Source: Actinomycetes bacterium (GTDB taxonomy: Bacteria; Actinomycetota; Thermoleophilia; BMS3ABIN01). From it: DNA of 64,000 bases. The notes beneath the pieces were generated by a model. That model did no database searches. It saw only the letters and a program-made list of their open reading frames with translations, and was not told where the DNA came from. The position numbers were made by a program, and so were the translations under genes. Below are positions 1 through 64,000 of this stretch, piece by piece (within the stretch, counting starts at the first letter, position 1; each line of letters opens with the position of its first letter). The stretch covers positions 128,743 through 192,742 of the forward strand of contig JAJYOG010000001.1 in the NCBI GenBank assembly GCA_021785935.1. The letters are read 5' to 3'.

Positions 1-16
1 AGGGCCGCCCTTTACG

Positions 17-241
17 ATGCAAACAAATATCCCAAAAAACTACTTCTATCTCATCATCGTCTGGAGCATCGTCTGCGCCTCGGGGCTGGGAATTTTCCTG
101 TTTCAGGCCCTTGGGCCCGCCCTGCCGGATGAACCGGCCTACACCGGCACTGCTCTGGCGATTACCGTGATCTTCTGGATTATTGTCTGGGCTTTGCCAT
201 CGGCCATCCTCTTTTTCAGGGGCCGGCGGGAGAAGGGGTAA
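17..241 (+). CDS. small hydrophobic two-helix protein, unknown function
   Basis: 74-aa ORF with two long hydrophobic segments (YLIIVWSIVCASGLGIFLF; ALAITVIFWIIVWALPSAILFF). Its TAA (239-241) is in the same reading frame as the next ORF. Confidence 0.4.
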   Translation: MQTNIPKNYFYLIIVWSIVCASGLGIFLFQALGPALPDEPAYTGTALAITVIFWIIVWALPSAILFFRGRREKG

Positions 242-310
242 ATACTGTCTGACTTTCTTCAAAACCACCAGAAACTGGCGACGGTCGCTGTTATTCTCAT
301 TGCCGTTGCT

Positions 311-826
311 GTGGTGGTTTTTCTGGCGCTAATTTCCGGAGGCAATGTGCCTCCATCCGCAAGTGTAACCACCTCGCAGCCCGTCGTTGCGCACGGCCAG
401 TCCGGCGCTACAACCCTGGGTGGAAATGCCGCCAGAGAGCAGTACGGGGTGCGGCAGGTGGATTATCAACAAATTCTGGGCCCCGATCTAGCCGATGGCC
501 GGTCGCTGGATGCGCCGATCTATTTCGACGCCAATGGCGATGGCGTCGACGAGGCGCTCCTGGTCGCGCATGGCACAGGTGACATCCGTCCGGCCGACTG
601 GTTTTTATTCGGAGAAAAAAACGGGAACGTGGTAAAGATATTCGAGCATACCGCCGTCGCGCACGGTGAGATTTCCCTGCAGGGTTCGACTGTCATCGAG
701 AAAGAGGGCATATTTGGCTCTGGCGATGCCGATTGCTGTCCCTCAAGCACGAAACGAACCGAGTATGTTTGGAGGGACGGGAGTTTAGTGGTGTCGCGTA
801 TCGAGGTCTTACCGGCTGCTTCCTGA
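311..826 (+). CDS. exported or membrane-anchored protein, LppP/LprE-like domain suspected
   Basis: 171-aa ORF from GTG. The frame stays open back to 242 and encodes a hydrophobic anchor (LATVAVILIAVAVVVFLALI), so the true start is probably upstream or non-canonical. The C-terminal pattern GDGVDEALLV...DADCCPSS...YVWRDG recalls actinobacterial LppP/LprE lipoproteins (from memory, unverified). Confidence 0.5.
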   Translation: MVVFLALISGGNVPPSASVTTSQPVVAHGQSGATTLGGNAAREQYGVRQVDYQQILGPDLADGRSLDAPIYFDANGDGVDEALLVAHGTGDIRPADWFLFGEKNGNVVKIFEHTAVAHGEISLQGSTVIEKEGIFGSGDADCCPSSTKRTEYVWRDGSLVVSRIEVLPAAS

Positions 827-828
827 TA

Positions 829-1026
829 CTACTGCTGGCCGCGGATCAGTTTCAAGGCGGCCAACCGCTCACGTAACAGACGCTCGTGGCCGACTTCCAT
901 ATGAGCCAGCTGCTCGAAAAGAGACCTGGTTTCCGGATCTTCAGCCGCCTCGGTGCCCTGACGGTATTTCTCCTGGGCCCGGCGCTCGTCTTCTATAGCC
1001 TCTTCCATCAGTTTGATCACGTCCAA
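829..1026 (-). CDS. 65-aa half-ferritin / rubrerythrin-like helix-hairpin protein
   Basis: TTG start 9 nt after GGAGG. EEAIEDERRAQEKY plus HMEVGHERLL gives one E...ExxH di-iron half-site on two predicted helices. Lies 18 nt downstream of the preceding gene. Confidence 0.55.
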   Translation of the reverse strand: MDVIKLMEEAIEDERRAQEKYRQGTEAAEDPETRSLFEQLAHMEVGHERLLRERLAALKLIRGQQ

Positions 1027-1044
1027 GATTTCCGCCTCCGTATC

Positions 1045-2490
1045 CTATTGATATGCTATTGATAGCATAACCATCGCTGCCAGTGATAAAACCAGCGTCG
1101 CCACTGACAGCCAAAGACCCTTGCTCTTCCAGGTTTGATTCTGCAGAGTCAGAGCAAGAAAGTGGGTTCCCACTGCCGCCGCTCCTGAAAAGCTCCCAAC
1201 CACCACAAGTCTCAAAAGGGGTGCCATATGCTCCACGAGGTCGGTGCCCACTATCCCCTCCCAGGACTTCAGAACATAGTAAAAAACCAGTACAAATTCA
1301 ACGAACCCGGCAGCGACCTGAAGCGCCAGCCGCTCTTGTTGCAATACCAGGCTGCTGGAAAGGATTTCCTGGCTCTGCCGCTGGATGGCGGCCTCCTCAC
1401 CGGCGCGCATGATTTCCACCTGGGTTCGCACGACTTCGATGGCCGCCTGGGCGCTCTGGCGCGAGAAGTCCAGGTCGCGGCTTTCGCTGTGCGCTTCCGC
1501 CAGATCGAGGCTGAAGCGCCGGCTGTAATAGGCGCCGATCTCGTCTCTTTGGCCCGGGCTGCCGATTCTCTCAAACTCGCGGTCGAGGGATTTAAGATCT
1601 CGCGACATGCTGTCGGATGATCGTCTGACCAGTAGGGAATCAGTCGCTAACAAGCCGAACATGCGCGACAGGTTCGCGATCTGTTCTTCAAGTGTTGCCG
1701 TTCCGGCGCTCCCGCTTGCATCGCTGATGATTTTACGGTGCAGCAATGCTCCCACTTCACGGTCCACATCACCGCGCTCACTGGCGATCGTCAGCCGCTG
1801 CTCCTCGAAGTAATGCGCCGTCCGGCTTAATTTCTTGATCAGCGAATCAAGCCGGGGCAGCCCGGTCGCGGCGAACGACTCGGCGTCCATGCCGGAAACC
1901 GCATAATAGTCCCGGTTGTTTTTGGTCATGTCGGGGAAATGGACGAGCATCGCCGGTTCGCCTCCAGCGACGCCCGGATTCAACGGCGTGGACAAGATCC
2001 GGTCGCTTTGGCCGCCGACTGCGGCAGCAATGTCCGACACATCAGCGCCGTCCGGTGCGATGAGGGCAGTCGTTTCTCCAAACACCGCGGACACCTCCGT
2101 AAAAAGCTGTGTACGATTGCGCTCCAGGGTCTCGAGTGCTTCGTGCCACGCCGCATACATGTCCTCGTGCTGTTTCCGGTAAGCGACCTCAACTACAGCC
2201 ATTTCCGGGAGCATGCTGAGACAGAAGCCGGTTTCGCCTATGTCGACTCGCTGGACGAGCTGGCACTGGCCGCTGACTTCATCGGGGGCGGCGGTCAGGT
2301 CCAGTGCGGGAAAAATTTCTTCGGATGCCAGAAAAGAAGATGTCGCGTTGGTGTCTGGCGAGGGAGCAAGGCTGCCTTCAACGCTGGCACCTCCGGTAAG
2401 CGCCGACCAGAGCTGCAAAAGGTCTTCTTCGTCGCTTTTCAGCAGAAAATAATAATGTATCACTGTCAATGTCGGATTCCCGTTGGGCAT
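1045..2490 (-). CDS. C-terminally membrane-anchored coiled-coil protein, unknown function
   Basis: 481-aa ATG ORF with a soluble N-terminal half and a long charged helical middle (RDLKSLDREFERIG...). Two C-terminal hydrophobic helices (FVEFVLVFYYVLKSW; LWLSVATLVLSLAAMVMLSIAY). The layout resembles DUF3422-type proteins, but I recognised no diagnostic motif. Confidence 0.6.
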   Translation of the reverse strand: MPNGNPTLTVIHYYFLLKSDEEDLLQLWSALTGGASVEGSLAPSPDTNATSSFLASEEIFPALDLTAAPDEVSGQCQLVQRVDIGETGFCLSMLPEMAVVEVAYRKQHEDMYAAWHEALETLERNRTQLFTEVSAVFGETTALIAPDGADVSDIAAAVGGQSDRILSTPLNPGVAGGEPAMLVHFPDMTKNNRDYYAVSGMDAESFAATGLPRLDSLIKKLSRTAHYFEEQRLTIASERGDVDREVGALLHRKIISDASGSAGTATLEEQIANLSRMFGLLATDSLLVRRSSDSMSRDLKSLDREFERIGSPGQRDEIGAYYSRRFSLDLAEAHSESRDLDFSRQSAQAAIEVVRTQVEIMRAGEEAAIQRQSQEILSSSLVLQQERLALQVAAGFVEFVLVFYYVLKSWEGIVGTDLVEHMAPLLRLVVVGSFSGAAAVGTHFLALTLQNQTWKSKGLWLSVATLVLSLAAMVMLSIAYQ

Positions 2491-2561
2491 CGCGCGTCTT
2501 CCTGATTGGTAGCCAAGATAGTTGAGGGTATTCTATGGTTATACCCGCTTCGACGCCAGGA

Positions 2562-3698
2562 CTATAGCAGAGAGAGTTGGGCGCCTCGCCATTCAGAGGG
2601 ACGCCTGCCGTTTAAGAGGATGAAAGGGCCGGCTCGCCCGGTAATGGCGCCGGTCGCCCGCAGGTCGTCAAGTGATCGCAGCTTGCCAGCTTTCCTCGCT
2701 TTTAGAATCCGTGCGGCGGCGACCGGGCCCAGCCCGGGGACGCGCAGCAGCCGGTCGCGCGCCGCCTCGTTAATTTCCACAGGGAAAAAACCGGGATTCT
2801 CCTCTGCCCAGGCACGTTTTGGATCCGTGTCCAGCGGCAGGTTCCCGGCCTCGTTGAGGACGATTTCATCCGCTTTGAAGCCGTATTTGCGTAGCAGGAA
2901 ATCTGTCTGATAAAGCCTGTGCTCACGGACGAACGAAGACGGCGGCTGGCCTGACAATGGCGTCTCCGGAACCGGCTGAAAGGCGCTGTAATAAATTCGG
3001 GAAAGCCCGAGCTTACGGTAAAGCTCACCGGCCAGACGAACAAACTCCGCATCGGTTTCTTCCCCGGCGCCGACGACAAACTGTGTAGTCTGGCCCTTGC
3101 ATCTGCCGGCATGGTTGTCGATCAGGTTCTGGATCCATTCGATACGCGTAAATAGGTCGGACTCGAAATTCTTTTGCGGGGAAATCATTCGCAGCCGTTC
3201 CGGCGTTGGCGCTTCAAGATTTACCGACAGGCGGTTAGCCAAAACCGCCGCCCGCTCCACCTGTTCCCTGTCCGCGCCCGGCAACACCTTGAGATGTACC
3301 CAACCGCGGTATCCGTACCTGAAGCGCAAAATCTCAATCGTCCGCAGGAGCTTATCCATGCTTGTCTTGACGCTGGAGTCGATTGCCGAACTCAGGAACA
3401 GGCCGGTTACATATCCCCGGCGCTGCATTTCCATGAAAGGGGCCGCGAGTTCTTCGGGACGGAATGATTGCCTGGTGAAATTGCGGCCGTGTCTTTGGGG
3501 GCAATAGGCACAGCCGCGCGTACAGGAATTCGAGAGCAGGACTTTCAGCATGCGTATTGATTGACCGTTAGGAAGTGTTGAGGGATAGATCCAGCGGCCT
3601 AAAGGGCCCCGCACACGATGGCCTTCCATGCCGCAGGCGCAGGCAAGGTCATACCGGGCTCCGGCGGTAAGAACATCTAGCTTATCGGCAACGTGCAT
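2562..3698 (-). CDS. putative DNA modification/repair radical SAM protein (HhH-containing family)
   Basis: CTRGCAYCPQ is a CxxxCxxC radical-SAM motif. N-terminal KLDVLTAGARYDLAC and C-terminal helix-hairpin-helix LLRVPGLGPVAAARILKARKAG. Start placed at ATG 3698 rather than the ORF-track start 3803. Confidence 0.8.
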   Translation of the reverse strand: MHVADKLDVLTAGARYDLACACGMEGHRVRGPLGRWIYPSTLPNGQSIRMLKVLLSNSCTRGCAYCPQRHGRNFTRQSFRPEELAAPFMEMQRRGYVTGLFLSSAIDSSVKTSMDKLLRTIEILRFRYGYRGWVHLKVLPGADREQVERAAVLANRLSVNLEAPTPERLRMISPQKNFESDLFTRIEWIQNLIDNHAGRCKGQTTQFVVGAGEETDAEFVRLAGELYRKLGLSRIYYSAFQPVPETPLSGQPPSSFVREHRLYQTDFLLRKYGFKADEIVLNEAGNLPLDTDPKRAWAEENPGFFPVEINEAARDRLLRVPGLGPVAAARILKARKAGKLRSLDDLRATGAITGRAGPFILLNGRRPSEWRGAQLSLL

Positions 3699-3834
3699 AT
3701 TGCTGTCGGCCTTCTTGTTGCCGGGCGGCTGCCGGTCTCCGGAAAGTACCAACCAATTCTCGCGCCAGGAGACAGACGAGAGGCAGGGGCGAGATACATA
3801 CAACTATAATAAAAATCCATTCCAGCGTGCTCAT
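3682..3834 (-). CDS. small hydrophobic leader protein (50 aa), hypothetical
   Basis: ATG at 3834 preceded by TAAAGGAG at about 8 nt. N-terminal TM-like MSTLEWIFIIVVCISPLPLVCLL followed by a basic tail. Overlaps the radical SAM start by 17 nt. Confidence 0.35.
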   Translation of the reverse strand: MSTLEWIFIIVVCISPLPLVCLLARELVGTFRRPAAARQQEGRQQYARCR

Positions 3835-3850
3835 TTCTGAAACTCCTTTA

Positions 3851-3904
3851 CCGCGATTAACGCCCGCGTCAAACTTCGCGGGCAACCGCTCCGGTTAATC
3901 GCGG
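3851..3904 (-). promoter_or_regulatory. nested inverted repeat (11-bp outer stem, 7-bp inner stem) directly upstream of an RBS
   Basis: ccgcgattaac (3851-3861) pairs with gttaatcgcgg (3894-3904). Inner gcccgcg (3862-3868) pairs with cgcgggc (3877-3883). Lies in the divergent intergenic region; there is no U-tract. Confidence 0.4.
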
Positions 3905-4014
3905 GATATTTATCCTGGCGATCACCTTGTCTGGCGAAGACAGCCTAGCAGGGCGTTCGGACGGAAAGGCTCGCCATTCTTCGGGCGGATGGTTAGAGAA
4001 AGGCTGGAAAGCAG

Positions 4015-4590
4015 ATGATGGCTCGGTTAGGATTTGGAGCCGTGAAGACTAAACTTCTTCGAATATCGTCTTTCAACGATCTGAACGAGGCCTGGGCTCC
4101 GGAAAAGCTTGACATTTTTCTTAAGGGGCTGGCGAAAACGACCGCCGCTACTTTCGGCATTGAGGCACAATGGAGTGGACGGCCGCCGCCGCCTGCCTTC
4201 AGCTATGATCGCCGGCGCAGGCAATATGCAGCTTCAGGACTGTTGGCAGGGCTGGCGGCAACCAACACCGGCAACACACTCACCCTGGGAGTAACCGCGG
4301 TCGATCTCTTCATCCCCAAACTCAATTTCGTCTTCGGGGTAGCTGATCGAGACATGGGGGTGGCGATAATTTCCCTGCATCGCCTGTCACCGGAATTTTA
4401 CTCTAAGGAGCAGGACCAGAATCTGTTAAAGGAGAGGGCCGCCAAGGAGGCGATTCACGAAGTGGGCCATCTCCTCGGGCTCACTCATTGCGATGATGCG
4501 TCCTGCGTCATGCATTTCTCCAACGCCATCGGGAACACAGATATCAAGGGCCCCGGCTTCTGCGTCCACTGCGCCCAGCGGCTTATCTAG
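4015..4590 (+). CDS. amzA: archaemetzincin-family zinc metalloprotease
   Basis: HEVGHLLGLTHCDDASCVMHFSN...CVHC fits the archaemetzincin signature HExxHxxGxxxCxxxxCxM...CxxC. Confidence 0.8.
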   Translation: MMARLGFGAVKTKLLRISSFNDLNEAWAPEKLDIFLKGLAKTTAATFGIEAQWSGRPPPPAFSYDRRRRQYAASGLLAGLAATNTGNTLTLGVTAVDLFIPKLNFVFGVADRDMGVAIISLHRLSPEFYSKEQDQNLLKERAAKEAIHEVGHLLGLTHCDDASCVMHFSNAIGNTDIKGPGFCVHCAQRLI

Positions 4591-5441
4591 AAGAAATTCT
4601 CCAGTTCGCTGATGACGTCACCTTGTGAGAACGGCTGCTTGACCAACGGCTCCTGATTGGCGATCTCGGGCAGGCGCTCTTCAAGGGTCGGGCGGTCCGA
4701 ACGGTAGATAATTCCGGTGGGAATGCGGTCGCCGAACTCAAGCGCCAAACGCCAGGCGGCCTCGCGGTCACTGGGATCGTGTGATACACCAACCGGATTG
4801 CATCTTTGCTTGTACCACTGAAAGGTGTTGATCTTGTTATAGGTCACGCAAGGCTGGAGGATATCGAGGAGCGAAAAACCGCGGTGTTCAAGAGCAGCCC
4901 GCATCAGCTCCTTGAGCTGTTCCTGGTTTCCGGAGAAACCCCGGGCCACGAAACCCGCATCCATGGAAACAGCCAGGGCAACCGGGTTCAAGGGTTCATA
5001 AAGAACCCCGAACGGCTGGGTTCCGGTGACCATGCCCTCATCGGTTGTCGGCGAGGCCTGGCCCTTGGTCAGTCCGTATACCTGGTTGTCATGAACAAAA
5101 ACGGTGATGTTGAGATTGCGCCGCAAGGCATGCAGAAAGTGGTTGCCGCCCTCACCGTAACAATCGCCGTCACCGGCAACCGCGAGAACCCGCATTCCAT
5201 GATTGACAAGACGGATTGCCTGTGACACTGGTAGCGTCCGGCCGTGCAGGCCGTTAAATGTATTACATTTCGTGTAGTGAGGAAACTTGCCGGCCTGACC
5301 TATTCCCGAAACAATGATGAGCTCATGCGGCTCGATGCCCATTTCCACCATGGCCATCTTGAAGCTTCGCAGGATCTGCAGGTTGCCGCATCCCGGGCAC
5401 CAGGCCGGGTTTTGGCCGCGGAAATCTTCCAGCTCAGACAT
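4587..5441 (-). CDS. korB: 2-oxoacid:ferredoxin oxidoreductase, beta (TPP-binding) subunit
   Basis: AWCPGCGN and the TPP motif VAGDGDCYGEGGNH. ATG 5441 is preceded by GGGGAG and overlaps the korA stop by 8 nt. Confidence 0.85.
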   Translation of the reverse strand: MSELEDFRGQNPAWCPGCGNLQILRSFKMAMVEMGIEPHELIIVSGIGQAGKFPHYTKCNTFNGLHGRTLPVSQAIRLVNHGMRVLAVAGDGDCYGEGGNHFLHALRRNLNITVFVHDNQVYGLTKGQASPTTDEGMVTGTQPFGVLYEPLNPVALAVSMDAGFVARGFSGNQEQLKELMRAALEHRGFSLLDILQPCVTYNKINTFQWYKQRCNPVGVSHDPSDREAAWRLALEFGDRIPTGIIYRSDRPTLEERLPEIANQEPLVKQPFSQGDVISELENFF

Positions 5442-7200
5442 CGTTTCTCCCCGCGTCACCAAGATAATCGAGCAGTTCTTCCAGCATGAAGGGACGGCCG
5501 TCGAATTTGTTCAGATGCCGGTCGAAAACAAAACCGGTTTCCGCACGCACCAGTTGCGCGAATTGCGAGGTGGCGTTGTTCTCCACGCAGACCGTGCTTT
5601 TTGCTTTGCCGAGCACTTCCAGGAAGTCAGACTTTTCCGGGTCCGGGAAGGGAAATATCTCGCTGAAGTGTAGCATGGCAATACTGCTGGAATCGCCCAT
5701 GATATCAACGGCTTCCTTGATGACGCCATAAGTCGAGCCCCATCCGACAACGACAACTTCAGGATTTTCAGCGCCGTAATAAAGTGGCGGCGAGATTTCC
5801 TCCCGGATGAGCGGCATCTTTTTTAGCAACCGCTTTTCGACCATGAGCCTCCGGGTAAGCGCATCTTCGATCAGGTGGCCCTCTTCGTCATGCTCGTCAC
5901 TATCCGTGACGACCAGGTGTCGCGAGGCGCCCGGCTCGGCAAGAGGTGAGACTCCGGAATCCGTGTAGGCGTGCCGCTTGTAACTATCAAGCTTGGCAAG
6001 ATCGCCGGCGCGAAGGCGATAGTCATGATAGGGGATCTTCTCCGCGTCGAGGCCGTCGAGAGACCACTCGCTGTCCGCCAGATACTGGTCGGAGATGATA
6101 AAGGCAGGCACCTGGTATTTTTCAGCCAGGTCAAAAGCCTTGCCTGTGAGATGGAAAGCCTGCCCGGGGCTTCCCGGAGCCATAATAATTTTGGGGAACT
6201 CCCCATGGGCAGCGTGTAATACATAAAGGAGATCGGCCTGTTCTGTGCGCGTCGGCAGGCCTGTTGCCGGCGCCGGCCTCTGCCCTACGTAGATTACGAC
6301 CGGGGTCTCGGTCATGCCCGCAAGCGATACTCCTTCGACCATCAGCGCGAAACCGCCACCCGCGGTTCCGGTCATCGATCTGACTCCCGCGTAAGAAGCG
6401 CCAATCGCCATATTGATCGCAGCGATCTCATCCTCTGCCTGTTCGACAACCAGACTATGTTTCTTGCTTTGCGCGGCCATGAAGTTAAGTATCCCGGTGG
6501 AGGGAGTCATCGGGTAGGCCGTGTAGAACCGGCAACCACTCAGAAGTGCTCCCAGGCCGACAGCGTTGGTGCCATCCAGGAGCATGCGCCCTGGGGCGCC
6601 GCCGCCCGCAGGCGTCGCCCCCGCCTCTGCCGATCTGGGCTCGGGCACCGAAAAGGCGCATTGGCTACAATTTTCACGGGCGAATTGCGCGCCGGCGCTC
6701 GCGGCGGCGATATTCTGCTCCACCACCTCATGACCCTTGCGGGCAAAGACCTCATTGAGCAGCGCTTCCAGAATTTCCAGGCTCATGCCCAGCATGCCGA
6801 GCACGGCGCCCACGGCCACGGTGTTTTCCATCAGCCGGTTGCCAGCGGTATCCATGGCGATCTGACGGGAGGGAACATCGAGAAAGTTTTCGCCTTCATA
6901 CTTTTGTCTGATCGTCTCGGAATCGTAAACGATCATGCCGCCGGCGTTAAGCTCGTCGCGGTGCTCCTCAACGGTTGTTTTATCAAGGGACACCAATATG
7001 TCAACCAGGCTCCGGGAAGAGCTGACCGGCCGGTCCGATAATCGCACCTGATAATAGTTGTGTCCACCGCGGATACGCGACATGTAATCCTGGTGAGTAA
7101 AAACGTGGAAGCCGGCGCGGGTGAAAAGCTTGGCCAGCACGGCGCCGATAGTCTGCAGCCCCTGGCCTGCCTGCCCACCTATCCTGATCGTGTAATCCAT
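5434..7200 (-). CDS. korA: 2-oxoacid:ferredoxin oxidoreductase, fused gamma-alpha subunit
   Basis: The N-terminal IRIGGQAGQGLQTIG gamma-type domain is followed by the alpha domain (YPMTPST, GASYAGVRSMTGTAGGGFALM). 588 aa, upstream of the beta subunit. Confidence 0.85.
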   Translation of the reverse strand: MDYTIRIGGQAGQGLQTIGAVLAKLFTRAGFHVFTHQDYMSRIRGGHNYYQVRLSDRPVSSSRSLVDILVSLDKTTVEEHRDELNAGGMIVYDSETIRQKYEGENFLDVPSRQIAMDTAGNRLMENTVAVGAVLGMLGMSLEILEALLNEVFARKGHEVVEQNIAAASAGAQFARENCSQCAFSVPEPRSAEAGATPAGGGAPGRMLLDGTNAVGLGALLSGCRFYTAYPMTPSTGILNFMAAQSKKHSLVVEQAEDEIAAINMAIGASYAGVRSMTGTAGGGFALMVEGVSLAGMTETPVVIYVGQRPAPATGLPTRTEQADLLYVLHAAHGEFPKIIMAPGSPGQAFHLTGKAFDLAEKYQVPAFIISDQYLADSEWSLDGLDAEKIPYHDYRLRAGDLAKLDSYKRHAYTDSGVSPLAEPGASRHLVVTDSDEHDEEGHLIEDALTRRLMVEKRLLKKMPLIREEISPPLYYGAENPEVVVVGWGSTYGVIKEAVDIMGDSSSIAMLHFSEIFPFPDPEKSDFLEVLGKAKSTVCVENNATSQFAQLVRAETGFVFDRHLNKFDGRPFMLEELLDYLGDAGRNDV

Positions 7201-7315
7201 ATCCTGTTAATTTCCTGTTATTCATATGGTTAAACAAAACCAGCCTGGATGGCCGACGGTTTTGGTGTGTACGGCGTCCGCGACGACAGCGCAACCCCGG
7301 GATTGGCCGCCGGCC

Positions 7316-7565
7316 TTAGTGGGTAGCGCAGGCAACACAAGGATCGTACGCCCGCACCATGCGTGTCGAGATTGCCGGTGAGGCGCGCCAGGCGTAGTGC
7401 CTCAGGCAAGGCTTTATGAAGCTGTTGCCGGATATCGGCCATTGAGGCAACCAGGGGAGCCCGGCTAAAGCCTCCAATGCAGGTCGTGATCGGATGCACG
7501 GCCCGGCCGCCGATGGCGTAAACAATGTCGTTTCCAAGTTTCTTGAGCGCCAGAGCCGATGACAC
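7316..7565 (-). pseudogene. [NiFe]-hydrogenase large-subunit remnant (truncated, internally deleted, frameshifted)
   Basis: One frame reads LGNDIVYAIGGRAVHPITTCIGGFSRAP. Another frame ends RMVRAYDPCVACATH*, the C-terminal DPCxxCxxH nickel-site motif. Only about 80 codons remain of an expected 400 or more. Confidence 0.7.
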
Positions 7566-7747
7566 TTCCTGGGGATGATCCCTTGATCGAGGTGACGTTA
7601 TGAACCGATGGGCAGACGCCGCAGATTCGCGAAGTGATCGAGGGAGCATCGAAGAATTTGCGGCCGCGTCTTCACGGTCGCTTTCCGGCCATGGCTGACT
7701 TCTTGCCGCCGGAGCAATATTCAAAACCGAAAGCGGCGAAACCGTGA

Positions 7748-8302
7748 TCAGGAAAAAAGTTCGCTGTAACACACGAGCGGCTCGAAAGGCAGGCTGCCCT
7801 CCCGCTCGATGTTTTCGGCGCCGCCCTCTTCGCGGTCGACGAGAGTGTAAGCGACAACCGGTTCGAGACCTTCCACTTTGGCGCTATTGACGGCGGTTAT
7901 GATGGAGCCGCCACTGGTAACCACATCGTCGACAATGGCAACCCTGGAGCCACGTTCGATCGAGCCTTCGATCCATTTACTGGTACCGTGCTTCTTGGGC
8001 TCCTTGCGAACGATGAAACCTCGCACTGGATAACCCAGCTTCCAGCTGGAAGCTACCACTCCGGCGACGATGGGGTCGGCGCCGATAGCCAGGCCGCCGA
8101 TGGCGTCAATTGAAGCCGCACGAAGCTTTTCCACAAGAAGCTCGGAAGCAACCGCCAGCCCTTCGGGATCCAGAGTAACTCGCTTGCAGTCGAAATAATG
8201 GTCGCTGCGCTTGCCGGAAGTGAGGACGAAATCCCCCTTCATATAGGCTTTCTCCAGAAGGAGCTGGCGCAGCCTTTTTAAAAGTTGGTCGGTCTCGGTC
8301 AT
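7748..8302 (-). CDS. pyrE: orotate phosphoribosyltransferase
   Basis: FVLTSGKRSDHYFDCK and the PRPP-binding loop RVAIVDDVVTSGGS. Start placed at MTETDQ (ATG 8302). Confidence 0.9.
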   Translation of the reverse strand: MTETDQLLKRLRQLLLEKAYMKGDFVLTSGKRSDHYFDCKRVTLDPEGLAVASELLVEKLRAASIDAIGGLAIGADPIVAGVVASSWKLGYPVRGFIVRKEPKKHGTSKWIEGSIERGSRVAIVDDVVTSGGSIITAVNSAKVEGLEPVVAYTLVDREEGGAENIEREGSLPFEPLVCYSELFS

Positions 8303-8315
8303 GGAGCAGATATTA

Positions 8316-8650
8316 TCACACCATTCCTTGCCAGCGGTCGAACAGTTCCTGATATTCAGGTACAAGGGAACAGAATTTTTGAAACTTGCGTATCAAGTCG
8401 GGATAAGTCCTCCCCCGCGACATTAGTTCGCTGGCCGAGCTGACGTTGGGCTCATCTGTCGGTCCTCGGCAACCGTCACAAGGCACCCCAGCAGAGGGGC
8501 AGACAACACCACAACCCCGCCCGGGTAATGGCGCCCAGACAGGGAAGGCCCTGTAGTGGCAGGCAGGGATTTTCCAATACTTTGCACTCCACATGTTGCG
8601 ACGCCGGCACTCCCCCAAATGAGGAACAACTTCCCAGCGATGCCAATATC
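8316..8650 (-). pseudogene. [NiFe]-hydrogenase small (delta) subunit remnant, N-terminally deleted and frameshifted
   Basis: ILASLGSCSSFGGVPA (GxCxxxGG small-subunit motif) in one frame at 8602-8649. GCGVVCPSAGVPCDGCRGPTDE (distal cluster cysteines) in another frame at 8316-8516. Confidence 0.6.
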
Positions 8651-8657
8651 CTGGAAC

Positions 8658-9319
8658 GCCAAATCCGCAGCGCATCTGGCGTTCCAGGGATACAAAGACC
8701 CTCGAGTCTTCGAACCCGAGTTCCTTTAGGCGGACAAGCGCAAAACGGAACATTACCGGCGGACCACACATCAGCACCGATGTGCCTTCCGGCTTGAGGC
8801 TGATTTCATCAAAAAGAGAGGTGATGAGACCGGTGTTCCCGCTCCAGCCCGGCGGCGCCTCATCGACAATGGTTTCGACCCCGCCCTGCCAGCTCCAGGT
8901 TTCATATTCATCAGTGAATAAAAGCAGCTCCGGATTTCTGGCTCCGTGGAGTATAGTCAGCTCGCCGAATTCATCGTTGAGGCAGACGGCGCAATCTATC
9001 GCACTTTTCAGGGGAGCCAGCCCGATGCCCCCGGCGACAAAGACAGGTTCTGCCCAGCCATGTCGGTCAGGGGGAAGCCCTGGCCGTATGGCCCGCGCAC
9101 CCAGACGGAAGCTCCCGGCAGCAAACGCTGCATGGCGCTGGTGAGGTTGCCGGCATCGCGCACGCAAAGCTCAAAACTGCCTTTTTGCGTTGGCGTCGAG
9201 CAGATTGATATGGGCGCCTCCCCGATACCGAGTAACGACACCTGCATGAATTGGCCGCTGCAAAAAGAAAATTCATCCCGAATTTGCGGTTTTTTAACCG
9301 GCTGTATTTCGTTATTCAA
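8658..9319 (-). pseudogene. hydrogenase gamma subunit (FAD/NAD-binding reductase) remnant with a 1-nt frameshift, C-terminus lost
   Basis: SGQFMQVSLLGIGEAPISICS...VWVRGPYGQGFPL in one frame continues as VFVAGGIGLAPLKSAI...LMCGPPVMF...ERQMRCGFG in another. The shift is near 9043-9047 (ctgtc where ctggtc is expected). The 2Fe-2S tail is missing. Confidence 0.65.
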
Positions 9320-9355
9320 GGCTGGCTGCCTCCCGGCCTTTTTTTTGTCGGAGAG

Positions 9356-9810
9356 CTACAGCACCTCGTCAATTACATGGCGCGGGTTGATATCGACGGG
9401 GCAGAAATGGAAACAGGCGCCGCAGCCCGTACAGCCGGGCTGTCCAAAGGTATCCTGTGTGCGCATGAATTTGTGTGAAAATCGATTCCCGAATGTGAGC
9501 TTGCGTCCTGCCTTGCTGCCCGCGAACAGGCGAGGGGTTTCTTCATCCAGATCGAGAAAGAGGTCAAAATTCCCGCGATCACAGTGTAGTCGGCAGTCAG
9601 CTCCAGCAGCCAACTCTTTAGATCCGGGTTCTCCTCCCAGTCCGAAGCAGGAGCTTCACCGGCATCGCTTTTTTCACTGCTGTTGGCGGCCATCATCACT
9701 CCGTTATTGGATAAAAACGTTTGCGGCAAATGCCGCTGAACGCATATTCCCACAATCGCCGGCAGGAAAACGGCGGATCTTGGGAAATACTTGAATGACA
9801 GGAAGGCCAC
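9356..9810 (-). pseudogene. hydrogenase beta (Fe-S) subunit remnant, 5' part deleted
   Basis: C-terminal CTGCGACFHFCPVDI ferredoxin-type CxxCxxCxxxCP motif. Only 85-145 codons are left, split over two frames. It sits first in a beta-gamma-delta-alpha order. Confidence 0.5.
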
Positions 9811-9819
9811 AATACGGAG

Positions 9820-10023
9820 GTGCAGATGAAAGTCGATGAAGCCAAGCGTGACCGCGCCACGATCATGGCCGCGGTGCAGATTATATTCGGCATCATCATC
9901 TTTACGAGTGCTTGGTGGCTATCCGCGGAACAGGCCAAGGGGACGGCGCTCTACATCTTCGGTTTTATCACAGTGCTTCTGGGGATAGGAACCGGTATAT
10001 TCCTTTCTGCCCGGCGAGCCTAA
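9820..10023 (+). CDS. small two-helix membrane protein, unknown function
   Basis: ATG preceded by GGAGGTG. 67 aa with two hydrophobic helices. Followed by a terminator hairpin. Confidence 0.45.
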   Translation: MQMKVDEAKRDRATIMAAVQIIFGIIIFTSAWWLSAEQAKGTALYIFGFITVLLGIGTGIFLSARRA

Positions 10024-10028
10024 GCTAC

Positions 10029-10060
10029 AAAAAAACACCGTTCCTGGGAACGGTGTTTTC
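10029..10060. terminator. bidirectional intrinsic terminator
   Basis: A7 run, then a 9-10 bp stem acaccgttcc/ggaacggtgt, then a T4 run. Lies between the convergent genes 9820-10023 (+) and 10242-11069 (-). Confidence 0.55.
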
Positions 10061-10241
10061 AACCTACCTGCTGGAGCAAACAGCTAACTGAGGCTCCAGG
10101 CTCTAAATCACATTGCATAGCGCCTCCTTCTCGGACTCAACCTCCTCTAATTTAAATCTACCCGTTTCCCCCGGGTTGAATCGTCTGGCCGTCGTCGTTG
10201 GGCCGCGGGCATCGAACACCCGGATCTGATCAGGCCGGCGT

Positions 10242-11069
10242 TCAATTCGCATAACAGTAAACGCAGGCCTCGCCGGGGCAGCGTTGCGTATAGCTGCCGA
10301 TGTCAACACTTTTTGTGCAGGCGCATTCAGTCCGCTGCGTGGCATCTTTGGCTGCAGGGGCCGCAGCGCCATCCCCTCGGAGACGATCAAGCCGGGCCGC
10401 ATCGACACAGCGACCACGGCCGACCCCGGCAACCGCCGTCCAGCGTTCACAAGCGCAGCTGCATAGCTCAAAACCGAGGCAATCGGCCGTCTTCGAGAGC
10501 GCGGCCACAGCCTCCATTTTTTCTTCAGCTGACAGATCCACAAAAGGGAGCCCGGCCCTTAACGAGCGGCGCCGGCTTTTTTGGTACCACTGTGTAAAGG
10601 AAAAGCTACATGTTTTCACGCCGGTTTCTGCGATTACCGTTGCAATCTCCTCGAACTGGCTCAGGTTCGATTGGGCAACACCACCATCTATCCAGTGCAC
10701 GATGGGATCAAAACGCCAGTTAACCCGGGCTGCCCCAAATGCCTTTGCCAGGCTCCGCATCTGGTTCGCAGCCTGTTCCCAGGCCGGTATCTCCCTTTCC
10801 CAAGGCGAGCCGCCGAGACCGGTGACAGTAAAGTGAAAGAAGGGGTTCAGTTGGCTTAATTGCCTGGAAAGCACCCTATTTTCTATCAGATGGCCATAAT
10901 CTTTCGACCAAAGAACGATCGAATGCACATCATCGGGCCGCAAGGAAACCTGGTGAAGGCCGCCCCTGGGAGAGCGGTACTCAACTGCTCCAGTGGCAAG
11001 GCATTCACTGAGCCAATCCGGGTAACAGCGGGGGATGTCAGTCCTTCGTGAGCAGCTGATAACGTTCAT
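10242..11069 (-). CDS. DUF1848-family protein (Cys-rich C-terminus)
   Basis: N-terminal ISCSRRTDIPRCYPDWL and a C-terminal cysteine cluster (CSCACERW...CACTKS...CPGEACVYCYAN), typical of DUF1848. Confidence 0.7.
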   Translation of the reverse strand: MNVISCSRRTDIPRCYPDWLSECLATGAVEYRSPRGGLHQVSLRPDDVHSIVLWSKDYGHLIENRVLSRQLSQLNPFFHFTVTGLGGSPWEREIPAWEQAANQMRSLAKAFGAARVNWRFDPIVHWIDGGVAQSNLSQFEEIATVIAETGVKTCSFSFTQWYQKSRRRSLRAGLPFVDLSAEEKMEAVAALSKTADCLGFELCSCACERWTAVAGVGRGRCVDAARLDRLRGDGAAAPAAKDATQRTECACTKSVDIGSYTQRCPGEACVYCYAN

Positions 11070-11094
11070 TACCCTATTTTACCTGAAGGAATTC

Positions 11095-11144
11095 TTGACA
11101 CTATCCAAAATGGCGTGGGATAATACCCGATACCCACAGGGGTA
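11095..11144 (+). promoter_or_regulatory. candidate sigma70-type promoter plus CsoR-type operator
   Basis: TTGACA (11095-11100), 18-bp spacer, GATAAT (11119-11124). Pseudo-palindrome TACCC-ACAG-GGGTA at 11131-11144, preceded by the direct ATACCC repeat. Confidence 0.4.
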
Positions 11145-11213
11145 CATAACCCTGTAGCCCCCCTGTTTCAGCCAGAGTCGACCGGCGGACCGGTTCCGCT
11201 CCCACAAGGCAAG

Positions 11214-11504
11214 GTGATCGCTGCGGTTGCGAAGACAGACATAGAAAGGGTATTAAACAGACTACGTCGTATTGAGGGGCAGGTCCGCGGGCTTCAGCGC
11301 ATGATTTCCGAGGACAAGCGGTGTGAGGATGTCCTGACGCAGCTGGCGGCGACCCGGGCGGCTCTCGATCGCGTCGGTGTCTATTTGATCAGCCACCGCA
11401 TGAAAGAATGTCTCAAGCATAGCTCGGAGGAGATGGGCCTCGACGACGTGGCGGTGGAAGAAGCTTTCGAAATTTTCATGAAGTACATCCAGCACGTGAA
11501 ATAA
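11214..11504 (+). CDS. CsoR/RcnR-family (DUF156) metal-sensing transcriptional repressor
   Basis: LNRLRRIEGQVRGLQRMI, then ligand positions in KRCEDV and ISHRMKEC. GTG start. Confidence 0.8.
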   Translation: MIAAVAKTDIERVLNRLRRIEGQVRGLQRMISEDKRCEDVLTQLAATRAALDRVGVYLISHRMKECLKHSSEEMGLDDVAVEEAFEIFMKYIQHVK

Positions 11505-11633
11505 TCTAAGGCTGCTTCCGTCTGGCCCCTGTGTTATGATTTCTTGCAGATTCAGCCGCTTCCTTGAACTTTCGGGAGCCGGAGACTGAACATGCTCCGT
11601 ATTTCATGATCTCATTTAAGGTGGCAATCCCCG

Positions 11634-13637
11634 ATGCCTCGTCGGCGTAAGCAAATCCGGCGCAAGAGAAAGCGCCGCTCCTATCTGCTCATTGGCACAG
11701 GATTTTTCATCCTCAGTGTTTTATTCGCCCTCCTCATAGGCATACAGACTGTTTTAGCCCTGGTTCACGACCTGCCCAAACTGGATGAGGAAAACTTTCT
11801 AACCCTCGGCCAGACTTCCCGGATCTACGCCGCCGACGGATCTCTGCTGGCGGAGATTTATGGAACCGAAAACCGTACGGTGGTCCCCCTGAACTCCATC
11901 CCCGAATATCTGAAGAATGGAACCATCGCTATTGAAGACGAGCGCTTCTATGAGCACGGCGGTGTTGATTATGAAGCCATCGGCCGGGCGGCGGTCACCG
12001 ATGTTACCCAGGGAAAGCTGGCTGAGGGCGGAAGCACTATAACGCAGCAGCTGGTTAAAAAAGTTTATGTGTCCGACGAGCGCAGTTTTACTCGCAAAAT
12101 CGTTGAAGCGGTGCTGGCCACACAGCTGGAACGCATCGCTAACAAAGACACGATCCTCGAGCGTTATCTGAACACAATCTATTACGGTGAAAATGCTTAC
12201 GGGGTCGAGGCGGCGGCGCAGACGTATTTCGGCAAGAGTGTCACCCAGCTGGACCTGTCTGAGTGCGCCCTGCTTGCGGGCTTGCCACAGGCGCCATCAG
12301 CCTTCTCTCCCAAGACGGATCTGACTGCCGCGATCGAACGGCGCAATACAGTGCTGCAGAAGATGGCGGACCTAGGCTATATCAAGCAGACGGAGGCCCA
12401 TTACGCCGCCACGGAGCCAATCACCCTGCGCCAGACAGCGGGCGCCGTCAACGAACCATATTTTGTGGAATACGTTAAACAGCAGCTGATCGACAAATAC
12501 GGCGCCAAGAAAGTTTTTGAAGGCGGCTTGACGGTTCACACGACAATCGAGCCAAAATTGCAGGCTGCCGGGCTGGAGTCCATCAAGAACACTTTGAATG
12601 AAGACGGAGATCCGGCGGCGGCGCTCGTCTCCATCGATCCCTCGAATGGCTACATCAAGGCTATGGTAAGCAGCCAGGATTTCACCAGCTCCCAGTTCAA
12701 TCTGGCGGTGCAGGCAAAGCGCCAGCCGGGCTCATGTTTCAAGCCGTTCGTACTGACGGCGGCCGTCGAGCAGGGAGTAAATCCCCAAAAAACCTTCTAC
12801 ATGTCCAAGGAAATCGACATACCGATGCTGGGCGGCGGGCCACCATGGCACGTAACCACATATGACCACAAATACTATGGAGCCACCAACCTTGAAACGG
12901 CGATGCTTCATTCCGACAACACTATTTATGCCCAGCTGGTAATGGACGTCGGTCCGGATAAAGCACGTGATGCCGCCGAGCGGCTGGGCATAAAAAGCCC
13001 GATGGCGACCAACCCGTCGATCGCGCTCGGCGGTCTGGGGCAGGGTGTGTCGCCGCTGGAGATGTCCTCGGCCTACGCGACCCTTTCAGCCAACGGCATG
13101 TACTCTGAGCCCATCGCTATCACAAAAGTCGAGATGCCGGACGGAACCGTGGACTATCAGGCTAACCCACAACCACGCAAGGTGGTCAAGGATGGTGTTG
13201 CTTTCGAAGTAACTAAAGTGCTTGAAGCCGATATCGAAAAAGGTACATCCTCCAAAGCCAACATTGGACGGCCGGCGGCGGGCAAGACGGGGTCGACCGA
13301 AAATCTGCAGGACGCCTGGTTTGTAGGTTACACTCCGGACCTTTCCACCTCGGTCTGGATCGGTTATCCCGATCAGCAGCTGCCGATGGATAACGTCCAC
13401 GGCGGACAGGTCTGGGGCGGTGGCCCCCCCGCCACCATCTGGAAAGATTTCATGTTAACGGCGCTCAAGGACACTCCAAAGAAGGATTTTGCGCAGCCGA
13501 AGGAGAAACCCGAGTTTAAGAAGCTGGTCGGCAAATTCGTTCTGTACTCAGGCGGAGACTCGCCTACTGCCCGGGATGACGCATATGGCAACTCCAGCAG
13601 GACCACAACTTCCCAGGGAGCAAACGCAAACGACTGA
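11634..13637 (+). CDS. bifunctional class A penicillin-binding protein (transglycosylase/transpeptidase)
   Basis: GT51 motif AIEDERFYEHGGVD. Transpeptidase motifs SCFKP (SxxK), HSDN (SxN) and KTGST (KTG). N-terminal basic tail plus a TM anchor. Confidence 0.9.
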   Translation: MPRRRKQIRRKRKRRSYLLIGTGFFILSVLFALLIGIQTVLALVHDLPKLDEENFLTLGQTSRIYAADGSLLAEIYGTENRTVVPLNSIPEYLKNGTIAIEDERFYEHGGVDYEAIGRAAVTDVTQGKLAEGGSTITQQLVKKVYVSDERSFTRKIVEAVLATQLERIANKDTILERYLNTIYYGENAYGVEAAAQTYFGKSVTQLDLSECALLAGLPQAPSAFSPKTDLTAAIERRNTVLQKMADLGYIKQTEAHYAATEPITLRQTAGAVNEPYFVEYVKQQLIDKYGAKKVFEGGLTVHTTIEPKLQAAGLESIKNTLNEDGDPAAALVSIDPSNGYIKAMVSSQDFTSSQFNLAVQAKRQPGSCFKPFVLTAAVEQGVNPQKTFYMSKEIDIPMLGGGPPWHVTTYDHKYYGATNLETAMLHSDNTIYAQLVMDVGPDKARDAAERLGIKSPMATNPSIALGGLGQGVSPLEMSSAYATLSANGMYSEPIAITKVEMPDGTVDYQANPQPRKVVKDGVAFEVTKVLEADIEKGTSSKANIGRPAAGKTGSTENLQDAWFVGYTPDLSTSVWIGYPDQQLPMDNVHGGQVWGGGPPATIWKDFMLTALKDTPKKDFAQPKEKPEFKKLVGKFVLYSGGDSPTARDDAYGNSSRTTTSQGANAND

Positions 13638-13735
13638 TGCTATCACCGGAAACGGGTGATCAAGTTGCCGCTGCGGGAGAGCATATTTCTTTTGATAATT
13701 CGTTCACCGCGTGGTACTATTGCAACAGGATTTTA

Positions 13736-13769
13736 GGGCCGCTGGTTTCAGCGCGCCTTTTTTTATTTT
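13736..13769 (+). terminator. intrinsic terminator after the PBP gene
   Basis: gggccgctg/cagcgcgcc stem (one bulge), gttt loop, then tttttttatttt. Confidence 0.55.
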
Positions 13770-13799
13770 CTGAACGCGGGATGAAAGCAGGGAATCAAT

Positions 13800-15365
13800 T
13801 TGGCCGGGTCGATCGCAAAAAAGCCGCTCTTGCTGGGATTTATACTGCTGTTGCTGGCGGTGGGCATCGCGGGCCTCCTGATAGTTCAGTTTAGCCTCAC
13901 GGGCTCCTCAGACACCGCGGACAACTCCGGAATCATCAGCGAGCAGGCGGGCGCAATCACAACCGGTGCGGCCGTTCCTCAAAACGCAGGAATTGTGCCA
14001 GGCGGAGGCGTGTCAGTGCCAGGCGATTCTTCTGGAGATTTCGACGTTTTCGACTCACCCTTCGCGACGGATTACACGATTTTCACCTACGATGCTTCGT
14101 CAAATAATTCGACGGCGCCTGGGGGCTCGGGAGACGCTACTCCGACGGACGCTCCCGGAATGATTTCAGGTGTGGTGTCGTCGAACGCGGCGAACGGCAG
14201 CGTTCCCATCAGCCGCATTACCGCTTTTTTAGCAACTGGCAATGGTGTCTTCACCGGCGCTTCGGCACGGACGGACGAAAACGGCCTATTTTACTTCTCC
14301 AACCTCTCCCCGGGAGAATACAGGATCTTCTTCTTTGACAATGCCGGCGCCTGGGATTCTTCCTGGTATGGAGCCACTGCCAACCAGCCGAAAGGCATAT
14401 CCCTTAACGTAACGCCTGGATACAGGGTTCATATCAACCAGGAATTGTCCCCGGTCGGGAGTAGCCTCTGCGCCATCGCCGGACATGTTACCAATGGCGC
14501 CGGGAAGGGCGAGGGCGGCGTCTCAGTGCTTGCGTATTATGTCGATGAGAGCGCCGGTGTGCAGCTCGTGTTGCGTGGGGAAGCACTGACCGACGACAAT
14601 GGCGATTATTTAATCACGGGACTGCAGCCGACCGTCGGAGGATCAGGAGGCTCTGGCGGCGCCGGAGAGAAGGGATACAAGGTCCAGTTCCTGCCGCCCG
14701 GCAATGAACATGCCGCCCAGTGGTATGAGAACCAGACAACGCACGAGACCGCCAAGCTGTTGAGTATTGCCGCGGGAGAAGTACTGCGGGATATCGATGC
14801 GAACCTTGGAGGGGGCGGCACGATCTCGGGAAAGGTCACGCTCGACGGCAATCAGCCGGCGGCATCGGTTATGGTTGACATCTTTGATGAATCAGGAGTA
14901 ATTGTTGACACGCAGATTGCTGACGAGAGCGGCCTCTTTGCAAGTGATTCGCTGCCGGCCGGCTCCTATCGCTTGCGTGCCACTTCCCGCTCATCATTGT
15001 TTGCGAGTGAGTGGTTCAATGACAAACCTGATTTTGCCTCAGCTGACCCGATCTATGTATTTTCCGGGAAGGATAGTAGCGGAATTGTTGTGAATCTGGA
15101 TAGAATCATGTCGGCGCCGACCTCCGCAAACATCGTGGTAACTGAGCCGGTAGTTCCTGAATCGCCGCCGGCCCTGGAGACATTACCACCGGTGCTGGCG
15201 CTGCCGCCAGAGACATCCTCCATACACGGATCCCCGAACCCATCAACGGAATCTCCTGCCTCTCAACCCGCAATCTCGTCAGCAGCATCAACCACCGCCA
15301 GGCCATCAATAACGTCAGAAGCATCGATAACGTTAGAAGCCTCAACCGCGGTCAAGCCAACATAA
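13800..15365 (+). CDS. signal-anchored surface protein with repeated carboxypeptidase-regulatory/Cna-B-like beta-sandwich modules and an S/T/P-rich tail
   Basis: TTG start and an N-terminal anchor LLLGFILLLLAVGIAGLLIV. Recurrent module signatures (GLFYFSNLSPGEYRIFF; GDYLITGLQP; GLFASDSLPAGSYRLRA). C-terminal PST-rich repeats. Confidence 0.6.
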   Translation: MAGSIAKKPLLLGFILLLLAVGIAGLLIVQFSLTGSSDTADNSGIISEQAGAITTGAAVPQNAGIVPGGGVSVPGDSSGDFDVFDSPFATDYTIFTYDASSNNSTAPGGSGDATPTDAPGMISGVVSSNAANGSVPISRITAFLATGNGVFTGASARTDENGLFYFSNLSPGEYRIFFFDNAGAWDSSWYGATANQPKGISLNVTPGYRVHINQELSPVGSSLCAIAGHVTNGAGKGEGGVSVLAYYVDESAGVQLVLRGEALTDDNGDYLITGLQPTVGGSGGSGGAGEKGYKVQFLPPGNEHAAQWYENQTTHETAKLLSIAAGEVLRDIDANLGGGGTISGKVTLDGNQPAASVMVDIFDESGVIVDTQIADESGLFASDSLPAGSYRLRATSRSSLFASEWFNDKPDFASADPIYVFSGKDSSGIVVNLDRIMSAPTSANIVVTEPVVPESPPALETLPPVLALPPETSSIHGSPNPSTESPASQPAISSAASTTARPSITSEASITLEASTAVKPT

Positions 15366-15421
15366 CGTCAACGATATCAACCGTGGTCAGGCCATCATAA
15401 CGTCAACGATATCAACTGTGG
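15289..15421. repeat. degenerate 35/36-bp tandem repeat spanning the 3' end and stop codon of the surface-protein gene
   Basis: Units caacc..g.ca.gcca.ca.taacgtca..ga.at at 15289, 15343, 15378 and a partial one at 15413. The units at 15343-15377 and 15378-15412 are nearly identical. Confidence 0.6.
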
Positions 15422-15717
15422 CGCCTGCCAGCCAGTAATAAAAACAGTTTTTCTGAGAGCGGCGCCAGGATCAGAAAGCGGCCGTCAAGCTCTACGGTGA
15501 TTGATTGCGGTACGCCTGAATCAAATACGTTCGCCAGATCGGCCGCAGTGGACAGGGCAGCCGCACCGTACGCCGCCAGTGCTTCCATCCTCATGCCCAG
15601 GCTTCCACGCGAAGCGACCAGCAAGCCATCCTGCGATACCAGAGCTGCCGCATCGACATCTTCGATCTCCAGATATGGAGCAATAATTTCATCCATGGCT
15701 TGGCGCGTGGGGTCCAT
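15412..15717 (-). CDS. roadblock/LC7 (MglB-like) domain protein
   Basis: 101 aa. DVDAAALVSQDGLLVAS...ALAAYGAAALSTAADL...ITVELDGRFLILAPL matches the roadblock/LC7 pattern. Starts 12 nt after the parB stop. Confidence 0.75.
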   Translation of the reverse strand: MDPTRQAMDEIIAPYLEIEDVDAAALVSQDGLLVASRGSLGMRMEALAAYGAAALSTAADLANVFDSGVPQSITVELDGRFLILAPLSEKLFLLLAGRRHS

Positions 15718-15729
15718 GAAACGATATAA

Positions 15730-16644
15730 CTATAAATTGTCCAGAACGTCAATGACTCTAGCCAGCTGTTCCTCATTTGCAAATTCCATCTCGACGCGGC
15801 CGCCGCGTGGCGACCAGCGCACCTTGACGGGAAGACGAAAGGCGGAATAAAGGGAGTCGGTCGTTTCATCCATGAGTTCCTGGCTAACGGGAACTACCGC
15901 AGCCGTGCGTTCAGGCTTGGTGGCAGAAACTTCTTTTTTCGCCAGCTCTTCGGTCTGACGCACTGACAAGCTTTTTTTAGCGATCTTTGCGGCAAGCTTG
16001 CGTTGCTTGAGCCGATCGGGAACGGACAGCAAGGCCCGCCCATGTCCCTCGGAAAGCGTTCCATTCTCCAGCAGTGCCTGGACTTCATCGGGCAGGTCAA
16101 GCAGCCTCAAGGTATTGGCGACCGCCGAACGGCTACGACCGAGCTTGCCAGCAAGCTCCTCCTGCGTGGCGCCAAAATCCTCTTGCAGGATGGCATACGC
16201 TCGAGCCGTGTCCATTGGATTCAGGTCCTCACGGCTGAGGTTTTCAATCAGCGCCAGTTCAAGTGATTCGGCGTCGCCCGCATCTCGGATTACAGCCGGG
16301 ATCTTCTCCAGTCCGGCCTGCACCGCCGCACGCCAGCGGCGTTCACCGGCGACGAGTTCGTAACGATCGCCTCGCCGCCGAACCACGACCGGCTGCACAA
16401 GCCCGACCGCTTTGATGGAATCGGAAAGTTCGGCGAGAGCCTCTTTTTCAAAGACCGTCCGGGGTTGTTTGGGGTTGCCCGAAATTTTACTAACGGGTAA
16501 AAGTTGGTATACAGAATCGGATTGTAGCGCAACCTCCGCCGTGTCGCCGGTTTTGTTTGGAGCAGCATTGCCGCCCTCACCGATTAAAGCGGAAAGGCCT
16601 CTGCCCAAACTTTTGTTACCCCTGGCATTCTTGTTGCTACTCAC
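15730..16644 (-). CDS. parB: chromosome partitioning protein ParB/Spo0J
   Basis: GRGLSALIG, VVRRRGDRYELVAGERRWRAA, IENLSREDLNP. GTG start at 16644 overlaps the parA stop (GTGAGTAG). Confidence 0.9.
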   Translation of the reverse strand: MSSNKNARGNKSLGRGLSALIGEGGNAAPNKTGDTAEVALQSDSVYQLLPVSKISGNPKQPRTVFEKEALAELSDSIKAVGLVQPVVVRRRGDRYELVAGERRWRAAVQAGLEKIPAVIRDAGDAESLELALIENLSREDLNPMDTARAYAILQEDFGATQEELAGKLGRSRSAVANTLRLLDLPDEVQALLENGTLSEGHGRALLSVPDRLKQRKLAAKIAKKSLSVRQTEELAKKEVSATKPERTAAVVPVSQELMDETTDSLYSAFRLPVKVRWSPRGGRVEMEFANEEQLARVIDVLDNL

Positions 16645-17449
16645 GCTCGACCACCTCCGTAGCCAGATCAAAGTATGCATCGGAACCTGCGCAAGTTGGG
16701 TCGTAGTGAGAGATAGGCATACCAAAACTCGGCGCTTCACTCAACCTAACATTACGGGGAATAACAGTTCTGTACGTTAGTTCCGGAAAATGAGAACGAA
16801 CCTCTTCCACGACCTGAGGCGAAAGACGAGTTCGCGGGTCGTACATGGTCATTAATAGACCGGCTACCTGAAGGCGGGGGTTTAGACCGGAACGGATGGT
16901 TTCAACAGTCTGCATCAACTGGCCGAGCCCTTCCAGAGCATAATATTCGCACTGGACCGGAACGATGACTTTGTCGGCGGCAACCAGGGCATTTAGCGTC
17001 AGGAGCCCGAGCGATGGGGGGCAATCTATAAATATATAGTCGAAATTGGCGGAAACTGACCTAAGCGCCTGATCCAGGATGAACTCACGACGGTCACGGC
17101 CGGGAAGTTCGACCGCGGTGCCGGCAAGGTCAGGTGTCGACGGGATGAGGTAGAGATTCTGAATGTTCGTCTGGATAATGGTTGATGAGGCAGTGATATC
17201 GCCACAAAAGAGCGAATATGACGTAGCGGTGTAGTCCTCGAGTAAACCGAGGCCGTGGGTAGCGTTACATTGGGGATCGATGTCAACAACGAGGACGGTG
17301 GCGCCAGCCTCGGCAAGGCACACAGCCGTGTTGACACAAGTGGTTGTCTTACCCACGCCGCCTTTTTGATTTGCCACAACGTAGGTTTTTCCCAAGACAA
17401 GCCCGCCTGATAATAAGAATGAATGACGCTGGAATTCTAACAGAAGCAC
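16637..17449 (-). CDS. parA: chromosome partitioning ATPase ParA/Soj
   Basis: Deviant Walker A VANQKGGVGKTT. GTG start at 17449; an alternative TTG at 17395 sits after AGGCGGG. Confidence 0.9.
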   Translation of the reverse strand: MLLLEFQRHSFLLSGGLVLGKTYVVANQKGGVGKTTTCVNTAVCLAEAGATVLVVDIDPQCNATHGLGLLEDYTATSYSLFCGDITASSTIIQTNIQNLYLIPSTPDLAGTAVELPGRDRREFILDQALRSVSANFDYIFIDCPPSLGLLTLNALVAADKVIVPVQCEYYALEGLGQLMQTVETIRSGLNPRLQVAGLLMTMYDPRTRLSPQVVEEVRSHFPELTYRTVIPRNVRLSEAPSFGMPISHYDPTCAGSDAYFDLATEVVERE

Positions 17450-17488
17450 CGGATGGAGGCCAGATGATAATCCTCCGAATCTTTAAAT

Positions 17489-18187
17489 TCAAAGTGGCCT
17501 TTTTTTCGGTATTCCCGGGCGACGCGGAAAGCGATCGGGTGTAGGTTTTATCTTTCGGAAGATCCAGACAGTCAGATTTGTTGATCCAGGAAATGGGGTC
17601 ACAGACTTGATAGAAACCAGGCTGCCCCCAAGAATTGCTGCCACATCCCTGCCGTTTTCTTCTTCAGCCTGTTTGTACGCCCCCCGCTGCAGCAGGGAAA
17701 ACCCGCCAATCTTTATCAGCGGCATCGTGTATTCCAGCACAACAGTTAATGGACCGACGGCCCTGGCCAGAGCAAGATCGAAGCAATGCCTCATATCCGA
17801 GCGGGCGGCAACTTCAGCTCGTTCCTGCACAACCTTTACGTTGTAAAGTCCAAGTATTTCAATCGCTGAGGAAAGAAAAGCGCATTTCTTGCCATTTGAT
17901 TCGAGAAGAGAAAATTCTTTTTCGGGATTGGCAATTGCCAAAGGCAGGCCCGGAAAACCGGCACCGCTACCAACGTCAACGACTGAATGCGAATTAATAT
18001 ATTCAGGAAACGCCAGGAGACTCAGGCTGTCCCGCAAGTGCACATTGATAATGCGGTTCTTTCCAGTAACAGCGGTAAGATTGCGGTCTTCAACACCGGC
18101 GAGAACCTCAAGGAGCTTTTCAAGCGCGGAAATCTGGTGGCGGTCGAAATGATAAAGGTTAAGAAAATCCAGCTGCCAGGTAATCAT
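17489..18187 (-). CDS. rsmG: 16S rRNA (guanine527-N7)-methyltransferase
   Basis: SAM motif VVDVGSGAGFPGLPLAI. Conserved position after mnmG; its start overlaps the mnmG stop (TAATG). Confidence 0.9.
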   Translation of the reverse strand: MITWQLDFLNLYHFDRHQISALEKLLEVLAGVEDRNLTAVTGKNRIINVHLRDSLSLLAFPEYINSHSVVDVGSGAGFPGLPLAIANPEKEFSLLESNGKKCAFLSSAIEILGLYNVKVVQERAEVAARSDMRHCFDLALARAVGPLTVVLEYTMPLIKIGGFSLLQRGAYKQAEEENGRDVAAILGGSLVSIKSVTPFPGSTNLTVWIFRKIKPTPDRFPRRPGIPKKRPL

Positions 18188-20073
18188 TATTGACAGGCAT
18201 GTAGATAAATCGACAGGACTGCTATATCTGACGGGGAAACACCTGCAATGCGTGAAGCCTGCCCCAGTGAAACCGGGCGAAGGCGGGAAAGTTTCTCGCG
18301 AGCTTCGTGAGTTAGCCCATTCAGGCCATAATAAATGAAATCATCCGGGATCAACGTATTTTCACGCCTGAACTGACGGGATATCTGCGACAACTGCCGT
18401 TGGATATAGCCTTCGTACTTTATTTCAATTTCTGCGCGCTCGATTATTTCTTTATTCACAAGGTCAGCGTTTGTTTGGGAAAAGGAGCCGCCATCGAGGT
18501 GGGGAAGGAGCTGTAACAGACCGAGTTCGGGCCGCTTAAGGATCTGATCGGTTTTTTGAGGTTCGGAAATGGCTGAGCTGCCTATGCCGGTAAGAAATTT
18601 ATTGACCATGGGGCTGGGGTAGATGCGCGTCGAGCGCAATAGCGATATAAGATCATCGAGTTTTTCCTGCGAGGAAAGCACGGATGCAATTTCAGTGGCC
18701 GAAACAAGACCCAGGGCGTGACCGACCGGTGAGAGGCGGCTGTGAGCATTATCATGCCGTAAAAGCAGACGGTATTCCGCTCTGGAAGTGAACATACGGT
18801 ATGGCTCATCGACTCCTTTGGTTACGAGGTCGTCGATTAAAACCCCTATATAGGCTTCACTTCGTTGAAGAATAAGGGGTTCTTCGCCTTTGACAGATTG
18901 CGCGGCATTGATACCGGCTATTAGTCCCTGAGCGGCGGCCTCTTCATAGCCACTGGTGCCATTGATTTGGCCGGCAAGAAAGAGGCGCAAAATTGGCTTG
19001 GTTTCCAGAGATGATTTCAGCTGGCTTGGAATAATATAATCGTACTCGACCGCATAACCAGGACGCATAAGCCTCGCTTCTTCGAGGCCGGGGGTCGCAT
19101 GTATGATTTCTTCCTGGACCCAGACGGGAAGGCTTGTCGTCAGTCCCTGGAGGTACATCTCTCGAGTATAACGGCCCTCGGGCTCTACGAAGACGGGATG
19201 TCGCGGACGGTCGGGGAAAATCATAATCTTCCGGTCTATTGAAGGGCAATAACGCGGTCCTTTACCGCTGATAGAACCGGTTTTAATCGGTGAAAGATGG
19301 AGATTACGGCTAACGACTTCGTGGGTCTGAGAATTTGTATAGGTGAGATAACACGGAAGCTGTTGGCGTCCATCTGGCTTTGAGAATGGGGAGAAAGTAT
19401 TGGGGATGGGGTCGCCGTCTTGCACGGCCATTTTTTCCGGTCTGATGGTGCGTCCGTCGATTCTGGGGGGTGTTGCTGATTGGAACCTTCCCAACTCCAA
19501 AGAATTGGCCTCGAGGCTTGATGAGAGGTTTTCAGCAGGGGGTTCGCCCATGCGACCCGCGGGATAGCGAAGATCGCCAATGACTATTTTGCCCTTCAGA
19601 AAAGTGCCACAAGCCAAGACAATTGCGTGCGAGCTAATAAGACTGCCGTCAGAAAGCTTAACTCCACCAATTGTTTCACGTGAAACAATTAGCTCGGAAG
19701 CTATTCCCTCAAGAACCCGGAGGTTCGGTTCGGCCATGATGGCCTTCTTCATATTTTCTTCGTAAAGCTTCTTGTCTGTCTGTGCCCGGAGGGCTCGCAC
19801 AGCTGGTCCTTTGCTGGTGTTGAGCATCTTCATCTGGACGAACGAACGATCGGTGTTGCGACCCTGTTCACCACCGAGAGCGTCGATCTCTCGTGTCAGT
19901 TGACCCTTGCCAACACCGCCGACCGCCGGGTTGCATGGCATCAGGGCGACCTTTTCCAGGTTGAGAGTTAGCAGAAGTGTGGTACAACCCATGCGCGCCG
20001 AGGCCAGAGCGGCCTCGCAGCCGGCGTGGCCTCCGCCGATGACGATGACATCGAAGGAATCGAAAGCGCTCAA
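18187..20073 (-). CDS. mnmG: tRNA uridine 5-carboxymethylaminomethyl modification enzyme MnmG (GidA)
   Basis: FDVIVIGGGHAGCEAA, MPCNPAVGG, GPRYCPSID, and a full C-terminal helical domain. 628 aa. Confidence 0.95.
   Translation of the reverse strand: MSAFDSFDVIVIGGGHAGCEAALASARMGCTTLLLTLNLEKVALMPCNPAVGGVGKGQLTREIDALGGEQGRNTDRSFVQMKMLNTSKGPAVRALRAQTDKKLYEENMKKAIMAEPNLRVLEGIASELIVSRETIGGVKLSDGSLISSHAIVLACGTFLKGKIVIGDLRYPAGRMGEPPAENLSSSLEANSLELGRFQSATPPRIDGRTIRPEKMAVQDGDPIPNTFSPFSKPDGRQQLPCYLTYTNSQTHEVVSRNLHLSPIKTGSISGKGPRYCPSIDRKIMIFPDRPRHPVFVEPEGRYTREMYLQGLTTSLPVWVQEEIIHATPGLEEARLMRPGYAVEYDYIIPSQLKSSLETKPILRLFLAGQINGTSGYEEAAAQGLIAGINAAQSVKGEEPLILQRSEAYIGVLIDDLVTKGVDEPYRMFTSRAEYRLLLRHDNAHSRLSPVGHALGLVSATEIASVLSSQEKLDDLISLLRSTRIYPSPMVNKFLTGIGSSAISEPQKTDQILKRPELGLLQLLPHLDGGSFSQTNADLVNKEIIERAEIEIKYEGYIQRQLSQISRQFRRENTLIPDDFIYYGLNGLTHEAREKLSRLRPVSLGQASRIAGVSPSDIAVLSIYLHACQ
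19672..19687. other. parS centromere-like site (perfect consensus)
   Basis: TGTTTCACGTGAAACA is an exact match. It is embedded in the 22-bp perfect palindrome AATTGTTTCACGTGAAACAATT (19669-19690) inside the mnmG coding sequence. Confidence 0.85.
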
Positions 20074-21314
20074 CAGCCCGTCTCGTCGTCTATCCGTATG
20101 GTAACGGGGCGCTTGCCTTTATGGGCGATGCGCTCGATAAGCAAGGTAACAAATTCCAGATTTGTAGTCAAAGGAAGAGAATCGCTTATTTCAAGCACGT
20201 ATGAAGCCGCATTTACTCCAGCAATGAAACCCAGAACGGCTGCTTCAGAATAATTGCAGCTGCCTGCGGCCCGTCCGGAAAAGAAGAGCCCGTGTTTTCC
20301 GATTGCCTCAAGGTTCTCGCCCACCTGCCCGGCCGTTAGCACCAGGTGCAGAACAGCATAGGAGCCGCGGGTTATCCAGGCGCTGGAGAAACCATCAAGC
20401 TTCCGCAATTCCTCGAGCTGGCTGGCGCGGTTCCCAGTGGTCTCCAGACCGAAGCCCAGCACTTCTCCTGGTTGCGATCCGTCCACTCGGATACGCGGAT
20501 CGCCTGAAAGTGCAAAGCGCATATCTTCGCTATTGCGCGGATCGCCTGAAGGAGCAAAGCGTACATCTTCGCTATTGCGCGGATCGCCTGAAAGTGCAAA
20601 GCGCATATCTTCGCTATTGCGCGGATCGCCCGTGGGAGACTGCGGGCGCCCCTTCAAATCATCCTGAAGGCTTCGTGAAGAAATGCGGGGCGAGGTTCTG
20701 CCTGATACCTCCAAAAGTTCGATGTCCACCTTTTGCAGGGACTTTACCAATGAATCCGAGGGTATCTCGGCCCATCGGCCTCCCGGAATTTCTCGACCGG
20801 AATCGATCACGCGCCCGTGCAGGAAAGTGCCGGCCGCAACGATGACAGCGGTGGCTCTGAAGTTCTCTCCAAAATTAGTCTCGACTTTCCAGCCGTCTTC
20901 GGACGCCTCGAGCTTCACCACCAATCCCTGCCGAAGAGCGACCCCATCCTCGTTCTCCATTTGCTCCTTCCAGGCGAGACCGAGGCGCCGGCGATCTATC
21001 AGAACTCTTCCAATGACTTTATCGGTCGAGACAATGTCCTCGGACTTAAGCAGCTTTGGCAACTGCCCTCCCAGCATCGCCAGCTCCGAAAGCAAGTTAT
21101 GACGGCGATCGTTACAGTCATCAACTAATACCGGAGTTGCGGGAGGATAGCCGACCATGTCGAGATTGATCGTCAGGCAAAGAACGCTGGCGCCGCGCCT
21201 GGCAGCCGCTATACTGGCCTCGCAGCCGGACGGCCCGGCGCCGATGACGACGATGTCAAAATCGTGATCTGAATTACATGAAGAAATGGAATTGCTTTCT
21301 TTTTCGCGGTTCAT
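20070..21314 (-). CDS. truncated MnmG/GidA-like FAD-binding paralog lacking catalytic Cys motifs and the C-terminal domain
   Basis: FDIVVIGAGPSGCEASIAAARRGASVLCLTINLD aligns with the MnmG N-terminus. GYPPATPVL replaces MPCNPAVGG and there is no RYCPS motif. GLFFSGRAAGSCNYSEAAVLGFIAGVNAA aligns with LFLAGQINGTSGYEEAAAQGLIAGINAA. The protein ends about 200 aa early, and its stop overlaps the mnmG start. Confidence 0.7.
   Translation of the reverse strand: MNREKESNSISSCNSDHDFDIVVIGAGPSGCEASIAAARRGASVLCLTINLDMVGYPPATPVLVDDCNDRRHNLLSELAMLGGQLPKLLKSEDIVSTDKVIGRVLIDRRRLGLAWKEQMENEDGVALRQGLVVKLEASEDGWKVETNFGENFRATAVIVAAGTFLHGRVIDSGREIPGGRWAEIPSDSLVKSLQKVDIELLEVSGRTSPRISSRSLQDDLKGRPQSPTGDPRNSEDMRFALSGDPRNSEDVRFAPSGDPRNSEDMRFALSGDPRIRVDGSQPGEVLGFGLETTGNRASQLEELRKLDGFSSAWITRGSYAVLHLVLTAGQVGENLEAIGKHGLFFSGRAAGSCNYSEAAVLGFIAGVNAASYVLEISDSLPLTTNLEFVTLLIERIAHKGKRPVTIRIDDETGC
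20495..20630. repeat. 42-bp in-frame tandem repeat, about 3.2 copies
   Basis: Units start at 20495, 20537, 20579 and a partial one at 20621 (gcggatcgcctgaaagtgcaaagcgcatatcttcgctattgc). Copies 1 and 3 are identical; copy 2 has a few substitutions. Encodes GDPRNSEDMRFALS x3. Confidence 0.9.
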
Positions 21315-21338
21315 CCAAAGAAAAAATGGCGGGCGAGG

Positions 21339-22721
21339 TTATTTGCCTATGCAGAACTCGTGGAAGATAGTATCGAGCAAGTCCTCAACCAGCTCATCAC
21401 CTGTGATCTCACCCAGGGAGCTGGCCGCGGCACGAAGCTCTTCGGCTATCAGCTCTTCGCCAAGACCGACGCGCAGACCCTGGCGCGCCCGATTGATTGC
21501 GTCGCTGGAAAGCTGCAAGAGCTGCCGGTGGCGCTCGTGGGTGACGATGGGGCCTTCAAGCGGCGGCAGCGCCCCGCCGACAACGAGCTCGGCAATCCTC
21601 TCCTTGAGAACCCGCAGCCCCTGCCTGGTCATCGCCGAAATGATAACTGGTTCATGCGGTAGCAGGCCGCGGTTAAATCGCGGGTTCCGGCCGCGGAACT
21701 TGTCGCACTTGTTGATGACGTAAATCGTTTTTTCCTTGGGGATGGAGGTGAGCAATGCCCGGTCGTGGTCATCCTCGGGCTCGCTGCCATCCAAAAGGCA
21801 AAGAATTAAATCCGCCTCTTTCATGGCGTTCCGGCTGCGGTCGATGCCGATCTGTTCGACTTCGTCGGTTGCCGGCCGGAGACCGGCGGTATCGATCAGT
21901 TGCAGGGGAATTCCCTGGATGTTGATGATCTCCTCAATCGTATCCCGGGTTGTTCCCGGAATCTCGGTAACGATGGCCCTTTCCCGCATTAGCAGGGAAT
22001 TTAACAGGCTGGATTTGCCCACATTCGGCTTGCCGACAATTGCGGTGCGAACTCCCTGGCTTAGCACGCGCCCGACAAAAGCGGATTCGATGAGATCCTG
22101 AAGCCGCGCCTGCAGCTCGCTTAAACGCTCATCGGCCTCATCACGATTGAGTTCCTCAATATCCTCGTCGGAAAAATCGATATCCGCTTCCACGGCTGCC
22201 ATGACCCGCAGGATAGCTCTTCGCAGTTCCTGGATCTCCTTTGACAGGGATCCACCGAGCTGGGACAGGGCAACGCGCAGACCGGCCTCGGTCTTGGCCG
22301 AGATAATCAAGGCTACGCTTTCAGCCTGAGCCAGATCGATGCGTCCGTTGAGGAAAGCGCGGCGCGTAAATTCCCCTGGGGTCGCAAGGGTGGCTCCGTG
22401 CTCCAGGAAGAGCGACAGCACTTTTTGCTGGGCTACAGGGCCGCCGTGGCAATTGACCTCGACGATATCCTCGCAGGTGTAGGTATTTGGAGCCTTCATC
22501 ACGCCGACGAGAACCTCATCTACAACCTCTCCGGCCAGGGGATCATGGATTACTCCGTAATTAAGGCTATGCGAAAGAGATTGTTCGAGCCGCCGGCCGC
22601 CGGCCGTCCTGAAAACGTGGCCGCAGATTTCCAGGGCTTCGGGACCGGTCATGCGGACTATGCCGATGGCGCCGGCTCCGAGCGGTGTGGATATTGCAGC
22701 GATAGTAGGAACATTTGGCAT
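21339..22721 (-). CDS. mnmE: tRNA modification GTPase MnmE (TrmE)
   Basis: TIAAISTPLGAGAIGIVRMTG, G1 motif GKPNVGKSSLLN, C-terminal FCIGK. Confidence 0.95.
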   Translation of the reverse strand: MPNVPTIAAISTPLGAGAIGIVRMTGPEALEICGHVFRTAGGRRLEQSLSHSLNYGVIHDPLAGEVVDEVLVGVMKAPNTYTCEDIVEVNCHGGPVAQQKVLSLFLEHGATLATPGEFTRRAFLNGRIDLAQAESVALIISAKTEAGLRVALSQLGGSLSKEIQELRRAILRVMAAVEADIDFSDEDIEELNRDEADERLSELQARLQDLIESAFVGRVLSQGVRTAIVGKPNVGKSSLLNSLLMRERAIVTEIPGTTRDTIEEIINIQGIPLQLIDTAGLRPATDEVEQIGIDRSRNAMKEADLILCLLDGSEPEDDHDRALLTSIPKEKTIYVINKCDKFRGRNPRFNRGLLPHEPVIISAMTRQGLRVLKERIAELVVGGALPPLEGPIVTHERHRQLLQLSSDAINRARQGLRVGLGEELIAEELRAAASSLGEITGDELVEDLLDTIFHEFCIGK

Positions 22722-22770
22722 GGGGGATATTATATCAACCTTATGCCTGCCCCGGCCGGGATAAAATCAG

Positions 22771-22800
22771 CTGACACCATTCTGGAAGAAAGGGTAGAAT
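22771..22800 (+). promoter_or_regulatory. candidate promoter for the thioredoxin-domain gene
   Basis: CTGACA (22771-22776), 18-bp spacer, TAGAAT (22795-22800), 33 nt before the ATG. Confidence 0.3.
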
Positions 22801-22833
22801 ATTCAGGTTCCGCAACCGCGAATAAGGAAAATC

Positions 22834-24636
22834 ATGGCGACTGACAATAACCGCGGCACCACCAGCGGATTCCGATTTTCGCCCAACCCCAACAAGGCCG
22901 GCCGCATCAAATGGCAGCCCTGGAGCGAGCAGGCATTCCAGCAGTCCCAAAAAGAAGGCAAACCAATCGCCCTGGCGATTTCCGCGGTGTGGTGCCACTG
23001 GTGCCACGTCATGGATGAGACCACCTATTCAGACGACGAAATCATCTCCCTTATTAACGATAGTTATGTGCCGGTCCGTGTCGACAGCGACCAGCGGCCG
23101 GATATAAATGCCCGCTACAACCAGGGAGGCTGGCCGACCCTGGCGCTCCTGACGGATGATGGCGAAGTCATTACCGGAGGGACGTATATTCCGCCGGAAG
23201 ATTTGCGCCAACTCTTAAGCAGCGTCAAGGATCTGTACGCTAATAATCTGGCAGAGATCCGTGAGGCGGTCGAGAAGGTCCGCGAGCAGCGGGCAGGCGC
23301 CATGGCCCTACCTGCTGAGGGCCCGGATCTGAGCCAGTCGGTCGCGGCCTACCTGCTGGAGGTCGCGTCGGACGTGTACGACACCGAGTTCGGCGGTTTT
23401 GGCGGCACCACAAAATTTCCCTACACGAACGTTCTTTCCCTGATTCTGATGGTCCTCGCCGAGGGTTCTATCGCCGACCTCGAAGAAATGCTTACGACAA
23501 CCCTGGACGCCATGGCGGCGGGGGGAATGTACGATAACGTCGGCGGGGGCTTCTTCCGCTATTCGACGGATCGTGAATGGACGGTTCCCCATTACGAAAA
23601 GATGCTGGAGGATAATTCCTTGCTGCTGGCCGTGTATGCCGAAGCCGCTCATGTCACCGGGAAAAAGGAATACGAATCGGTGGCCCGAGATGTCTACAGG
23701 TATCTGACCCGGGTTTTGCTCGATCATACAATGGGAGCATTTTTTGGCAGCCAGGACGCTGATGAGGAATATTACCGGCTTGACGCGGTGGCGCGCGGGG
23801 CAGCCAAGTCCCCCAATGTCGACACAGCGATCTATTCGGGCTGGAATGCCGTGACTGCTTCGGCACTCTTGCGCGCCTTTCAGATTTTCGGCGATACGGA
23901 CATGCGCGACCGCGCGACCGCTACGCTTGATTTCGTCTGGGACAAAATGTGGGATCCCGGGTCCGGTCTTCATCATTACCACGATGGGGAAGCGCATCTT
24001 CCCGGGCTGCTGAGCGATGCCGCCCGCATGATCGGCGCCTGCCTCGACGCATATGAAAGCGGCTGTGGCGAAAAATGGCTGGACCGGTCGCTGAAGACGG
24101 CCCAATGGCTGCTGGCGAATCTCGAGAACGAAGCAGCGGGTGGGTTCTTCGATTGCTTGCGGGCCCCGGGGAGCAACGGATTGCCAGCCGAGCGCTCGAT
24201 TCCGCTGGCGGAAAATTCCATCGCCGCTTCTGCCTTGATCCGCCTTTCGCAGAACAGCGGCCAGCCCCGATTTGGTGACTCGGCTGAAAAGGCTCTCAAA
24301 TATTTTTCGGGAAGCTACAGGGACAGCGGCCTTTTTGCCGCCGATTACGCCTATGCGGTTGAGCGGCTCCTTGATCCGCCTGTTCGTGTGACAGTAACGG
24401 GCCCTCCCGATGAAGAGGCAACGGTAGAGATGATCAGGGCCGCGCATTTGGCACGGATACCTTTCCGCTCCGTCGAGGTACTGGACCCCGCGGTACACAA
24501 CGAGGAGTTGGAAGCCGCCGGCTACGGATACCGAGGCAAACCGATAGCTTATATCTGTATTGGCGCCAGCTGTCAGCCAGCGGTCATGGATCCCGCGGAG
24601 CTCCCCGGCAGGCTCGAGGCCGGCAGGGTGCGGTGA
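22834..24636 (+). CDS. thioredoxin-domain protein of the YyaL/DUF255 family (thioredoxin fold + six-hairpin alpha/alpha domain)
   Basis: WQPWSEQAFQQSQKEGKPIALAISAVWCHWCHVMD...VPVRVDSDQRPDI is the family N-terminal signature. 600 aa. Confidence 0.85.
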   Translation: MATDNNRGTTSGFRFSPNPNKAGRIKWQPWSEQAFQQSQKEGKPIALAISAVWCHWCHVMDETTYSDDEIISLINDSYVPVRVDSDQRPDINARYNQGGWPTLALLTDDGEVITGGTYIPPEDLRQLLSSVKDLYANNLAEIREAVEKVREQRAGAMALPAEGPDLSQSVAAYLLEVASDVYDTEFGGFGGTTKFPYTNVLSLILMVLAEGSIADLEEMLTTTLDAMAAGGMYDNVGGGFFRYSTDREWTVPHYEKMLEDNSLLLAVYAEAAHVTGKKEYESVARDVYRYLTRVLLDHTMGAFFGSQDADEEYYRLDAVARGAAKSPNVDTAIYSGWNAVTASALLRAFQIFGDTDMRDRATATLDFVWDKMWDPGSGLHHYHDGEAHLPGLLSDAARMIGACLDAYESGCGEKWLDRSLKTAQWLLANLENEAAGGFFDCLRAPGSNGLPAERSIPLAENSIAASALIRLSQNSGQPRFGDSAEKALKYFSGSYRDSGLFAADYAYAVERLLDPPVRVTVTGPPDEEATVEMIRAAHLARIPFRSVEVLDPAVHNEELEAAGYGYRGKPIAYICIGASCQPAVMDPAELPGRLEAGRVR

Positions 24637-25445
24637 ACGCAGGGGGCGGGATTAGCGGGGGGGCCGCCGGGTCAGGGTTAGAGTATGCCGCCGAGATCCA
24701 GGAGCTGACTCGAAGTGTTGTTTCCCGGTTCGTTTCAGCCGATGGTCTTGCGGTAGATTATGGCAAGCTGGAAGGCTCTGCCGATCTTAAGTCGTTTGAA
24801 GCAAAAATTCAGCGCCTTGCCGATTTAGATCCCTCTCTGTTTGAAGGGCGCGGCCAGCGCCTTTCTTTCTGGATTAATCTTTATAATCTCCTCGTGATTC
24901 GGGAAGTAGTAAGGTCCGGCGCCTTCAAGGCAGCCGGACTCGAAAAGGAATTCTTCAAACGCAGGATCTGCACGATAGCCGGATCGGCTCTTTCGCTCAA
25001 TGACATTGAATACGGAATTTTACGGGGCAATGCTCCCCGCTCCTACCTGGTCTGGGGGCAGTTTTATCCGGGTGATAAACGCAGGCGCTTGATGCTGGAT
25101 CCCTGCGAGCCGCGCGTATGCTTCGCGCTGGTCAAAGCCTCGCGCTCAGGTCCCCCACTCAGATTTTTCGAAGCGGAGGGGATAGAGGGGCAACTGTACC
25201 GGGCGGCCGTAGATTTCATTCGCAATGGCGGCGTTGTTATCAACCGGGAGGAAAACACGATCACGCTATCGCATATCTTCAAATCACGCGCCCGGGATTT
25301 CGGCGGCTCCCAGGGGGCAATGCGTTTTATCACCAGGCACATGGAATCACCCGGCGATGCTGCCTACATCTGCCTGCACGCCGGCAAGGATAAGACCAGG
25401 TTTAGGGATTGTGATCAAATACTCAACCGCCAGAGTGAAAAATAA
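24633..25445 (+). CDS. DUF547 domain protein
   Basis: LSFWINLYNLLVIREVV and LNDIEYGILRG match the DUF547 core. GTG start overlaps the upstream stop (GTGA). Confidence 0.7.
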   Translation: MNAGGGISGGAAGSGLEYAAEIQELTRSVVSRFVSADGLAVDYGKLEGSADLKSFEAKIQRLADLDPSLFEGRGQRLSFWINLYNLLVIREVVRSGAFKAAGLEKEFFKRRICTIAGSALSLNDIEYGILRGNAPRSYLVWGQFYPGDKRRRLMLDPCEPRVCFALVKASRSGPPLRFFEAEGIEGQLYRAAVDFIRNGGVVINREENTITLSHIFKSRARDFGGSQGAMRFITRHMESPGDAAYICLHAGKDKTRFRDCDQILNRQSEK

Positions 25446-25589
25446 CCAAAAGCCTCAAGCTGAACTAGAGGGATATGGATTAAAAGACAAATGTGTGCAA
25501 TTTGCGGAATAAAATTTTCCCGTGCCCCCTTTACCCGGCAATCCAGGCTGGCTATGATACCTTACTAGGTGCAGGAAATTGGGATCTAA

Positions 25590-25637
25590 CCACGAAATGT
25601 TGTGTATCGGTCCCGACTCAGCAACTATACCTAGTAA
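25590..25637 (+). promoter_or_regulatory. two candidate NrdR boxes, 32 bp apart, upstream of nrdR
   Basis: ccacgaaatgttgtgt (25590-25605) matches the remembered consensus acaCwAtATaTwGtgt at 12/16. caactatacctagtaa (25622-25637) matches at 10/16. A possible promoter is TTTACC (25530-25535), 17 bp, TATGAT (25553-25558). Confidence 0.35.
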
Positions 25638-25652
25638 TGTTAGGTTTTTTCG

Positions 25653-26096
25653 TTGAAGTGCCCTTTTTGCGATGCCACCGAGATAAAAGTGGTGGATTCC
25701 CGCGACACAGAATCGCGGGATGCTATTCGCCGCCGCCGCGAATGTCTGAAATGCCAGCGGCGGTTTACAACTTACGAGAGGGTCGAGGAAACGCCCCTCA
25801 CAGTGATCAAGCGGGCGGGAGAGAGAGAAGTTTTCTCCCGCTCGAAGCTTCTTAAGGGTTTGCTGAGGGCTTGCGAGAAACGCCCGATCGAAACCGGGAC
25901 GCTTGAAAAGCTCATCGAAGATGTTGAGGCCGAGTTGCGAAACGAGTTCAAGACGGAGGTGCCGTCAGCGGAGATTGGGGATCGAACGCTGGCGAAACTG
26001 AAAGATCTGGACAAAGTGGCCTATGTCCGGTTTGCCTCGGTCTATCGCAAGTTTGAAGATGTGGATGAATTTCAAAGGGAGCTGGCCAAGCTTTAG
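25653..26096 (+). CDS. nrdR: transcriptional repressor NrdR
   Basis: TTG start. Zn-ribbon KCPFCDATEIKVVDSR...CLKCQRRFTTYE plus an ATP-cone. Confidence 0.9.
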   Translation: MKCPFCDATEIKVVDSRDTESRDAIRRRRECLKCQRRFTTYERVEETPLTVIKRAGEREVFSRSKLLKGLLRACEKRPIETGTLEKLIEDVEAELRNEFKTEVPSAEIGDRTLAKLKDLDKVAYVRFASVYRKFEDVDEFQRELAKL

Positions 26097-26229
26097 ATGC
26101 TTCCGGACATTGCGGGTTTATGGGGACCCAGTTGAGGGTGGCTCAACGGAGCCGGAGAGTTTTTCCGTCTGGCGAGCAGCCTAAAATCTGGAAACAGGCA
26201 GGATCTGTTTTAGAAAGGGGAGAACCAGC

Positions 26230-28512
26230 ATGTTAGCCAAACAGCCTCAGGAGATAGCCGAAAAGGGTTCCCGGATTACCGCGCACCCGTTACAGCCCCA
26301 ATTCTCCCCAAACGCGATGAAGGTATTGGAGAAGCGTTACCTGAAGAAAGACGAAGAAGGCAATCCGGTTGAAACACCGGTAGAAATGCTAAGGCGTGTG
26401 GCGCGAACCATCGCCGCCGCCGACCTTCTTCACGATCCCGATGCGGACGTCGACGGCGTCGAGGAAGAATTTTATCGGATGATGGCGCGCCTGGAGTTTC
26501 TTCCCAACTCCCCCACGCTGATGAACGCCGGCCGTGAACTGGGCCAGTTGTCCGCCTGCTTTGTTTTGCCCGTTGGCGACTCGATGGAGAGCATCTTCGA
26601 TGCTATCAAGAACACGGCACTGATTCACAAGAGCGGTGGCGGCACCGGGTTTTCTTTTTCACGAGTCCGACCGAGCAGTGATGTCGTACTTTCCACCAAG
26701 GGCGTTTCCAGCGGTCCGATATCCTTCATGACTGTATTCGATGCCGCTACCGAGACCATCAAGCAGGGCGGCACGCGCCGGGGTGCCAACATGGGCATCC
26801 TCCGCGTGGACCATCCGGATATCCTCGATTTCATTGTCTGCAAGCAAAGCAACGATAAACTCAACAATTTCAATATTTCCGTGGCTCTAACGGAGAAGTT
26901 CATGGAAGCAGTAGAGTCGGGCGGCGAGTACGAGATTGTCAATCCCAGGACCGGCAAGATTGTAAAAAGCCTGGATGCCAGACGGGTCTTCGACATGGTT
27001 GTAAATCTGGCCTGGAAGAATGGCGATCCGGGCATAATCTTCCTCGACCGCATTAATCGAGAGAACCCCACGCCGCATATTGGTGAGATTGAGAGCACGA
27101 ACCCCTGCGGTGAACAGCCGCTGCTTCCCTACGAGTCGTGCAACCTCGGATCCATCAATCTTTCCAAAGTGGCGGGCGCCTCCGGCGGCATCGATTACGA
27201 ACGCCTGGGCCGCATCGTCGATAGCGCTGTCCATTTTCTGGACAATGTCATCGATGTAAATAATTATCCGCTGCCGGAGATTGCTGAGATGACCAGGGCC
27301 AACCGCAAGATTGGACTCGGAGTCATGGGATTTGCCGACCTTCTCATCGAGATGGGCATCCCTTACAACTCTGACGAAGCGGTTGCCGTGGCGGAAGAGA
27401 TCATGGCGTTCATCCAGGAGCGCGGCCGGGCCTGCTCGGTGCGGCTTGCGGAAGAGCGGGGCGTTTTCCCGAATTTCGCCGGCAGTATTTTCGATTCGAA
27501 GAACGGCGCCCAGGTCCGCAACGCCACCGTAACCACAATCGCTCCGACGGGAACTCTAAGCATAATCGCCAATTGCTCCAGTGGCATCGAGCCGCTCTTT
27601 GCCGTTTCATACATTCGTAACGTGCTCGACAACACCGAGATGGTAGAGACGCACAAGACCTTCGAGGAAATGGCCCGTGACGGCGGCTTCTATAGCGAGA
27701 AGCTGATGAGGGAGATTGCCAAGAAAGGCACAATCGCCGAGCTGCCCGAAGTCCCGGATGACATCAAACCTATCTTTGCGACCGCTCATGACGTCACGCC
27801 AGAGTGGCATGTGCGCATGCAGGCAGCTTTTCAGAAATATACCGACAATGCCGTTTCCAAAACTGTTAATTTCTCCCATGAAGCCTCTGTTGCCGATGTC
27901 GAGCAGGTTTATATGCTTGCCTACAAAACCGGCTGCAAGGGCGTAACCATCTATCGCGACGGCAGCCGTGAAGCGCAAGTGCTTAACATTGGTGGCGTCA
28001 GACACGCAGAGGCCGAAGCCTTGCTGGCTCCCGGCCAGGTAAAACCGCGGCCGCGGCCGGCGGTAACTACCGGTCAAACAACGAAAGTCAACACGGGTTG
28101 CGGCAGTCTGTATGTGACCATCAATGAGGACGAGCACGGTCTCTGTGAAGTGTTTTCGTCCATGGGCCGGGCGGGCGCCTGCAAGGCGGCCCAGTCTGAG
28201 GCAGTCAGCCGCCTGATCTCTCTAGCCTTGAGGTCTGGTGTCGACACTGCGGCCATTCTCAAGTCGATCAAGGGCATCCGTTGTCCATCACCGGCTCTGG
28301 GCGGCGCTGCTTCCTGCCCGGATGCGATCGCGCGCGCGGTCATCGAGCACATGGATAGGGCTCCTCATCTGACTGAGGACGGCGCCAAGGCTGAATTGCC
28401 CTCTTCGGTACAGATCAGCGCCTGCCCTGAATGTCCGGAATGTGGCAGCATGGTTGAATTCGGTGAGGGCTGCGTGTTCTGCCGCTCATGCGGATTTTCC
28501 AAATGCGGCTAA
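26230..28512 (+). CDS. nrdJ: adenosylcobalamin-dependent (class II) ribonucleotide reductase
   Basis: [10 protein letters not shown] active-site loop. [11 protein letters not shown], and a C-terminal Cys-rich tail [24 protein letters not shown]. 760 aa. Confidence 0.9.
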
Positions 28513-28599
28513 CGCGAGCGTGCTGGAAGCCGCTTGCGGTCGCCAAGTATAACGCTTCAACCTGCAGGAAGAAGTGAGTTGACTGCGTAAATATACTTT

Positions 28600-29559
28600 A
28601 TGACTGCACGTCATGAATCCGAGTCCCGAAGGGACAAGCGGAAATCAGGCGCCGCCAGGCGCCGCGATAAACAACGTTCTCAACTGACAACCAAGCCCCG
28701 GAAGACTCTGGCTCTCAAGGTAGATAGCCGGCGGACGAAGCGCCGGATGATCATCCTGGGCATGGTCTGCATTAACTTCTTTGTTCTCTGGCTTACTCTT
28801 AAGGTCTTCGCGCAAGCTGATTTCTGGCCGCTTCTGGCCGCGCCGATTCTGGTGTCGGCCTGGTTTTTTTATGAAGCGGGGGCTGTTATTACCATCGCGG
28901 TCACGGGTCTGCTTCTGGTTCAAACATCTTTTGAGAAAAACGGCACCATATTTATCGCCATTGCGACCTTTGCGGTTCTGGGAGTGATGCTTGGATGGGG
29001 GCAAAGACGGCAGCGGCGGGCGCATCGCCACATTCTGAGGTCTTCGCTCACAGACTCGCTTACCGGGCTTTACAATTTCGGCACACTCATGGAGTGTCTG
29101 GACCGGGAGATACGCCGTGTCGATCGTTATGGCGGTGCGGTGACGGTGGTAATGTTCGATATCGATCACTTCAAAATGTTCAACGACCGGTTCGGCCATC
29201 AGGCCGGAAATGAAGCTCTCAAGGCGGTGGCATCAACTCTGAGGAAGCAGAAGCGCGAATCGGATATCATCGCACGCTTTGGCGGTGAGGAATTTATCCT
29301 GATTTTCCCAGGAAAAGAGGCGGCTGGCGTTGAAGCGGCGCGAAGAATGCGCAAGGCGATTTCCCAGATTCGGGTTCCCGTCGGCGGCGGTGCAACCAGC
29401 GAGATTACGGTGAGCGCGGGTGTGGCCTGTTATCCCAACGGCGCCACCTCAAAAGAAGAACTGCTCGACAAGGTGGATCAGCTTCTCTACGCATCAAAAA
29501 GAAAAGGTCGCAACCGGGTAAGCGTAGCGCCGGCGAGACGGCGCCTGGTGGCATCATAG
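28600..29559 (+). CDS. membrane-anchored diguanylate cyclase (GGDEF domain)
   Basis: RFGGEEFILIFPG active site, DIDHFKMFNDRFGHQAGNEAL. N-terminal basic tail plus about 4 TM helices. Confidence 0.85.
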   Translation: MTARHESESRRDKRKSGAARRRDKQRSQLTTKPRKTLALKVDSRRTKRRMIILGMVCINFFVLWLTLKVFAQADFWPLLAAPILVSAWFFYEAGAVITIAVTGLLLVQTSFEKNGTIFIAIATFAVLGVMLGWGQRRQRRAHRHILRSSLTDSLTGLYNFGTLMECLDREIRRVDRYGGAVTVVMFDIDHFKMFNDRFGHQAGNEALKAVASTLRKQKRESDIIARFGGEEFILIFPGKEAAGVEAARRMRKAISQIRVPVGGGATSEITVSAGVACYPNGATSKEELLDKVDQLLYASKRKGRNRVSVAPARRRLVAS

Positions 29560-29608
29560 TCCGCTCAACACAAGGCGCAAATTCAATCCTTTGAAATGAG
29601 GTAAAACT

Positions 29609-29884
29609 GTGGAAATGCCAGATAATGGACCAAAACTCAAGACGGAAAAAATACGGGTGAGCATCGAGACGCGCAACTGGACCGTCGTTGGTACGGTTCA
29701 TACGCCGGCGATTTCATATCGCAGCCGCCTCTCCGACCTTCTCAATCAAAAAGAAATCACATTCCTCTCGGTTACGGATGTCAACGTATATCATGTCAAC
29801 GACACCGAAAAACCTGCTTACTCAACCGCGTATCTCGCAGTGAGCCTCGATAGCATCGAAATAGTTAGGCCGCTCGAAAAATAG
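29609..29884 (+). CDS. small soluble protein, unknown function
   Basis: 91-aa ORF, GTG 7 nt after GAGGT. Starts 49 nt after the GGDEF gene. No motif recognised. Confidence 0.5.
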   Translation: MEMPDNGPKLKTEKIRVSIETRNWTVVGTVHTPAISYRSRLSDLLNQKEITFLSVTDVNVYHVNDTEKPAYSTAYLAVSLDSIEIVRPLEK

Positions 29885-29890
29885 TAGTGC

Positions 29891-30340
29891 CTAAATGCTC
29901 TCCGGCACCGGCTGAAGTAGCAGATACATGACCCAGACGAGGAAGAATAATTCCACTATGGTCAGCAACGCTGTGAGCCAGATAAGAAATCTTGCCAGAC
30001 CCGTGTGCGCAATCCCCTTGGACAGACGGCGTTTTTCCAGCCTCCCCACCACCAGATAAAAAATATGAATAACGCCGAATATGAAGCCGCCATAAAAAAA
30101 CTGCCACTCTGGTCCGGCATAGCGCAGCAGGAGATAATAGTAGGTAATCTCAAACAGCAGCAGCAGATTGTTGAGGCGATAACCCGCTTCGACCATCGTC
30201 TCGAATTCGGCTCCGGGCAGCTGTTCGCTCAGACGTTGACGCTCGTGTCCTACATCTTTTAAAGCCCGTGGGACCATCGCCAGCGTCAGGATGCTGCCCG
30301 CTACCATCACCAGGGAATACAGGAAGAGGAAGGTGCGCAC
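29891..30340 (-). CDS. four-helix membrane protein, unknown function
   Basis: Hydrophobic ORF. Start moved to GTG 30340, 10 nt after the upstream gene's TAG, to avoid a 128-nt overlap. Confidence 0.45.
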   Translation of the reverse strand: MRTFLFLYSLVMVAGSILTLAMVPRALKDVGHERQRLSEQLPGAEFETMVEAGYRLNNLLLLFEITYYYLLLRYAGPEWQFFYGGFIFGVIHIFYLVVGRLEKRRLSKGIAHTGLARFLIWLTALLTIVELFFLVWVMYLLLQPVPESI

Positions 30341-30350
30341 GCCGTAACCG

Positions 30351-31265
30351 CTAAGGGGTCCGGTCTCGCCTGTTGCGGCCGCCGCGCCGCTCGTCGGGTT
30401 CCTCAAGAAAACGGTGATATAAGAGATCGCCGTTTGTAAGCAGAAAGAAGACGGAGAGCAGAGGCAGAGCCGGCACACCGATATCGAGGCTGACTCCGAT
30501 CACCATGGTTGCCACGAAGGACAGCGTCATGGTTAGTGCGGTCAGAGTTCTTCTCAGACGCCAGATCAGGGCGCATCCTAAAAACAGCGAGAAGAAGATG
30601 ATGTCGCTGACGCCCAAGCGAGAAGCCGCGTCTGCGCCAAAAACAGGAAGGTTGATTGTGAAGTATTCGATCCATCGGCCGCCACTTTCAACCATCTTTT
30701 TTGTTGGCCCCAGAAAAACGCTCCATATGTCCACGAAAATGATAAGAGCGGCGATCAGTAGCACCTGGCTGATGGAAGAGAGCATTATTGCCAGCCAAAG
30801 GCCGACACTGGTCGCGAAGATAATCTTGGCGAGGCTTTCAACCGGGGTCCAGCCGAGCGCCAGGCTTCCAGCGGCGACCAACAACGAACTCACGGCCAGC
30901 AAAAGCAGCAGGTGGCGAAGCTTTATGAGTTGGACAAGGGCCGACGATAAGGCACAGGCTGATGTCAGGCCGAGAGCAAAGGAAATCATTAACCTCGAAT
31001 TGGAATCAGGCGCGAGTGATCCGGCAGCCAGAAACGCGACGAGCGCTCCTGCCGTGGCCGCGATGATGCCAATGAAGATCAGCACCGAGCGGAGTTCGAC
31101 GGTATAGTTTATCCTGGGCGTCTGAATCTGAATCCCCTTCAGGTCCTGATGGCGATGGAGCCGGGCAACTCGGCTTTCTTCTACCCTAGTATGGCGGTAA
31201 TGATTCGTACCAGTCGCCCAGGATCTTGAAGGCTTTCCAGAAGCGGGTTTTTCTGCGCTGATCAT
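30351..31265 (-). CDS. polytopic membrane protein, candidate presenilin/signal-peptide-peptidase-like (A22) intramembrane aspartyl protease
   Basis: About 8 TM helices. FVDIWSVFLG resembles the SPP YDxFWVFG helix, LGVSDIIFFSLF resembles GxGD, and after one more helix comes GVPALPLLSVFF (PAL motif). The order is the same as presenilin TM6/TM7/TM9. The start is uncertain: ATG 31265 overlaps the upstream gene by 80 nt. Confidence 0.45.
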   Translation of the reverse strand: MISAEKPASGKPSRSWATGTNHYRHTRVEESRVARLHRHQDLKGIQIQTPRINYTVELRSVLIFIGIIAATAGALVAFLAAGSLAPDSNSRLMISFALGLTSACALSSALVQLIKLRHLLLLLAVSSLLVAAGSLALGWTPVESLAKIIFATSVGLWLAIMLSSISQVLLIAALIIFVDIWSVFLGPTKKMVESGGRWIEYFTINLPVFGADAASRLGVSDIIFFSLFLGCALIWRLRRTLTALTMTLSFVATMVIGVSLDIGVPALPLLSVFFLLTNGDLLYHRFLEEPDERRGGRNRRDRTP

Positions 31266-31788
31266 TGAGAGAAGTATCGATTTCAGGGGTTATCAATGCC
31301 TCGGCAGTTGGAGTGAACGGTTGGATCTCGCCTGGTTTGTAGGTGAGTTCCCGAGCAAGGGGAAACTCCATTTCGTTGACGGCCCGGAGGGCTTGCTCGC
31401 CCATTATCACCACGAGTTTCGGTTGAATCACCATAAGTTCTCGAACCAGGTATTGCGGGCAGTTTTCGCGAGCTTCTTCATCCTCGGCAGTGGAGCATTT
31501 GATGACATTGGTGCCGTACAGGAGTAGCGAGTCGATGCCCAGCTTCTGGCAGCCTTTCATGATTGCCTCGCCTGAACGGCCGTAAAAAGCGACTCCTTCG
31601 GAAGCTTCGCTTGGAAGGGTCCGGTATTTTACCAGGAAGATGTCGGCCAGGGGATGACCGGACCCGATTACCGGGACGGCTCGGCCATGGGCGCACTTCT
31701 CGCAGTGGGTCAGCTCCCTGCAGAGTTCATTGATGTCAGCGATGGCACGGGTGAGATGCTTGTCGTAGATATCGTCGGGACCGGGCAT
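31186..31788 (-). CDS. uracil-DNA glycosylase superfamily protein (family 4-like scaffold, divergent catalytic motif)
   Basis: CEKCAHGRAVPVIGSGHPLADIFLV...FYGRSGEAIMK...YGTNVIKC...CPQYL follows the family-4 UDG layout. The GE(A/G)PG motif position reads VKYRTLP. Confidence 0.7.
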   Translation of the reverse strand: MPGPDDIYDKHLTRAIADINELCRELTHCEKCAHGRAVPVIGSGHPLADIFLVKYRTLPSEASEGVAFYGRSGEAIMKGCQKLGIDSLLLYGTNVIKCSTAEDEEARENCPQYLVRELMVIQPKLVVIMGEQALRAVNEMEFPLARELTYKPGEIQPFTPTAEALITPEIDTSLNDQRRKTRFWKAFKILGDWYESLPPY

Positions 31789-31956
31789 ATTTCCCCTTGT
31801 GAAAATGAAACGGCTGCCTGCGTTCGCGACCAGAAATACCCCTAAAGCGGCATCTTTTCCGCCCGCAAGCTATTAGTTATTTGCCGCACGGCTAACAAAT
31901 CCTTTAAGCAGGAACATTAAGCACAAGGACGGCGTCAGCCGGACGGGAAGCTGGGC

Positions 31957-33375
31957 TCAGCTCCGTTCGAATAGGGCAACGACCTCGATGTGGGGGGTGT
32001 GGGGGAACATGTCAACGGCGCCGGTTCTGACCAGGCGGTACCCTTCCTCCGCGAGTTGGGAGGCGTTGCCAGCCAGAGTCGAGGCGTTGCATGATACGTA
32101 AACCAGGCGAGGCGCGCCGAGTTCGATAATGCGCTGTATCTCCTTCTTGCTGGCGCCGGCACGCGGCGGATCGAGAATAACTACGTCGGGCGGTCCTTCC
32201 CGCTCCAGGTCTTTTAAGACCGCCCTCACTTTGCCGGAGATGAAGCTGCAATTGCCAATTTTGTTCCCGGCAACGTTTTCGACCGCGAGGCGCACTGCGT
32301 CCTCCACGATTTCAACGCCCAATACCTGAGCACAGGACCCGGCCAGGAGCAGCGCGATCGAGCCGATCCCGCAGTAAAGATCGTAAACGGACTCTGCTCC
32401 CTTCAGTCCGGCATATTCAAGCGCCTTGCGGTAAAGCCGTTCGGCCATCAGCGTGTTGGTCTGCATGAACGACCGCGGTGAAACCTTGAGAACAAGACCG
32501 CAGATTTCCTCGCGGATGTGATCGCATCCATGCAGTACGGTAAAAGGAAAACCGCTGGCCACCGAGGCGCGAGTTTCGTTAACGCTCCAGACCAGCGAGG
32601 CGATCTGCGGGAAATCCTTAACCAGGCGGGCTACAAAGTTCACAGAATCTGGAAAGTCTCCGGGGCCCGTGACGATATTGACCATAATCTCACCCGTGTT
32701 GATACCCTCCCGCAGAACCAGATGGCGCCAAAAGCCGCTCTCGGTTTTCTGGTCATATACGGGCAAGCCGGAGTCGCGGGCAAAATCGCGCACAGTGTTA
32801 CGGATTGAGTTTGTGGCCCTGGAATGGAGCAGGCAATCCTCGATATTGACTACTTGCCGCCATTCTCCGGGCAGGTGAAAGCCGAGTTCGAGAGCGTCCG
32901 CGGACGCTCTCGAGGAACCCGGCGCAAAAGAAAATTCAACCTTATTGCGATAGCGCCAGAGAGGATCGGCTCCGAGGGGCTCATCAGTCTCGAAGCCCGC
33001 AAGCCCCCCGATATGCTGGAGGCACTCAGTCACCTGTTTTTGCTTGTATTTCAGCTGCGCGGCGTAGGCAAGCGTTTGCCAAGAGCAACCGCCGCAGATG
33101 CCAAAATGGCGGCAGGCCGCTTCAATCCGCTTGGGTGAGGGATTGAGAAGCTCGGCCACGCGCGCTTCCGCGAAAGATCGCCTGGCGCGGGTGATCACCG
33201 CCCGAACCCTGTCACCGGGCACGGCGCCCTCGACGAAGATGACGAAACCCGATTGCCTCGCTACTCCCCTGCCGCCAAAAGCAAGGGTATCGATCGTAAG
33301 CTCGAGTTCATCGTGAATTTTAGGTTTGTCCGGAGATAGGTTCATAGGAAGCATAATTCTTACATTTGCAGCCAA
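31957..33375 (-). CDS. rlmD: TRAM-domain 23S rRNA (uracil-C5)-methyltransferase, RlmD/RumA family
   Basis: N-terminal TRAM domain (GGRGVARQSGFVIFVEGAVPGD), Fe-S cysteines CRHFGICGGCSWQ, SAM fold DLYCGIGSI, DPPRAG. Confidence 0.85.
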   Translation of the reverse strand: MAANVRIMLPMNLSPDKPKIHDELELTIDTLAFGGRGVARQSGFVIFVEGAVPGDRVRAVITRARRSFAEARVAELLNPSPKRIEAACRHFGICGGCSWQTLAYAAQLKYKQKQVTECLQHIGGLAGFETDEPLGADPLWRYRNKVEFSFAPGSSRASADALELGFHLPGEWRQVVNIEDCLLHSRATNSIRNTVRDFARDSGLPVYDQKTESGFWRHLVLREGINTGEIMVNIVTGPGDFPDSVNFVARLVKDFPQIASLVWSVNETRASVASGFPFTVLHGCDHIREEICGLVLKVSPRSFMQTNTLMAERLYRKALEYAGLKGAESVYDLYCGIGSIALLLAGSCAQVLGVEIVEDAVRLAVENVAGNKIGNCSFISGKVRAVLKDLEREGPPDVVILDPPRAGASKKEIQRIIELGAPRLVYVSCNASTLAGNASQLAEEGYRLVRTGAVDMFPHTPHIEVVALFERS

Positions 33376-33405
33376 AAAGTGGCAACTGGATTATTAGGCG
33401 TCAAA

Positions 33406-33434
33406 TTGACATGCCCCGACCCGTATCCTAGAAT
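33406..33434 (+). promoter_or_regulatory. near-consensus sigma70-type promoter for tatA
   Basis: TTGACA (33406-33411), exactly 17 bp, TAGAAT (33429-33434). RBS GAGGTG before ATG 33510. Confidence 0.5.
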
Positions 33435-33509
33435 GACTTAGGGAATAAAGTTTCCGTCTTTGGGGCATAATTCACCCTTCCAATTTAAACTAGACACACG
33501 AGGTGCCGA

Positions 33510-33794
33510 ATGTTCGGCGAATTATTATCACCAATGCACATGCTCTTCATATTGATCGTCGTGCTGATCATCTTCGGTCCGAAACGTTTGCCTGAAATCG
33601 GCAAGTCGCTGGGAAAGGGCATCAAAGAGTTCAAGAAAGCGACCACCGAGATGCAGGACAAACTCAGCGACGACGATAATTCGGCGGCCAAGATAGACAA
33701 GGCCGAGGCAACCGAAGTGGTCAAGGAACCGATGACCGCGCCGGAACCCAAGGTTGCTCCCGAAGCCAAGAGCGCCGAAACAAAAACCACCTAG
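33510..33794 (+). CDS. tatA: twin-arginine translocase subunit TatA/E
   Basis: [33 protein letters not shown] is the canonical TatA N-terminus. Confidence 0.9.
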
Positions 33795-33824
33795 CCGCCG
33801 ATCGCGGCCTGATCATCCCCGGCT

Positions 33825-34595
33825 GTGTTCAACTCATCCGACGATCGAGTGATGTCCCTCATCGGGCATCTCGAGGAGCTTCGCAAACGTCTGGTGATAT
33901 CGGCCTTCGCCCTGGCGTTTGGCATGATCGTTTGTTTCATCTTCAAGAGCTATCTGCTCGACCTGTTCGTCCAGCCCCTCGGCGACAGAAAACTGATAAC
34001 CCTGACTCCCACAGAATCATTCATGACGGTTTTCAAGATGGCCGCCTACGTGGGCATGATTGTGGTTTCCCCGGTTCTTATCTACCAGATCTGGGCGTTC
34101 GTGGCTCCGGGGCTGAAGGCAAAAGAGAAACACGTGATCCTCTTCGCAGCCATATTTACCAGCATCCTCTTTCTCTGCGGCGTTGCCTTCGCCTGGTTCC
34201 TGGTTCTGCCCAGGGCCCTTGATTTTCTCCTGACCTACCAGGATACGTTCTTCAACCAACAGGTTCAGGCGGCCAAATACTTTTCTTTCGTGGCCATGTT
34301 CCTGTTGGGCTTTGGCCTGATATTTGAGCTGCCGGCTCTGCTGCTGACACTCATCCGGCTGGGAGTGGTTTCACCGAAAACCCTGGCCAAGCATCGTAAA
34401 TACGCAGTTCTGGCCGGATCGATTCTGAGCGCCGCTCTCACACCAAGCCAGGATTTCTTTTCCATCCTCGCCATGGCTGTCCCCTTCTACGTCCTCTACG
34501 AAGCAAGTATTCATCTGGGAAAACTCATCCAGAAACGGAGTAAAAAAACCGAGGTCGAAGTCGTCGACGGCCCTGAGGGCGAGGCGGCTGGCTAA
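33825..34595 (+). CDS. tatC: twin-arginine translocase subunit TatC
   Basis: MSLIGHLEELRKRL start motif and six TM helices. GTG start. Confidence 0.9.
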   Translation: MFNSSDDRVMSLIGHLEELRKRLVISAFALAFGMIVCFIFKSYLLDLFVQPLGDRKLITLTPTESFMTVFKMAAYVGMIVVSPVLIYQIWAFVAPGLKAKEKHVILFAAIFTSILFLCGVAFAWFLVLPRALDFLLTYQDTFFNQQVQAAKYFSFVAMFLLGFGLIFELPALLLTLIRLGVVSPKTLAKHRKYAVLAGSILSAALTPSQDFFSILAMAVPFYVLYEASIHLGKLIQKRSKKTEVEVVDGPEGEAAG

Positions 34596-35414
34596 GTGAG
34601 TCCGACTCTGGATAAAGACGTCACGGAAGTTGCCGCGGAGAATACCGTGCCGGCCGAAGGGCCGCCGGTGCCGGCAGAGTGCACGGTAGATCTCTCGATC
34701 GTGATTCCTGTTTTCAATGAAGAAGAGCGGATCGTTAATACGATTACTCTGCTTGACGCCTACCTGCGCGAGCAATTGCAAAGCTATGAACTGATCATTT
34801 CTGACGACGGCAGTCACGATGACAGCCCCACGCTAGTTCGGGAACAGTGCGTCGAGGGTGGTAACGTGCGCCTGATACGTCACAGGCAGAACCAGGGCAA
34901 AGGCGCCGCGGTACGGCGCGGTATCCTGGCGGCGCGAGGTGAATTCATCGTTTTTACCGACGCCGATCTTTCTTATTCCGTTGAGACCATCGGCAAATGC
35001 ATCGAAGCTCTGGGTCAGCACGATCTGGCCGTTGGTTCGAGAAACCTGCCGGGATCCGACATCGAGATTACGCCGCCGGCAATGAGGCGCTTGGCCGGTC
35101 CGATCTTCAAGGCCGCAGTGCGCCACCTTGTGATCGACGGTTTTTCTGACACCCAGTGTGGATTTAAGGGATTTCGGGCCCAGGCGGCCCGTGAAATCTT
35201 CACCCATTGCAACATCAATGGCTTCTCGTTTGATGTCGAGGTACTGGCGCTGGCGCGGCTTTTTGGTTATCGCGTCAAAGAGGTGCCGGTGAGGCTGCTG
35301 GTCGATTCCTCCGACTCCAGAATCAACTTGACCACCGATCCCTTCCTCATGATCAGGGAACTGCTGCAGATCCGCAAGCGCATCAGGCAACTGGAACGCA
35401 GCAGGCCGGTCTGA
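34596..35414 (+). CDS. family 2 glycosyltransferase (dolichyl/polyprenyl-phosphate glycosyltransferase-like)
   Basis: LSIVIPVFNEEERI, ELIISDDGSHD, FTDADLSY (DxD). GTG start immediately after the tatC stop. Confidence 0.8.
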   Translation: MSPTLDKDVTEVAAENTVPAEGPPVPAECTVDLSIVIPVFNEEERIVNTITLLDAYLREQLQSYELIISDDGSHDDSPTLVREQCVEGGNVRLIRHRQNQGKGAAVRRGILAARGEFIVFTDADLSYSVETIGKCIEALGQHDLAVGSRNLPGSDIEITPPAMRRLAGPIFKAAVRHLVIDGFSDTQCGFKGFRAQAAREIFTHCNINGFSFDVEVLALARLFGYRVKEVPVRLLVDSSDSRINLTTDPFLMIRELLQIRKRIRQLERSRPV

Positions 35415-35449
35415 GAGAAGCACTCCGGCCGCCGGCGACCGCCCGTCGA

Positions 35450-36427
35450 TTATCGCACTAACTCCATGAAGCCCTCCAGGCCGGTGTCTGACCTGACCCG
35501 GTAGCGCAGCAGGGCGAAAGGCTCGTCGCTGCTTTGCTGCTCCCCGGGCTTGGTTGAGGTCGCGAGCAGGTACCCGCCTTCGCGTGAATATTTGATAACG
35601 TCGGCGTCATACTTTCCAGCGGGATAACAAAGCCAGTAAACGGGGTGTCCCAGCTTCGGTTTCAGTGTCTCGGCGGAACCCGCCAGCTCCTTGCGGAGGT
35701 CGGCGGCCGAAAGTGTGGTCAGGTCCAAATGCGAGGCGGTATGGGAGCCGATGTCCATGCCGCGGCGATCGAGTTCCGCTATCTGGTCCCAGCTCATATA
35801 CTCAGGAGTGCCGACTTTCTCGGTAATGATGTAAAAGGTCGCGGGGAAGCCATACTTTTGCAAGATGGGCGCGGCCACTTCGAAGTTGTCAATGTAACCG
35901 TCGTCGAAAGTAAGCATCACCGGTTTCGACGGCAAAGCTCCTCCCTCAAAAAGAGCGTGGAAAAGCTGCGTCTCCGAAACTGGTTGATAACCAGCCTGTT
36001 TGAGGTAACCTATTTGCGCTTCCAGGTCTGCGGTCGAAACCGTGAGGCCAACGCGCAGTTCGTCGGCGCCGGCCGGAGGCTGGCCGGTATGGTGGAACAT
36101 GAGTATTGGCAGCTTGACCACACGGGCTGGACTGGGAGAGCTGGCGGGGAAGCTCAGCGTCTCAAACTTTGGTTTGTCATCGTGCCTGTTGGCTGTTTCC
36201 GGGTTCGTTGCCGTCGGGCCCGGCATACCGTCGTTGGGCGGCTCCGAATCGGCGACGATCTGTGGCGCGTTTTCAGACGAGGAGTAGCAACCCCGAAAAA
36301 AGGACATGTACAATCCCGCCAGGATCAGCGAAATCACGGCCAGCGCAATAATGAAGAGCCGCAAAGACTTCGCGCGCCTGATGCTGGCATTTTTCCGGGC
36401 TCGGCTCGAGCGTCTGGCGGATCTCAT
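35450..36427 (-). CDS. membrane-anchored polysaccharide deacetylase (NodB domain)
   Basis: VMLTFDDGYIDNFEVAAPILQKYGFPATFYI and GSHTASH. N-terminal TM anchor. Confidence 0.8.
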   Translation of the reverse strand: MRSARRSSRARKNASIRRAKSLRLFIIALAVISLILAGLYMSFFRGCYSSSENAPQIVADSEPPNDGMPGPTATNPETANRHDDKPKFETLSFPASSPSPARVVKLPILMFHHTGQPPAGADELRVGLTVSTADLEAQIGYLKQAGYQPVSETQLFHALFEGGALPSKPVMLTFDDGYIDNFEVAAPILQKYGFPATFYIITEKVGTPEYMSWDQIAELDRRGMDIGSHTASHLDLTTLSAADLRKELAGSAETLKPKLGHPVYWLCYPAGKYDADVIKYSREGGYLLATSTKPGEQQSSDEPFALLRYRVRSDTGLEGFMELVR

Positions 36428-37350
36428 GTTGCCGGAGTAGTTGCCGGAACCGTGGTTGCCGCCGCCGGGGCGGCTGTCTGTTTAGGTGTCCGCAGTATGG
36501 GGATCAAAAGATCTGCGGTCGGCTTGACGCCAAAAGCGCCCTTCTCACCGGAGAGGACGAATACAACGGAGACCTGCCCGATACGGCTATCGAGATTGTC
36601 GATAGAGGAAACATCAACGCTCTGAAACAGGGGGATTTCCGAACGCGGCGCGTCTCTGGACTCGGCGCCCACGGCCATAACCCCGAGATCCTTGACGTTC
36701 AGCAGGAAGAATTTCTCCAGATCGGAATATGCCGGCGTCTGATCATCATTTGCCCGTGTAATGACCACAACCGCGTCTACGGGAATATCGTAACTTCCAT
36801 TAAGAGAATCGACCAGGACGCCCTGGAGGGAGTTAAGAAGCTTTACGCCTCCGCCTTTACTAATATCTTTGGCAAGCTGATGACCTACAAGCGATGTCAG
36901 TGAGGAATCATCGACGCCGGCAAACTGAGGATCACTTTTCAGGTCGGCCTTGACTTTGGCTGTAACCGCCGGCAGATCGAAACCAGGATTCAGCACGGTA
37001 GTACTTACAATCTGGCCCCCGGCGGCGTGGACCGCCGAGGTCAGCTGACGCTGAATGTCATCCCCCGCGGCAGCGGAAGCAATCAGCGCAATGCGCTTGC
37101 CCTGAATGCGGCCGCCCACGATGAATGGAAAAGAGTCGTCCTGAAATCTTATGTTTGTGGCCCGCTCACGGCCGAGATCGTTATTCTGTGCCCTGAGGTC
37201 ATCGACGTCACGCTGGATGTCGCTCACCAGCACATTACGGCCGGCCTCGACGGCACCGTTGTCGGAAAGGCTTATTCCTACAAGGACTCCCAGGCCGAGC
37301 GCCAGAAACACGGCGACGAGCGAGAGCAGATGATATCGCCAGGTCAGCAT
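36424..37350 (-). CDS. MctB-family 'copper transporter' envelope protein
   Basis: The N-terminus WRYHLLSLVAVFLALGLGVLVG plus a coiled DIQRDVDDLRAQNNDL resembles mycobacterial MctB (remembered alignment). Confidence 0.6.
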   Translation of the reverse strand: MLTWRYHLLSLVAVFLALGLGVLVGISLSDNGAVEAGRNVLVSDIQRDVDDLRAQNNDLGRERATNIRFQDDSFPFIVGGRIQGKRIALIASAAAGDDIQRQLTSAVHAAGGQIVSTTVLNPGFDLPAVTAKVKADLKSDPQFAGVDDSSLTSLVGHQLAKDISKGGGVKLLNSLQGVLVDSLNGSYDIPVDAVVVITRANDDQTPAYSDLEKFFLLNVKDLGVMAVGAESRDAPRSEIPLFQSVDVSSIDNLDSRIGQVSVVFVLSGEKGAFGVKPTADLLIPILRTPKQTAAPAAATTVPATTPAT

Positions 37351-37351
37351 C

Positions 37352-39118
37352 CTAGAAGTTTACCAGTAATTTCAGCTTGACTCCGATTAGGCCGGCGATT
37401 GACCGCAGTGGCGGGGAAGTCGAAATCACGACTGCCATCGGTATGGCGGCGGCAACCAGCAAAACCGCAATCTCCGCAACTAGCCTGCCTGGGGCCGGAT
37501 CGGTGATGTCCGCAGCCGCGGGTTTAGCGATGTTACCGGTTTCAGGGCCCTCGTCCAGAGTCCAGTCGACCAGGCGCTCCCATGCCCTGGGCCCTGCTTC
37601 CCGCGCTTTCAGGACCGCCAGCAGTATCAATGGCGGTCCGAAGACGATCATTACCCGCAATGGTTTCTGAATATCCATTGACATCGGGGCGTGCCACCAG
37701 AAGCTGTCAAAAAACATGACACTGAAAGAAAAGGCAATCGCCGCCACATACATGTAGCGCCAGGGCCTAAGCGCCACGAGGCCCAGCCCCATCGTCAGAT
37801 ACCAGGGTTGGAACCAAAATAGCGCCAGCGGCGTTATCAGCGCCAGCCCCGCCGAGGCCGAGATCAGACTGGTAAAATTTTTTACCCCAACCAGGTGCCA
37901 GATGAGATAAGCGACCAGGATCCCGGCCAGAGCCGCCTGGACTATCGTGTTGGAAAGCGAGAGCTGCAGATGGTCCGCAGCCGTGTCGCGAAGCAGCGCC
38001 GAAATGGTGAAGTTGGTTTTCTGTCCGACGGCCGTCAGGTATAAAAATGTCTCGCGCCCCGCCCAAAGAGGCACGTAACTGACAACCGTGAGGCAAACAG
38101 CCAGGACCAGCGATCCTGCGGCAAAGGCAATCCGATGAATGCGGTCCTTCTGTTTCCGCATCGCCAGGGCGATGTAAACGAGCATGATCGGCAAGGCTAT
38201 GAACTTGACCAGCGTCGCCGCGGTCAGGCAAAGGACACCGATCAGATACCGCCGGTCCAGGTAGCACAACAGACCGGCCAGAACCAGGGTGAGCATGAGG
38301 ATGTCGTTATGAGCGTTGGCCACCACCAGCGTCAGGACAAAAGGATTCCATCCATAAAACACAAGAGCTTTGCGTTCGAGCCCGGGTTTTATCCGCGAAG
38401 CGATTTTCCAGATAAACAGCAGATTGACCAGGTTCATACTGATGAAAAAACCTTTGAATAAAAGGAAATTGGCGCCGACGCCGTCTCCCGCGATTAGCGC
38501 CAGGGCCGCGGTAATATATACGTGCAACGAACCATAAACAGAGCCGGTGCCGACCCAGCCGCCCAGGGAGAAGAACGGATCCTGGGGGAAATAGGTAGCT
38601 GGAACAATCAGTGGATTCTCACCGTAAAACGCGAAGATGCGCCCATGGCGAATGTAGTCGAAGATGTCGGTTGAAAGCAGGAAGGGCGTAATGAACATGA
38701 GCACGTGAAAAAGGACGGCAAAACCAAAGATGATCCGATTGGTGCGGTTGCTCCAGATGCTCGGATGTGTGCTTTGCGCCGTTTCGTCATCGGCGCTCTC
38801 ATCAGGATCCGGTTCGCTACGACCGGCGCCTACCGCCCTGAGAGAAAACAGGTAGAGCCCAAAAAGCGTCAGGGCGTTCAGGCAGATGGCGGTATAAAGC
38901 AGATAATAAGAAGAGAGTTCAAAGCCGCTTTCGGGGAGCGCCAGATAGGGCGGAAAATGGCCGCGGTCAATATCGGGGATGAAAAACGCTACTGACGCGA
39001 AAAGCAGATAGCCGGCCAGGGAGATGGAACCCGCAATCACGAGGGCTGGCAGGGGATTGGATGTGCTTGCCTGCCAGAAGTCTTCGAGCTTCTGCTGGAA
39101 TTTAATTGGGTATTTCAC
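37352..39118 (-). CDS. large polytopic GT-C-type glycosyltransferase candidate (DUF2029/GT87, MptB/PimE-like)
   Basis: 588 aa with more than 12 hydrophobic helices. The first-loop motif STDIFDYIRHGRIFAFYGENPL resembles the D..Y...G.nPY loop of polyprenyl-phosphate-sugar transferases. Confidence 0.5.
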   Translation of the reverse strand: MKYPIKFQQKLEDFWQASTSNPLPALVIAGSISLAGYLLFASVAFFIPDIDRGHFPPYLALPESGFELSSYYLLYTAICLNALTLFGLYLFSLRAVGAGRSEPDPDESADDETAQSTHPSIWSNRTNRIIFGFAVLFHVLMFITPFLLSTDIFDYIRHGRIFAFYGENPLIVPATYFPQDPFFSLGGWVGTGSVYGSLHVYITAALALIAGDGVGANFLLFKGFFISMNLVNLLFIWKIASRIKPGLERKALVFYGWNPFVLTLVVANAHNDILMLTLVLAGLLCYLDRRYLIGVLCLTAATLVKFIALPIMLVYIALAMRKQKDRIHRIAFAAGSLVLAVCLTVVSYVPLWAGRETFLYLTAVGQKTNFTISALLRDTAADHLQLSLSNTIVQAALAGILVAYLIWHLVGVKNFTSLISASAGLALITPLALFWFQPWYLTMGLGLVALRPWRYMYVAAIAFSFSVMFFDSFWWHAPMSMDIQKPLRVMIVFGPPLILLAVLKAREAGPRAWERLVDWTLDEGPETGNIAKPAAADITDPAPGRLVAEIAVLLVAAAIPMAVVISTSPPLRSIAGLIGVKLKLLVNF

Positions 39119-39330
39119 GGGAAGGATTTTCTTTTTAACCGCAATATCCTATAGAAAGACAATGTAATGCTCAAGGCGGATGAGGAAGACGGACCGGAGA
39201 ATGCATCGCCGCGGCCTGGCGCCGCTCCGCCGGCTGCAATTTTGAACTCATCGGCGCGTCGTCTATACTTACGCACGTTGGCTGCCGATGAACTGCGTCA
39301 GCCGGTTCACGCATTGGGAGGACGGAAACG

Positions 39331-40728
39331 ATGACCAAGAGCAGCAAAACCGCGCGCAGCGCCGCCGAAAAAGGCGACGGTATCCGCATCTTCAGCGCCA
39401 CCTGGGTTCTTCCCATCGTTACCGGCCCTATCCACAAGGGCGCTGTTGCCGTCGAGGGCGATAAGATAAAGGCAATCGGTCCGGCCTCTGAAATTACTGC
39501 CGCTTATCCGGGCGCCGAAGTCACCGACTTCCACCACACGATCATCCTGCCTGGCTTCATCAACTGTCATAGCCACCTGGAATATGCCGTATTCAGGGGC
39601 TCGAATGACAATAAAAATTTTGGGCCCTGGATGCTCAACTTCCTCGACGACAAAGCGAAGCTCGGCCGCGGCGATTATGCCGCCAGCTCGCTGCTGGGAG
39701 CATCCGAATGCGTTACGTCGGGCATCACCACGGTTGGTGAATCGATGTACTCGGGCACGAGCCTTTCCGCGATCAACCAGGCCGGCCTCCGCGCCCGCGC
39801 CTACCAGGAGGTTTTCGGGCTCGACGATAACAAGATCAAGGAGACGATGGACCTGCTGCTGGACTCCCTTGAAGAGCTGGAGGAGCAAAAAGGCGATCTG
39901 GCCGAGATTGGTATTTTTCCCCACGCGACCTACACAGTCAGCGCCAATCTCTACCGGGTCCTCGCCGATCTTGCCCGCGAGCGCGGCATGAAGCTGGCGA
40001 CGCACCTGGCGGAGAGCAAGGCCGAGTCTGTCTACATTCGCTCTGGTTCGGGAATTCTGGCGCTTGATTTCCGGGAGAAGGTGGGCTGGGATTATTTAAG
40101 CCGCGAGCCTTTCGGAGTCACCCCTGTCAAATATCTGCAGCAATGGAACGTCTTCGGTCCCGATTTCATGGCTGTGCACTGCGTTCACGTGAGCCCCGCC
40201 GATATCGAGGCGCTGGCGAAGCGAGATGTCGCCATCGCGCACTGCCCCAAAAGCAATGCCAAGCTGGGTTGCGGCATAGCGCCACTGCCGGCCCTTCTTA
40301 ACGCTGGCATCCGCGTCGGTTTTGGTACCGACAGTCCGGCAAGCAGCAACATCATGGACATGTTCGGAGAAATGCGTACTGCCATCTTTCTTCATCGCGG
40401 TGTCGCGCGTGACGTCAGCGTTCTGGGTGCGCGGGAGTGCGTGCAAATGGCCACTCTGGGCGGAGCCCGCGCCATGGGCATGGAAGACCGGATCGGTTCG
40501 CTTGAGCCCGGCAAGCAGGCGGACATAATTGCCGTAGACATGGAGTACAGCCACTTCACGCCTATCCACGATCCTTACTCGGCTCTGGTCTACGGAGCCA
40601 ATCAGGAGGATGTCTTCTTCACCATGGTGGCCGGCCGGCCTCTCTACACGAGGAAAGTTTTGCTGACCCTCGACGACGAGCAAATTGCCTCGGATGCGCG
40701 CGAGGTCAAGGAGAAGCTCTGGCGTTAA
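39331..40728 (+). CDS. amidohydrolase-superfamily nucleoside/nucleobase deaminase (MtaD/SsnA-like)
   Basis: GFINCHSHLE (HxH metal site), HLAES, AVHCVH, GFGTDS. Confidence 0.75.
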   Translation: MTKSSKTARSAAEKGDGIRIFSATWVLPIVTGPIHKGAVAVEGDKIKAIGPASEITAAYPGAEVTDFHHTIILPGFINCHSHLEYAVFRGSNDNKNFGPWMLNFLDDKAKLGRGDYAASSLLGASECVTSGITTVGESMYSGTSLSAINQAGLRARAYQEVFGLDDNKIKETMDLLLDSLEELEEQKGDLAEIGIFPHATYTVSANLYRVLADLARERGMKLATHLAESKAESVYIRSGSGILALDFREKVGWDYLSREPFGVTPVKYLQQWNVFGPDFMAVHCVHVSPADIEALAKRDVAIAHCPKSNAKLGCGIAPLPALLNAGIRVGFGTDSPASSNIMDMFGEMRTAIFLHRGVARDVSVLGARECVQMATLGGARAMGMEDRIGSLEPGKQADIIAVDMEYSHFTPIHDPYSALVYGANQEDVFFTMVAGRPLYTRKVLLTLDDEQIASDAREVKEKLWR

Positions 40729-40915
40729 GCAGGCGTGAGAGGGGACCAAAAGGGAGGGTTATTTCCTTTTTGGTTATATATAACGTATAATTCATCAAGT
40801 ATATCCACGGAAGACTCGGTTGTCCCCGTTCCTTTTCTAAACCCATTAAGGATCAACTGCGTCTGCTACATGCAGTGCGATCCCCATACGGGCGCACAGA
40901 AAAGGAGCATTAATT

Positions 40916-42160
40916 TTGTTTGAAAATCTAGGTTTGGACGAGCGCCTGCTTAAGGGCGTAGTTGCAATGGGCTATAAAGAGCCCACCCCCATCCAGGAAA
41001 AAGCAATTCCAGTGGCTCTTGAGGGCAAGGATATTGTCGGTTGCGCCCAGACGGGCACCGGCAAGACCGCTGCTTTCATCCTGCCGCTATTGCAGCGGAT
41101 GGGAACGCGGCGCGGCATCAAGGCGCTGGTGGTTACTCCGACCCGCGAACTGGCCGGGCAGATTCAGGAGGTCGCACGTGACTGCACCCGTTTCACGGGA
41201 CACAAAGTCGCCGCGGTCTACGGCGGTGTTGGTTACAAGCCGCAAAAGGACAAGCTTAAGCGCGGCGTTGACCTGCTGGTAGCCACTCCAGGCCGGCTGC
41301 TTGATCTCCAGGGCCGCGGTGATGTCTATCTGGGCAATGTCGAGGTTCTGGTTCTTGATGAAGCAGACCGCATGCTGGATATGGGCTTCTGGCCGGACGT
41401 AAAGCGCATCATCAATCTGTGTCCCGAGAAACGGCAGAATCTGCTCTTCTCGGCGACCATGTCTCACCAGGTTCTGGGCGTGGTCGGCTCCACACTCAAC
41501 AATCCCGTCCGCATCGACGTTGCGCCCAGCGCAACCCCGATCGAGGCAATCGAACAGTCGGTCTATCCCGTTGGCAGCACCCAGAAGGGCGACCTTCTGG
41601 TTAAGCTGCTTGAGGAGCGCGACCTTGACCGTGTGCTGGTCTTTACCCGCACCAAGCATCGCGCCGACCGTGTCTGCCGCACGCTTTCCCGCAAGGGTAT
41701 CAAGGGCGTGGCGATTCATTCCAATCGCAGCCAGACCCAGCGCCAGCAGGCGCTCGACGGCTTTAAAAGCGGCAAGTACCGCGTTCTGGTGGCAACCGAC
41801 ATTGTTGCCCGCGGTATCGATGTGGACAATATCTCACATGTAATCAACTTCGATCTGCCGAACAAGGCCGAGGACTACGTGCATCGCATCGGCAGGACAG
41901 CCCGCGCCGGCAACGATGGAACGGCACTTAGCTTTCTATCATCTGAAGAGACTTCAGCCCTGCGTGAGATCGAGGGCTTGATAGGCACGACGCTGCCTTG
42001 CGAAGACGTTGAGGGCTTTGACTATGATTACAGAGTAGTGCCCAGCCCAGACCGGGAGGCAAGGAAAGTTCGCAAACTGGTCTATAATGGCGGCGCTCTC
42101 TCCGGCAAACGCAGGCGCGGACGCAGGCGTCCGGGCCGCAGCATGGCGGGTGCGCGTTAA
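40916..42160 (+). CDS. DEAD-box ATP-dependent RNA helicase (RhlE-like)
   Basis: AQTGTGKT, PTRELA, DEAD, SAT, HRIGRTARAG, and a basic C-terminal tail. TTG start. Confidence 0.9.
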   Translation: MFENLGLDERLLKGVVAMGYKEPTPIQEKAIPVALEGKDIVGCAQTGTGKTAAFILPLLQRMGTRRGIKALVVTPTRELAGQIQEVARDCTRFTGHKVAAVYGGVGYKPQKDKLKRGVDLLVATPGRLLDLQGRGDVYLGNVEVLVLDEADRMLDMGFWPDVKRIINLCPEKRQNLLFSATMSHQVLGVVGSTLNNPVRIDVAPSATPIEAIEQSVYPVGSTQKGDLLVKLLEERDLDRVLVFTRTKHRADRVCRTLSRKGIKGVAIHSNRSQTQRQQALDGFKSGKYRVLVATDIVARGIDVDNISHVINFDLPNKAEDYVHRIGRTARAGNDGTALSFLSSEETSALREIEGLIGTTLPCEDVEGFDYDYRVVPSPDREARKVRKLVYNGGALSGKRRRGRRRPGRSMAGAR

Positions 42161-42273
42161 ATAATCGAGCTTTGCCGGCGCCGCTGGATGTTACTCAATC
42201 CGGCGGCGCCGAACTGCTTTTTGAAGGTATCCGTTTTGGTTCGGTTGGTCTATAATGTTCGAGGTTTAAATCT

Positions 42274-42948
42274 ATGCTTCTAGACAGGAAAAGAATCAAC
42301 CGCTGGACGCGCTGGGTCGCCATTGTCATGGCGGTCACGTTTGCGCTGGGCACGGTATTCCTCGGCGTTGGCTCCAAGACCGGCAATATTTTCGCCGGCT
42401 GCTCCAAGAGCAGTCCGTCCTCGATCTCATCCTCCTCCTCGGTCGAGGAGCGGGAACAGTATTATCTGGACCAGATCAACCAGAATCCGCAGGATAACAT
42501 CAGCATGCTGGCGCTTGCGAATTTGTATGCAGACGATACCGTCGCCCGCTATGATGACGCCATTACCTGGTTCAACAAGTACCTCGAGCTGGATCCCAAG
42601 AATGTCGACATCCGGCTGCGGATAGCCAGCCTCGACATAAACAAGACACAGAACTTCGATGCCGCGGTGAAAACACTTACCGAAGTGACGGCAATGGCTC
42701 CCGACAATGCCATGGCCTTCCTGCTCCTGGGGCAGGCGGCCAAGTCCGCCGGGCAGAACCAGACAGCGATACTTGCCTGGAACCGTTACCTGGAGCTGGC
42801 GCCGACTAGCGAGTATGCCTCGCTCATCAAGGATGAGATCTCCAAGCTGACAGCACTGCCGCCCGTGTCGCCGCCGCAGACGACGACCGTGCCGGGCAGT
42901 CCCGGGACCTCCCTGCCGGTGACGCCGGCTCCGGCTCCCACCCCATAA
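42274..42948 (+). CDS. membrane-anchored TPR-repeat protein
   Basis: N-terminal TM (WVAIVMAVTFALGTVFLGV), TPR-like repeats (LANLYADD...AITWFNKYLELDP; AILAWNRYLELAP), proline-rich tail. Confidence 0.65.
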   Translation: MLLDRKRINRWTRWVAIVMAVTFALGTVFLGVGSKTGNIFAGCSKSSPSSISSSSSVEEREQYYLDQINQNPQDNISMLALANLYADDTVARYDDAITWFNKYLELDPKNVDIRLRIASLDINKTQNFDAAVKTLTEVTAMAPDNAMAFLLLGQAAKSAGQNQTAILAWNRYLELAPTSEYASLIKDEISKLTALPPVSPPQTTTVPGSPGTSLPVTPAPAPTP

Positions 42949-43144
42949 TTCCCACAACCTGGGCATTTCCGAATTCATTCAGGCGTTGCCGCAGGCGCGC
43001 GCTTTGCGACCAAGGTTTAACAGATGAATGGGTGGGATATTAGTACCGCCATCGACAATCCGTTCCCATTTGTGCTATAAACCATCCTTGTTCATGGTCG
43101 ATAGAAGGACAGTTTTTGGGGTGGCCACTACTTAAGGTGCTGAA

Positions 43145-45217
43145 TTGAAACTTATCGTTACGGAAAAAGACACAGCGGCAAAAAAGATCGCCGGCATTTT
43201 GAGTGGCGGCAAAGCCAAGGCTGGCTCCTACTACAAGATCCCAATCTATTCATTCACGGCCGATTCAGAGAATTTTACCTGCATTGGTTTGAAGGGGCAT
43301 ATCGTGCAGCTGGAATATCCACCTGAATATTCCGACTGGCGCAAGGTTGAGCCCCGGGAGCTGATCGATGCCGATCTGCACAAGTCTCCCTCAGCCAAGG
43401 CAGTCGTCAATGCGCTCAAAAAGACCGCGAAGGAAGCTGACAGCGTTATCATCGCCACTGACTTCGACCGCGAAGGCGAACTGATCGGCCTGGAGGCGCT
43501 GGAACAGGCGGTAGAGGCCAATCCGAAGCTGTCCCAAGGCGTGAGGCGGGCACGGTATTCCGCCCTGACGGCGGAAGAGATTAACAAGGCTTTTACGGAA
43601 ACAACCGAGCTTTCCATACCCCTGGCACAGGCCGGCGAAGCCCGGCAGGACATCGATCTTATCTGGGGGGCGACGCTCACGCGTTTTATCTCACTGGCGA
43701 CTTCACGGCTGGGGAACCAGTTCCTCTCGGTGGGAAGGGTGCAGAGCCCGACTCTGGCGCTGATCGTGGCGCGCGAGCTGGAGCGGCGCGCTTTTGTGCC
43801 GGTTCCTTACTGGCAGGTTTATGCCGAACTGAATTCATCGCAGGGTGATTTTACCGCCCAGCACAAGACCGACCGTTTTCTGGATCAATCAGAGGCTGAA
43901 GCGGCGCTCGCTAACGCTCGCGCCGCCGCTACCGGCAAGGTCACGACGGTCAAGTCGACGCAGAAGAAAATGCAGCCGCCGCCGCCCTTCAACACCACCG
44001 CCTATACCAAGGCGGCCACGGCGCTCGGGTATTCGGCCGCACGCGCCATCCGCCTGGCGGAGGACCTCTACCTTGGCGGTTTCATCAGCTATCCGAGAAC
44101 CGATAATACGGTTTATCCCGCTTCCCTGGATCTGCGTGAAATCCTGGGCGAGCTGGCGAAAAGCCCGGAGCTGGGAGATGCGGCCCGCGAGCTTATGGCG
44201 CGCGAGACGCTTACGCCAGCGAGGGGCAAGAAACAGACTACCGACCATCCCCCGATCTATCCCGTGGGCGTGCCCGGGCCTGGAGACAAGCTTGATGACG
44301 CCCACTGGAAGGTCTGGTTCCTGGTGGCGCGCCGGTTTCTCGCCACCCTTGGGGAAGAAGCGGTTTCCGAGAGCAACCGCGTGGACCTGGACATCGGCGG
44401 CGAGCCGTTCGCGGTCAGAGGATCGAGAATCGTCAAGGAAGGCTGGCTGGCCGTCTATCCTTATTCCCGCAGCAAGGATGAAGAAGTGCCGCGCCTGGAA
44501 GAGGGCGAAGAGGTTCAGGTCGCCAAGGTCTTTGACGAGCAGAAGGAAACGCAGCCGCCGACCCGCTACGGCCAGGGCCGCCTGATCGAGCTGATGGAGC
44601 AGAACGGACTCGGCACCAAGGCAACGCGCCACAGCATTATCCAGAATCTTTACGACCGGGGCTACATCAAGAACACCCCGGTCGAACCTACCGAAACCGG
44701 CATCGCCATGGTCGAGGCGCTAAACACCTACGCCGACCGCATCACTAAACCGCAAATGACCGCGGAGCTGGAAGACGAAATGAACGCCATCGCCGAGGAG
44801 GCGATGACCAAAGACGATGTCGTCAAGCGCTCGCGCGAGCTGCTGCATCTGGCCTATACGTCCCTGGAGGAAAACAAGGAGGCGCTGGCCGGGGTTATCG
44901 TCAAGGGCATCCAGGAAGACAAGGTGGTTGGCGAGTGCCCCAAATGTGGCAAGCAGCTCCGGGTAATCCGTTCGAAGAAATCAAAGAAACGTTTCGTCGG
45001 CTGCGAGGGCTACCCCGACTGTGACAGCACCTATCCGCTGCCGCAGATGGGAAGGCTGCTGCCGATGCACACGGTATGCCCGTCCTGCGGATCCCCCAAG
45101 GTCAAGATCTTTACCCCCCGGCGCCGGCCATGGGAACTGTGCCTGGATCCCAACTGCCCGACCAAAGAGGAATATAATAAGAAGCGGGCCGCCAAGAAGG
45201 CGGAAAAAGCTTCGTAG
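43145..45217 (+). CDS. topA: type IA DNA topoisomerase with archaeal-style N-terminus
   Basis: TOPRIM KLIVTEKDTAAKKIAGILS and TDFDREGELIG, active-site GFISYPRTDN. Two C-terminal zinc ribbons (CPKCGKQL...CEGYPDC; CPSCGS...CLDPNC). Confidence 0.9.
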   Translation: MKLIVTEKDTAAKKIAGILSGGKAKAGSYYKIPIYSFTADSENFTCIGLKGHIVQLEYPPEYSDWRKVEPRELIDADLHKSPSAKAVVNALKKTAKEADSVIIATDFDREGELIGLEALEQAVEANPKLSQGVRRARYSALTAEEINKAFTETTELSIPLAQAGEARQDIDLIWGATLTRFISLATSRLGNQFLSVGRVQSPTLALIVARELERRAFVPVPYWQVYAELNSSQGDFTAQHKTDRFLDQSEAEAALANARAAATGKVTTVKSTQKKMQPPPPFNTTAYTKAATALGYSAARAIRLAEDLYLGGFISYPRTDNTVYPASLDLREILGELAKSPELGDAARELMARETLTPARGKKQTTDHPPIYPVGVPGPGDKLDDAHWKVWFLVARRFLATLGEEAVSESNRVDLDIGGEPFAVRGSRIVKEGWLAVYPYSRSKDEEVPRLEEGEEVQVAKVFDEQKETQPPTRYGQGRLIELMEQNGLGTKATRHSIIQNLYDRGYIKNTPVEPTETGIAMVEALNTYADRITKPQMTAELEDEMNAIAEEAMTKDDVVKRSRELLHLAYTSLEENKEALAGVIVKGIQEDKVVGECPKCGKQLRVIRSKKSKKRFVGCEGYPDCDSTYPLPQMGRLLPMHTVCPSCGSPKVKIFTPRRRPWELCLDPNCPTKEEYNKKRAAKKAEKAS

Positions 45218-45246
45218 GACAGATTTCGGGCACCAGCGGGAGAGGC

Positions 45247-45873
45247 ATGTACTTCATCACCTTTGAAGGAATCGATCAGAGTGGCAAATCCACTCAGCTT
45301 AAACTGCTGGATCAGGCCATGGAGGCTGCGGGCGTGCCCGTGCTGTCTGTCAGGGAGCCCGGCGGCACCGAGATCGGCGAGAAGATCCGTGAACTGCTGC
45401 TGGGGGTGGAGCACGATCGCATGGATGCCTGGACCGAAGCGCTTCTCTATGCCGCTGCCCGCGTGCAGCTGGTGAAGGAAGTCATCAAGCCGGCGCTCAT
45501 GGAAGGAAAAATAGTTCTCTCCGATCGCTTTATCGACTCCTCGCTGGTCTATCAGGGCATGGCCAGGGATCTGGGAGTCGATCGCATACTCGATCTCAAT
45601 CTTGGCGCCACCGGCGGGCTGATGCCGGACCTCACTTTTGTTTTTCATCTGGATCTGACCCTGTCGCGTGAACGGCTTGCGGGCAGAGGCACTGCCGAGG
45701 ACCGTATCGAGGGGGAGCCGCTGGCTTTCCACCAGAAGGTGGAGGAGGGATATCGCCGGTTGCAGGAGATGTATCCCGGGCGGATAGTTGGCATAGACGG
45801 GGGTGGCTCCGTGGACGAGATCCACCAACAGGTGGTTGCGGGCTGCCGCGAGCGCCTTGGACTGGAGCTGTGA
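45247..45873 (+). CDS. tmk: dTMP (thymidylate) kinase
   Basis: FITFEGIDQSGKSTQ P-loop and DRFIDSSLVYQG. Confidence 0.9.
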   Translation: MYFITFEGIDQSGKSTQLKLLDQAMEAAGVPVLSVREPGGTEIGEKIRELLLGVEHDRMDAWTEALLYAAARVQLVKEVIKPALMEGKIVLSDRFIDSSLVYQGMARDLGVDRILDLNLGATGGLMPDLTFVFHLDLTLSRERLAGRGTAEDRIEGEPLAFHQKVEEGYRRLQEMYPGRIVGIDGGGSVDEIHQQVVAGCRERLGLEL

Positions 45874-46976
45874 ATGAAGCGCCGAAAATCTTCACCGGCC
45901 TCGTCGGGCAGGAGCAGGCCAGGAGAATGCTGGCCGCCGCCATCGGCCAGGGATCGCCGAGCCACGCCTATCTATTCCATGGTCCGCGAGGCGTCGGCAA
46001 ACTAGAGGCGGCGCGCGACTTTGCCGCAGCGCTCTGCTGCGAACAGGGCGGCTGCGGAGTTTGCCCTACATGCGAGAAGGCTTCCCGCGGCGTCCATCCC
46101 GATATCGATGTGTTAGAGCCTGTCGGGTCTTTCATTACAGTGGACCAGGTACGTGAAATCAACCGCGATCTGAGCCTTCGCCCCCATGAGAGCCAAGCGC
46201 GGGTATTCATCATCCGGGGCGCTGGCCGGTTCAACGCCGAGAGCGCCAACGCCTTTCTCAAATCTCTGGAGGAGCCGCCGCCATTCGTCTACTTTTTACT
46301 GCTCGCGCGGGGTTTGGACAGAATACTTCCTACAATTATTTCAAGGTGTCAACCAGTTCGGTTCAGCGCGGCACCGCCGGAAGCCATCGAAGCCTTTTTG
46401 CTGGAGCGCTTTCAGGTTAGTTCGGTGGTCGCGCAAGCGTATGCGCGTGTCAGCCGCGGCGATCTGGGGCTGGCCCAGGCTCTTTGCACCGATCCGGATC
46501 TGCGGGATCGGCGCGACCGTTATCTTAAGATCGGGGAGAATCTGGGACGCGCCGCCTGGGAAGGCGGCGCGTCCCAGATGACAGCTGACATCATCTTAGC
46601 TTCGTCACAGGCTGGAGAAATCGCTGAGCAGGAGGATGAAACCATCCCCGAAGGCTTCTTCAGCGCCCCGAAAAAAAGGCGCGATCAGGATGCGCATCGC
46701 CGCGCCGGCCAAGCCCAGAAACGTGAGCTGAACCTTGCTCTAGACATTCTCGAGATGTGGTTCCGCGACATGATGGCGATGGCGGCCGGCGCCGGGGACA
46801 CAATATTAAACCGGGACTATGAACTGGAGCTGGAAAACCTGGCGCTGTCATCGAAGGTCGATAATTACCGCCGGGCGTTAGAGGCCATCGAAGCCACCCG
46901 CGCAAAACTGAGCTATAATGTTGATCTAGAGCTGGCTTTGCAGGCCATGTTCCACCAATTGCGGGAGGTTTTGTAA
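45870..46976 (+). CDS. holB: DNA polymerase III delta' subunit
   Basis: SHAYLFHGPRGVGK, zinc module CCEQGGCGVCPTCEK, HPDIDVLEP, NAFLKSLEEPP. Confidence 0.85.
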   Translation: MNEAPKIFTGLVGQEQARRMLAAAIGQGSPSHAYLFHGPRGVGKLEAARDFAAALCCEQGGCGVCPTCEKASRGVHPDIDVLEPVGSFITVDQVREINRDLSLRPHESQARVFIIRGAGRFNAESANAFLKSLEEPPPFVYFLLLARGLDRILPTIISRCQPVRFSAAPPEAIEAFLLERFQVSSVVAQAYARVSRGDLGLAQALCTDPDLRDRRDRYLKIGENLGRAAWEGGASQMTADIILASSQAGEIAEQEDETIPEGFFSAPKKRRDQDAHRRAGQAQKRELNLALDILEMWFRDMMAMAAGAGDTILNRDYELELENLALSSKVDNYRRALEAIEATRAKLSYNVDLELALQAMFHQLREVL

Positions 46977-48089
46977 GTGCCGGAAGTTGTTGAAGTCGCC
47001 TTCAGGAGTGGCTGCAAAGTTTACTCTTTCGACGCCGCGGGTCTTGAGTTTGGGGTGGGCGATCAAGTTATAGTCAGGACCAGCCGTGGCATTGAGATTG
47101 GCAAAGTCGTCGTCGCCAATCACGAAGTGCCGCAGGCGGAAATTGTCGCGCCGCTCGAGAAAGTTGTGAGAAAAGCCACTGAAGGCGATCTCACCGCGGT
47201 CGAGCGCAACGACAAGCTGGCTGTGCGCGTTTCCCAGGTTTGTGAGGAAAAGATTGAGGAATACGGCCTGGACATGCGGCTCATCAATACTGAGGTTGTC
47301 TTCGACGGCGGCAAAATCATCATCTCCTTTTTCGCTGAAGAGCGGGTGGATTTCCGCAAGCTGGTCGAGGATCTGGCCAAGAAGTACCGCACCCGGATTG
47401 AATTCCGCCAGGTGGGCGTACGGGATGAAGCCAGGCTCATCGGCGGCTACGGTCCCTGCGGCCGGCGCATGTGCTGCACCATGTTTGCCGGAGACCAGCA
47501 ACCGGTATCCATCAAGATGGCCAAGGAACAGAACCTGCCGCTGAACCCCATGAAGATATCAGGTATCTGCGGCAGGCTGATGTGCTGCCTTAAATATGAG
47601 CAGTCGGCTTACAAGGATTTTAAATCAAGGGCGCCGTCCAAAGGCACTGTCGTACAGACCGACAAGGGCGAAGGCCGGGTCGTGGATTATCTCGTGCCCA
47701 AGGAAAAAGTTTTGGTAAATCTGGGCGAAGCCGGTCAGACCGAAGCCTCACTGGAAGAGTTAAGCCAGGCGGCAGCGCGGCCTCGAGTCGTCGAGAGCCC
47801 ATTTCCATCTCCAACGGAAGCGCGCGATCCGGATCGTAGCAGCAGGCCGGATCGCGGCAAGAGCCCCGACGGGGCCAAAGGGCCGGGTCGTGGCAGGGGA
47901 CAAAACCGCGGCAAGAGGCCGGATCGCGGCAGGGACCCGGATCGTAGCCGAGGGCAAGAAGGCGCCAAGAGCCAGGATCGCACCGGACCCAAGGAAAAAA
48001 CCGCCGGCACAAACGGCGTGAAGACTGGAGAAAAACCGCCAAGGCGAGGCAACCGGGGCAGCAGGGGCGGTCGCCGGAGAAAGCGTTAA
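46977..48089 (+). CDS. PSP1/RicT (YaaT-like) domain protein with Arg/Gly/Asp/Pro-rich C-terminal tail
   Basis: PSP1 core (GYGPCGRRMCCTMF...GICGRLMCCLKYE). The final roughly 100 aa are low-complexity (RDPDRSSRPDRGKSPDG...GNRGSRGGRRRKR). Confidence 0.8.
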   Translation: MPEVVEVAFRSGCKVYSFDAAGLEFGVGDQVIVRTSRGIEIGKVVVANHEVPQAEIVAPLEKVVRKATEGDLTAVERNDKLAVRVSQVCEEKIEEYGLDMRLINTEVVFDGGKIIISFFAEERVDFRKLVEDLAKKYRTRIEFRQVGVRDEARLIGGYGPCGRRMCCTMFAGDQQPVSIKMAKEQNLPLNPMKISGICGRLMCCLKYEQSAYKDFKSRAPSKGTVVQTDKGEGRVVDYLVPKEKVLVNLGEAGQTEASLEELSQAAARPRVVESPFPSPTEARDPDRSSRPDRGKSPDGAKGPGRGRGQNRGKRPDRGRDPDRSRGQEGAKSQDRTGPKEKTAGTNGVKTGEKPPRRGNRGSRGGRRRKR

Positions 48090-48090
48090 C

Positions 48091-48915
48091 ATGGATCCGC
48101 GCCCGATAGGCATGTTTGATTCCGGTGTTGGCGGGCTCACGGTCTTGCATGAGTGCCTGGTTTCACATCCAAACGAGGATTTCATCTATCTTGGCGATAC
48201 GGGGCGCTTCCCCTACGGACCCAGAAGCGCCAAGGAGATCAGGAGTTTCGCCTGGCAGATCGCCTCACATCTGCTCTCCCTGGATGTAAAACTGCTGGTA
48301 GTTGCATGCAACTCGGCCACAGCGGCGGCGCTTCCCTGGTTGCAGGAGCAATTGCCGGCTTCGATCATAGGGGCGGTTCATCCCGAATCGGAGGCGGCGG
48401 CGCAGACCACGCGCAACCGGAAGATAGGTGTGCTGGCTACCGAGGCTACCGTTGCCAGCGGCAGTTACGAGCGGGCGCTGCTCAACCTCGATGCGGGGCT
48501 GGAAATTTTTTCCGAGCCGTGCCCACAGCTGGCCACCATGATCCAGAACGGAGACGTCTCGTCACCGGAGATGGTCACTGCGGTAAGAGAGTATGCGGAA
48601 CCGCTCAAGACGGCGGGAGCGGATACCGTCATTCTTGGCTGCACCCACTATCCGCTAGCGACACCGATGTTGCAGCGAGCTTTTGGCCGCGGCGTGACAC
48701 TGGTCAATTCGGCCCGTGAAATCGCGCGCGAGGTCGGCGAGGTCCTGGAGCGCAAGGGAATCGCCAACGATCGGGAGCGGGAGGGCGATTATTCTTTCCT
48801 CTGTACCGGCAAAGTAGATGCCTTCGTCGCAGTTGGCGCCCGCTTCCTGCAGATGCCTTTCGAGAACGTGGAGCGCGTGGATATAACCGAATTGGAAAGG
48901 ATTGGTGCAATTTGA
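48091..48915 (+). CDS. murI: glutamate racemase
   Basis: FDSGVGGLTV, VVACNSATA, LGCTHYP. Confidence 0.9.
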   Translation: MDPRPIGMFDSGVGGLTVLHECLVSHPNEDFIYLGDTGRFPYGPRSAKEIRSFAWQIASHLLSLDVKLLVVACNSATAAALPWLQEQLPASIIGAVHPESEAAAQTTRNRKIGVLATEATVASGSYERALLNLDAGLEIFSEPCPQLATMIQNGDVSSPEMVTAVREYAEPLKTAGADTVILGCTHYPLATPMLQRAFGRGVTLVNSAREIAREVGEVLERKGIANDREREGDYSFLCTGKVDAFVAVGARFLQMPFENVERVDITELERIGAI

Positions 48916-49415
48916 ACTTAAAGACCGTAACGCGCGGCGCGGTCATTGCCGCCATGTATGTAGTGCTCACTGTTACCCCGGGACTGAATGCCGTCAGTTT
49001 CAGCGGCCTGCAGTTTCGGATTTCGGAGATGTTGATGCCACTGGCGGCATTCGACATCGCGGCTGTTCCCGGTCTCTGGATCGGTTGCATGATCGCCAAT
49101 TATCTCGGTAGCCCCTTCGGCTGGCTGGACGTGACGCTTGGCGCCGGATTGACACTGGCGTCGGCCCTTGTCATCCGGGCGATCGGGTCGCGCTGGATCG
49201 GACTCGCCGGACTATCGGCTCCGGTCCTGTTCAATGCCATCGGCGTGTCCTTCATTATTTCGATGGCCAGTCCGCCTGAGGAGGGCGTTCTCTTCTGGCC
49301 GACTGCGTTAACGGTCGGTCTGGGCGAGCTGGGCGTCATGGTGGTACTGGCGGCGCCGCTCTTTGTCATGTTGAAACGGAATCCCGAGGTCATCGGGCTG
49401 GAGCAGAGGCTATAA
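48912..49415 (+). CDS. queT: QueT-family membrane protein (queuosine-precursor ECF S-component-like)
   Basis: TVTRGAVIAAMYVVLTV...LQFRISEMLMPLA and five hydrophobic helices. Overlaps the murI stop. Confidence 0.65.
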   Translation: MNLKTVTRGAVIAAMYVVLTVTPGLNAVSFSGLQFRISEMLMPLAAFDIAAVPGLWIGCMIANYLGSPFGWLDVTLGAGLTLASALVIRAIGSRWIGLAGLSAPVLFNAIGVSFIISMASPPEEGVLFWPTALTVGLGELGVMVVLAAPLFVMLKRNPEVIGLEQRL

Positions 49416-50143
49416 TGGCGGTCGAGCGCCCGGACGGCCGCGAACCGGGACATATCCGGCCGATCAGGATAACCCCTAACTTTCTCGAATTCGCCGACGG
49501 GTCGGTGCTGATCGAGGCAGGCAGGACCAAGGTAATCTGCGCCGCCAAGATCCAGGACGGAGTTCCCAACTGGATGCGCGGGCGGGGAAACGGCTGGGTG
49601 ACCGCCGAGTACAGCCTGCTGCCTTCATCCACTCCCGACCGCACCATCCGTGAAGCGGTCAAAGGCAAGCAGGGCGGCCGCACGCTTGAGATCCAGCGTC
49701 TGGTCGGCCGCAGCCTCAGAAGCGTTGTCGACATGAGGGCCTTGGGGGAACGCACGATCTGGCTCGATTGCGATGTCATCCAGGCTGATGGGGGAACCCG
49801 ATGTGCTTCGGTTTCCGGAGCCTATACAGCGCTGCATCTGGCGCTCGCCAGCCTGGTCGACGAAGATCTGATCGCGGAAATCCCGCTCAAGGATTCGCTT
49901 GCGGCCGTGAGCGTCGGCGTCTGGGAAGGGGAGCCCATCCTCGACCTCGATTATGCCGAAGACAGCACCGCTGAAGTCGACATGAACGTAGTTATGACCG
50001 GCTCGGGCGGAATAGTCGAGCTGCAGGCAACCGCTGAGAAAAATTCTTTCTCCCGCGAGACCCTCGACAAGCTGATAGACCTGGCAAGCTCCGGCATTGA
50101 GCAGATCATGGCCGAGCAGCTCAGGGTGACCGCGCTGCGGTAG
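49415..50143 (+). CDS. rph: ribonuclease PH
   Basis: RPDGREPGHIRPIRI, GWVTAEYSLLPSST, CDVIQADGGTR. Confidence 0.95.
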   Translation: MAVERPDGREPGHIRPIRITPNFLEFADGSVLIEAGRTKVICAAKIQDGVPNWMRGRGNGWVTAEYSLLPSSTPDRTIREAVKGKQGGRTLEIQRLVGRSLRSVVDMRALGERTIWLDCDVIQADGGTRCASVSGAYTALHLALASLVDEDLIAEIPLKDSLAAVSVGVWEGEPILDLDYAEDSTAEVDMNVVMTGSGGIVELQATAEKNSFSRETLDKLIDLASSGIEQIMAEQLRVTALR

Positions 50144-50845
50144 ATGAACGCAGAACCAGACAAGATTAAAACAATAATCGTCGCCACCTCCAACCCGAAC
50201 AAGGCGCGGGAGTTCGCAGACCTGCTGCCTGGATTCCGGGTATTGCCCATGCCCGAGGGCGTCGAGCTCCCCGAGGAGCATGGGACCACTTTCGAGGAAA
50301 ACGCCCGCGAGAAGGCCAGGGCTGTCCGCGATCAGCTGCTGGCGCGTCCAGATAATCCAATTGGGGAATTTGCACAGACGCGATCCGGCCGGGGCGATGC
50401 AATGCAGGCGCCGGCCGCGGACAGCGAAGAGCTGGAAGCCGGAGATCGTGTCTGGGTTATGGCCGATGATTCCGGCATCGAGGTGGACGCACTCGGCGGC
50501 GCTCCGGGAATATATTCTGCCCGTTATGGCGGCGAGAATGCCACTGATACCGGCAACCTGGAGAAAATGCTCCATGAACTCTCGGGCCGCCAGGATCGCC
50601 GCGCGCGCTTTGTCTGTGTGCTGGTCTGCATTTCCGCGAGCGGAAAAGAACTCGTATCGGAGGGCATCTTTGAAGGCGCGATCGCGGAGAGTCCGCGGGG
50701 CAGAAGCGGATTCGGCTATGACCCGGTTTTTATTCCCAAGGGAAAAAAGTTAACGGTTTCCCAGATTTCTGCCGAAGAGAAAAACCGCATAAGTCACCGT
50801 GCCCGGGCAGCCCACAACCTGCTCGCTCAGCTTCGGGGAGGCTAA
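50144..50845 (+). CDS. rdgB: non-canonical purine NTP pyrophosphatase RdgB/HAM1 (with a roughly 30-aa low-complexity insertion)
   Basis: IIVATSNPNKAREF, TFEENAREKA, ADDSGIEVDALGGAPGIYSARY, GFGYDPVF, KNRISHRARA. Confidence 0.85.
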   Translation: MNAEPDKIKTIIVATSNPNKAREFADLLPGFRVLPMPEGVELPEEHGTTFEENAREKARAVRDQLLARPDNPIGEFAQTRSGRGDAMQAPAADSEELEAGDRVWVMADDSGIEVDALGGAPGIYSARYGGENATDTGNLEKMLHELSGRQDRRARFVCVLVCISASGKELVSEGIFEGAIAESPRGRSGFGYDPVFIPKGKKLTVSQISAEEKNRISHRARAAHNLLAQLRGG

Positions 50846-51056
50846 CTCAGAAGCGAGGGCTTTCCAAGGGGGGGTGGAAGGCAACTTTTAGGGATGGCGG
50901 AGCGCCCGAAAAGTTTCAACACCCTTTACGCAGCGTGTGGGCTCCCGGACCGGACGAATCTCTTCCGGTCATCCTGACCGCCCGATTTACCTGTTCTAAC
51001 CCGGCTCTGATCCCGGTTTCAGTTTTACCATCCCTCCTAGCGGGTAATAAACACGC

Positions 51057-52187
51057 ATGAAGTGGTCATTCAAAGTTGGGCGTGCCTTCGGCATCGAACT
51101 TCGCGTCCACATCACCTTCTTTCTTATCATTCTCTATGCGGCCTACATCTGGGGCGTGGGCTACGCGCAGGGATGGCCGGGCGCCGCTTACGGGGGGGCT
51201 GTAATTTCCGTCCTCTTCATTTGCGTCGTCATCCATGAGCTGTGCCATTCACGTATGGCCCAGTATTACGGGGGAGATGTGGCCAGCATTACCCTCCTCC
51301 CGATCGGCGGTGTTTCCTTACTGAAGAACATGCCCGACGATCCCAAAAAGGAATTCTGGGTAACAATTGTCGGTCCCATCAGCAACGTCATCATCGCCAT
51401 ACTCCTGCTGCCGGTGCTGTATCTCATTCCTAATCCGGTAGACGGCGTCTACGGCGCCTTCACCAATGCGGATGTTCTTATCGGCATATCAGCGCAGGGA
51501 TTTGTCAGCTACATGCTCCTGATCAATCTGTTGCTGGCGGTCTTCAACCTTTTGCCCGCCTTTCCCCTTGATGGCGGCCGGGTGCTGCGCAGTATTTTGG
51601 CGCAACACATGTCATACGTCAGGGCAACCCGGGCCGCGGTGACGACAGGGCAGGTCTTCGCTTTTATTCTTGGGATCACGGGGTTGTTGATGGGCGCCTG
51701 GATCTGGATTATCATCGCTGTTTTCATTTATATGGGCGCGGAACAGGAAGGCGCTGGCGCCGAGATGAAGACAACGCTTTCGAGACTGACTGTGGGGCAG
51801 GCGGTTTCCGCGGATGCCAAGGCAGTATCGCCGCAGCAATCGCTTTCTGAGGTTGTGGGCATCGTGCTCCATGCGTTTCAGGAGGATTTTCCGGTAGTCG
51901 AAAACGCCAACATCGTTGGTGTGCTTACGCGCGCGAACCTCATTAGCGGCCTGCATTCCCTCGGGCCGGAAGCAGCGGTCGCCGCGGTCATGGAAAAAGA
52001 ATTCCCTGTGGTCGAGGCGGACGCTCCTTTCTCGGCGGTCTACGAGAAGATGAATTCCAGCGGCATTAAAGCAGTACCCGTGGTGAAAGACGGCCATCTA
52101 CTGGGAATGGTGACGCTGGAGCACTTAAGCGAAGTCTTCATGTTGCTGAGTTCCACGGATAAATCGCTGACACCGCAGACGCATTAA
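51057..52187 (+). CDS. site-2 protease (M50) with a C-terminal CBS pair
   Basis: VIHELCHS (HExxH), NLLPAFPLDGGR, then two CBS modules. Confidence 0.85.
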   Translation: MKWSFKVGRAFGIELRVHITFFLIILYAAYIWGVGYAQGWPGAAYGGAVISVLFICVVIHELCHSRMAQYYGGDVASITLLPIGGVSLLKNMPDDPKKEFWVTIVGPISNVIIAILLLPVLYLIPNPVDGVYGAFTNADVLIGISAQGFVSYMLLINLLLAVFNLLPAFPLDGGRVLRSILAQHMSYVRATRAAVTTGQVFAFILGITGLLMGAWIWIIIAVFIYMGAEQEGAGAEMKTTLSRLTVGQAVSADAKAVSPQQSLSEVVGIVLHAFQEDFPVVENANIVGVLTRANLISGLHSLGPEAAVAAVMEKEFPVVEADAPFSAVYEKMNSSGIKAVPVVKDGHLLGMVTLEHLSEVFMLLSSTDKSLTPQTH

Positions 52188-52199
52188 ATAACATGCAGC

Positions 52200-52222
52200 G
52201 GGCGGCCCCGAAGGGGCCGCCC
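52200..52222. terminator. GC-only 10-bp hairpin between convergent genes
   Basis: gggcggcccc-gaa-ggggccgccc between the M50 stop (52187) and the hsp20 stop (52258). The flanking T/A runs are weak. Confidence 0.55.
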
Positions 52223-52257
52223 TTAACATTCGACCGGCTCAAACCGGATCGATATGG

Positions 52258-52758
52258 TCACTTGCTCTTTCTGGCCTTGATGCGCTTACCGGTGCTCTTG
52301 CCCGCGGCCTTGACCTCAATGTGCTTGGCCGGAACAGCCGCAACCGCCTTCCGGATCTTTACCTCGAGAACGCCGTCCTCAAAACTGGCGTCAATGTCTT
52401 TCTCTGTCACCTTCTCCGGCAGTGGCAGGGTTCTCTCAAAGCTGCCATAACTGCGTTCGCGGCGATAGAAATCATCCTCCTTGACCTCCTTGTCCTCATG
52501 CCTCTCGCCGGTAATGGTGAGAGTGTGTTCCACTAGCGTAATCTCAACATCCTCAGCCTTGATGCCAGGAAGCTCGAGCCTGACATACATGTCATCGCCC
52601 TTGGAGTAGATATCCATCGGTGTTCGCATGGCGTCTAGCCCAAAGAACGGCTCACCCAAAAGCGACCTGAACGGGCGGCCGAACAGGCTCGTCATCTCAC
52701 GAGGCATGTCCAGCAGCTCTTTGTATGGGGTCCATCTAACAAGCGCCATCTTATTCAC
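52258..52758 (-). CDS. Hsp20/alpha-crystallin small heat-shock protein
   Basis: Alpha-crystallin core (PMDIYSKGDDMYVRLELPGIKAEDVEITLVEHTLTITGER...FERTLPLPEKV...ASFEDGVLEV). Confidence 0.9.
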   Translation of the reverse strand: MNKMALVRWTPYKELLDMPREMTSLFGRPFRSLLGEPFFGLDAMRTPMDIYSKGDDMYVRLELPGIKAEDVEITLVEHTLTITGERHEDKEVKEDDFYRRERSYGSFERTLPLPEKVTEKDIDASFEDGVLEVKIRKAVAAVPAKHIEVKAAGKSTGKRIKARKSK

Positions 52759-52861
52759 CTCCTCTCCTTCTATCTGTGCGTCTAATTATTTCTTTTCCGG
52801 TTTGTGAAGAACTAAACGGGGCAATACAACTTCAGAATGAAGTCCTCGCGGCCTCCCCTCC

Positions 52862-52890
52862 TTGATCTGTATGGAAAATTACACTAGTAT
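52862..52890 (+). promoter_or_regulatory. candidate promoter for the AbrB-ABC operon
   Basis: TTGATC (52862-52867), 17 bp, TAGTAT (52885-52890), followed by AT-rich aatatacatacatatt. Confidence 0.35.
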
Positions 52891-52939
52891 GAATATACAT
52901 ACATATTTCAACAACCAAAGGAAGCAGAGGAAGTGTCCA

Positions 52940-53191
52940 ATGGCAAAGATTAATGCACCCGATCCCCAGTTTTGGGGCTCGGCGACAGTGGGTGAAAGGG
53001 GCCAGATAGTTATTCCCGCAGACGCCCGTCAGGAGATGAGCATCAAGCCGGGAGACAAGCTGCTGATTTTTTCAGGAATGCACGGAGAGTCCCTCAACGT
53101 GATCAAGGCCGAGCAGGTTACCGAGTTTGTATCGCGGGCAATGGCGAGGCTTGCCAAGATGGAAGAGATTGCCCGTAAGGAGGAGAAATGA
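52940..53191 (+). CDS. SpoVT/AbrB-domain DNA-binding protein
   Basis: ATG 52940 after AGAGGAAG. ATVGERGQIVIPADARQEMSIKPGDKLLIF is the swapped-hairpin AbrB motif. Its stop overlaps the next ATG. Confidence 0.75.
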   Translation: MAKINAPDPQFWGSATVGERGQIVIPADARQEMSIKPGDKLLIFSGMHGESLNVIKAEQVTEFVSRAMARLAKMEEIARKEEK

Positions 53192-54282
53192 GCACTCAGG
53201 AAACAGCCCTTGGTGATAACACATCTGACGCTGCCGTTGCGGATAAGGATAAGCCGCATATCGGGGCGCCGGTAATCGAAGTCGATCATCTAACCCGAAA
53301 TTTTAATGGCTTCACTGCCGTCGACAATATCAGCTTTTCGGTGGGCCGCAAGGAGATATTTGGTTTTCTCGGTCCCAACGGCGCCGGCAAGACCACAACC
53401 ATCAACATGCTCTGCACCCTGCTTAAACCGACCTCGGGCCGGGCCACGCTGAATGGTTTTGATGTCGCCACCCAGCAAGACGCCGTGCGACAATCGATTG
53501 GTATTGTTTTTCAGGATCCAACGCTGGACGACCAGCTGACAGCACGCGAGAATCTCGAATTTCACGCCATGCTCTACAACGTTCCGCCGGGTGAGCGTGA
53601 GGCGCGGGCAAACCGTGTTTTGGGAATGGTCGGCCTCACAGAGCGTGCGCGGGATCTGGTCGCGACTTTTTCCGGCGGTATGAAGCGCCGGCTGGAGATT
53701 GCCCGCGGCCTCATGCACTACCCGCACGTTTTGTTTCTCGATGAGCCGACCCTGGGGCTTGATCCCCAGACCCGCAGCGCCATCTGGCAGCACGTCCACG
53801 AACTCAGAGCAGAATACGAAATCACTGTTTTTCTAACTACACATTACATGGAAGAGGCGGAGAACTGCGACCGCATCGCCATCATTGATAATGGCGAGAT
53901 CGTGGCGCTGGATACTCCCGGGACCCTCAAACACGGCGTCGGCGGCGATATCATTACCCTGCGTTCGGCCGATGCCGCCACGACGGTGAAAGAGCTTAAG
54001 GATAAGTTTGATCTGGCAGGGATAGTCAAACCGGCAGCAGCTGATACCTCGGGGCCGGCGGGCGATCGCATCTATCTCGAGGTGCCCAACGGCCGCACGC
54101 TGCTGCCGCAGATCCTTAAAAGCCTGACAACGGAAATCCTCTCGGTAGCGGTGCGCGAACCGACGCTCGATGACGTCTTTCTCAGTTTGACCGGCAAGCA
54201 GATACGTGATGAATCCGTTGACAAGATGGACGCGTTGAAAACACGCATCCGTCGCCGCCGATCCATGGGAGGACATCGATGA
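53188..54282 (+). CDS. ABC transporter ATP-binding protein (DrrA/ABC-2 type)
   Basis: Walker A GPNGAGKTT, signature FSGGMKRRLEIA, Walker B VLFLDEPT. Confidence 0.9.
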   Translation: MSTQETALGDNTSDAAVADKDKPHIGAPVIEVDHLTRNFNGFTAVDNISFSVGRKEIFGFLGPNGAGKTTTINMLCTLLKPTSGRATLNGFDVATQQDAVRQSIGIVFQDPTLDDQLTARENLEFHAMLYNVPPGEREARANRVLGMVGLTERARDLVATFSGGMKRRLEIARGLMHYPHVLFLDEPTLGLDPQTRSAIWQHVHELRAEYEITVFLTTHYMEEAENCDRIAIIDNGEIVALDTPGTLKHGVGGDIITLRSADAATTVKELKDKFDLAGIVKPAAADTSGPAGDRIYLEVPNGRTLLPQILKSLTTEILSVAVREPTLDDVFLSLTGKQIRDESVDKMDALKTRIRRRRSMGGHR

Positions 54283-54316
54283 AATCAGAAAGAAATGAAA
54301 ACCGTCCGGGAGGCTG

Positions 54317-55090
54317 TTGATGAAGCCACTTCGCGCGATATATATCATCTGGTTGCGTGACCTCAAGCGGCATTTCCGTGACCGTGCCCGTATCGTCGGC
54401 TCGCTGGCCTCGCCGATAATCTTTGTTTTCATCCTGGGCCAGGGGCTCGGCTCCACCATTGGCAATAACCTGCCGGTGGGCGGCGGAGCGGTCGACTACA
54501 AGACCTTCATGTTTCCCGGAATCCTTGGCATGACCGTGCTATTCGCCGGGGTTTTCGCCTCGGTCTCGATCGTCTGGGACAGGGAGTTTGGTTTCCTCAA
54601 GGAGATGCTGGTGGCGCCCGTTCCCAGCTGGAGCATCGCCGTAGGTAAAATCATCAGTGGCGCCACGATTGCGTCGTTTCAGGGTTGCATTATGCTGTTA
54701 CTGGCCCCATTTGCTGGCGTATCGCTCTCACCACTGATGATCGCGGAACTGATTCCCACGCTTTTCCTGGTGGCCTGTTCCATGACCGGACTGGGCGTAC
54801 TGGTAGCCTCGCGCCTGAAGAGCATGCAGGGCTTTCAGATGATCATGAACTTCATCATGATGCCCATGTTCTTCATCTCGGGCGCAATGTTCCCGCTTGC
54901 CAATGCTCCGGCCTGGATGGACACGCTGTCCAAGATCGATCCGCTAACATACGGTGTCGATGCCTTGAGGGATATCATGCTCACCGATGTTCCCTCGCGT
55001 TATGCTTTTACCACTGACATTGGCGTGATCATACTGCTATCCGTGGCGATGCTCGCGATCGCCGTCTCTACGTTCAGCCGGCAAACATAA
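54317..55090 (+). CDS. ABC-2 type transporter permease
   Basis: Six TM helices. N-terminal IIWLRDLKRHFRDRARIVGSL is typical of ABC-2 permeases. Confidence 0.85.
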   Translation: MMKPLRAIYIIWLRDLKRHFRDRARIVGSLASPIIFVFILGQGLGSTIGNNLPVGGGAVDYKTFMFPGILGMTVLFAGVFASVSIVWDREFGFLKEMLVAPVPSWSIAVGKIISGATIASFQGCIMLLLAPFAGVSLSPLMIAELIPTLFLVACSMTGLGVLVASRLKSMQGFQMIMNFIMMPMFFISGAMFPLANAPAWMDTLSKIDPLTYGVDALRDIMLTDVPSRYAFTTDIGVIILLSVAMLAIAVSTFSRQT

Positions 55091-55133
55091 AAGGATAGGG
55101 CTCGAACCGGACAGGTGATTATATAATCACCGC

Positions 55134-56654
55134 ATGGCTGAGAACCGTGCAATTAATAATTTGCGCCAAAAAGTCCGGTCTTACAGCGGTTACCGCTGGC
55201 TGGTGCTGGTAACCGTCGCGGCCGGCATGATCATGGCGATTCTAAGCTCGTCCATAGTCAACATCGCGCTCCCCACCATTACCGCCGAATTTGGATCCAG
55301 CATCAATACCATGACCTGGGTGGTCACCATCTTCATGATCACCCAGGCGACGTTGATGCCGGTTTGGGGGCGGGCAGGTGACATCTATGGCCACAGGAAA
55401 ATCTTCATCGCTGGCCTAGTGGTCTTCTCGGCGACCTCGATTATCTGTACGGTTGCCTGGGATCCTTACAGCCTGATCGCAGGCCGTGCCCTACAGGCTG
55501 TCGGCGCCAGCGCCCTTTCGCCCATGGCTCTGGCTTTCATCTATCAGGCATTCCCGTCACGCGATCGGGCGCAGGCGTTGGGAGTGATGGGTGGTGTCAT
55601 CGGCAGCGCTCCGGTGCTGGGGCTTGCGGGCGGCGGCCTCCTGGTGGACGCTTTTGGCTGGCGCAGCATCTTCTTTATCTACATACCGCTTTGCGCCCTC
55701 TTTGTTCCGGTAGCTCTTCTTATTCTCGAGGAATCAGGGGGGCAGGATTCGCGCGGCTTCGATGTGCTTGGCGGGGTTTTATTATCCACGGGACTGTTCA
55801 GCGGACTGCTGGGCCTCAACCAGGGAAGCGTCTGGGGCTGGACTGACTGGCGCATCCTGGCCTGCTTTGCCGTATCGATGGCTTTGCTCGCCGCATTTGT
55901 CCTGCACGAAAGGCGGACGGCGCTGTCCCTGCTCGACCTGACTCTGCTCAAGATCAGGTCGCTGGCATCCTCCAACATTGCCGCCTTCTTTTCCTCGGGC
56001 GCCATGTTTGGATCATTGCTCTTGCTGCCATACTTTTTTCAATCAATCTTGGGCATAACGCCGTCGGCTACCGGTTTCGCAATAGCGCCACTGGCGCTCA
56101 TGTTTCTACTGACGGCGCCAATCGGCGGCAGGCTGACAGCGCGAATCGGCGCCCGGCTGACCGCCTCGATAGGCTTAATGGTATCCGCCACCGGCTTCCT
56201 GCTTCTGGCGCTGCAGATTTCTCCCGAAGCAACGAATCTGAAACTGGCGGGTCCGATTTTAATCATGGGGATCGGGCTCGGCCTGACAATGGCGCCGCTG
56301 ACGACAGCGGCGGTACACGACGTGCCGCCCGACAAGCGCGGCATCGCCTCCTCACTGCCCAACATGAGCCGCTTCATCGGCGGTTCGTTCGCCATCGCGG
56401 TATTTAGCACCGTTCTGACATCACGCCTGGCCGGTCATCTCATCAATCCTGGAGTAAGCGCGGATGCGGCTGCCGGCATGACTTCCAGCGACGGTGAGGC
56501 GGCAGTAATCGGAAATCCCATTACAAGAGAGGCGCTGTCAGCCTCTTTCAGGGATGTATTCCTCTTCGCCATCACTTTCCTGGCGATTTCTTTTGTCGTT
56601 GTGCAGTTCATCCCGCGGCTTAAATACGCCATTACTTCTGGTTCAGATCGATGA
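55134..56654 (+). CDS. MFS transporter, 14-TM DHA2 (EmrB/QacA-like) type
   Basis: SIVNIALPTI, GRAGDIYGHRK (motif A), and about 14 hydrophobic helices. Confidence 0.85.
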   Translation: MAENRAINNLRQKVRSYSGYRWLVLVTVAAGMIMAILSSSIVNIALPTITAEFGSSINTMTWVVTIFMITQATLMPVWGRAGDIYGHRKIFIAGLVVFSATSIICTVAWDPYSLIAGRALQAVGASALSPMALAFIYQAFPSRDRAQALGVMGGVIGSAPVLGLAGGGLLVDAFGWRSIFFIYIPLCALFVPVALLILEESGGQDSRGFDVLGGVLLSTGLFSGLLGLNQGSVWGWTDWRILACFAVSMALLAAFVLHERRTALSLLDLTLLKIRSLASSNIAAFFSSGAMFGSLLLLPYFFQSILGITPSATGFAIAPLALMFLLTAPIGGRLTARIGARLTASIGLMVSATGFLLLALQISPEATNLKLAGPILIMGIGLGLTMAPLTTAAVHDVPPDKRGIASSLPNMSRFIGGSFAIAVFSTVLTSRLAGHLINPGVSADAAAGMTSSDGEAAVIGNPITREALSASFRDVFLFAITFLAISFVVVQFIPRLKYAITSGSDR

Positions 56655-58044
56655 AAACCTGACCGTTGGGGTTTATGCCTACGACGTATCCTGCTCCCCA
56701 ATCACGGTACATGGCGTGATTCTCGGGACTGTATTGACCGGGCAAGACCGACCAACCCTTGCGATGGCATAAATAAAACAAAGTAGGATCGTTGCTGTCG
56801 ACGACGACAATCAGATCGTCCGGATTCGTATGCGCCTGCACATAATTCCCCAAGGCTACCCGCTCGGAAGCCGATGGGGCCTCCTGGATGAAATAAATCA
56901 CATAAATAAACAGGCTGGACACCAGCATCCCAGCCATGCACACCAGCAACAGAATCTGCTTGAGATCAAACCACTTCCTGTAACCCGATAGCAGTTTGCC
57001 GTAAACCTTGCCCATCAGCAGGGCGGCCGGAACCATGACGGGCAAGAGATAATATTCGTGTACGTAATTGCCCTCGCCGACGATCAGCACAAAAACGAGA
57101 ATGGCCACCATCCAGAAGATGAGAAAACGCTCCTCCTTCCGCTCTCTTTTGAGGACTAAACCCGTGATGAGGATGGGTATGCCAAAAAACGCCAGCGGCC
57201 GCGCCAGATGCTCCCACAGGATTACTCGCCAATAATCGAACGTCAGCAACAGGTCCAGAGACCCCCATTTATCGCCGGATTGCCAGATGCCAAAGGTAAG
57301 CCCGGTTTCCAGATAGAGCTGGTGCGCATGCCAGTACCAGAGGGCAAAGGGCACAGCGATGATCAGAAAGAACATCCAAAGATAAGGCTGTACGGCCAGA
57401 CGAAATCGATAACGGCGCCAGGCCAGATAACCGAGAGGCAGAAAGAGGTAAAGGCTTGGGGGTTTGATCAGAACCGCCAGGCTGATGAAAATCGATGCGG
57501 TCAGGATGTGGCGGAAGCTGTCTGTCTTGTACCAGCGGTAGAAGTAATAGGTACCAACGGTAAGACACATCATCAACATGGACTCAGGCATGATGGTGCG
57601 GCTGTAGAAGATCTGCAACGGCAAAAAGGCAAAGAAAGCCGCTGCCCACAGGGCGCATTTCTCATCCCATAGATCCTTGGCAAACCGGTAGATAAAATAG
57701 ACGGCAATGAGGGAAAAGGCTATCGCCAGTAGACGGGCAAGGAACTCGTGCACGCCGAAAATCTTGTAAAGCGCGGCGACAGCGTAGGAATAGATGGGAA
57801 ATTCTGTCTCGGTATAACCCGACGTCGTCCCGCCCCAATCGACCTGGGGGAAAAGGATGTTGAACCGGCCCTCGGAGAAGTTGCGGGCGATGGAAGCGGT
57901 ATCGGCCTGCCTCCAGCTATGGACGCCCATAGGCGGCGCGGTTAAGCCGACCAGCCGGGCCAGGAACGCACCCGTCAGGATGTAGTAGATCAGCTTCGAA
58001 TCGGCGCCAACCCTTCCCTGTCTCTTGCCGTCGTTGTTCAGCAT
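56632..58044 (-). CDS. GT39/ArnT-like (GT-C) polyprenyl-phosphate-dependent glycosyltransferase
   Basis: GVHSWRQADTASIARNF first loop, more than 10 TM helices, C-terminal soluble domain. Its ATG overlaps the upstream TGA (TGATG). Confidence 0.75.
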   Translation of the reverse strand: MLNNDGKRQGRVGADSKLIYYILTGAFLARLVGLTAPPMGVHSWRQADTASIARNFSEGRFNILFPQVDWGGTTSGYTETEFPIYSYAVAALYKIFGVHEFLARLLAIAFSLIAVYFIYRFAKDLWDEKCALWAAAFFAFLPLQIFYSRTIMPESMLMMCLTVGTYYFYRWYKTDSFRHILTASIFISLAVLIKPPSLYLFLPLGYLAWRRYRFRLAVQPYLWMFFLIIAVPFALWYWHAHQLYLETGLTFGIWQSGDKWGSLDLLLTFDYWRVILWEHLARPLAFFGIPILITGLVLKRERKEERFLIFWMVAILVFVLIVGEGNYVHEYYLLPVMVPAALLMGKVYGKLLSGYRKWFDLKQILLLVCMAGMLVSSLFIYVIYFIQEAPSASERVALGNYVQAHTNPDDLIVVVDSNDPTLFYLCHRKGWSVLPGQYSPENHAMYRDWGAGYVVGINPNGQVFIDLNQK

Positions 58045-59375
58045 CAGGAGAAGAAGCTGGTAACCACGAGCATCAGGCTCAGTACGATCAGCGCCGTGGT
58101 AGTCAGGCCGGCGATAATGTTATGCCGGCGGCTGTTGGCATATATACCCATGATGCCTCGATCGTTCACGATCACCATGACGAAGATGAGAATTAGCGGC
58201 AGCAGGATGCCGTTCACGTCCTGTGCCAACACCATGATGTTCAGCAGCGGAAGATTGGGGATGAGAGCAACCAGCGCACCGATCACTATCGATGCCGTAA
58301 ACAGCCCGTGAAATATGGGCGCCTCCTTGAAGGAGCGGTTTACGCCCGATTCAAAGCCAAACGCCTCGCAGATTGCGTAGGCGGTCGCCAGCGGCAAGAT
58401 ACCGGCGGCAAGCACCGATGCGTTGAGGAGCCCGAAGGCAAAAAGTTTCGAGGCAAACTGTCCCGCCAGAGGCACCAGTGCTTGGGCCGCCTGTTCGGCG
58501 CTGTCGATGCTGCCGCCCGTCGCGTAGATGGTCGCGGCGCAGGCTACGATGATGAAGAACGCCACTACGTCGGTGACGATCGCGCCAAGGATAACTTCAG
58601 CCTTGGTATAGCGGTAATGCTTGATCGATATGCCCTTGTCGACAACGTAAGCCTGGATAAAAAATTGCCCCCACGGGGTGATTGTCGTGCCGATGACGGC
58701 GATGAAAAGCAGAATGTAACTCGCGTTCATCTGAAACGAAGGCACGACGGTGCTGTGAAACGCCTGGCTCCAGTCCGGGTGCGCCATTATCCCCGAGACC
58801 ACATAGGCCAGATAGAAACTGGAGAAGACGAGGAAGACACGTTCGGCGATTTTGTAGGAGCCCCGCACTACCAGCAGCCAGATAAACACCGCCACGAAAG
58901 GCACGGTATAGTACTTGGAAGCTCCAAAGAGCTGGAAGCTTGAGGCGATTCCCGAAAACTCCGAGATAGTCGTACCCAGGTTTGCCACCAGCATCGCCGC
59001 CATGGCTACGACCGTCAGCTTCAGCCGGAAACGTTCGCGGATGAGCGCCGCCAGGCCCTGACCCGTGACTACTCCCATCCGTGCTCCCATTTCCTGGGTG
59101 ACCGCGAGGCTGAAGGTGATGAGCAGGAGCATCCACAACATGCCGTAACCGAAGCGCGCGCCGGCCATGGAATAGGTGGCGATGCCACCGGCGTCATTAT
59201 CGGCGTTGGCGGTTATGAGCCCCGGCCCCATCATTGCCAGGAAGAGCAGCAGGCGGGTCCGCCCGATCCGTGGGAGCGGTGGCAGCTTCGGCCGGCTGAC
59301 GTGCGGCAGGCGCGGCTTGCCTGCGGCGGGCAGGCGCATCCAGCCGATAACGGGCATTGCTTTTAGGCGGCGCAT
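58044..59375 (-). CDS. NRAMP-related transporter with non-canonical metal site (NRMT-like, probable Mg2+ transporter)
   Basis: NRAMP fold. TM1 reads ANADNDAGGIATYS (canonical DPGN becomes DAGG). TM6 reads IGTTITPWGQFF (canonical AxxMPH becomes TTITPW). Starts 15 nt after the MgtE-sensor gene. Confidence 0.8.
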   Translation of the reverse strand: MRRLKAMPVIGWMRLPAAGKPRLPHVSRPKLPPLPRIGRTRLLLFLAMMGPGLITANADNDAGGIATYSMAGARFGYGMLWMLLLITFSLAVTQEMGARMGVVTGQGLAALIRERFRLKLTVVAMAAMLVANLGTTISEFSGIASSFQLFGASKYYTVPFVAVFIWLLVVRGSYKIAERVFLVFSSFYLAYVVSGIMAHPDWSQAFHSTVVPSFQMNASYILLFIAVIGTTITPWGQFFIQAYVVDKGISIKHYRYTKAEVILGAIVTDVVAFFIIVACAATIYATGGSIDSAEQAAQALVPLAGQFASKLFAFGLLNASVLAAGILPLATAYAICEAFGFESGVNRSFKEAPIFHGLFTASIVIGALVALIPNLPLLNIMVLAQDVNGILLPLILIFVMVIVNDRGIMGIYANSRRHNIIAGLTTTALIVLSLMLVVTSFFS

Positions 59376-59390
59376 GGTTCCCTCTCCCGG

Positions 59391-60635
59391 CTAGCCGAAG
59401 ATCTTCGGCAGCCTTTTCTTCCAGGTGAGGGGCAGGATGATATCGATCGCGTCATCGACCGTGATGATGCCACGCAGGATGTTATCCTGGTCGGTGACGG
59501 GCACCGCCAGCAGATTGTACTTCGCGACCACCTGGGCTACGTCTTCCAGCGAGGTGTCGGTGCGGATGCTGATCAGATGGTGCTCCATGAACTCCTCAAC
59601 CTTCTGGTCGCGGCGGGCCAGCAGCAGGTCGCGCAAGGAAACGACACCCGCCAGGTGGCCGTCATCGTCAACGACGTAGATGTAATAAATGGTTTCTGCG
59701 TCCGGCTCGAGTTCGCGGAGGCGCCCGATTGCCTGGCCTGCGGTCATCCCCGGAGGCAGAGACACGAATTCGGTGGTCATGATGCCGCCGGCGGAGTCCT
59801 CTTCATATCGAAGCAGCTGTTTGACGTCGCGCGCCTCTTTAAGCCGCATTGAGGACAAAAGCGCCGCCGCTTTTTCCTCGGGCAGGTCGGCCAGCAGATC
59901 GGCGGCGTCGTCAGGATCCATGTTGGAGAGGATTGTTGCCGCCTTGCGCTCGTTCATGTCATTGAGCAGGGCGGCCTGGAAATTTGGATGCATCTCCTCG
60001 ACGGTATCGGCAGCGACCTCGTCCTCGAGCGCCTCGACGACCGCGACACGCTCTTCCGGCGAGAGTTCATTGGCGATGTCGGCGATGTCGGCGGGGTGCA
60101 GGAGTGCCAGCTTGTCGTGAGTCACCTGCAGCTTCATGCCGCTGGAATCGCCGCCGGCAACCGGCTCCACGGTCTTCCAGTCGAGAAGGCGTGGCTCGAC
60201 GCGGCGCGACAGGCGCTCGGCCAGCCGGGATAGGCCCAGCCGCCGCATGATGGCGCCGCCGGAGATATCGACACCGACAACCCGGAGGCTGCCATTGGCC
60301 CGGGCCAGCTGCAGGTCGTTAACCCGAATCAGCTTGTGCCCCTCCGTATCTACAATCTGCTTGTCGAGGATGTCCCCTGCTAAAAAAATCTCGCCCTCTT
60401 CCGGCTCGATCCCCTCGAGCTCCGCCTTTGGCAGGCGCAACATCGTCTGGGATTCCTCGAAGCTGCGAACCAGGTGCCAGGGAAGCAGCATCTTCTTGCG
60501 GCCACTTTTGACGACAAGCTTGGTCGCGGAGGGATATTTACGCTTGATGGTAACGGCAATATCGTCGAGGACGCCCACGGTCTGCGACCGCGAATCCTTG
60601 ACCTGTTGCCCCAGGAGTTTACTGAGGAAAAACAT
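59391..60635 (-). CDS. MgtE-type cytosolic Mg2+-sensing module only (2x PRC-barrel + MgtE_N + CBS pair); no membrane domain
   Basis: LLGQQVKDSRSQTVGVLDDI and ILDKQIVDTEGHKLIRVNDL (PRC-like). HPADIADIANELSPEE...AADLLADLPEEKAAALL (MgtE_N). Then a CBS pair. The protein ends GIITVDDAIDIILPLTWKKRLPKIFG* without TM helices. ATG 60635 follows AGGTGA; a GTG at 60644 is also possible. Confidence 0.85.
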   Translation of the reverse strand: MFFLSKLLGQQVKDSRSQTVGVLDDIAVTIKRKYPSATKLVVKSGRKKMLLPWHLVRSFEESQTMLRLPKAELEGIEPEEGEIFLAGDILDKQIVDTEGHKLIRVNDLQLARANGSLRVVGVDISGGAIMRRLGLSRLAERLSRRVEPRLLDWKTVEPVAGGDSSGMKLQVTHDKLALLHPADIADIANELSPEERVAVVEALEDEVAADTVEEMHPNFQAALLNDMNERKAATILSNMDPDDAADLLADLPEEKAAALLSSMRLKEARDVKQLLRYEEDSAGGIMTTEFVSLPPGMTAGQAIGRLRELEPDAETIYYIYVVDDDGHLAGVVSLRDLLLARRDQKVEEFMEHHLISIRTDTSLEDVAQVVAKYNLLAVPVTDQDNILRGIITVDDAIDIILPLTWKKRLPKIFG

Positions 60636-60663
60636 GCTGCTCACCTGCCCTTCTGCACCAAAT

Positions 60664-60710
60664 AAAAAACCTCCCGTAACCAGGAGGAAAAAACTCCCGT
60701 AGGGGAGGCT
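60664..60710 (-). terminator. two tandem U-tract hairpins (riboswitch expression platform)
   Basis: Minus-strand RNA: CUCCC-cuac-GGGAG-UUUUUU (60688-60708), then CCUCCU-gguuac-GGGAGG-UUUUUUAUUU (60664-60687). Confidence 0.5.
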
Positions 60711-60774
60711 TGCTTATTTGGCGCCTTGCTCGCGCAAACAGGCAGGCGCGCGAACGCGCCCGCAAAGGCCTTCC

Positions 60775-60968
60775 CCAACTCGTACAAGCTTTGGCACAGC
60801 GCATCGTAGAGTGCGTGAGCGCACGGGATTTATCATCCGCGCCACCTTTGCTCTCAGCCGTTTCGGGCAAAACCTTAGTCCGGTAATGCCTGTTCTACCC
60901 GTTGGGGTCTTTGGACCTTTCCGGGCAACGGCCTGTGTCCGCGCTGGAGCCTCACCTAACGAGGATAC
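60775..60968 (-). promoter_or_regulatory. M-box (ykoK-leader) Mg2+ riboswitch aptamer
   Basis: Minus-strand RNA contains CUCGUUAGGUGAGGCUCC, UGCCCGGAAAGGUCCAAAGAC, GGGUAGAACAG, ACUAAGGU and GCCAAAGCUUGUACGAG. The order and spacing match the B. subtilis mgtE M-box as I remember it. Confidence 0.85.
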
Positions 60969-60983
60969 GGCTTTGCTTTACCT

Positions 60984-61012
60984 AAACTAATCCCGGAATT
61001 GGTGATTGTCAA
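60984..61012 (-). promoter_or_regulatory. candidate promoter for the M-box transcript
   Basis: Minus strand: TTGACA (61012-61007), 17 bp, TAGTTT (60989-60984), about 15-20 nt before the aptamer. Confidence 0.3.
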
Positions 61013-61070
61013 GAAGACATATGATAGAAAAGCCAAACAGAGAAAGAAGTAAACGGAATATGATTCTCAC

Positions 61071-62876
61071 ATGACGTCGATAAAAAATGGACTCAAGAAC
61101 TGGCTTTTGCCGTTGTCGGCATACCTGGGGATGACCCTCGCCGTTACCTGGCCGCTCGCACTTCACTTTAATGATTATGTCATTGGCGGCGGCAACGACG
61201 GCCCTGATTCTGTCTGGAATATCTGGTGGATAAAATTTGCCCTCACCGGTCAGGGGCAAAGCCTTTTCGACTGTTATTTCCGGTTCTTTCCCGACGGCGT
61301 CAACCTGACCTTTCACTGGATGCCCAAAATGCTGGGCATTTTGGGCATCCCTTTACAACAATTTCTTTCGCTGGGCACGGCGTACAATCTTCTCGTTGTT
61401 CTCACGCTCGTAGCATCCGGCCTGACCGCCTACCGCCTGCTTTTACATCTGCTTCCCCGTGCCCTGCCGGCCTTTTTAGCCGGCGCCTTTTTTGCTTTTT
61501 CTCCGTACCGCCTTGGCCAGATATCCTACCTGAACCTGCTTGCCACGATGTTAATACCGGTTTACATCCTGCTGATCATCAGGGCGAAAGAGGCTTTGGC
61601 CCAAAAGGTGGGTTACCCATGGATGTATTTTGGCCTCGCCGGCGTGGTGCTGGCTTTAACCTCATATGACACTGAACACTACGCTATTTTTCTGGTAATT
61701 TTTTCAATTATATTTCTCTTCTTTTACAGGCCTTCCCGTAAGGACCAGGTTGAACACCGGCAATGGCTCAAGTTAATTACCGGCCTTGCGGCGACCATGG
61801 CTATAGCCGTCATCTTGTTTTCGCCGATGCTGGTGGCCGCCGCCCGCGAGTTGAGCGCAAGCGGCGACATCGTCACATCCAATACGCGTGAGATTGAAAG
61901 CCTCTCTTCCGATGCACTTTCATTTTTCATTCCCGAACACGATTCCGACCTCCTGGTTTCACGATTGGGATTGATTACCAACCGTATCCGGGAGCCGGAA
62001 AATTCATATATCGGACTGGTGATTCTCGCCCTTGCCTTTACCGGTTTATGGCGCTACCGCAAAGTGAAGGAGGCCCGGCTGTGGGTTTATACCGCCCTGG
62101 TCTTCGCAATACTGGCGCTTGGACCTACCCTGAGGATTTATGGCGGTTTCACACATATTCCCATGCCATATATGCTTATCAATCGCCTGCCGCTCATAAA
62201 CACGATCAGGACGCCTTCACGTTATGTGGCGATGGTTTCCCTGGCCGTCGCGATCCTGGCCGGTTACGGGTCCAATGCAATCTTCGACCGGCTAAAAAAA
62301 TATCGCTACGCCGCGCTGTCGATACCCCTGGTTGCGGTATTGCTGATCGCTTCCGTCTATTTTGAAACTACAACCAGAACCAACCTGATATCTACGGAGG
62401 TACCCTCTGTCTATCAGGAGGTAGCCGGTAGCAAGATACAGGGCTCCGTCATCAGCATGCCTTTTGGATGGCAGACGGCAACTACCGGCAACATTGGCAG
62501 AGACGCGACTTTTGTCGAACTCTACCAGCCGGTTCATGAAAGGCCCATGGCCGGAGGTATGGTGTCGCGGGCTCCCGCGGAGCTGGTTTATGGCATCGCC
62601 AACTCTCCGGTCCTCGACTATCTTGCCAACCCCGGCGCCGGGCCCTCGGCCGCCGATCTGGACCCGAAAAACATCGATGAGAGCATGCAGAGATTCCAGA
62701 TCGCGTTTATCATCGTGCACAAGCTTTATCCGTGGTTTGTATTCGGAGGGGAATCTTTTCGGAATACAGCCTTCAACGCGGAAGAGCTAAAGAATATTGA
62801 CCAATACATAACCAAAAATCTGCCCATGGAAAAATTTGAAGAGACGGATGAGATTGTCGCGTATCGACGGGTATAA
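61071..62876 (+). CDS. large polytopic membrane protein with C-terminal soluble domain (GT-C-like?), unknown family
   Basis: 601 aa. N-terminal TWPLALHFNDYVIGGGNDGPDSVWNIWWIKFAL, about 12 TM helices, and a roughly 200-aa C-terminal non-hydrophobic domain. Confidence 0.65.
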   Translation: MTSIKNGLKNWLLPLSAYLGMTLAVTWPLALHFNDYVIGGGNDGPDSVWNIWWIKFALTGQGQSLFDCYFRFFPDGVNLTFHWMPKMLGILGIPLQQFLSLGTAYNLLVVLTLVASGLTAYRLLLHLLPRALPAFLAGAFFAFSPYRLGQISYLNLLATMLIPVYILLIIRAKEALAQKVGYPWMYFGLAGVVLALTSYDTEHYAIFLVIFSIIFLFFYRPSRKDQVEHRQWLKLITGLAATMAIAVILFSPMLVAAARELSASGDIVTSNTREIESLSSDALSFFIPEHDSDLLVSRLGLITNRIREPENSYIGLVILALAFTGLWRYRKVKEARLWVYTALVFAILALGPTLRIYGGFTHIPMPYMLINRLPLINTIRTPSRYVAMVSLAVAILAGYGSNAIFDRLKKYRYAALSIPLVAVLLIASVYFETTTRTNLISTEVPSVYQEVAGSKIQGSVISMPFGWQTATTGNIGRDATFVELYQPVHERPMAGGMVSRAPAELVYGIANSPVLDYLANPGAGPSAADLDPKNIDESMQRFQIAFIIVHKLYPWFVFGGESFRNTAFNAEELKNIDQYITKNLPMEKFEETDEIVAYRRV

Positions 62877-62879
62877 AAC

Positions 62880-64000
62880 CTGAAGTTTACCCGCTGGCTG
62901 CTGCCGGCGCCAGCCTATCTGGCCATGACGGCGGCCTTCACCTGGCCGGCCGCGCTGCACCTGGGAAATTACTATATTGGGAACGGCGGAGACGGCGCCA
63001 TTTCGGTCTGGAACATCTGGTGGATGAAGTTCGCGCTGACCACTCCGGGGCAGGGGTTCTTCGATTGTCACTCCCTGTTTTCCCGGATGGCGTCAATCTT
63101 ACCTTCCAGTCGATCCCCAAATTTCTGGGAGCGATTTTTATCCTCCTGAGTGGGATTTTTTCCCTGGCTGTCTCGTACAACCTGATTGTCATCCTGACTT
63201 TTGTGACTTCCGGCATGGCTGCTTACTGGCTGGTTTATCATTTACTAAAACGGGCTGTTCCGGCCTTCTTTGCCGGAGCCTTCTTCGCCTTCTCCCCGTA
63301 CCACCTGGACCAGCAATCGCATATCAACTTGCTGCCGACCATGCTGGTCCCGGTTTTCATCCTGCTGATTATCAAAGGGAAAGAAGCAATGGATGACCGC
63401 ACTGGGAAAGGGCTGCCGCTCCGGCAGCGGCTGAACTTCATCCTGGCCGGGGTGGTCCTGGGACTGATCGCTTACGACACCGAACATTACGCCATTTTTC
63501 TGATCGTCTTCTGTCTTCTTTATTTGCTTTTCTACCTGCCATATCGATGCGCGCGCGGCCAGTGGAAGCACTGGCTTAGGCTGATGGGAAATATTTATCT
63601 GTCCCTGGTGATCGCGGCAATCATATTTTTCCCGATGCTGTTGGCGGCGGTCCGATATTTGAGAGAGGCGGGCAACATTATCACCAACAACTTCCTTTCA
63701 TTTGAAAGGTCCTACCTCGGTCTGGTAATACTGCTGCTGGCGGCAGCTGGCGCCTGGAGCTATTGGCGTGTGCTCCAGACCCGGCTCTGGGTGCTGGCCG
63801 CGCTGGTCTTTTCGATCCTGTCACTCGGTCCGGTGCTCTATGTGAACGGCGCCAGTACCGCTTGCCCATGCCTTATGCGATCATCAATCAAATACCACTG
63901 CTCAATTCGATCAGAACACCGTCGCGGTATGTCGCCATCGCCTCACTGGCGTTGGCGGTGCTGGCGGGATACGGTATCGACGCGATCTTCATGAAACTGA
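62880..64000 (+). pseudogene. tandem paralog of the preceding gene, disrupted by two 1-nt deletions and an internal deletion (runs off the window)
   Basis: Homology (LKFTRWLLPAPAYLAMTAAFTWPAALHLGNYYIGNGGDGAISVWNIWWMKFAL) starts one codon after the upstream TAA, in the same frame. The frame changes at the T4C3 run 63078-63084 and again near 63857. About 33 codons are missing relative to copy 1. Confidence 0.6.

Follow-up and report, generated by a model that had tools for sequence, protein, structure and literature searches.

Why does an uncultured bacterium keep an intact pyrE in the midst of hydrogenase fragments? The window analysed here, 64,000 nt from the genome of an uncultured Thermoleophilia bacterium (G000), carries on its minus strand, between 7316 and 9696, remnants in the order beta-gamma-delta-pyrE-alpha. 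The original prediction took them for a decaying sulfhydrogenase-type (group 3b) operon around an intact pyrE at 7748-8302, and on both points it holds: the best NCBIfam and PDB matches of intact orthologues are sulfhydrogenases, and pyrE is complete. We are highly confident that this segment is a dead orthologous copy of a family-specific operon, hyhB-hyhG-hyhS-pyrE-hyhL. The features are given below with their evidence in brackets; G001 and G005 are same-genus genomes with intact operons.

9347 to 9696, minus strand: hyhB/hydB (beta, Fe-S subunit) pseudogene (tblastn against G001 beta; block alignment against G001/G005; Pfam Fer4_22, E = 2.5e-7)
8658 to 9325, minus strand: hyhG/hydG (gamma, FAD/NAD(P) subunit) pseudogene (tblastn, 144 and 209 bits in two frames; Pfam FAD_binding_6, NAD_binding_1)
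8646 to 8662, minus strand: gamma/delta deletion junction (inverted repeat I1; three-way sequence comparison; block alignment)
8316 to 8650, minus strand: hyhS/hydD (delta, small subunit) pseudogene (tblastn; blastn block; block alignment)
8312 to 8341, minus strand: promoter-like element TCGACC-18-(TG)GATAAT over the delta stop codon (consensus scan; upstream sequences of 11 genomes)
7748 to 8302, minus strand: pyrE (orotate phosphoribosyltransferase), intact, 184 aa (TIGR00336; tblastn; dN/dS)
7316 to 7668, minus strand: hyhL/hydA (alpha, [NiFe] large subunit) pseudogene in three frames (Pfam NiFeSe_Hases; tblastn; block alignment against two references)
4587 to 7200, minus strand: korA (5434-7200) and korB (4587-5462), 2-oxoacid:ferredoxin oxidoreductase (ORFs; Pfam; synteny)

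What has been lost from the four hydrogenase genes? Lesions were mapped with the intact orthologues of G001 and G005 as references; the alpha region was aligned by blastn and by global alignment with a low gap-extension penalty, MAFFT global alignment misplacing the alpha 3' fragment. Block alignment yields eight deletions of ~70-614 nt and two 1-nt frameshifts, with ~2.4 kb of hydrogenase DNA missing in total. Three deletions (201, 158 and 614 nt), the 1-nt deletion and the 1-nt insertion have identical sizes against both references. Aligning hydrogenase subunits to the window, a check proposed with the original prediction, placed the main fragments in collinear order (tblastn, intact orthologues of the same genus as queries, E = 1e-9 to 1e-70), and Pfam identified Fer4_22, FAD_binding_6 and NAD_binding_1 as well as weak matches to Oxidored_q6 and NiFeSe_Hases. 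The motifs first quoted for the locus (GCTGCGACFHFCP, ERQMRCGFG, GSCSSFGG with CPSAGVPCDGCRGP, and GGRAVHP with DPCVACATH) are all present on the minus strand in the frames claimed.

The beta gene retains its 5' end, comprising the start codons ATGATG (9696-9691) and aa ~2-37, followed by a frameshifting 364-nt deletion at 9576/9575 and a short piece, GNFDLFLDLD...PRLFAGSKAGRKL. Between 9543 and 9490 ~330-390 nt bearing the CxxCxxCxxxCP Fe-S region are absent, while the last 46 aa of the subunit (RFSHKFMR...GCTGCGACFHFCP...) survive together with the stop codon, GCTGCGACFHFCP lying in the ORF 9356-9613. In gamma, the start and the first ~30-45 aa are either missing or too altered to recognise, and aa ~46-253 are present; the frame is shifted by a 1-nt deletion, predicted near 9045 and placed by block alignment at 9044/9043, where the gap appears against both references. 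The last 32 aa are deleted together with most 2Fe-2S cysteines, ERQMRCGFG marking the end of gamma near 8660. There, a 363-378-nt deletion has joined the 3' region of gamma to aa ~88 of delta. The junction carries an 8-nt filler, GTTCCAGG, not found in the orthologues; this filler matches, in reverse complement, CCTGGAAC ~30 nt upstream, and with it a 19-nt inverted repeat (8650-8668 / 8670-8688) becomes complete. Delta aa 68-80 also gave a tblastn match at 8691-8655, which was discarded as spurious, the stretch being gamma coding sequence plus inverted-repeat filler.

Delta aa 1 to ~87 are deleted. Its aa ~88-105 (LASLGSCSSFGGVPA) are retained, followed by an in-frame 201-nt deletion at 8594/8593 (aa 106-170) and a 1-nt insertion within a G-run at 8518 that shifts the frame, GSCSSFGG and CPSAGVPCDGCRGP falling in different frames. 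The remainder, aa 189-263 and the TGA stop (8318-8316), is contiguous with pyrE. The internal deletions of beta and delta did not figure in the earlier description of the locus. Alpha survives as three fragments: aa 45-73 (7668-7582), aa 127-198 (7580-7365, with GGRAVHP), and the last ~17 aa with the stop codon (7363-7316; DPCVACATH at 7345-7319). Three stretches are lost: ~199 nt that span the intergenic region and the codons for aa 1-44, a further 158 nt at 7581/7580, and 614 nt more at 7364/7363. The original prediction allowed alpha only the GGRAVHP and C-terminal regions and missed the N-terminal Ni-binding motif RICGVCPSVH (RGRKFFDAPSITSRICGVCPSVHNVTSIK) in the first fragment. The remnants match NiFeSe_Hases profile positions 8-36 and 492-508, and both Ni-Fe ligand motifs, RxCGxCxxxH and DPCxxCxxH, are present in different reading frames with deletions between them.

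At least two disabling lesions affect each of the four genes, which leaves no intact subunit; what the window holds is therefore a pseudogenised, non-functional member of its group, a functional group 3b enzyme needing complete translatable subunits that are not found here. The locus lies in the orthologous position, has the same flanks (smallTM/DUF1848 and korAB) as intact loci, and combines similarity with lesions, as a pseudogene should. Downstream, korA and korB are intact and are conserved neighbours of the operon (synteny in eight relatives); proteins identical to KorA and KorB match Pfam POR, POR_N, TPP_enzyme_C and PFO_beta_C. This is very probably a real pseudogenised operon, and a clear yet ordinary instance of gene decay, a known kind of event.

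Which hydrogenase was it? The best NCBIfam matches of the intact orthologues are ShyA/HydA, ShyD/HydD, HydG and HydB, with ShyA/HydA at 2.7e-78 for alpha versus 4e-45 for VhuA and 3e-36 for FrhA. Their scores of ~260 bits fall far under the equivalog cut-offs of 700-880 bits, and so point to a distant bacterial branch. The best solved structures are Pyrococcus/Thermococcus sulfhydrogenase I (9e1j, 9nez, 5yxy), at 1.5e-70 versus 3e-53 for MvhA and 1e-37 for the NAD-reducing HoxH. The four-gene order, both Ni-Fe motifs, and closest relatives in group 3b rather than groups 1, 3a, 3c or 3d agree with this assignment. From these matches, the enzyme is predicted to be a cytosolic, NAD(P)-linked [NiFe]-hydrogenase of group 3b (sulfhydrogenase type), encoded with pyrE between the small- and large-subunit genes. 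It shares with sulfhydrogenase I of Pyrococcus furiosus and Thermococcus kodakarensis (HydB-G-D-A; 9e1j, 9e15, 9nez, 5yxy) the beta-gamma-delta-alpha order, the L1 RxCGxCxxxH and L2 DPCxxCxxH motifs, the FAD and NAD(P) domains of gamma and the Fe-S clusters of beta; the subunits of intact sister orthologues are of nearly the same sizes (368/285/263/418 aa). Unlike the archaeal enzyme, the window copy is dead, and unlike archaeal operons and other Thermoleophilia families, this family has pyrE between delta and alpha.

How did pyrE come to be there? The original prediction had it stand in place of the first ~300 alpha codons, either inserted or retained during the deletion. From the window alone, insertion into, or replacement of, the 5' two-thirds of alpha during decay looks plausible, as the alpha fragments directly follow pyrE and most of alpha is absent. 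However, intact operons of three genera have the order delta-pyrE-alpha with a full-length alpha after pyrE, every alpha remnant of the window, N-terminal motif included, lies downstream of pyrE, and the delta 3' end and pyrE align to G001 as one block (8592-7746, 847 nt, 77% identity, a single gap). The arrangement occurs at 7/7 intact family loci and 0/23 loci of other families in the class, so pyrE was retained, not inserted, and occupies its ancestral slot. We give insertion practically no chance.

The gene itself is sound. PyrE scores 127.7 bits against TIGR00336 (cut-off 106.8; profile positions 6-172 of 173) and is 86% identical to the G001 orthologue over its full length (tblastn), with dN/dS of 0.07-0.09. 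The assembly has no second copy (a single tblastn match in the genome), and pyrF is located elsewhere. How, then, is it expressed? The promoter-like element stops 9 nt short of the pyrE ATG, so that the mRNA would have a very short leader or none at all, and a scan of 7000-10300 against Rfam returned no RNA family and thus no PyrR-type leader. The motif TGTGATA(A/G)TATC lies upstream of pyrE in most relatives among the 11 genomes compared, including genomes without the hydrogenase. The element is a consensus match, from a scan giving 3 matches versus 1.5 expected in shuffles. Transcription of pyrE would probably start from a promoter of its own, one that overlaps the stop codon of delta.

What do the relatives tell us? 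Comparison with sister genomes, again as first proposed, revealed both intact and clean loci. In G001/G005 the operon encodes beta of 368/350 aa, gamma of 285/292, delta of 263/274, PyrE of 184 and alpha of 418/433, followed by korA; intact genes in the beta-gamma-delta-alpha order, with pyrE between delta and alpha, occur in G001, G004, G005, G006, G013 and G014. Among the 24 species genomes compared within the family, seven have an intact alpha, one has a contig-end fragment and 15 have none, leaving the genome of the window as the only one with alpha remnants. In the sister species G002 and G003 only smallTM-pyrE-korA is left, with the same flanks and no hydrogenase remnants. A korA+pyrE+korB tree groups G000 with the intact clade (support 84), apart from G002/G003, and would thus place their loss on a separate branch from the decay in G000; this genus would then have lost the enzyme independently at least twice. 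No closer relative with an intact operon emerged from a scan of metagenome contigs with the gamma fragment (nothing >79% identity).

When and how did the decay proceed? Over 441 remnant codons, dN/dS is 0.108 versus G001 and 0.084 versus G005, with 0.089 for the intact pair; dS is saturated (>1), and the G000 branch has no clear dN/dS excess. Remnant values of ~0.1, as in intact pairs, suggest that the decay is recent, a timing that, as dS is saturated, is only relative to the species split. Selection on the hydrogenase would have been relaxed recently in the G000 lineage, its four genes then being removed by the eight medium-sized deletions and two 1-nt indels. Several of the deletions may have occurred at 3-7-nt microhomologies, which were read from orthologues at 77% identity and are so short that they can match by chance, and one may have left the templated 8-nt filler. 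The single-copy pyrE, needed for de novo pyrimidine synthesis, stays under purifying selection and is probably transcribed from its own promoter, and the end state of the process would be that of G002/G003, smallTM-pyrE-korA alone.

Could the lesions be errors of assembly, or of a collapsed or chimeric contig, the true genome having a full-length operon? The genome is a MAG of 47 contigs, 78.6% complete, and the +1 insertion at 8518 sits in a G-run. However, the same 13,200 nt recur with 0 mismatches in the products of two other assemblers, a megahit (k141) contig in ENA and a Logan contig, possibly from the same reads; k-mer collapse does not produce eight separate 70-614-nt deletions with mere 3-7-nt microhomologies, and no long repeats flank them. 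With flanking synteny exactly as in relatives and the completed deletion seen in a sister lineage, an artefact is highly unlikely.

Retention of the remnants as a new small redox protein would fit the low remnant dN/dS and two open frames with NAD_binding_1 and Fer4 matches: a chimeric ORF (8316-9167, 283 aa), which joins the gamma NAD-binding domain through an out-of-frame linker to the delta C-terminal Cys-rich tail, and an 85-aa beta ORF (9356-9613). The low dN/dS nevertheless equals what the once functional genes would have passed on, and dS in this measurement is saturated. Starting out of frame, the 283-aa ORF has neither the FAD domain nor the 2Fe-2S cysteines, translates ~50 codons of delta out of register and is not called by gene callers on two public contigs, and the gamma-delta fusion is found in no relative. 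We consider a new protein extremely unlikely and retain the reading of a dead operon around a living pyrE.

Does loss of this enzyme mean loss of H2 metabolism, as the original prediction supposed? Its recency stands, on the dN/dS of ~0.1; the loss of H2 metabolism does not. A complete group-1 [NiFeSe] hydrogenase cluster is retained ~3 kb before the window start, encoding a small subunit with a Tat signal (SRRDFLK), a large subunit ending DPU..C..H, cytochrome b and a maturation protease. The large subunit (PF00374, 501 bits) has one in-frame TGA (...TVHTFDP*MACAVH), within DP(U)xxCxxH, and the genome carries a tRNA-Sec (tRNA-SeC, contig C29), all as in a group 1 [NiFeSe] uptake hydrogenase. 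The search for hyp genes suggested earlier found hypA-B-F-C-D-E in the genome. Contig C16 carries beta/gamma paralogues that might have marked a second hydrogenase; they adjoin an HdrA-like gene without a large or small subunit and so are not counted as one.

Bacterial pseudogenes decay with a deletion bias, deletions outweighing point substitutions, while essential genes nearby and the DNA that regulates them stay untouched. The present locus does not differ from this in principle; it is one well-resolved case, with three stages in one genus. A study of Frankia, also Actinomycetota, reports lineage-specific loss of the Hup [NiFe]-hydrogenase with genome reduction (PMC11879354). The two cases share a patchy presence among close relatives explained by repeated loss; in contrast to the uptake enzyme Hup, the enzyme here is a cytosolic group 3b one, a multi-deletion intermediate survives, and the operon contains an essential gene unrelated to the hydrogenase. 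Our literature search found no paper on 3b decay in Thermoleophilia or on pyrE within a 3b hydrogenase operon.

What does the locus mean for this family? It does not overturn current understanding; it offers a three-stage picture (intact, half-deleted, clean) of the removal of an operon around an embedded essential gene, and decay in this lineage would proceed mainly by 0.1-0.6-kb deletions, not point mutation. The hyhB-G-S-pyrE-L order may be more than an accident, with the pyrE promoter in the last small-subunit codons and the pattern of survival (delta 3' end, alpha 3' end, beta 5' end) set by what pyrE and korA require for their regulation, an idea that we find possible but rather doubtful. 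If it is true, the intact, decaying and clean loci of one genus form a natural time series, in which the sizes of deletions, the use of microhomology and the fillers left by template switching could be measured for uncultured Actinomycetota of the subsurface. For the organism, pipelines that score domains (NiFe large subunit, Fer4, NAD_binding) might mistakenly assign to the MAG a bidirectional NAD(P)-linked hydrogenase, which it is predicted to lack, in an assembly 78.6% complete and with relatives that carry only one 3b copy. The cell would still use H2 via its membrane-bound group-1 [NiFeSe] hydrogenase and hyp maturation genes, and because of that enzyme the MAG should still count as an H2 oxidiser.

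Between korA and a small membrane-protein gene, the minus strand of the window holds no long hydrogenase ORF, only short or chimeric ones. The flanking genes and Pfam matches are:

5434-7200, minus strand: korA, one flank of the remnant region
7316-7537, minus strand: ORF matching the last 17 profile positions of NiFeSe_Hases
7748-8365, minus strand: ORF with Pribosyltran
8316-9167, minus strand: ORF with NAD_binding_1
8476-8769, minus strand: ORF with a weak match to Oxidored_q6
9008-9319, minus strand: ORF with FAD_binding_6
9356-9613, minus strand: ORF with Fer4_22
9820-10023, plus strand: small membrane-protein gene, the other flank

A whole-genome scan also matched PF00374 profile positions 8-36 at 7582-7668, and every motif quoted in the original prediction was found in the window.

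What did the intact operon encode? A DNA search of 30 relatives for the locus returned collinear matches in several genomes of the same genus and family. Two of them, G001 and G005, have an intact locus ordered beta, gamma, delta (small subunit), pyrE, alpha (large subunit), then korA, with G001/G005 lengths of 368/350, 285/292, 263/274, 184 (pyrE) and 418/433 aa. The best models for the G001 proteins are sulfhydrogenase subunits (ShyA/HydA, 2.7e-78; ShyD/HydD, ~1e-48; HydG, 7e-67; HydB, 2e-47), and the best solved structures for its alpha subunit are sulfhydrogenase I alpha (9e1j, 9e15, 9nez) along with the Thermococcus kodakarensis cytosolic NiFe-hydrogenase (5yxy), all at ~1e-70. The label "group-3b-like" given at first reading is therefore justified, although orthologue model scores fall well below the equivalog cut-offs.

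Lesions were mapped by tblastn with G001 proteins, blastn, and global alignment to G001 and G005 at a low gap-extension cost:

D1, 9576/9575: 364-nt deletion in beta, frame shifted
D2, between 9543 and 9490: ~330-390-nt deletion in beta, CxxCxxCxxxCP region gone
D3, 9347-9283: ~70-140-nt deletion of the beta/gamma junction and gamma 5' end
fs1, 9044/9043: 1-nt deletion in gamma
D4, 8662-8646: 363-378-nt deletion of gamma's last 32 codons and delta's first ~87
D5, 8594/8593: 201-nt in-frame deletion in delta
fs2, 8518: 1-nt insertion in delta
D6, pyrE stop to alpha codon 45: ~199-nt deletion, intergenic and alpha 5' end
D7, 7581/7580: 158-nt deletion in alpha
D8, 7364/7363: 614-nt deletion in alpha

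About 2.36 kb of hydrogenase DNA has been lost from a total of roughly 4.2 kb, and none of the four subunits remains translatable. At D1, D5, D7 and D8, both breakpoints share 3-7-nt direct matches in the intact orthologues. The D4 junction holds an 8-nt filler, GTTCCAGG, missing from the orthologues; it is the reverse complement of sequence ~30 nt upstream and forms the last 8 nt of a 19-nt inverted repeat (8650-8688; 89% complementary, 1-nt spacer) lying exactly at this gamma/delta junction, consistent with a template switch that supplied the filler. Given reference identities of only ~77%, these features suggest slippage or template switching but do not prove it. The beta/gamma junction remnant also contains a terminator-like hairpin with a T-run (9318-9340, plus strand; A-run gacaaaaaaaaggccgggaggcagccagcctt on the minus strand), in a segment without counterpart in G001 and G005 (41-63 nt extra in the window).

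Could the lesions be assembly artefacts? Exact-sequence searches with korA and PyrE identified two further contigs, from other assemblies, that carry the locus: ERZ27233560 (ENA megahit, 164.6 kb) and SRR13170412 (Logan, 26.3 kb), in both of which 13,200 nt around the locus equal the window with 0 mismatches. Such agreement of different assemblers argues against an artefact; it is good support, short of final proof because the assemblies may share reads.

The original prediction had pyrE inserted or retained as the operon was deleted. The gene (7748-8302) is full length, 86% identical to G001 PyrE and above the TIGR00336 cut-off (127.7 versus 106.8 bits), with dN/dS of 0.07-0.09; it is single copy in the assembly, and pyrF lies elsewhere in the genome. 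Across the compared loci L045-L074, pyrE separates delta from alpha at 7/7 loci of this family and at 0/23 group-3b-like loci of other families of the class, where the order is gamma-delta-alpha. Aligned to G001, the 3' end of delta together with pyrE gives one block of 847 nt that contains just one gap. Insertion or replacement is thereby refuted: pyrE is an ancestral resident, and its position is a family-specific gene-order marker. A promoter-like element, TCGACC-18-(TG)GATAAT, overlaps the stop codon of delta, with 9 nt between its end and the pyrE ATG. An extended -10-like motif, TGTGATA(A/G)TATC (8303-8320, minus strand), also overlapping that stop codon, recurs upstream of relatives' pyrE (loci L021, L022, L025, L028, L030 and L032), including in the hydrogenase-less genomes G002, G003 and G008. 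pyrE thus has its own predicted promoter, possibly yielding a leaderless transcript, which would account for the delta 3' end being the best-preserved remnant. In G002 and G003, a vestigial ATGAC and ~30 extra nt follow the motif before the current pyrE ATG.

When was the operon lost? Over 441 alignable codons, remnant dN/dS was 0.108 (G000, the source genome, versus G001) and 0.084 (G000 versus G005), compared with 0.089 for the intact pair; dS exceeded 1 throughout. The fragments retain the signature of a functional past, which would make inactivation recent compared with the species split; deletion, not substitution, has carried the decay forward. Across 24 species-level genomes of the family, an intact 3b large subunit occurs in seven (G001, G004, G005, G006, G013, G014, G017); it is a contig-end fragment in G035, fragmentary only in G000, and not found in 15. 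The same-genus G002 and G003 share the flanks (korB-korA-pyrE-smallTM-DUF1848-CsoR-PBP1A) and have no recognisable hydrogenase sequence at the locus, with spacers of just ~130-240 nt. In a maximum-likelihood tree of korA, pyrE and korB, G000 groups as sister of the intact clade at support 84, and G002 plus G003 form their own branch (support 83); the operon therefore seems to have been lost twice, independently, within the genus, with additional losses implied for other genera.

Loss of H2 metabolism, as originally proposed, is not borne out. A complete group-1 cluster (L001; contig C42:121738-125783) lies ~3-7 kb before the window start and encodes a small subunit with Tat signal SRRDFLK, a large subunit, a cytochrome b and a maturation protease. 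In the large subunit, the C-terminal ...FDP*MACAVH includes an in-frame TGA and corresponds to the DPUxxCxxH motif of [NiFeSe] enzymes, making this a predicted selenocysteine-containing [NiFeSe] enzyme from a MAG of the Thermoleophilia (Actinomycetota). A tRNA-Sec (C29:121444-121539) and intact hypA, hypB, hypF, hypC, hypD and hypE (C7:13222-18995) are also kept. Elsewhere, C16:46132-51371 carries beta and gamma paralogues of 364 and 330 aa, which share 27% and 35% identity with the G001 proteins and adjoin a Cys-rich protein of 309 aa and an HdrA-like one of 680 aa. Hydrogenase catalytic subunits are absent there, and the arrangement resembles an electron-transfer module of the Hdr/Flx or AsrAB type more than a hydrogenase.

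The observation was essentially right, and decay of a 3b-type operon stands, whereas the readings of pyrE origin and H2 metabolism do not. Open frames for the ~520-aa group-1 large subunit occur in 21/24 family genomes; the conserved hydrogenase in the family is therefore the group-1 enzyme, and the 3b enzyme is the dispensable one. The locus is a clean, instructive case of deletional operon decay, conceptually ordinary; only the family-specific pyrE-in-operon arrangement and the putative [NiFeSe] enzyme in Thermoleophilia are mildly unusual.

Follow-up and report, generated by a model that had tools for sequence, protein, structure and literature searches.

A shortened MnmG paralog encoded between mnmE and mnmG in deep-branching Actinomycetota: a candidate non-catalytic partner of MnmG or re-purposed flavoprotein

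In this study, we analysed the gene that lies between mnmE and mnmG in a 64,000-nucleotide stretch of DNA from an uncultured Actinomycetes bacterium of the class Thermoleophilia (GenBank assembly GCA_021785935.1, contig JAJYOG010000001.1, positions 128,743 to 192,742), which is referred to here as the window. The genes and features of this locus are the following.

17489..18187, minus strand: rsmG (gidB), which follows mnmG in the conserved string
18187..20073, minus strand: canonical mnmG, 628 aa, TTG start
20070..21314, minus strand: the short MnmG paralog, here named MnmG2, a 414-aa ORF with an ATG start, made up of a FAD-binding domain and reduced insertion domains without the C-terminal helical domain
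20073..20111, minus strand: C-terminal tail of MnmG2, R402-PVTIRIDDETG-C414, with Cys as the last residue
20250..20276, minus strand: second FAD motif of MnmG2, G347-RAAGSCNY355 (GQINGTSGY in MnmG)
20494..20630, minus strand: in-frame 42-bp tandem repeat in MnmG2, 3.3 copies of GDPRNSEDMRFALS units (TRF, 91% matches)
21126..21152, minus strand: loop G55-YPPATPVL63 of MnmG2, in place of the Cys47 loop MPCNPAVGG of MnmG
21216..21242, minus strand: dinucleotide-binding motif of MnmG2, G25-A-G-P-S-G-C-E-A33 (GxGxxGxEA)
21339..22721, minus strand: mnmE, 460 aa, with the C-terminal FCIGK motif intact

These genes form part of the conserved string mnmE-X-mnmG-rsmG-parA-parB, with the paralog at position X. 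The 414-aa ORF follows the mnmE stop at 21339 after a gap of 24 nt, and its TGA stop (20072..20070) overlaps the TTG start of mnmG (20073..20071) by 4 nt. The coordinates bear out the spacing and the overlap given in a first-pass annotation of this DNA; however, the overlapping letters read TTGA and not ATGA as stated there. A paralog stop overlapping the mnmG start is also present in 8 of the 10 loci that include mnmG in a second family of the class (f5). The window MnmG itself scores 798.4 bits against the cut-off of 524.85 of the MnmG equivalog profile TIGR00136 and has both cysteines (in MPCNPAVGG and RYCPS) and both C-terminal domains (PF21680 and PF13932).

Judged by sequence comparison, the resemblance of the paralog to MnmG is far beyond chance. 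The two window proteins are 28% identical over residues 19-400 (BLASTP, E=7e-27), and the paralog passes the Pfam GIDA profile PF01134 (E=4e-43, 148.3 bits against a gathering threshold of 22.1) while failing TIGR00136 (NCBIfam), where it reaches 130.7 bits in two stretches. A profile search of the PDB gave E about 1e-53 for MnmG. The AF2 model of the paralog (pLDDT 82.4, pTM 0.83) has its best Foldseek matches in the MnmG structures 2zxh, 9hip and 3cp8 (TMq 0.71-0.74, E about 1e-26), with a probability of 1.00 for seven MnmG structures. The alignment with MnmG through the FAD-binding fold that had been described earlier is thus recovered by BLASTP, by the GIDA profile and by the fold, and the two peptides quoted in its support, DIVVIGAGPSGCEAS and GLFFSGRAAGSCNYSEAAVLGFIAGVNAA, are both found in the ORF. 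MnmG (TIGR00136; PDB 3ces, 2zxh, 3cp8, 9hip) is the FAD/NADH subunit of the MnmE-MnmG cmnm5U34 synthase, and the paralog shares with it the operon, the FAD-binding domain fold, parts of both insertion domains and the GxGxxG, GTF, GGR and G..G...Y.E motifs. This FAD-fold core (GxGxxG, GTF, GGR, G..G...Y) is retained in every paralog group, as are the equivalents of MnmG G13, G15 and G18, so that the dinucleotide-binding motif defined by G13/G15 in E. coli MnmG is present. Among 29 family members, G25, G27, P28, G30, E32 and A33 belong to 65 invariant columns, and the pocket-lining motifs GYPPATPV, GGRWAEIP and AWITRxSY are conserved within the family. Unlike MnmG, however, the paralog keeps just 37 of the 131 near-invariant MnmG columns, and its median pI is acidic (5.3), compared with a basic value of 8.3 for the corresponding part of its MnmG.

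The residues missing from every paralog group are C47, N48, C277 and Q369 of MnmG. GYPPATPVL lies opposite ALMPCNPAV of the window MnmG in BLASTP, and a 90-sequence alignment places A59 in the C47 column, in agreement with the earlier view that this loop replaces the MPCNPAVGG cysteine loop. Cys is invariant in this column in 38 of 38 MnmG proteins compared and occurs in no paralog group; the host family (f1) has Ala there in 82% of its paralogs, f5 has Tyr in 70%, and the low-GC forms have Phe in 90-100%. MnmG C47 is needed for cmnm5U formation (PMC10723064). The RYCPS segment with the catalytic Cys277, which is MnmG-specific motif 1 and was likewise noted before as absent, falls in a deletion of about 80 residues in the same alignment, and a search for catalytic cysteines that careful alignment might restore found none. 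The deletion also removes the MnmG segment proposed to bind NADH (motif 273-287). Its scar is occupied by the 42-bp repeat, whose product is predicted to be disordered (pLDDT <50 at residues 232-257); P0002 is the same protein with two repeat units fewer (386 aa), and most homologs have no insert at this site. The paralog ends near MnmG position 433 of 628 and lacks the helical domain (residues 398-629), and the missing MnmE-binding C-terminal domain of the first-pass annotation is reflected in the profiles, since PF21680 and PF13932, the C-terminal helical, MnmE-docking domains, match the window MnmG and have no match in the paralog. Seven of the eight reported tRNA-binding residues (R275, K283, R286, R432, R436, W484, K547 and R554) are gone, the one remaining being R407, the equivalent of R432.

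The paralog had been called catalytically stripped, which holds for the chemistry of MnmG but overlooks that the family has cysteines of its own. In the second FAD motif, where Arg takes the place of Q369 of MnmG, the near-invariant C353 (codon 20256..20258) aligns with T375 of E. coli MnmG, which Table S3 of PMC12397908 gives among the functionally important residues. The tail retains the equivalents of MnmG R427 and R432 as R402 and R407, and in 48 of 59 sequences its last two residues are Gly-Cys. C353 and the terminal Cys occur together in these 48 sequences and are both absent from the other 11, with no mixed case. The present family has gained this pair, which is absent from the sister family f5 and from low-GC forms, where the gene still fills the slot between mnmE and mnmG. 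Mapped on the tree, each cysteine trait changes just 4-5 times, and with so few independent contrasts the association has p=0.5.

Other members of the phylum point to how the paralog arose. The upstream copy ranges from full-length forms with both cysteines through a 469-aa form without cysteines and forms of 320-370 aa, with lengths of 323-366 aa recorded, to remnants and absence. The full-length copies (581-606 aa; loci L087-L091, L103 and L104) occupy the same mnmE-mnmG slot and fall in the paralog's part of the tree, away from canonical MnmG. Unlike the window paralog, they keep the cysteine motifs MPCN[SGT] and [KR]YCPSIE[DE]K, Q369 and the helical domain, and may still be catalytic. Within one family, the tree of the upstream copy mirrors that of mnmG, and full-length, intermediate and short copies are nested in it (SH-aLRT 100). 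This series indicates that mnmG was duplicated in tandem long ago and that the upstream copy was then reduced repeatedly. The paralog does lie between mnmE and mnmG, as the first-pass annotation had it; however, the term upstream member of that duplication suits it better than inserted. In sister lineages the upstream copy is still full-length with both cysteines. The paralogs branch outside the actinobacterial MnmG clade (SH-aLRT 92) on very long branches, and long-branch attraction is a likely cause of this placement, which would also be compatible with an older or foreign origin. Gene conversion with mnmG was rejected for the window, where similarity amounts to just 30-56 nt around the GxGxxG codons. 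At locus L095, gene conversion with mnmG spans 379 nt at 99.7% identity.

In the host family (24 genomes, nine genera), 23 genomes have the slot mnmE-X-mnmG-rsmG occupied, and it is also occupied in every opened locus of f5 and in low-GC Actinomycetota lineages, for example of the Humimicrobiaceae type; across the class (301 genomes), the 226 genomes without the paralog gene are also without mnmG. Of the family's 23 carrier genomes, 22 have an unbroken reading frame and G003 a partial one; the frame is likewise intact in the second family despite saturated synonymous divergence. For unsaturated pairs, dN/dS of the paralog is 0.20 at dS 0.6-0.85 and 0.35 at dS 0.15, compared with 0.07-0.20 for mnmG and 0.08-0.19 for mnmE in the same pairs; the paralog evolves 2-3 times faster than mnmG. 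On these ratios the paralog is under purifying selection. Since selection still preserves it, it is most likely a non-catalytic MnmG partner or a re-purposed flavoprotein and not a dead gene. Some mnmG-bearing Actinomycetota loci have remnants or no paralog (L093, L094, L096, L100, L105 and L106), so that a partner of this kind would be dispensable in those lineages. It is very probable that the ORF is a working member of a family of shortened MnmG proteins, derived from an old tandem mnmG duplication in deep-branching Actinomycetota; a search of a literature library found no published description of such a paralog.

The paralog was also compared with other small GidA-like proteins. The folate/FAD-dependent m5U methyltransferases TrmFO/RlmFO ('small GidA') are of similar size, have a GIDA-type FAD domain and, like the paralog, lack the MnmG helical domain. 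However, the scores with the TrmFO profiles TIGR00137 and NF003739 are 22.8 and 26.4 bits, far short of the cut-offs (428.65 and 262), in a match confined to residues 331-387 around the last FAD motif, the fold match is weaker (TMq 0.49) and the TrmFO catalytic cysteines are absent. A disguised TrmFO was rejected on these scores and on the poorer fold match; no true TrmFO was found in the genome. The comparison with both families proposed previously places the paralog nearer MnmG in score and in fold. TTHA1897 of Thermus thermophilus (PDB 2cul, 232 aa), a GidA-related protein, is a small stand-alone GIDA-like FAD domain that matches the paralog in a PDB profile search (E=5e-9) and in Foldseek (TMt 0.82). 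It differs in having 15% identity, no insertion domains and no known link to mnmE or mnmG.

The possibility that the gene is a degraded duplicate, devoid of conservation or purifying selection in relatives, had been raised at the outset and was rejected on its conservation across genomes and its dN/dS of about 0.2-0.35. A milder version, in which a functionless duplicate decays slowly and is kept merely by its position inside an essential operon, could account for the faster evolution, for the tolerated repeat insertions and low-complexity inserts and for the remnants and losses in other lineages. We consider it quite improbable, and it is already strongly disfavoured, as frames persist in the family carriers and in the second family where synonymous sites are saturated, dN/dS is not about 1, the invariant columns are many and the AF2 model is confident. 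Another proposal would make MnmG2 an MnmC(o)-like FAD oxidase that converts cmnm5U34 to nm5U34 in an inherited U34/flavin pocket. The FAD fold, the descent from a U34-directed enzyme and the operon with mnmE and mnmG would suit such a role, and the known enzyme for the step is lacking, as homologs of MnmC, MnmM and MnmL were undetectable, no sequence reaching the MnmL cut-off. However, the methyltransferase that uses nm5U is absent too, leaving no sign of an mnm5 pathway, and the protein is acidic and has lost the helical domain and the residues that bind tRNA. With MnmC(m) (PF05430) and MnmM (PF06962) each in 0 of 25 genomes of relatives, this role seems very improbable.

The first-pass annotation had offered a pseudo-enzyme partner or a neofunctionalised FAD protein; these stay the two leading readings, and our data do not single out either. 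As a neofunctionalised flavoenzyme, MnmG2 would bind FAD and drive a new reaction with its own thiol pair, Cys353 lying beside the flavin and Cys414 on a C-terminal arm that is flexible. Thiol/disulfide or persulfide chemistry is conceivable, as is some other step on U34 or on a different RNA, and the protein could act alone or feed MnmEG. The FAD motifs invariant in the family, a cysteine placed exactly at the T375 position, the tail with its two retained arginines and Gly-Cys end, the strict co-occurrence of the two cysteines and the strong conservation of the pocket-lining motifs all favour this explanation. There is also a precedent for a Cys-bearing arm, as MnmE puts a C-terminal FC(V/I/L)GK arm with a catalytic Cys into the MnmG flavin pocket (PMC12397908). 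However, the pair is missing from 11 of 59 members, from f5 and from low-GC forms, all of which keep the gene in the slot, the few changes on the tree give little contrast, and the proposed NADH-binding segment is deleted. Nor does the protein resemble a flavoprotein disulfide reductase, as it has no CxxxxC motif and its match to Pyr_redox_2 (PF07992) is limited to a first stretch of 72 residues (residues 19-90, 31 bits). We therefore regard a new flavoenzyme as possible but on the doubtful side.

The alternative to which we give tentative preference, at somewhat less than an even chance, is that MnmG2 pairs with MnmG as a protomer without activity. The tRNA-modifying enzymes ADAT2 and Trm61 have inactive paralogs as partners, ADAT3 and Trm6, respectively, and in these cases duplication of a homo-oligomeric bacterial enzyme gave a heteromer of one catalytic and one degenerate subunit; those heteromers are eukaryotic and biochemically proven, whereas the MnmG2 heteromer is one that we infer. 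MnmG being an obligate homodimer, a duplicate would at first have paired with MnmG. In the structure obtained by cryo-EM for the a2b2 E. coli MnmE-MnmG complex, only a single MnmG subunit has MnmE and FAD bound, and the authors consider the possibility that one MnmG protomer serves MnmE and the other tRNA (PMC12397908). If only one protomer engages MnmE and FAD, the other could shed its cysteines, tRNA-binding residues and MnmE-docking domain while the heterodimer still works. MnmG2 would then supply an inert protomer with the flavin fold to an MnmG/MnmG2 pair that is asymmetric by construction and works within the MnmE-MnmG machinery for cmnm5(s2)U34 synthesis, and the two proteins would be co-produced from one operon through their overlapping stop and start codons. 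The family-specific Cys353/terminal-Cys pair would have been added later and could serve, for example, as a redox-sensitive lid over the flavin pocket. Against an inactive partner it can be held that dimer contacts may partly depend on the helical domain that is missing, that some mnmG-bearing lineages lack the paralog or have remnants of it, that the paralogs branch outside the actinobacterial MnmG clade, and that the near-invariant Cys in the T375 column, the C-terminal Cys and the conserved pocket motifs resemble an active site more than they do a scaffold.

The two leading readings could also be joined, which we think rather unlikely, in a three-protein U34 machine with a genetically fixed MnmG asymmetry and thiol chemistry by the Gly-Cys arm of MnmG2. 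The transient asymmetry of the homodimer, with one protomer on MnmE/FAD and one free, would have been fixed as catalytic MnmG and inert MnmG2, several times independently from one old duplication in deep-branching Actinomycetota. In the Thermoleophilia family, MnmG2 would in addition have evolved the Gly-Cys arm, which would extend to a new active-site Cys in the T375 column and control or provide thiol chemistry in the flavin pocket, comparable to the Cys-bearing C-terminal helix of MnmE in MnmG.

The paralog would bear on how MnmE and MnmG unite three cofactors, three cysteines and tRNA, and on why the complex is asymmetric (PMC12397908, PMC10723064). If MnmG2 is indeed a stripped MnmG protomer, it would show which functions must share one protomer, and MnmG/MnmG2 would provide a stable asymmetric complex for structural work. 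The analysis also corrects the annotation of these genes, which in databases carry the generic label 'FAD-dependent oxidoreductase' or, wrongly, that of MnmG. Furthermore, the full-length, truncated, remnant and absent forms of the upstream copy make this family a clean case of the repeated reductive evolution of a duplicated homomer.

The 414-aa ORF (MnmG2) lies between mnmE and mnmG in a minus-strand string of genes, in a metagenome-assembled genome (MAG) that is 79%-complete:

21339..22721, minus strand: mnmE (window gene call)
20070..21314, minus strand: the 414-aa ORF, starting 24 nt after the mnmE stop
20494..20630, minus strand: 42-bp tandem repeat, 3.3 copies, in frame in the ORF, encoding GDPRNSEDMRFALS units
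18187..20073, minus strand: mnmG, with a TTG start
same string, minus strand: further genes rsmG, parA and parB (window gene call)

The first-pass annotation had placed the ORF 24 nt behind mnmE and overlapping the mnmG start, as is seen here; the letters common to the paralog TGA stop and the mnmG start are TTGA rather than the ATGA it gave. Its description was otherwise borne out by Pfam, TIGR00136 and alignment to the window MnmG. The ORF matches Pfam GIDA (PF01134) in two stretches (148 bits, E=4e-43), reaches 131 bits against the MnmG equivalog TIGR00136 (adjoining MnmG 798, cut-off 525) and is 28% identical to the window MnmG across residues 19-400. Both MnmG C-terminal domains, which the adjoining MnmG has, are missing by Pfam, including the MnmE-binding domain reported as absent. 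With 29 family members as input, AlphaFold2 gives a confident model (pLDDT 82.4, pTM 0.83) except at the N terminus and at residues 232-257, which correspond to the repeat. The structures closest to it are all MnmG (2zxh, 9hip, 3cp8 and 3ces; TMq 0.66-0.74), followed by TrmFO (TMq 0.49), and a PDB-sequence profile search agrees with MnmG, with a deletion of about 80 residues at E. coli MnmG residues 212-289.

The repeat varies in copy number: the 386-aa protein P0002 has two 14-aa units fewer and is otherwise identical to the window's protein. In relatives (P0013, P0014, P0017), surface loops contain tandem peptide repeats or low-complexity inserts of their own; insertion domain 1 of P0014, for example, holds three copies each of GGFDTDAVARDGSAQ and VEGR(I/V)L, and in the paralogs of f5, the second mnmG-bearing family of the class, inserts are 100-250 aa long.

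A search of 5.8 billion proteins returned about 30 clusters (40-93% identity, 353-466 aa), named 'FAD-dependent oxidoreductase' and derived from Thermoleophilia or Actinobacteria MAGs, below which scores drop sharply to true MnmG. Within the window's family the gene was found in 23 of 24 genomes (9 genera), every time adjoining mnmG. Among 301 genomes of the class, mnmG is confined to two families, in both of which a GidA-like gene lies upstream of it, and the remaining 226 genomes lack both genes; the order mnmE-X-mnmG-rsmG holds in all loci opened. In Bacillota and deltaproteobacterial loci mnmG directly follows mnmE. By the Nei-Gojobori method, the paralog has a dN/dS of 0.20 in three pairs (dS 0.6-0.85) and 0.35 in one (dS 0.15), with 0.07-0.20 for mnmG and 0.08-0.19 for mnmE in the same pairs. 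Purifying selection therefore acts on the paralog, relaxed two- to three-fold; together with the gene's retention in relatives, this argues strongly against the degraded duplicate that the first-pass annotation had named as a refuting outcome. The gene is functional.

Split frames were seen in single genomes, for mnmG in G017 (L021 4088-5984; two frames) and for mnmE in G177 (L072 1-1531; three frames), reflecting either assembly frameshifts or real gene inactivation. Most families of the class have neither mnmE nor mnmG. MnmA is above cut-off in all 25 relatives tested, including seven genomes without mnmG, and therefore U34 2-thiolation apparently continues where the xm5 branch is lacking.

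In an alignment of 38 MnmG sequences with four paralog groups, 37 of the 131 MnmG columns with a conservation of 95% or more are kept in the window's paralog family, among them GxGxxG, GTF, GGR and G..G...Y.E. Lost are C47 (Ala), N48, the entire C277 segment and Q369 (Arg), in accordance with the reported absence of the cysteine loop and RYCPS. It has been shown that cmnm5U formation requires C47 and C277 and that FAD reduction does not (PMC10723064). When the functionally tested E. coli residues (PMC12397908, Table S3) are considered, the R432 equivalent is the only one left of eight reported tRNA-binding residues. The paralog tail retains equivalents of R427 and R432. The paralog is acidic (family median pI 5.3) and the corresponding part of its MnmG basic (8.3). 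All that MnmG is known to need to catalyse its reaction, bind tRNA and dock MnmE has been lost, and since C47, C277 and the tRNA-binding residues other than the R432 equivalent are gone, the protein cannot, judged by its residues, act as MnmG.

The slot is not confined to Thermoleophilia. When 1.8 billion representatives were searched exhaustively with a profile, about 17 clusters of exactly the window's type emerged, along with further short cysteine-less GidA-like proteins from low-GC organisms. The latter and their relatives, with source names including Actinomycetota and Candidatus Humimicrobiaceae, occupy the slot once more in the order dnaA / rpmH rnpA yidD yidC jag mnmE, short GIDA, mnmG, rsmG, parA, parB. 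In low-GC Actinomycetota loci (L081-L084) parB is directly followed by genes for a 290-aa radical-SAM protein and a DUF123 protein in this ori-proximal string. In a phylum sample, 65 of 401 genomes have GIDA-type genes, and 20 fetched loci gave the following.

Forms of the upstream copy (X in mnmE-X-mnmG-rsmG)
Full-length: 581-606 aa, both cysteines and Q369 intact; genera of two families
Mid-length: 469 aa, without cysteines
Short: 323-366 aa
Remnant: about 200-340 aa
Absent: also among the forms

All canonical MnmG (actinobacterial and outgroups) and all upstream copies lie on opposite sides of a branch with SH-aLRT 92; the long branches of the Thermoleophilia paralogs keep the tree from fixing the date of the duplication. 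Within one family the upstream copies branch in the same pattern as mnmG, full-length, 469-aa and short forms being nested (SH-aLRT 100). The findings are most simply accounted for by a single old tandem duplication, after which the upstream copy was reduced in parallel in several lineages. After Cys277, downstream canonical actinobacterial MnmG reads CPSIDRK and full-length upstream copies CPSIE(D/E)K (L087-L092 and L101-L104 against the window's mnmG). In L095 (G305:C44:22500-29500), a 379-nt stretch of an upstream mnmG remnant is 99.7% identical to the adjoining mnmG and the remainder has diverged, which looks like gene conversion. Two loci of family f14, L093 and L105, have an mnmE-mnmG gap of about 900-950 bp where other lineages carry the paralog; a similarity search detected none in the L093 gap and one weak match in L105, and the gap may be a fully decayed copy.

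In the literature searched on MnmG/GidA paralogs, MnmG-like proteins and duplications, TrmFO was the sole GidA paralogue named, and no third gene in an mnmE-mnmG operon was described; the first-pass annotation likewise named no described arrangement of this kind. An MnmC(o)-like role is unlikely, as neither MnmC(m) nor MnmM occurs in any of the 25 relatives tested and no MnmL reaches its cut-off. The main rival, which we regard as possible though doubtful, is that the paralog would be a flavoenzyme whose new thiol chemistry rests on two cysteines, one in GRAAGSC353NY (paralog numbering), aligned with E. coli T375, which is among the functionally important residues of PMC12397908 (Table S3), and one ending the protein in RPVT(I/V)R-x4-5-Gly-Cys. 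The pair is particular to the window's family, each cysteine being present in 28 of 29 aligned members. Such a cysteine-bearing arm has a precedent, since MnmE reaches into the flavin pocket of MnmG with a C-terminal helix that carries a Cys. Both cysteines occur in 48 of 59 non-identical sequences, neither in 11 and a single one in none; each trait changes just 4-5 times on the tree, too seldom for statistics to support a coupling. The f5 paralogs have no Cys at the C353 position and no terminal Cys except L073 (ending DEGC), and in the low-GC forms read the cysteines are inconsistent: P0166 and P0150 have one no more than two residues from the C terminus, and P0138 has one within the FAD motif.

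The reading we favour, if tentatively, is that the paralog is an inert partner of MnmG in a heterodimer. MnmG forms a homodimer, of which just one protomer engages MnmE and FAD in the cryo-EM a2b2 complex (PMC12397908), so that a duplicated protomer could degenerate. The overlap of stop and start codons, found in the window and in 8 of the 10 mnmG-containing f5 loci, fits joint production of the two proteins. The paralog is never found apart from mnmE and mnmG, and under this proposal one MnmG protomer would have degenerated after duplication into an inert partner, with the heterodimer retaining one working site.

Follow-up and report, generated by a model that had tools for sequence, protein, structure and literature searches.

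The locus considered here raises the question of how three genes behind a Mg2+ riboswitch, coding for an MgtE-like protein devoid of a pore, a transporter of another family and a glycosyltransferase, belong together, and whether such an arrangement is new. The locus is an Mg2+-uptake operon composed of an M-box, an MgtE-like cytoplasmic protein (the sensor) and an NrmT/NRMT transporter, and is of a kind already described, found here in Thermoleophilia (Actinomycetota); the GT-C glycosyltransferase (GT) gene is a lineage-specific addition to it. Operons of an mgtE fragment and nrmT under M-boxes were reported in 2014 (Shin et al., PLoS Genet, PMC4072509), where it was also noted that most NrmT genes follow one encoding the cytoplasmic domain of MgtE, often under an M-box. 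Trans feedback regulation of NrmT by the MgtE fragment was proposed in the same paper, and two-layer control of Mg2+ by RNA and protein is a pre-existing hypothesis. Therefore, while the first-pass annotation of this DNA correctly recognized the M-box, the NRMT clade, the membrane-less MgtE cytoplasmic module and the GT-C transferase, its statement that the combination was undescribed does not hold.

With the operons of Shin et al. (2014), such as C. acetobutylicum Ca_c0685 and A. capsulatum Acp2976/Acp2977, the present locus shares the gene order, the M-box, the MgtE cytoplasmic homologue, a transporter of the NRMT clade and the proposed trans feedback role. It differs from them in coming from a Thermoleophilia MAG and in having a translationally coupled GT-C gene downstream. 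The joint explanation that we favour, and consider fairly probable, is a described operon in which the sensor would restrain NRMT in trans, and to which a GT-C passenger gene of the lineage has been added.

Promoter, M-box and expression platform

A putative operon promoter can be read at 60984..61012 (minus strand), with the -35 element TTGACA (61012-61007), a 17-nt spacer and the -10 element TAGTTT (60989-60984); it was missed by the consensus scan, since the -10 element fits at only 3 of 6 positions. The M-box (ykoK-type) Mg2+ riboswitch aptamer lies at 60767..60970 (minus strand). It was matched by cmscan to the full length of Rfam RF00380 (model positions 1-169 of 169) with E 3e-30 and 135.1 bits, where the gathering score is 44, and is the sole Rfam match within the window, i.e. 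the whole stretch of 64,000 nt that was analysed. The U-tract hairpins reported earlier after the aptamer were also found by the terminator scan, as two hairpins resembling terminators, each with its U tract (60707-60694 and 60687-60670), that make up the expression platform (60670..60710, minus strand).

Folding of the isolated platform RNA predicted a long terminator stem (z-score -3.4). Alternatively, the 5' arm of the terminator, GCCUCCCC, pairs with the 3' P1 strand of the aptamer, GGGGAAGGC (60776-60767), in an anti-terminator duplex computed at -16.6 kcal/mol. At low cytosolic Mg2+ the aptamer would be open, its 3' P1 strand would pair with the terminator 5' arm, and transcription would read through; at high Mg2+ the riboswitch would halt new synthesis, following the faster post-translational shut-off discussed below. 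The aptamer family and the transcription-termination logic are shared with the B. subtilis ykoK/mgtE M-box, from which the present leader differs in controlling a non-MgtE pore, in a 38-nt insertion in the peripheral loop, and in its two consecutive terminator-like hairpins.

In a survey of 80 species-representative genome loci with a sensor homologue, 23 had a homologous aptamer ahead of the sensor gene, as did all close relatives. In 28 of 36 M-box loci, a hairpin with a U tract separates the aptamer from the start of the sensor gene.

The soluble MgtE-like sensor and its linkage to NRMT

The first gene encodes a soluble MgtE-like sensor (59391..60635, minus strand; 414 aa from ATG), analysed with Pfam and NCBIfam. 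The ORF opens at GTG 60644 (417-aa ORF), but the true start is probably ATG 60635, because the homologues begin MFFLSK. Of the two PRC barrels proposed in the first reading, the first (60462..60635, minus strand; aa 4-61 of the 417-aa ORF) is supported by PF05239 (33.2 bits) and by a pLDDT of about 90 in the AF2 prediction. The second is supported only in part: the PRC-like region at aa ~85-170 gave a sub-threshold PRC match (17.5 bits, E 0.004) and a weak match to the first barrel in a profile comparison (E 0.038), and AF2 puts beta strands there with lower confidence. The MgtE_N domain (59796..60101, minus strand; aa 182-283; Pfam, 103 bits) and the CBS pair (59436..59789, minus strand; aa 286-403; two Pfam CBS domains) are followed by a basic tail, LPLTWKKRLPKIFG (59394..59435, minus strand). 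The tail is disordered in the AF2 prediction; it is found in most of the 80 loci, and its W, K, K and R are invariant in alignments A1 and A2. As the first-pass annotation had it, the protein has no MgtE membrane domain detectable by Pfam and no TM-like segment (highest 19-residue Kyte-Doolittle mean 1.37); its NCBIfam mgtE score of 206 also falls short of the cut-off, 232.75.

Full-length PRC-MgtE_N-CBS-MgtE channels (~600 aa; e.g. P0155, from Candidatus Solincola tengchongensis) are 40-44% identical to the sensor across its whole length, PRC region included; unlike the sensor, they also carry the membrane domain PF01769. On sequence grounds, the sensor amounts to a PRC-MgtE-type channel with all of its cytoplasmic part but no pore. 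This detail is new. Shin et al. (PMC4072509) do not mention the N-terminal PRC-barrel part and do not name the CBS domains.

The N domain and the CBS pair are common to the sensor and to Thermus thermophilus MgtE (TtMgtE; 2YVY/2YVX/2ZY9), whose cytosolic domain (2yvy) is matched with E 1.2e-43 by sequence and TM-score 0.79 by fold. In the alignment to 2yvy, the TtMgtE ligands E59, D91 and D95 correspond to D213, D245 and D249 of the sensor MgtE_N domain, and D247 and D250 to D398 and D401 of its CBS pair, all of them acidic, while N377 takes the place of D226. A further new detail is that the sensor keeps the ligands that were mutated to probe the TtMgtE sites Mg4, Mg6 and Mg7 (PMC5882242), these positions being acidic in 79-80 of the 80 sensors. 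In contrast, the position of D226 (Mg5) is Asn in most sensors of the 80 loci, and the plug helix, with its sites Mg2 and Mg3, is absent, as is the TM pore. Also new is the finding that the conserved basic tail stands where the acidic plug helix was; this tail and the extra N-terminal PRC barrel(s) of ~170 aa have no counterpart in TtMgtE. As judged from these residues, Mg2+ sensing by the sensor, if kept, differs from that of MgtE.

The adjacency of the sensor and NRMT genes, put forward in the first reading, is widely kept: the sensor gene is directly followed by NRMT, in the same orientation, in 64 of the 80 loci, which span Actinomycetota, Dormibacterota, Chloroflexota, Acidobacteriota, Firmicutes, Synergistia and Methanobacteria. 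The spacing is tight, with 15 nt here and overlap or near-overlap in many loci. Apparent natural fusions of the two proteins turned out to be frameshift read-throughs, and therefore Rosetta-stone support is absent.

The sensor would most likely restrain NRMT in trans. As Mg2+ rises, the acidic ligands D213, D245, D249, D398 and D401 would bind it and the module would close; the closed module would then most likely restrain NRMT from the cytoplasmic side, providing a fast post-translational shut-off. Contact with NRMT might be made through the PRC barrels or through the conserved basic tail found in place of the plug helix. Against such restraint, a B. subtilis strain deficient in Mg2+ transport is rescued by NrmT alone, with no need for the fragment, and co-expression of the A. 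capsulatum pair gave no better rescue (Shin et al., PMC4072509), in an assay that is blind to an inhibitor.

It is conceivable, though rather unlikely, that the sensor is instead a cytoplasmic chaperone or buffer of Mg2+ (or Mn2+), or a signal to other targets, and that its linkage to NRMT reflects shared regulation only. A metal-chaperone activity was offered as an alternative by Shin et al. (PMC4072509), who saw no effect of co-expression. Moreover, 16 of the 80 sensor-like genes stand without an adjoining transporter, beside unrelated genes, and therefore other partners or roles are possible; the basic tail motif LPPERRRRLP is also present in some of these orphans. However, the tight adjacency is maintained in both bacteria and archaea, whether or not an M-box is present, and the nearest full-length relatives use the module as a channel gate, both of which speak against this reading. 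That the CBS pair mainly senses adenine nucleotides, as that of MgtE does ATP, so that Mg2+ import would be tied to energy or Mg-ATP status and not to free Mg2+, is compatible with restraint in trans, but appears unlikely. The fold and sequence match with the MgtE CBS pair, including the ATP-bound 5x9g and 5x9h, and the nucleotide binders among the other CBS proteins matched by fold would agree with it; the most conserved feature of the sensor, however, is its set of acidic Mg2+ ligands.

The glycosyltransferase gene

The third gene (56632..58044, minus strand) encodes a 470-aa GT-C glycosyltransferase of the PMT_2/GT39-ArnT type (Pfam PMT_2, 64.8 bits; PMT, 48.3 bits). The Pfam matches and its ~10 hydrophobic segments are shared with the ArnT/PMT (GT83/GT39) GT-C transferases, and its homologues carry GT39 or ArnT family annotations. 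The overlap of the NRMT stop and the GT ATG, already pointed out in the first reading, is present as TGATG with base 58044 in common, and there is no alternative start codon in the first 25 GT codons. Because this overlap leaves no room for a promoter, co-transcription of the GT with NRMT is implied in this genome, where sensor, NRMT and GT would all derive from one mRNA.

Identical copies of the GT are confined to the same genome, and its closest homologue elsewhere is 61% identical. Most relatives with 84-93% identical sensors have unrelated small genes in the slot instead of the GT. A GT of the same family occupies it in only two further lineages (L096 and L097), and these GTs are 51-52% identical to the present one, compared with 84-90% for the sensors. 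The gap between NRMT and GT is 457 nt in L097, where it contains a terminator-like hairpin and an ORF on the opposite strand, and about 94 nt in the other lineage (from gene calls on a fragmented contig); overlap is seen only here. Glycosylation genes also flank the operon on its other side.

Judged by this distribution, the GT is outside the conserved module, and it most likely occupies, as a passenger, a variable slot beside a glycosylation-rich neighbourhood. That it could be a functional arm of the response to Mg2+ starvation, with envelope glycosylation induced along with uptake in analogy to PhoPQ-ArnT, is quite unlikely, although the co-transcription implied by the overlap and the occupied slot in L096 and L097 would fit. 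The first-pass claim of co-induction by Mg2+ limitation is not sustained, since the linkage occurs in 0 of the 80 loci and in few close relatives; the most similar GT that was found in the nearest species representative (54-56% identical) is encoded on a different contig. The intervening sequence in L097 and the low identity of the GTs relative to the sensors also speak against it, and the glycosylation genes on the other flank suggest local shuffling. Unlike ArnT, the present GT has no link to a PhoPQ-type regulator.

Substrate of the transporter and integrity of the sensor gene

NRMT, a predicted NRAMP-related Mg2+ transporter of 443 aa (58044..59375, minus strand; Pfam Nramp, 312.8 bits), starts at ATG 59375, 15 nt past the sensor stop, preceded by GGGAGAGGG. 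The metal-site motifs DAGG (aa 61) and TTITPW (aa 230), singled out in the first reading, fit the NRMT consensus DxxG-TxxA/T (PMC8806188), and EleNRMT (7qia) is matched with E 2e-118 over 400 aligned residues, the next best Nramp-family chain reaching 3e-24. These matches assign the product of the second gene to the NRMT clade of SLC11 transporters, and its binding-site motif to the Mg2+ type. EleNRMT, from Eggerthella lenta (7QIA/7QIC/7QJI/7QJJ), carries Mg2+ and Mn2+ and is H+-uncoupled (Ramanadane et al. 2022, PMC8806188). Both proteins have D-x-x-G in helix 1, T-x-x-A/T-P-W in helix 6 and Trp in place of the first helix-6b His; they differ in the second helix-6 position, which is Thr here (TTITPW) and Ala in EleNRMT (TTIAPW), and in the longer Arg/Pro-rich N-terminal extension of the present protein. 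As in EleNRMT, Mg2+ would be imported down the membrane potential without H+ coupling.

Import of Mn2+ rather than Mg2+ is very unlikely: the A. capsulatum relative was concluded to transport mainly Mn2+ (Shin et al., PMC4072509) and EleNRMT moves both ions, but the present copy has the NRMT motif and the extended EleNRMT match, and is under an M-box, like the Mg2+-transporting C. acetobutylicum genes.

Finally, the possibility that a full-length mgtE gene, such as those of the ~600-aa PRC-MgtE paralogues, was cut short to leave the first ORF as a relic can be discarded on the basis of length conservation and evidence of purifying selection: the best 120 of 6280 homologues are ~394-446 aa long, apart from two partial entries, and none has PF01769, the sensors are 52-93% identical and share an invariant C-terminal tail, the 15-nt spacer leaves no room for a TM-coding remnant, and the syntenic orthologues are all of ~413 aa and not full-length MgtE.

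The riboswitch leader

Judged from its sequence, the minus-strand operon of the window is a well-preserved member of a known operon type to which a lineage-specific glycosyltransferase gene (GT) has been appended. The first-pass annotation had read it as an M-box riboswitch followed by a membrane-less MgtE sensor, an NRAMP-related Mg2+ transporter and a coupled glycosyltransferase, a combination that it did not know to have been described. What had been observed is confirmed, and the interpretation is partly supported: the identities of the elements stand, while the novelty and the place of the GT as a conserved part of a Mg2+ module do not.

The M-box was recovered by cmscan as a full-model match to RF00380 (60767-60970, minus strand; 135.1 bits vs. 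a gathering threshold of 44, E 3e-30, model positions 1-169 of 169), and it is the sole Rfam family in the entire window. A putative promoter, not called by a generic scan, can be read from the sequence on the same strand (-35 TTGACA at 61012-61007, 17-nt spacer, -10 TAGTTT at 60989-60984). The end of the aptamer and the ATG of the first ORF are separated by 131 nt, where a terminator scan found two hairpins with U tracts (60707-60694 and 60687-60670, minus strand); folded in isolation, this expression platform forms a long terminator stem with a z-score of -3.4. A possible anti-terminator would pair the 3' P1 strand of the aptamer (GGGGAAGGC) with the 5' arm of the terminator (GCCUCCCC) at -16.6 kcal/mol. 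This corresponds to the usual M-box scheme, in which Mg2+ locks P1, no anti-terminator can form and the transcript ends. The element occupies a same-strand 5' leader before a Mg2+ transport gene and is followed by an expression platform; the platform is kept in relatives, a hairpin of the terminator type separating the aptamer from the start codon at 28 of the 36 loci with an M-box. By homology, the leader is a predicted Mg2+-OFF transcriptional riboswitch.

The soluble MgtE module and its transporter

The first ORF (ORF 1, the sensor; 59391-60635/60644, minus strand) encodes, as had been proposed, PRC, MgtE_N and two CBS domains in Pfam, with no match to PF01769, the five-helix membrane domain at the C-terminus of MgtE, and no membrane segment (top Kyte-Doolittle 19-residue mean 1.37). 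Its NCBIfam mgtE (TIGR00400) score of 206 falls under the cut-off of 232.75 because only the cytoplasmic half of the model is matched (positions 22-251 of 450). Two PRC barrels had been claimed; the first (PF05239, aa 4-61) scores 33.2 bits vs. a Pfam threshold of 21.2, while the second PRC-like region stays under threshold (17.5 bits, E 0.004), aligns weakly with the first in hhalign (E 0.038), and is given beta strands of moderate confidence by AlphaFold2 (pLDDT 58-84).

The sensor aligns with the cytosolic domain of Thermus MgtE (TtMgtE; 2YVY) at E 1e-43, and its model superposes on that structure with a TM-score of 0.79 and an rmsd of 2.8 Å. The residues mutated by Maruyama et al. (PMC5882242) to probe the cytosolic Mg2+ sites were mapped onto the sensor and scored over 80 species-representative genome loci with a sensor homologue, and five of the six mapped ligands proved to be kept. 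Sensor D213 (TtMgtE E59, Mg7), D245 (D91, Mg4) and D398 (D247, Mg4) are acidic in all 80 loci, D249 (D95, Mg6) in 79 and D401 (D250, Mg5) in 73; D226 (Mg5) corresponds to sensor N377, which is Asn in 67/80. The plug-helix residues E258 and D259 (Mg2, Mg3) are absent, and in their stead there is a conserved basic C-terminal tail, LPxxWKKRLPRIF, disordered in the AlphaFold prediction. Compared with TtMgtE, the sensor retains the ligands driving closure of the N domain and CBS pair, but lacks those tied to the plug helix. Homology shows it to be a predicted MgtE-type cytoplasmic Mg2+-binding module.

The possibility that ORF 1 is the relic of a truncated MgtE is ruled out by conservation of length and by synteny in relatives. 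A homologue search at E < 1e-10 returned 6280 proteins; the best 120 of these, from which lengths and domains were taken, measure about 394-446 aa, except for two partial entries, and the MgtE membrane domain occurs in none of them. The nearest among these 120 come from MAGs that bear the label Thermoleophilia bacterium. When sensor and transporter were searched as one concatenated sequence, a large set of full-length PRC-MgtE_N-CBS-MgtE proteins of about 600 aa was also returned, and because these are 40-44% identical along the whole sensor, the latter represents the entire cytoplasmic portion of an MgtE subfamily with a PRC extension, in a gene of its own. This full-length subfamily (database proteins P0128-P0240), with its N-terminal PRC extension and PF01769, is abundant and comes from Actinomycetota, Chloroflexota and Coriobacteriia; none of the papers examined was found to describe this PRC extension.

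The second ORF (NRMT; 58044-59375, minus strand) starts 15 nt past the sensor stop, with a Shine-Dalgarno sequence ahead, and matches the Nramp (LeuT-fold) domain PF01566 over its full model (312.8 bits, 1-357 of 357). Both metal-site motifs reported earlier, DAGG (aa 61) and TTITPW (aa 230), are present where classical NRAMPs have DPGN and AxxMPH. DAGG and TTITPW agree with the consensus given for the NRMT binding site, in which helix 1 carries DxxG and helix 6 TxxA/T (Ramanadane et al., PMC8806188). The match to EleNRMT (PDB 7QIA) reaches E 2e-118 over 400 residues vs. 3e-24 and 2e-21 (MntH) for the best other Nramp-family chains, so that the assignment holds, and ORF 2 is shown by homology to be a predicted NRMT-type Mg2+ importer. 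EleNRMT transports Mg2+ and Mn2+ without H+ coupling, the uncoupling having been shown for EleNRMT only (PMC8806188). A family-wide docking motif in the N-terminus of NRMT was considered and rejected: the region is merely basic and variable in length, and its motifs are specific to clades (RIGRTRLL in Actinomycetota, MDxRIFTRVFKNP in Methanobacteria).

Distribution of the pair and possible gating

Scanning one genome per GTDB species yielded the 80 loci, and an NRMT homologue lies directly downstream of the sensor gene, on the same strand, in 64 of them; the adjacency is widely conserved. Among the NRMT segments aligned by tblastn from the 80 loci, DAGG is found in 55/68 and TT[IL][TA]PW in 50/67. 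The taxa include Actinomycetota, Dormibacterota, Chloroflexota, Acidobacteriota, Firmicutes, Synergistia and 12 loci of Methanobacteria. An M-box stands just 5' of the sensor gene in 23/80 loci (nhmmer, with a profile built from Rfam-confirmed hits) and in none of the archaeal ones. The Methanobacteria (L027-L030, L032, L034, L035, L039, L040, L042, L043, L061) have the pair without M-box, and their sensors, 38-45% identical to that of the window, share the tail as WKK[RQK][VLI]P. The sensor-NRMT pair reaches far past the Clostridia and Deltaproteobacteria in which it was first noted, and includes riboswitch-less archaea.

No transporter gene lies beside the remaining 16 sensor homologues, which are more distant (36-49% identity) and come mainly from Chthonomonadales, Acidobacteriaceae and some Chloroflexota. 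Orphan sensor-like PRC-MgtE_N-CBS genes stand beside unrelated genes (L038, L056, L058, L060, L062, L063, L065-L067, L070, L077-L080), and several of their products retain a related basic tail, LPPERRRRLP.

Variants of the arrangement were also observed. A Pelosinus sp. MAG (L073) has two complete tandem M-boxes (5290-5467 and 5608-5779; 163 and 161 bits) 5' of the pair, and in four Thermoleophilia/Actinomycetota MAGs (L007, L013, L015, L075) the sensor is followed by two tandem NRMT paralogues (in L007, at 7307-8530 and 8598-9815). In Dormibacterota (L019, L025, L033, L076), the M-box ends about 8-59 nt from the sensor start and no terminator hairpin was found in between, suggesting a translational rather than transcriptional expression platform.

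The arrangement as such is not new. M-boxes were found 5' of Nramp-related genes by Shin et al. (2014; PMC4072509), who showed that Clostridium acetobutylicum NrmT restores Mg2+ uptake, and whose Figure S5 legend speaks of 'mgtE-nramp operons'; the window locus, with a separate gene for the MgtE cytoplasmic domain directly 5' of nrmT, fits their description. The same authors speculated that the MgtE fragment might act in cytoplasmic feedback regulation of NrmT or as a metal chaperone. Because arrangement and feedback idea were both published in 2014, the core of the first-pass annotation restates an existing hypothesis, and its claim to an undescribed combination falls. The PRC extension, the ligand pattern and the tail are addressed neither in PMC4072509 (where the terms 'PRC' and 'CBS' are absent) nor in the EleNRMT paper, and the post-2014 literature searched yielded nothing further on this MgtE-like partner of NRMT.

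In the proposed mechanism, at low Mg2+ the operon would be read through and NRMT would import Mg2+ along the membrane potential; as Mg2+ rises, the acidic N- and CBS-domain ligands would be neutralised, the sensor would close, and in its closed form it would restrain NRMT. An uncoupled importer would need such a brake for the same reason as the MgtE channel does. That the sensor is a direct physical gate of NRMT is a serious possibility, to which we nevertheless give somewhat less than half of the weight. What remains is divided among a function of the sensor as chaperone or buffer, nucleotide sensing, and other partners. In the published experiments, the MgtE fragment was dispensable for NrmT transport, and rescue was no better when both A. 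capsulatum proteins were co-expressed (PMC4072509). Physical interaction might have found Rosetta-stone support in seven long proteins (P0121-P0127) that the concatenated search returned and that resemble natural sensor-NRMT fusions, but these were treated as frameshift read-throughs, and such support is lost: in most of them, out-of-frame stretches rich in Arg and Pro separate or interrupt the two halves, and all are singletons from ENA metagenome assemblies. Annotated with both MgtE_N/CBS and Nramp domains, they are a trap for domain-fusion analyses.

Direct gating can be extended, with similar weight, to a joint reading of the locus, in which a detachable PRC-MgtE_N-CBS gate would dock, through its basic WKKRLP tail and/or its PRC barrels, on an uncoupled LeuT-fold transporter not related to the MgtE pore and would shut it as cytosolic Mg2+ rises; in this lineage, the Mg2+-controlled mRNA would also drive the GT, as an envelope glycosyltransferase. 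If true, a regulatory domain of a channel family would have passed to another transporter fold in the form of a separate subunit, an arrangement conserved in lineages as far apart as Actinomycetota and methanogenic archaea, and trans-gating would explain how an H+-uncoupled Mg2+ importer avoids overloading the cell. The role of the accessory sensor has been a question since 2014, and the comparative data supply concrete residues and constructs for it; testability is raised by the breadth of the pair, by the ligand pattern and by the PRC extension common to the full-length MgtE subfamily.

The glycosyltransferase and its slot

The third ORF (56632-58044, minus strand) encodes a GT39/GT83-like GT-C transferase with PMT_2 and PMT matches above the Pfam threshold (64.8 and 48.3 bits) and about 10 hydrophobic segments; an Asp in WRQADTAS (aa ~45-50) is a candidate for the catalytic acidic motif of the first extracytoplasmic loop. 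The reported overlap with NRMT was verified: the ATG of the GT and the TGA of NRMT have one base in common (TGATG), and there is no alternative start in the first 25 GT codons. In the window genome, the GT is probably co-transcribed with NRMT.

For a general circuit joining Mg2+ to envelope glycosylation, the link to the GT is too patchy. No GT homologue was detected by tblastn in the 80 loci, and most close relatives are without it. Contig DAHXNA010000031.1 of GCA_027371445.1, which matches the window, encodes a GT protein that is identical and has its genes laid out alike, and the translationally coupled GT is limited to the window's own genome copies. In L001, L081-L089, L093 and L094, all with 84-93% sensor identity, unrelated small ORFs come after NRMT, and beyond them lies the convergent MFS-ABC block that the window also has. 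The closest GT homologues are 61-48% identical. Two other lineages have a GT in the same slot: in L096, on a fragmented contig, it starts about 94 nt past NRMT, and in L097 457 nt past it, the interval holding an ORF on the other strand and also a terminator-like hairpin. These same-slot GTs are 51-52% identical vs. 84-90% for the adjoining sensors. Two other homologues lie elsewhere in the genome, one of them in the MAG of the nearest species representative. On the other side of the operon, relatives carry glycosylation-type genes, whose products are a PMT_2 protein of 495 aa, a B_lectin protein and the membrane protein of 601/604 aa; an origin of the GT as a paralogue of the 495-aa gene was discarded, there being no tblastn match at E 1e-3. 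In our reading, the GT occupies a variable slot by a glycosylation-rich neighbourhood and does not belong to the conserved Mg2+ module.

Comparison of close relatives shows this slot, bounded by NRMT and the convergent MFS gene, to be a hot spot of gene turnover. It spans 56632-58044 in the window (the GT), 4905-6434 in L001 (an opposite-strand gene for a membrane protein of 239 aa), 9598-10064 in L081 (which, like L084 and L094, has ORFs of 52-68 aa) and 9509-11787 in L087 (a 229-aa ORF and a DUF7847-like gene). In the window, the 3' ends of the GT and of the MFS gene (55134-56654, plus strand) overlap by 23 nt (56632-56654), with no terminator between them.

Divergently from the M-box promoter, a gene at 61071-62876 (plus strand) encodes a protein of 601 aa, which has about 10 hydrophobic segments and matches no family of Pfam or NCBIfam even with the E cut-off relaxed to 10. 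It is directly followed at 62895-64000 (plus strand) by a paralogue, probably frameshifted or decaying, whose similarity is split over three reading frames and which in L090 and L091 is called as genes of 309 and 198 aa. Since its 604-aa orthologue in relatives adjoins the 495-aa PMT_2 and B_lectin genes, the 601-aa protein may be an unclassified envelope-glycosylation protein.
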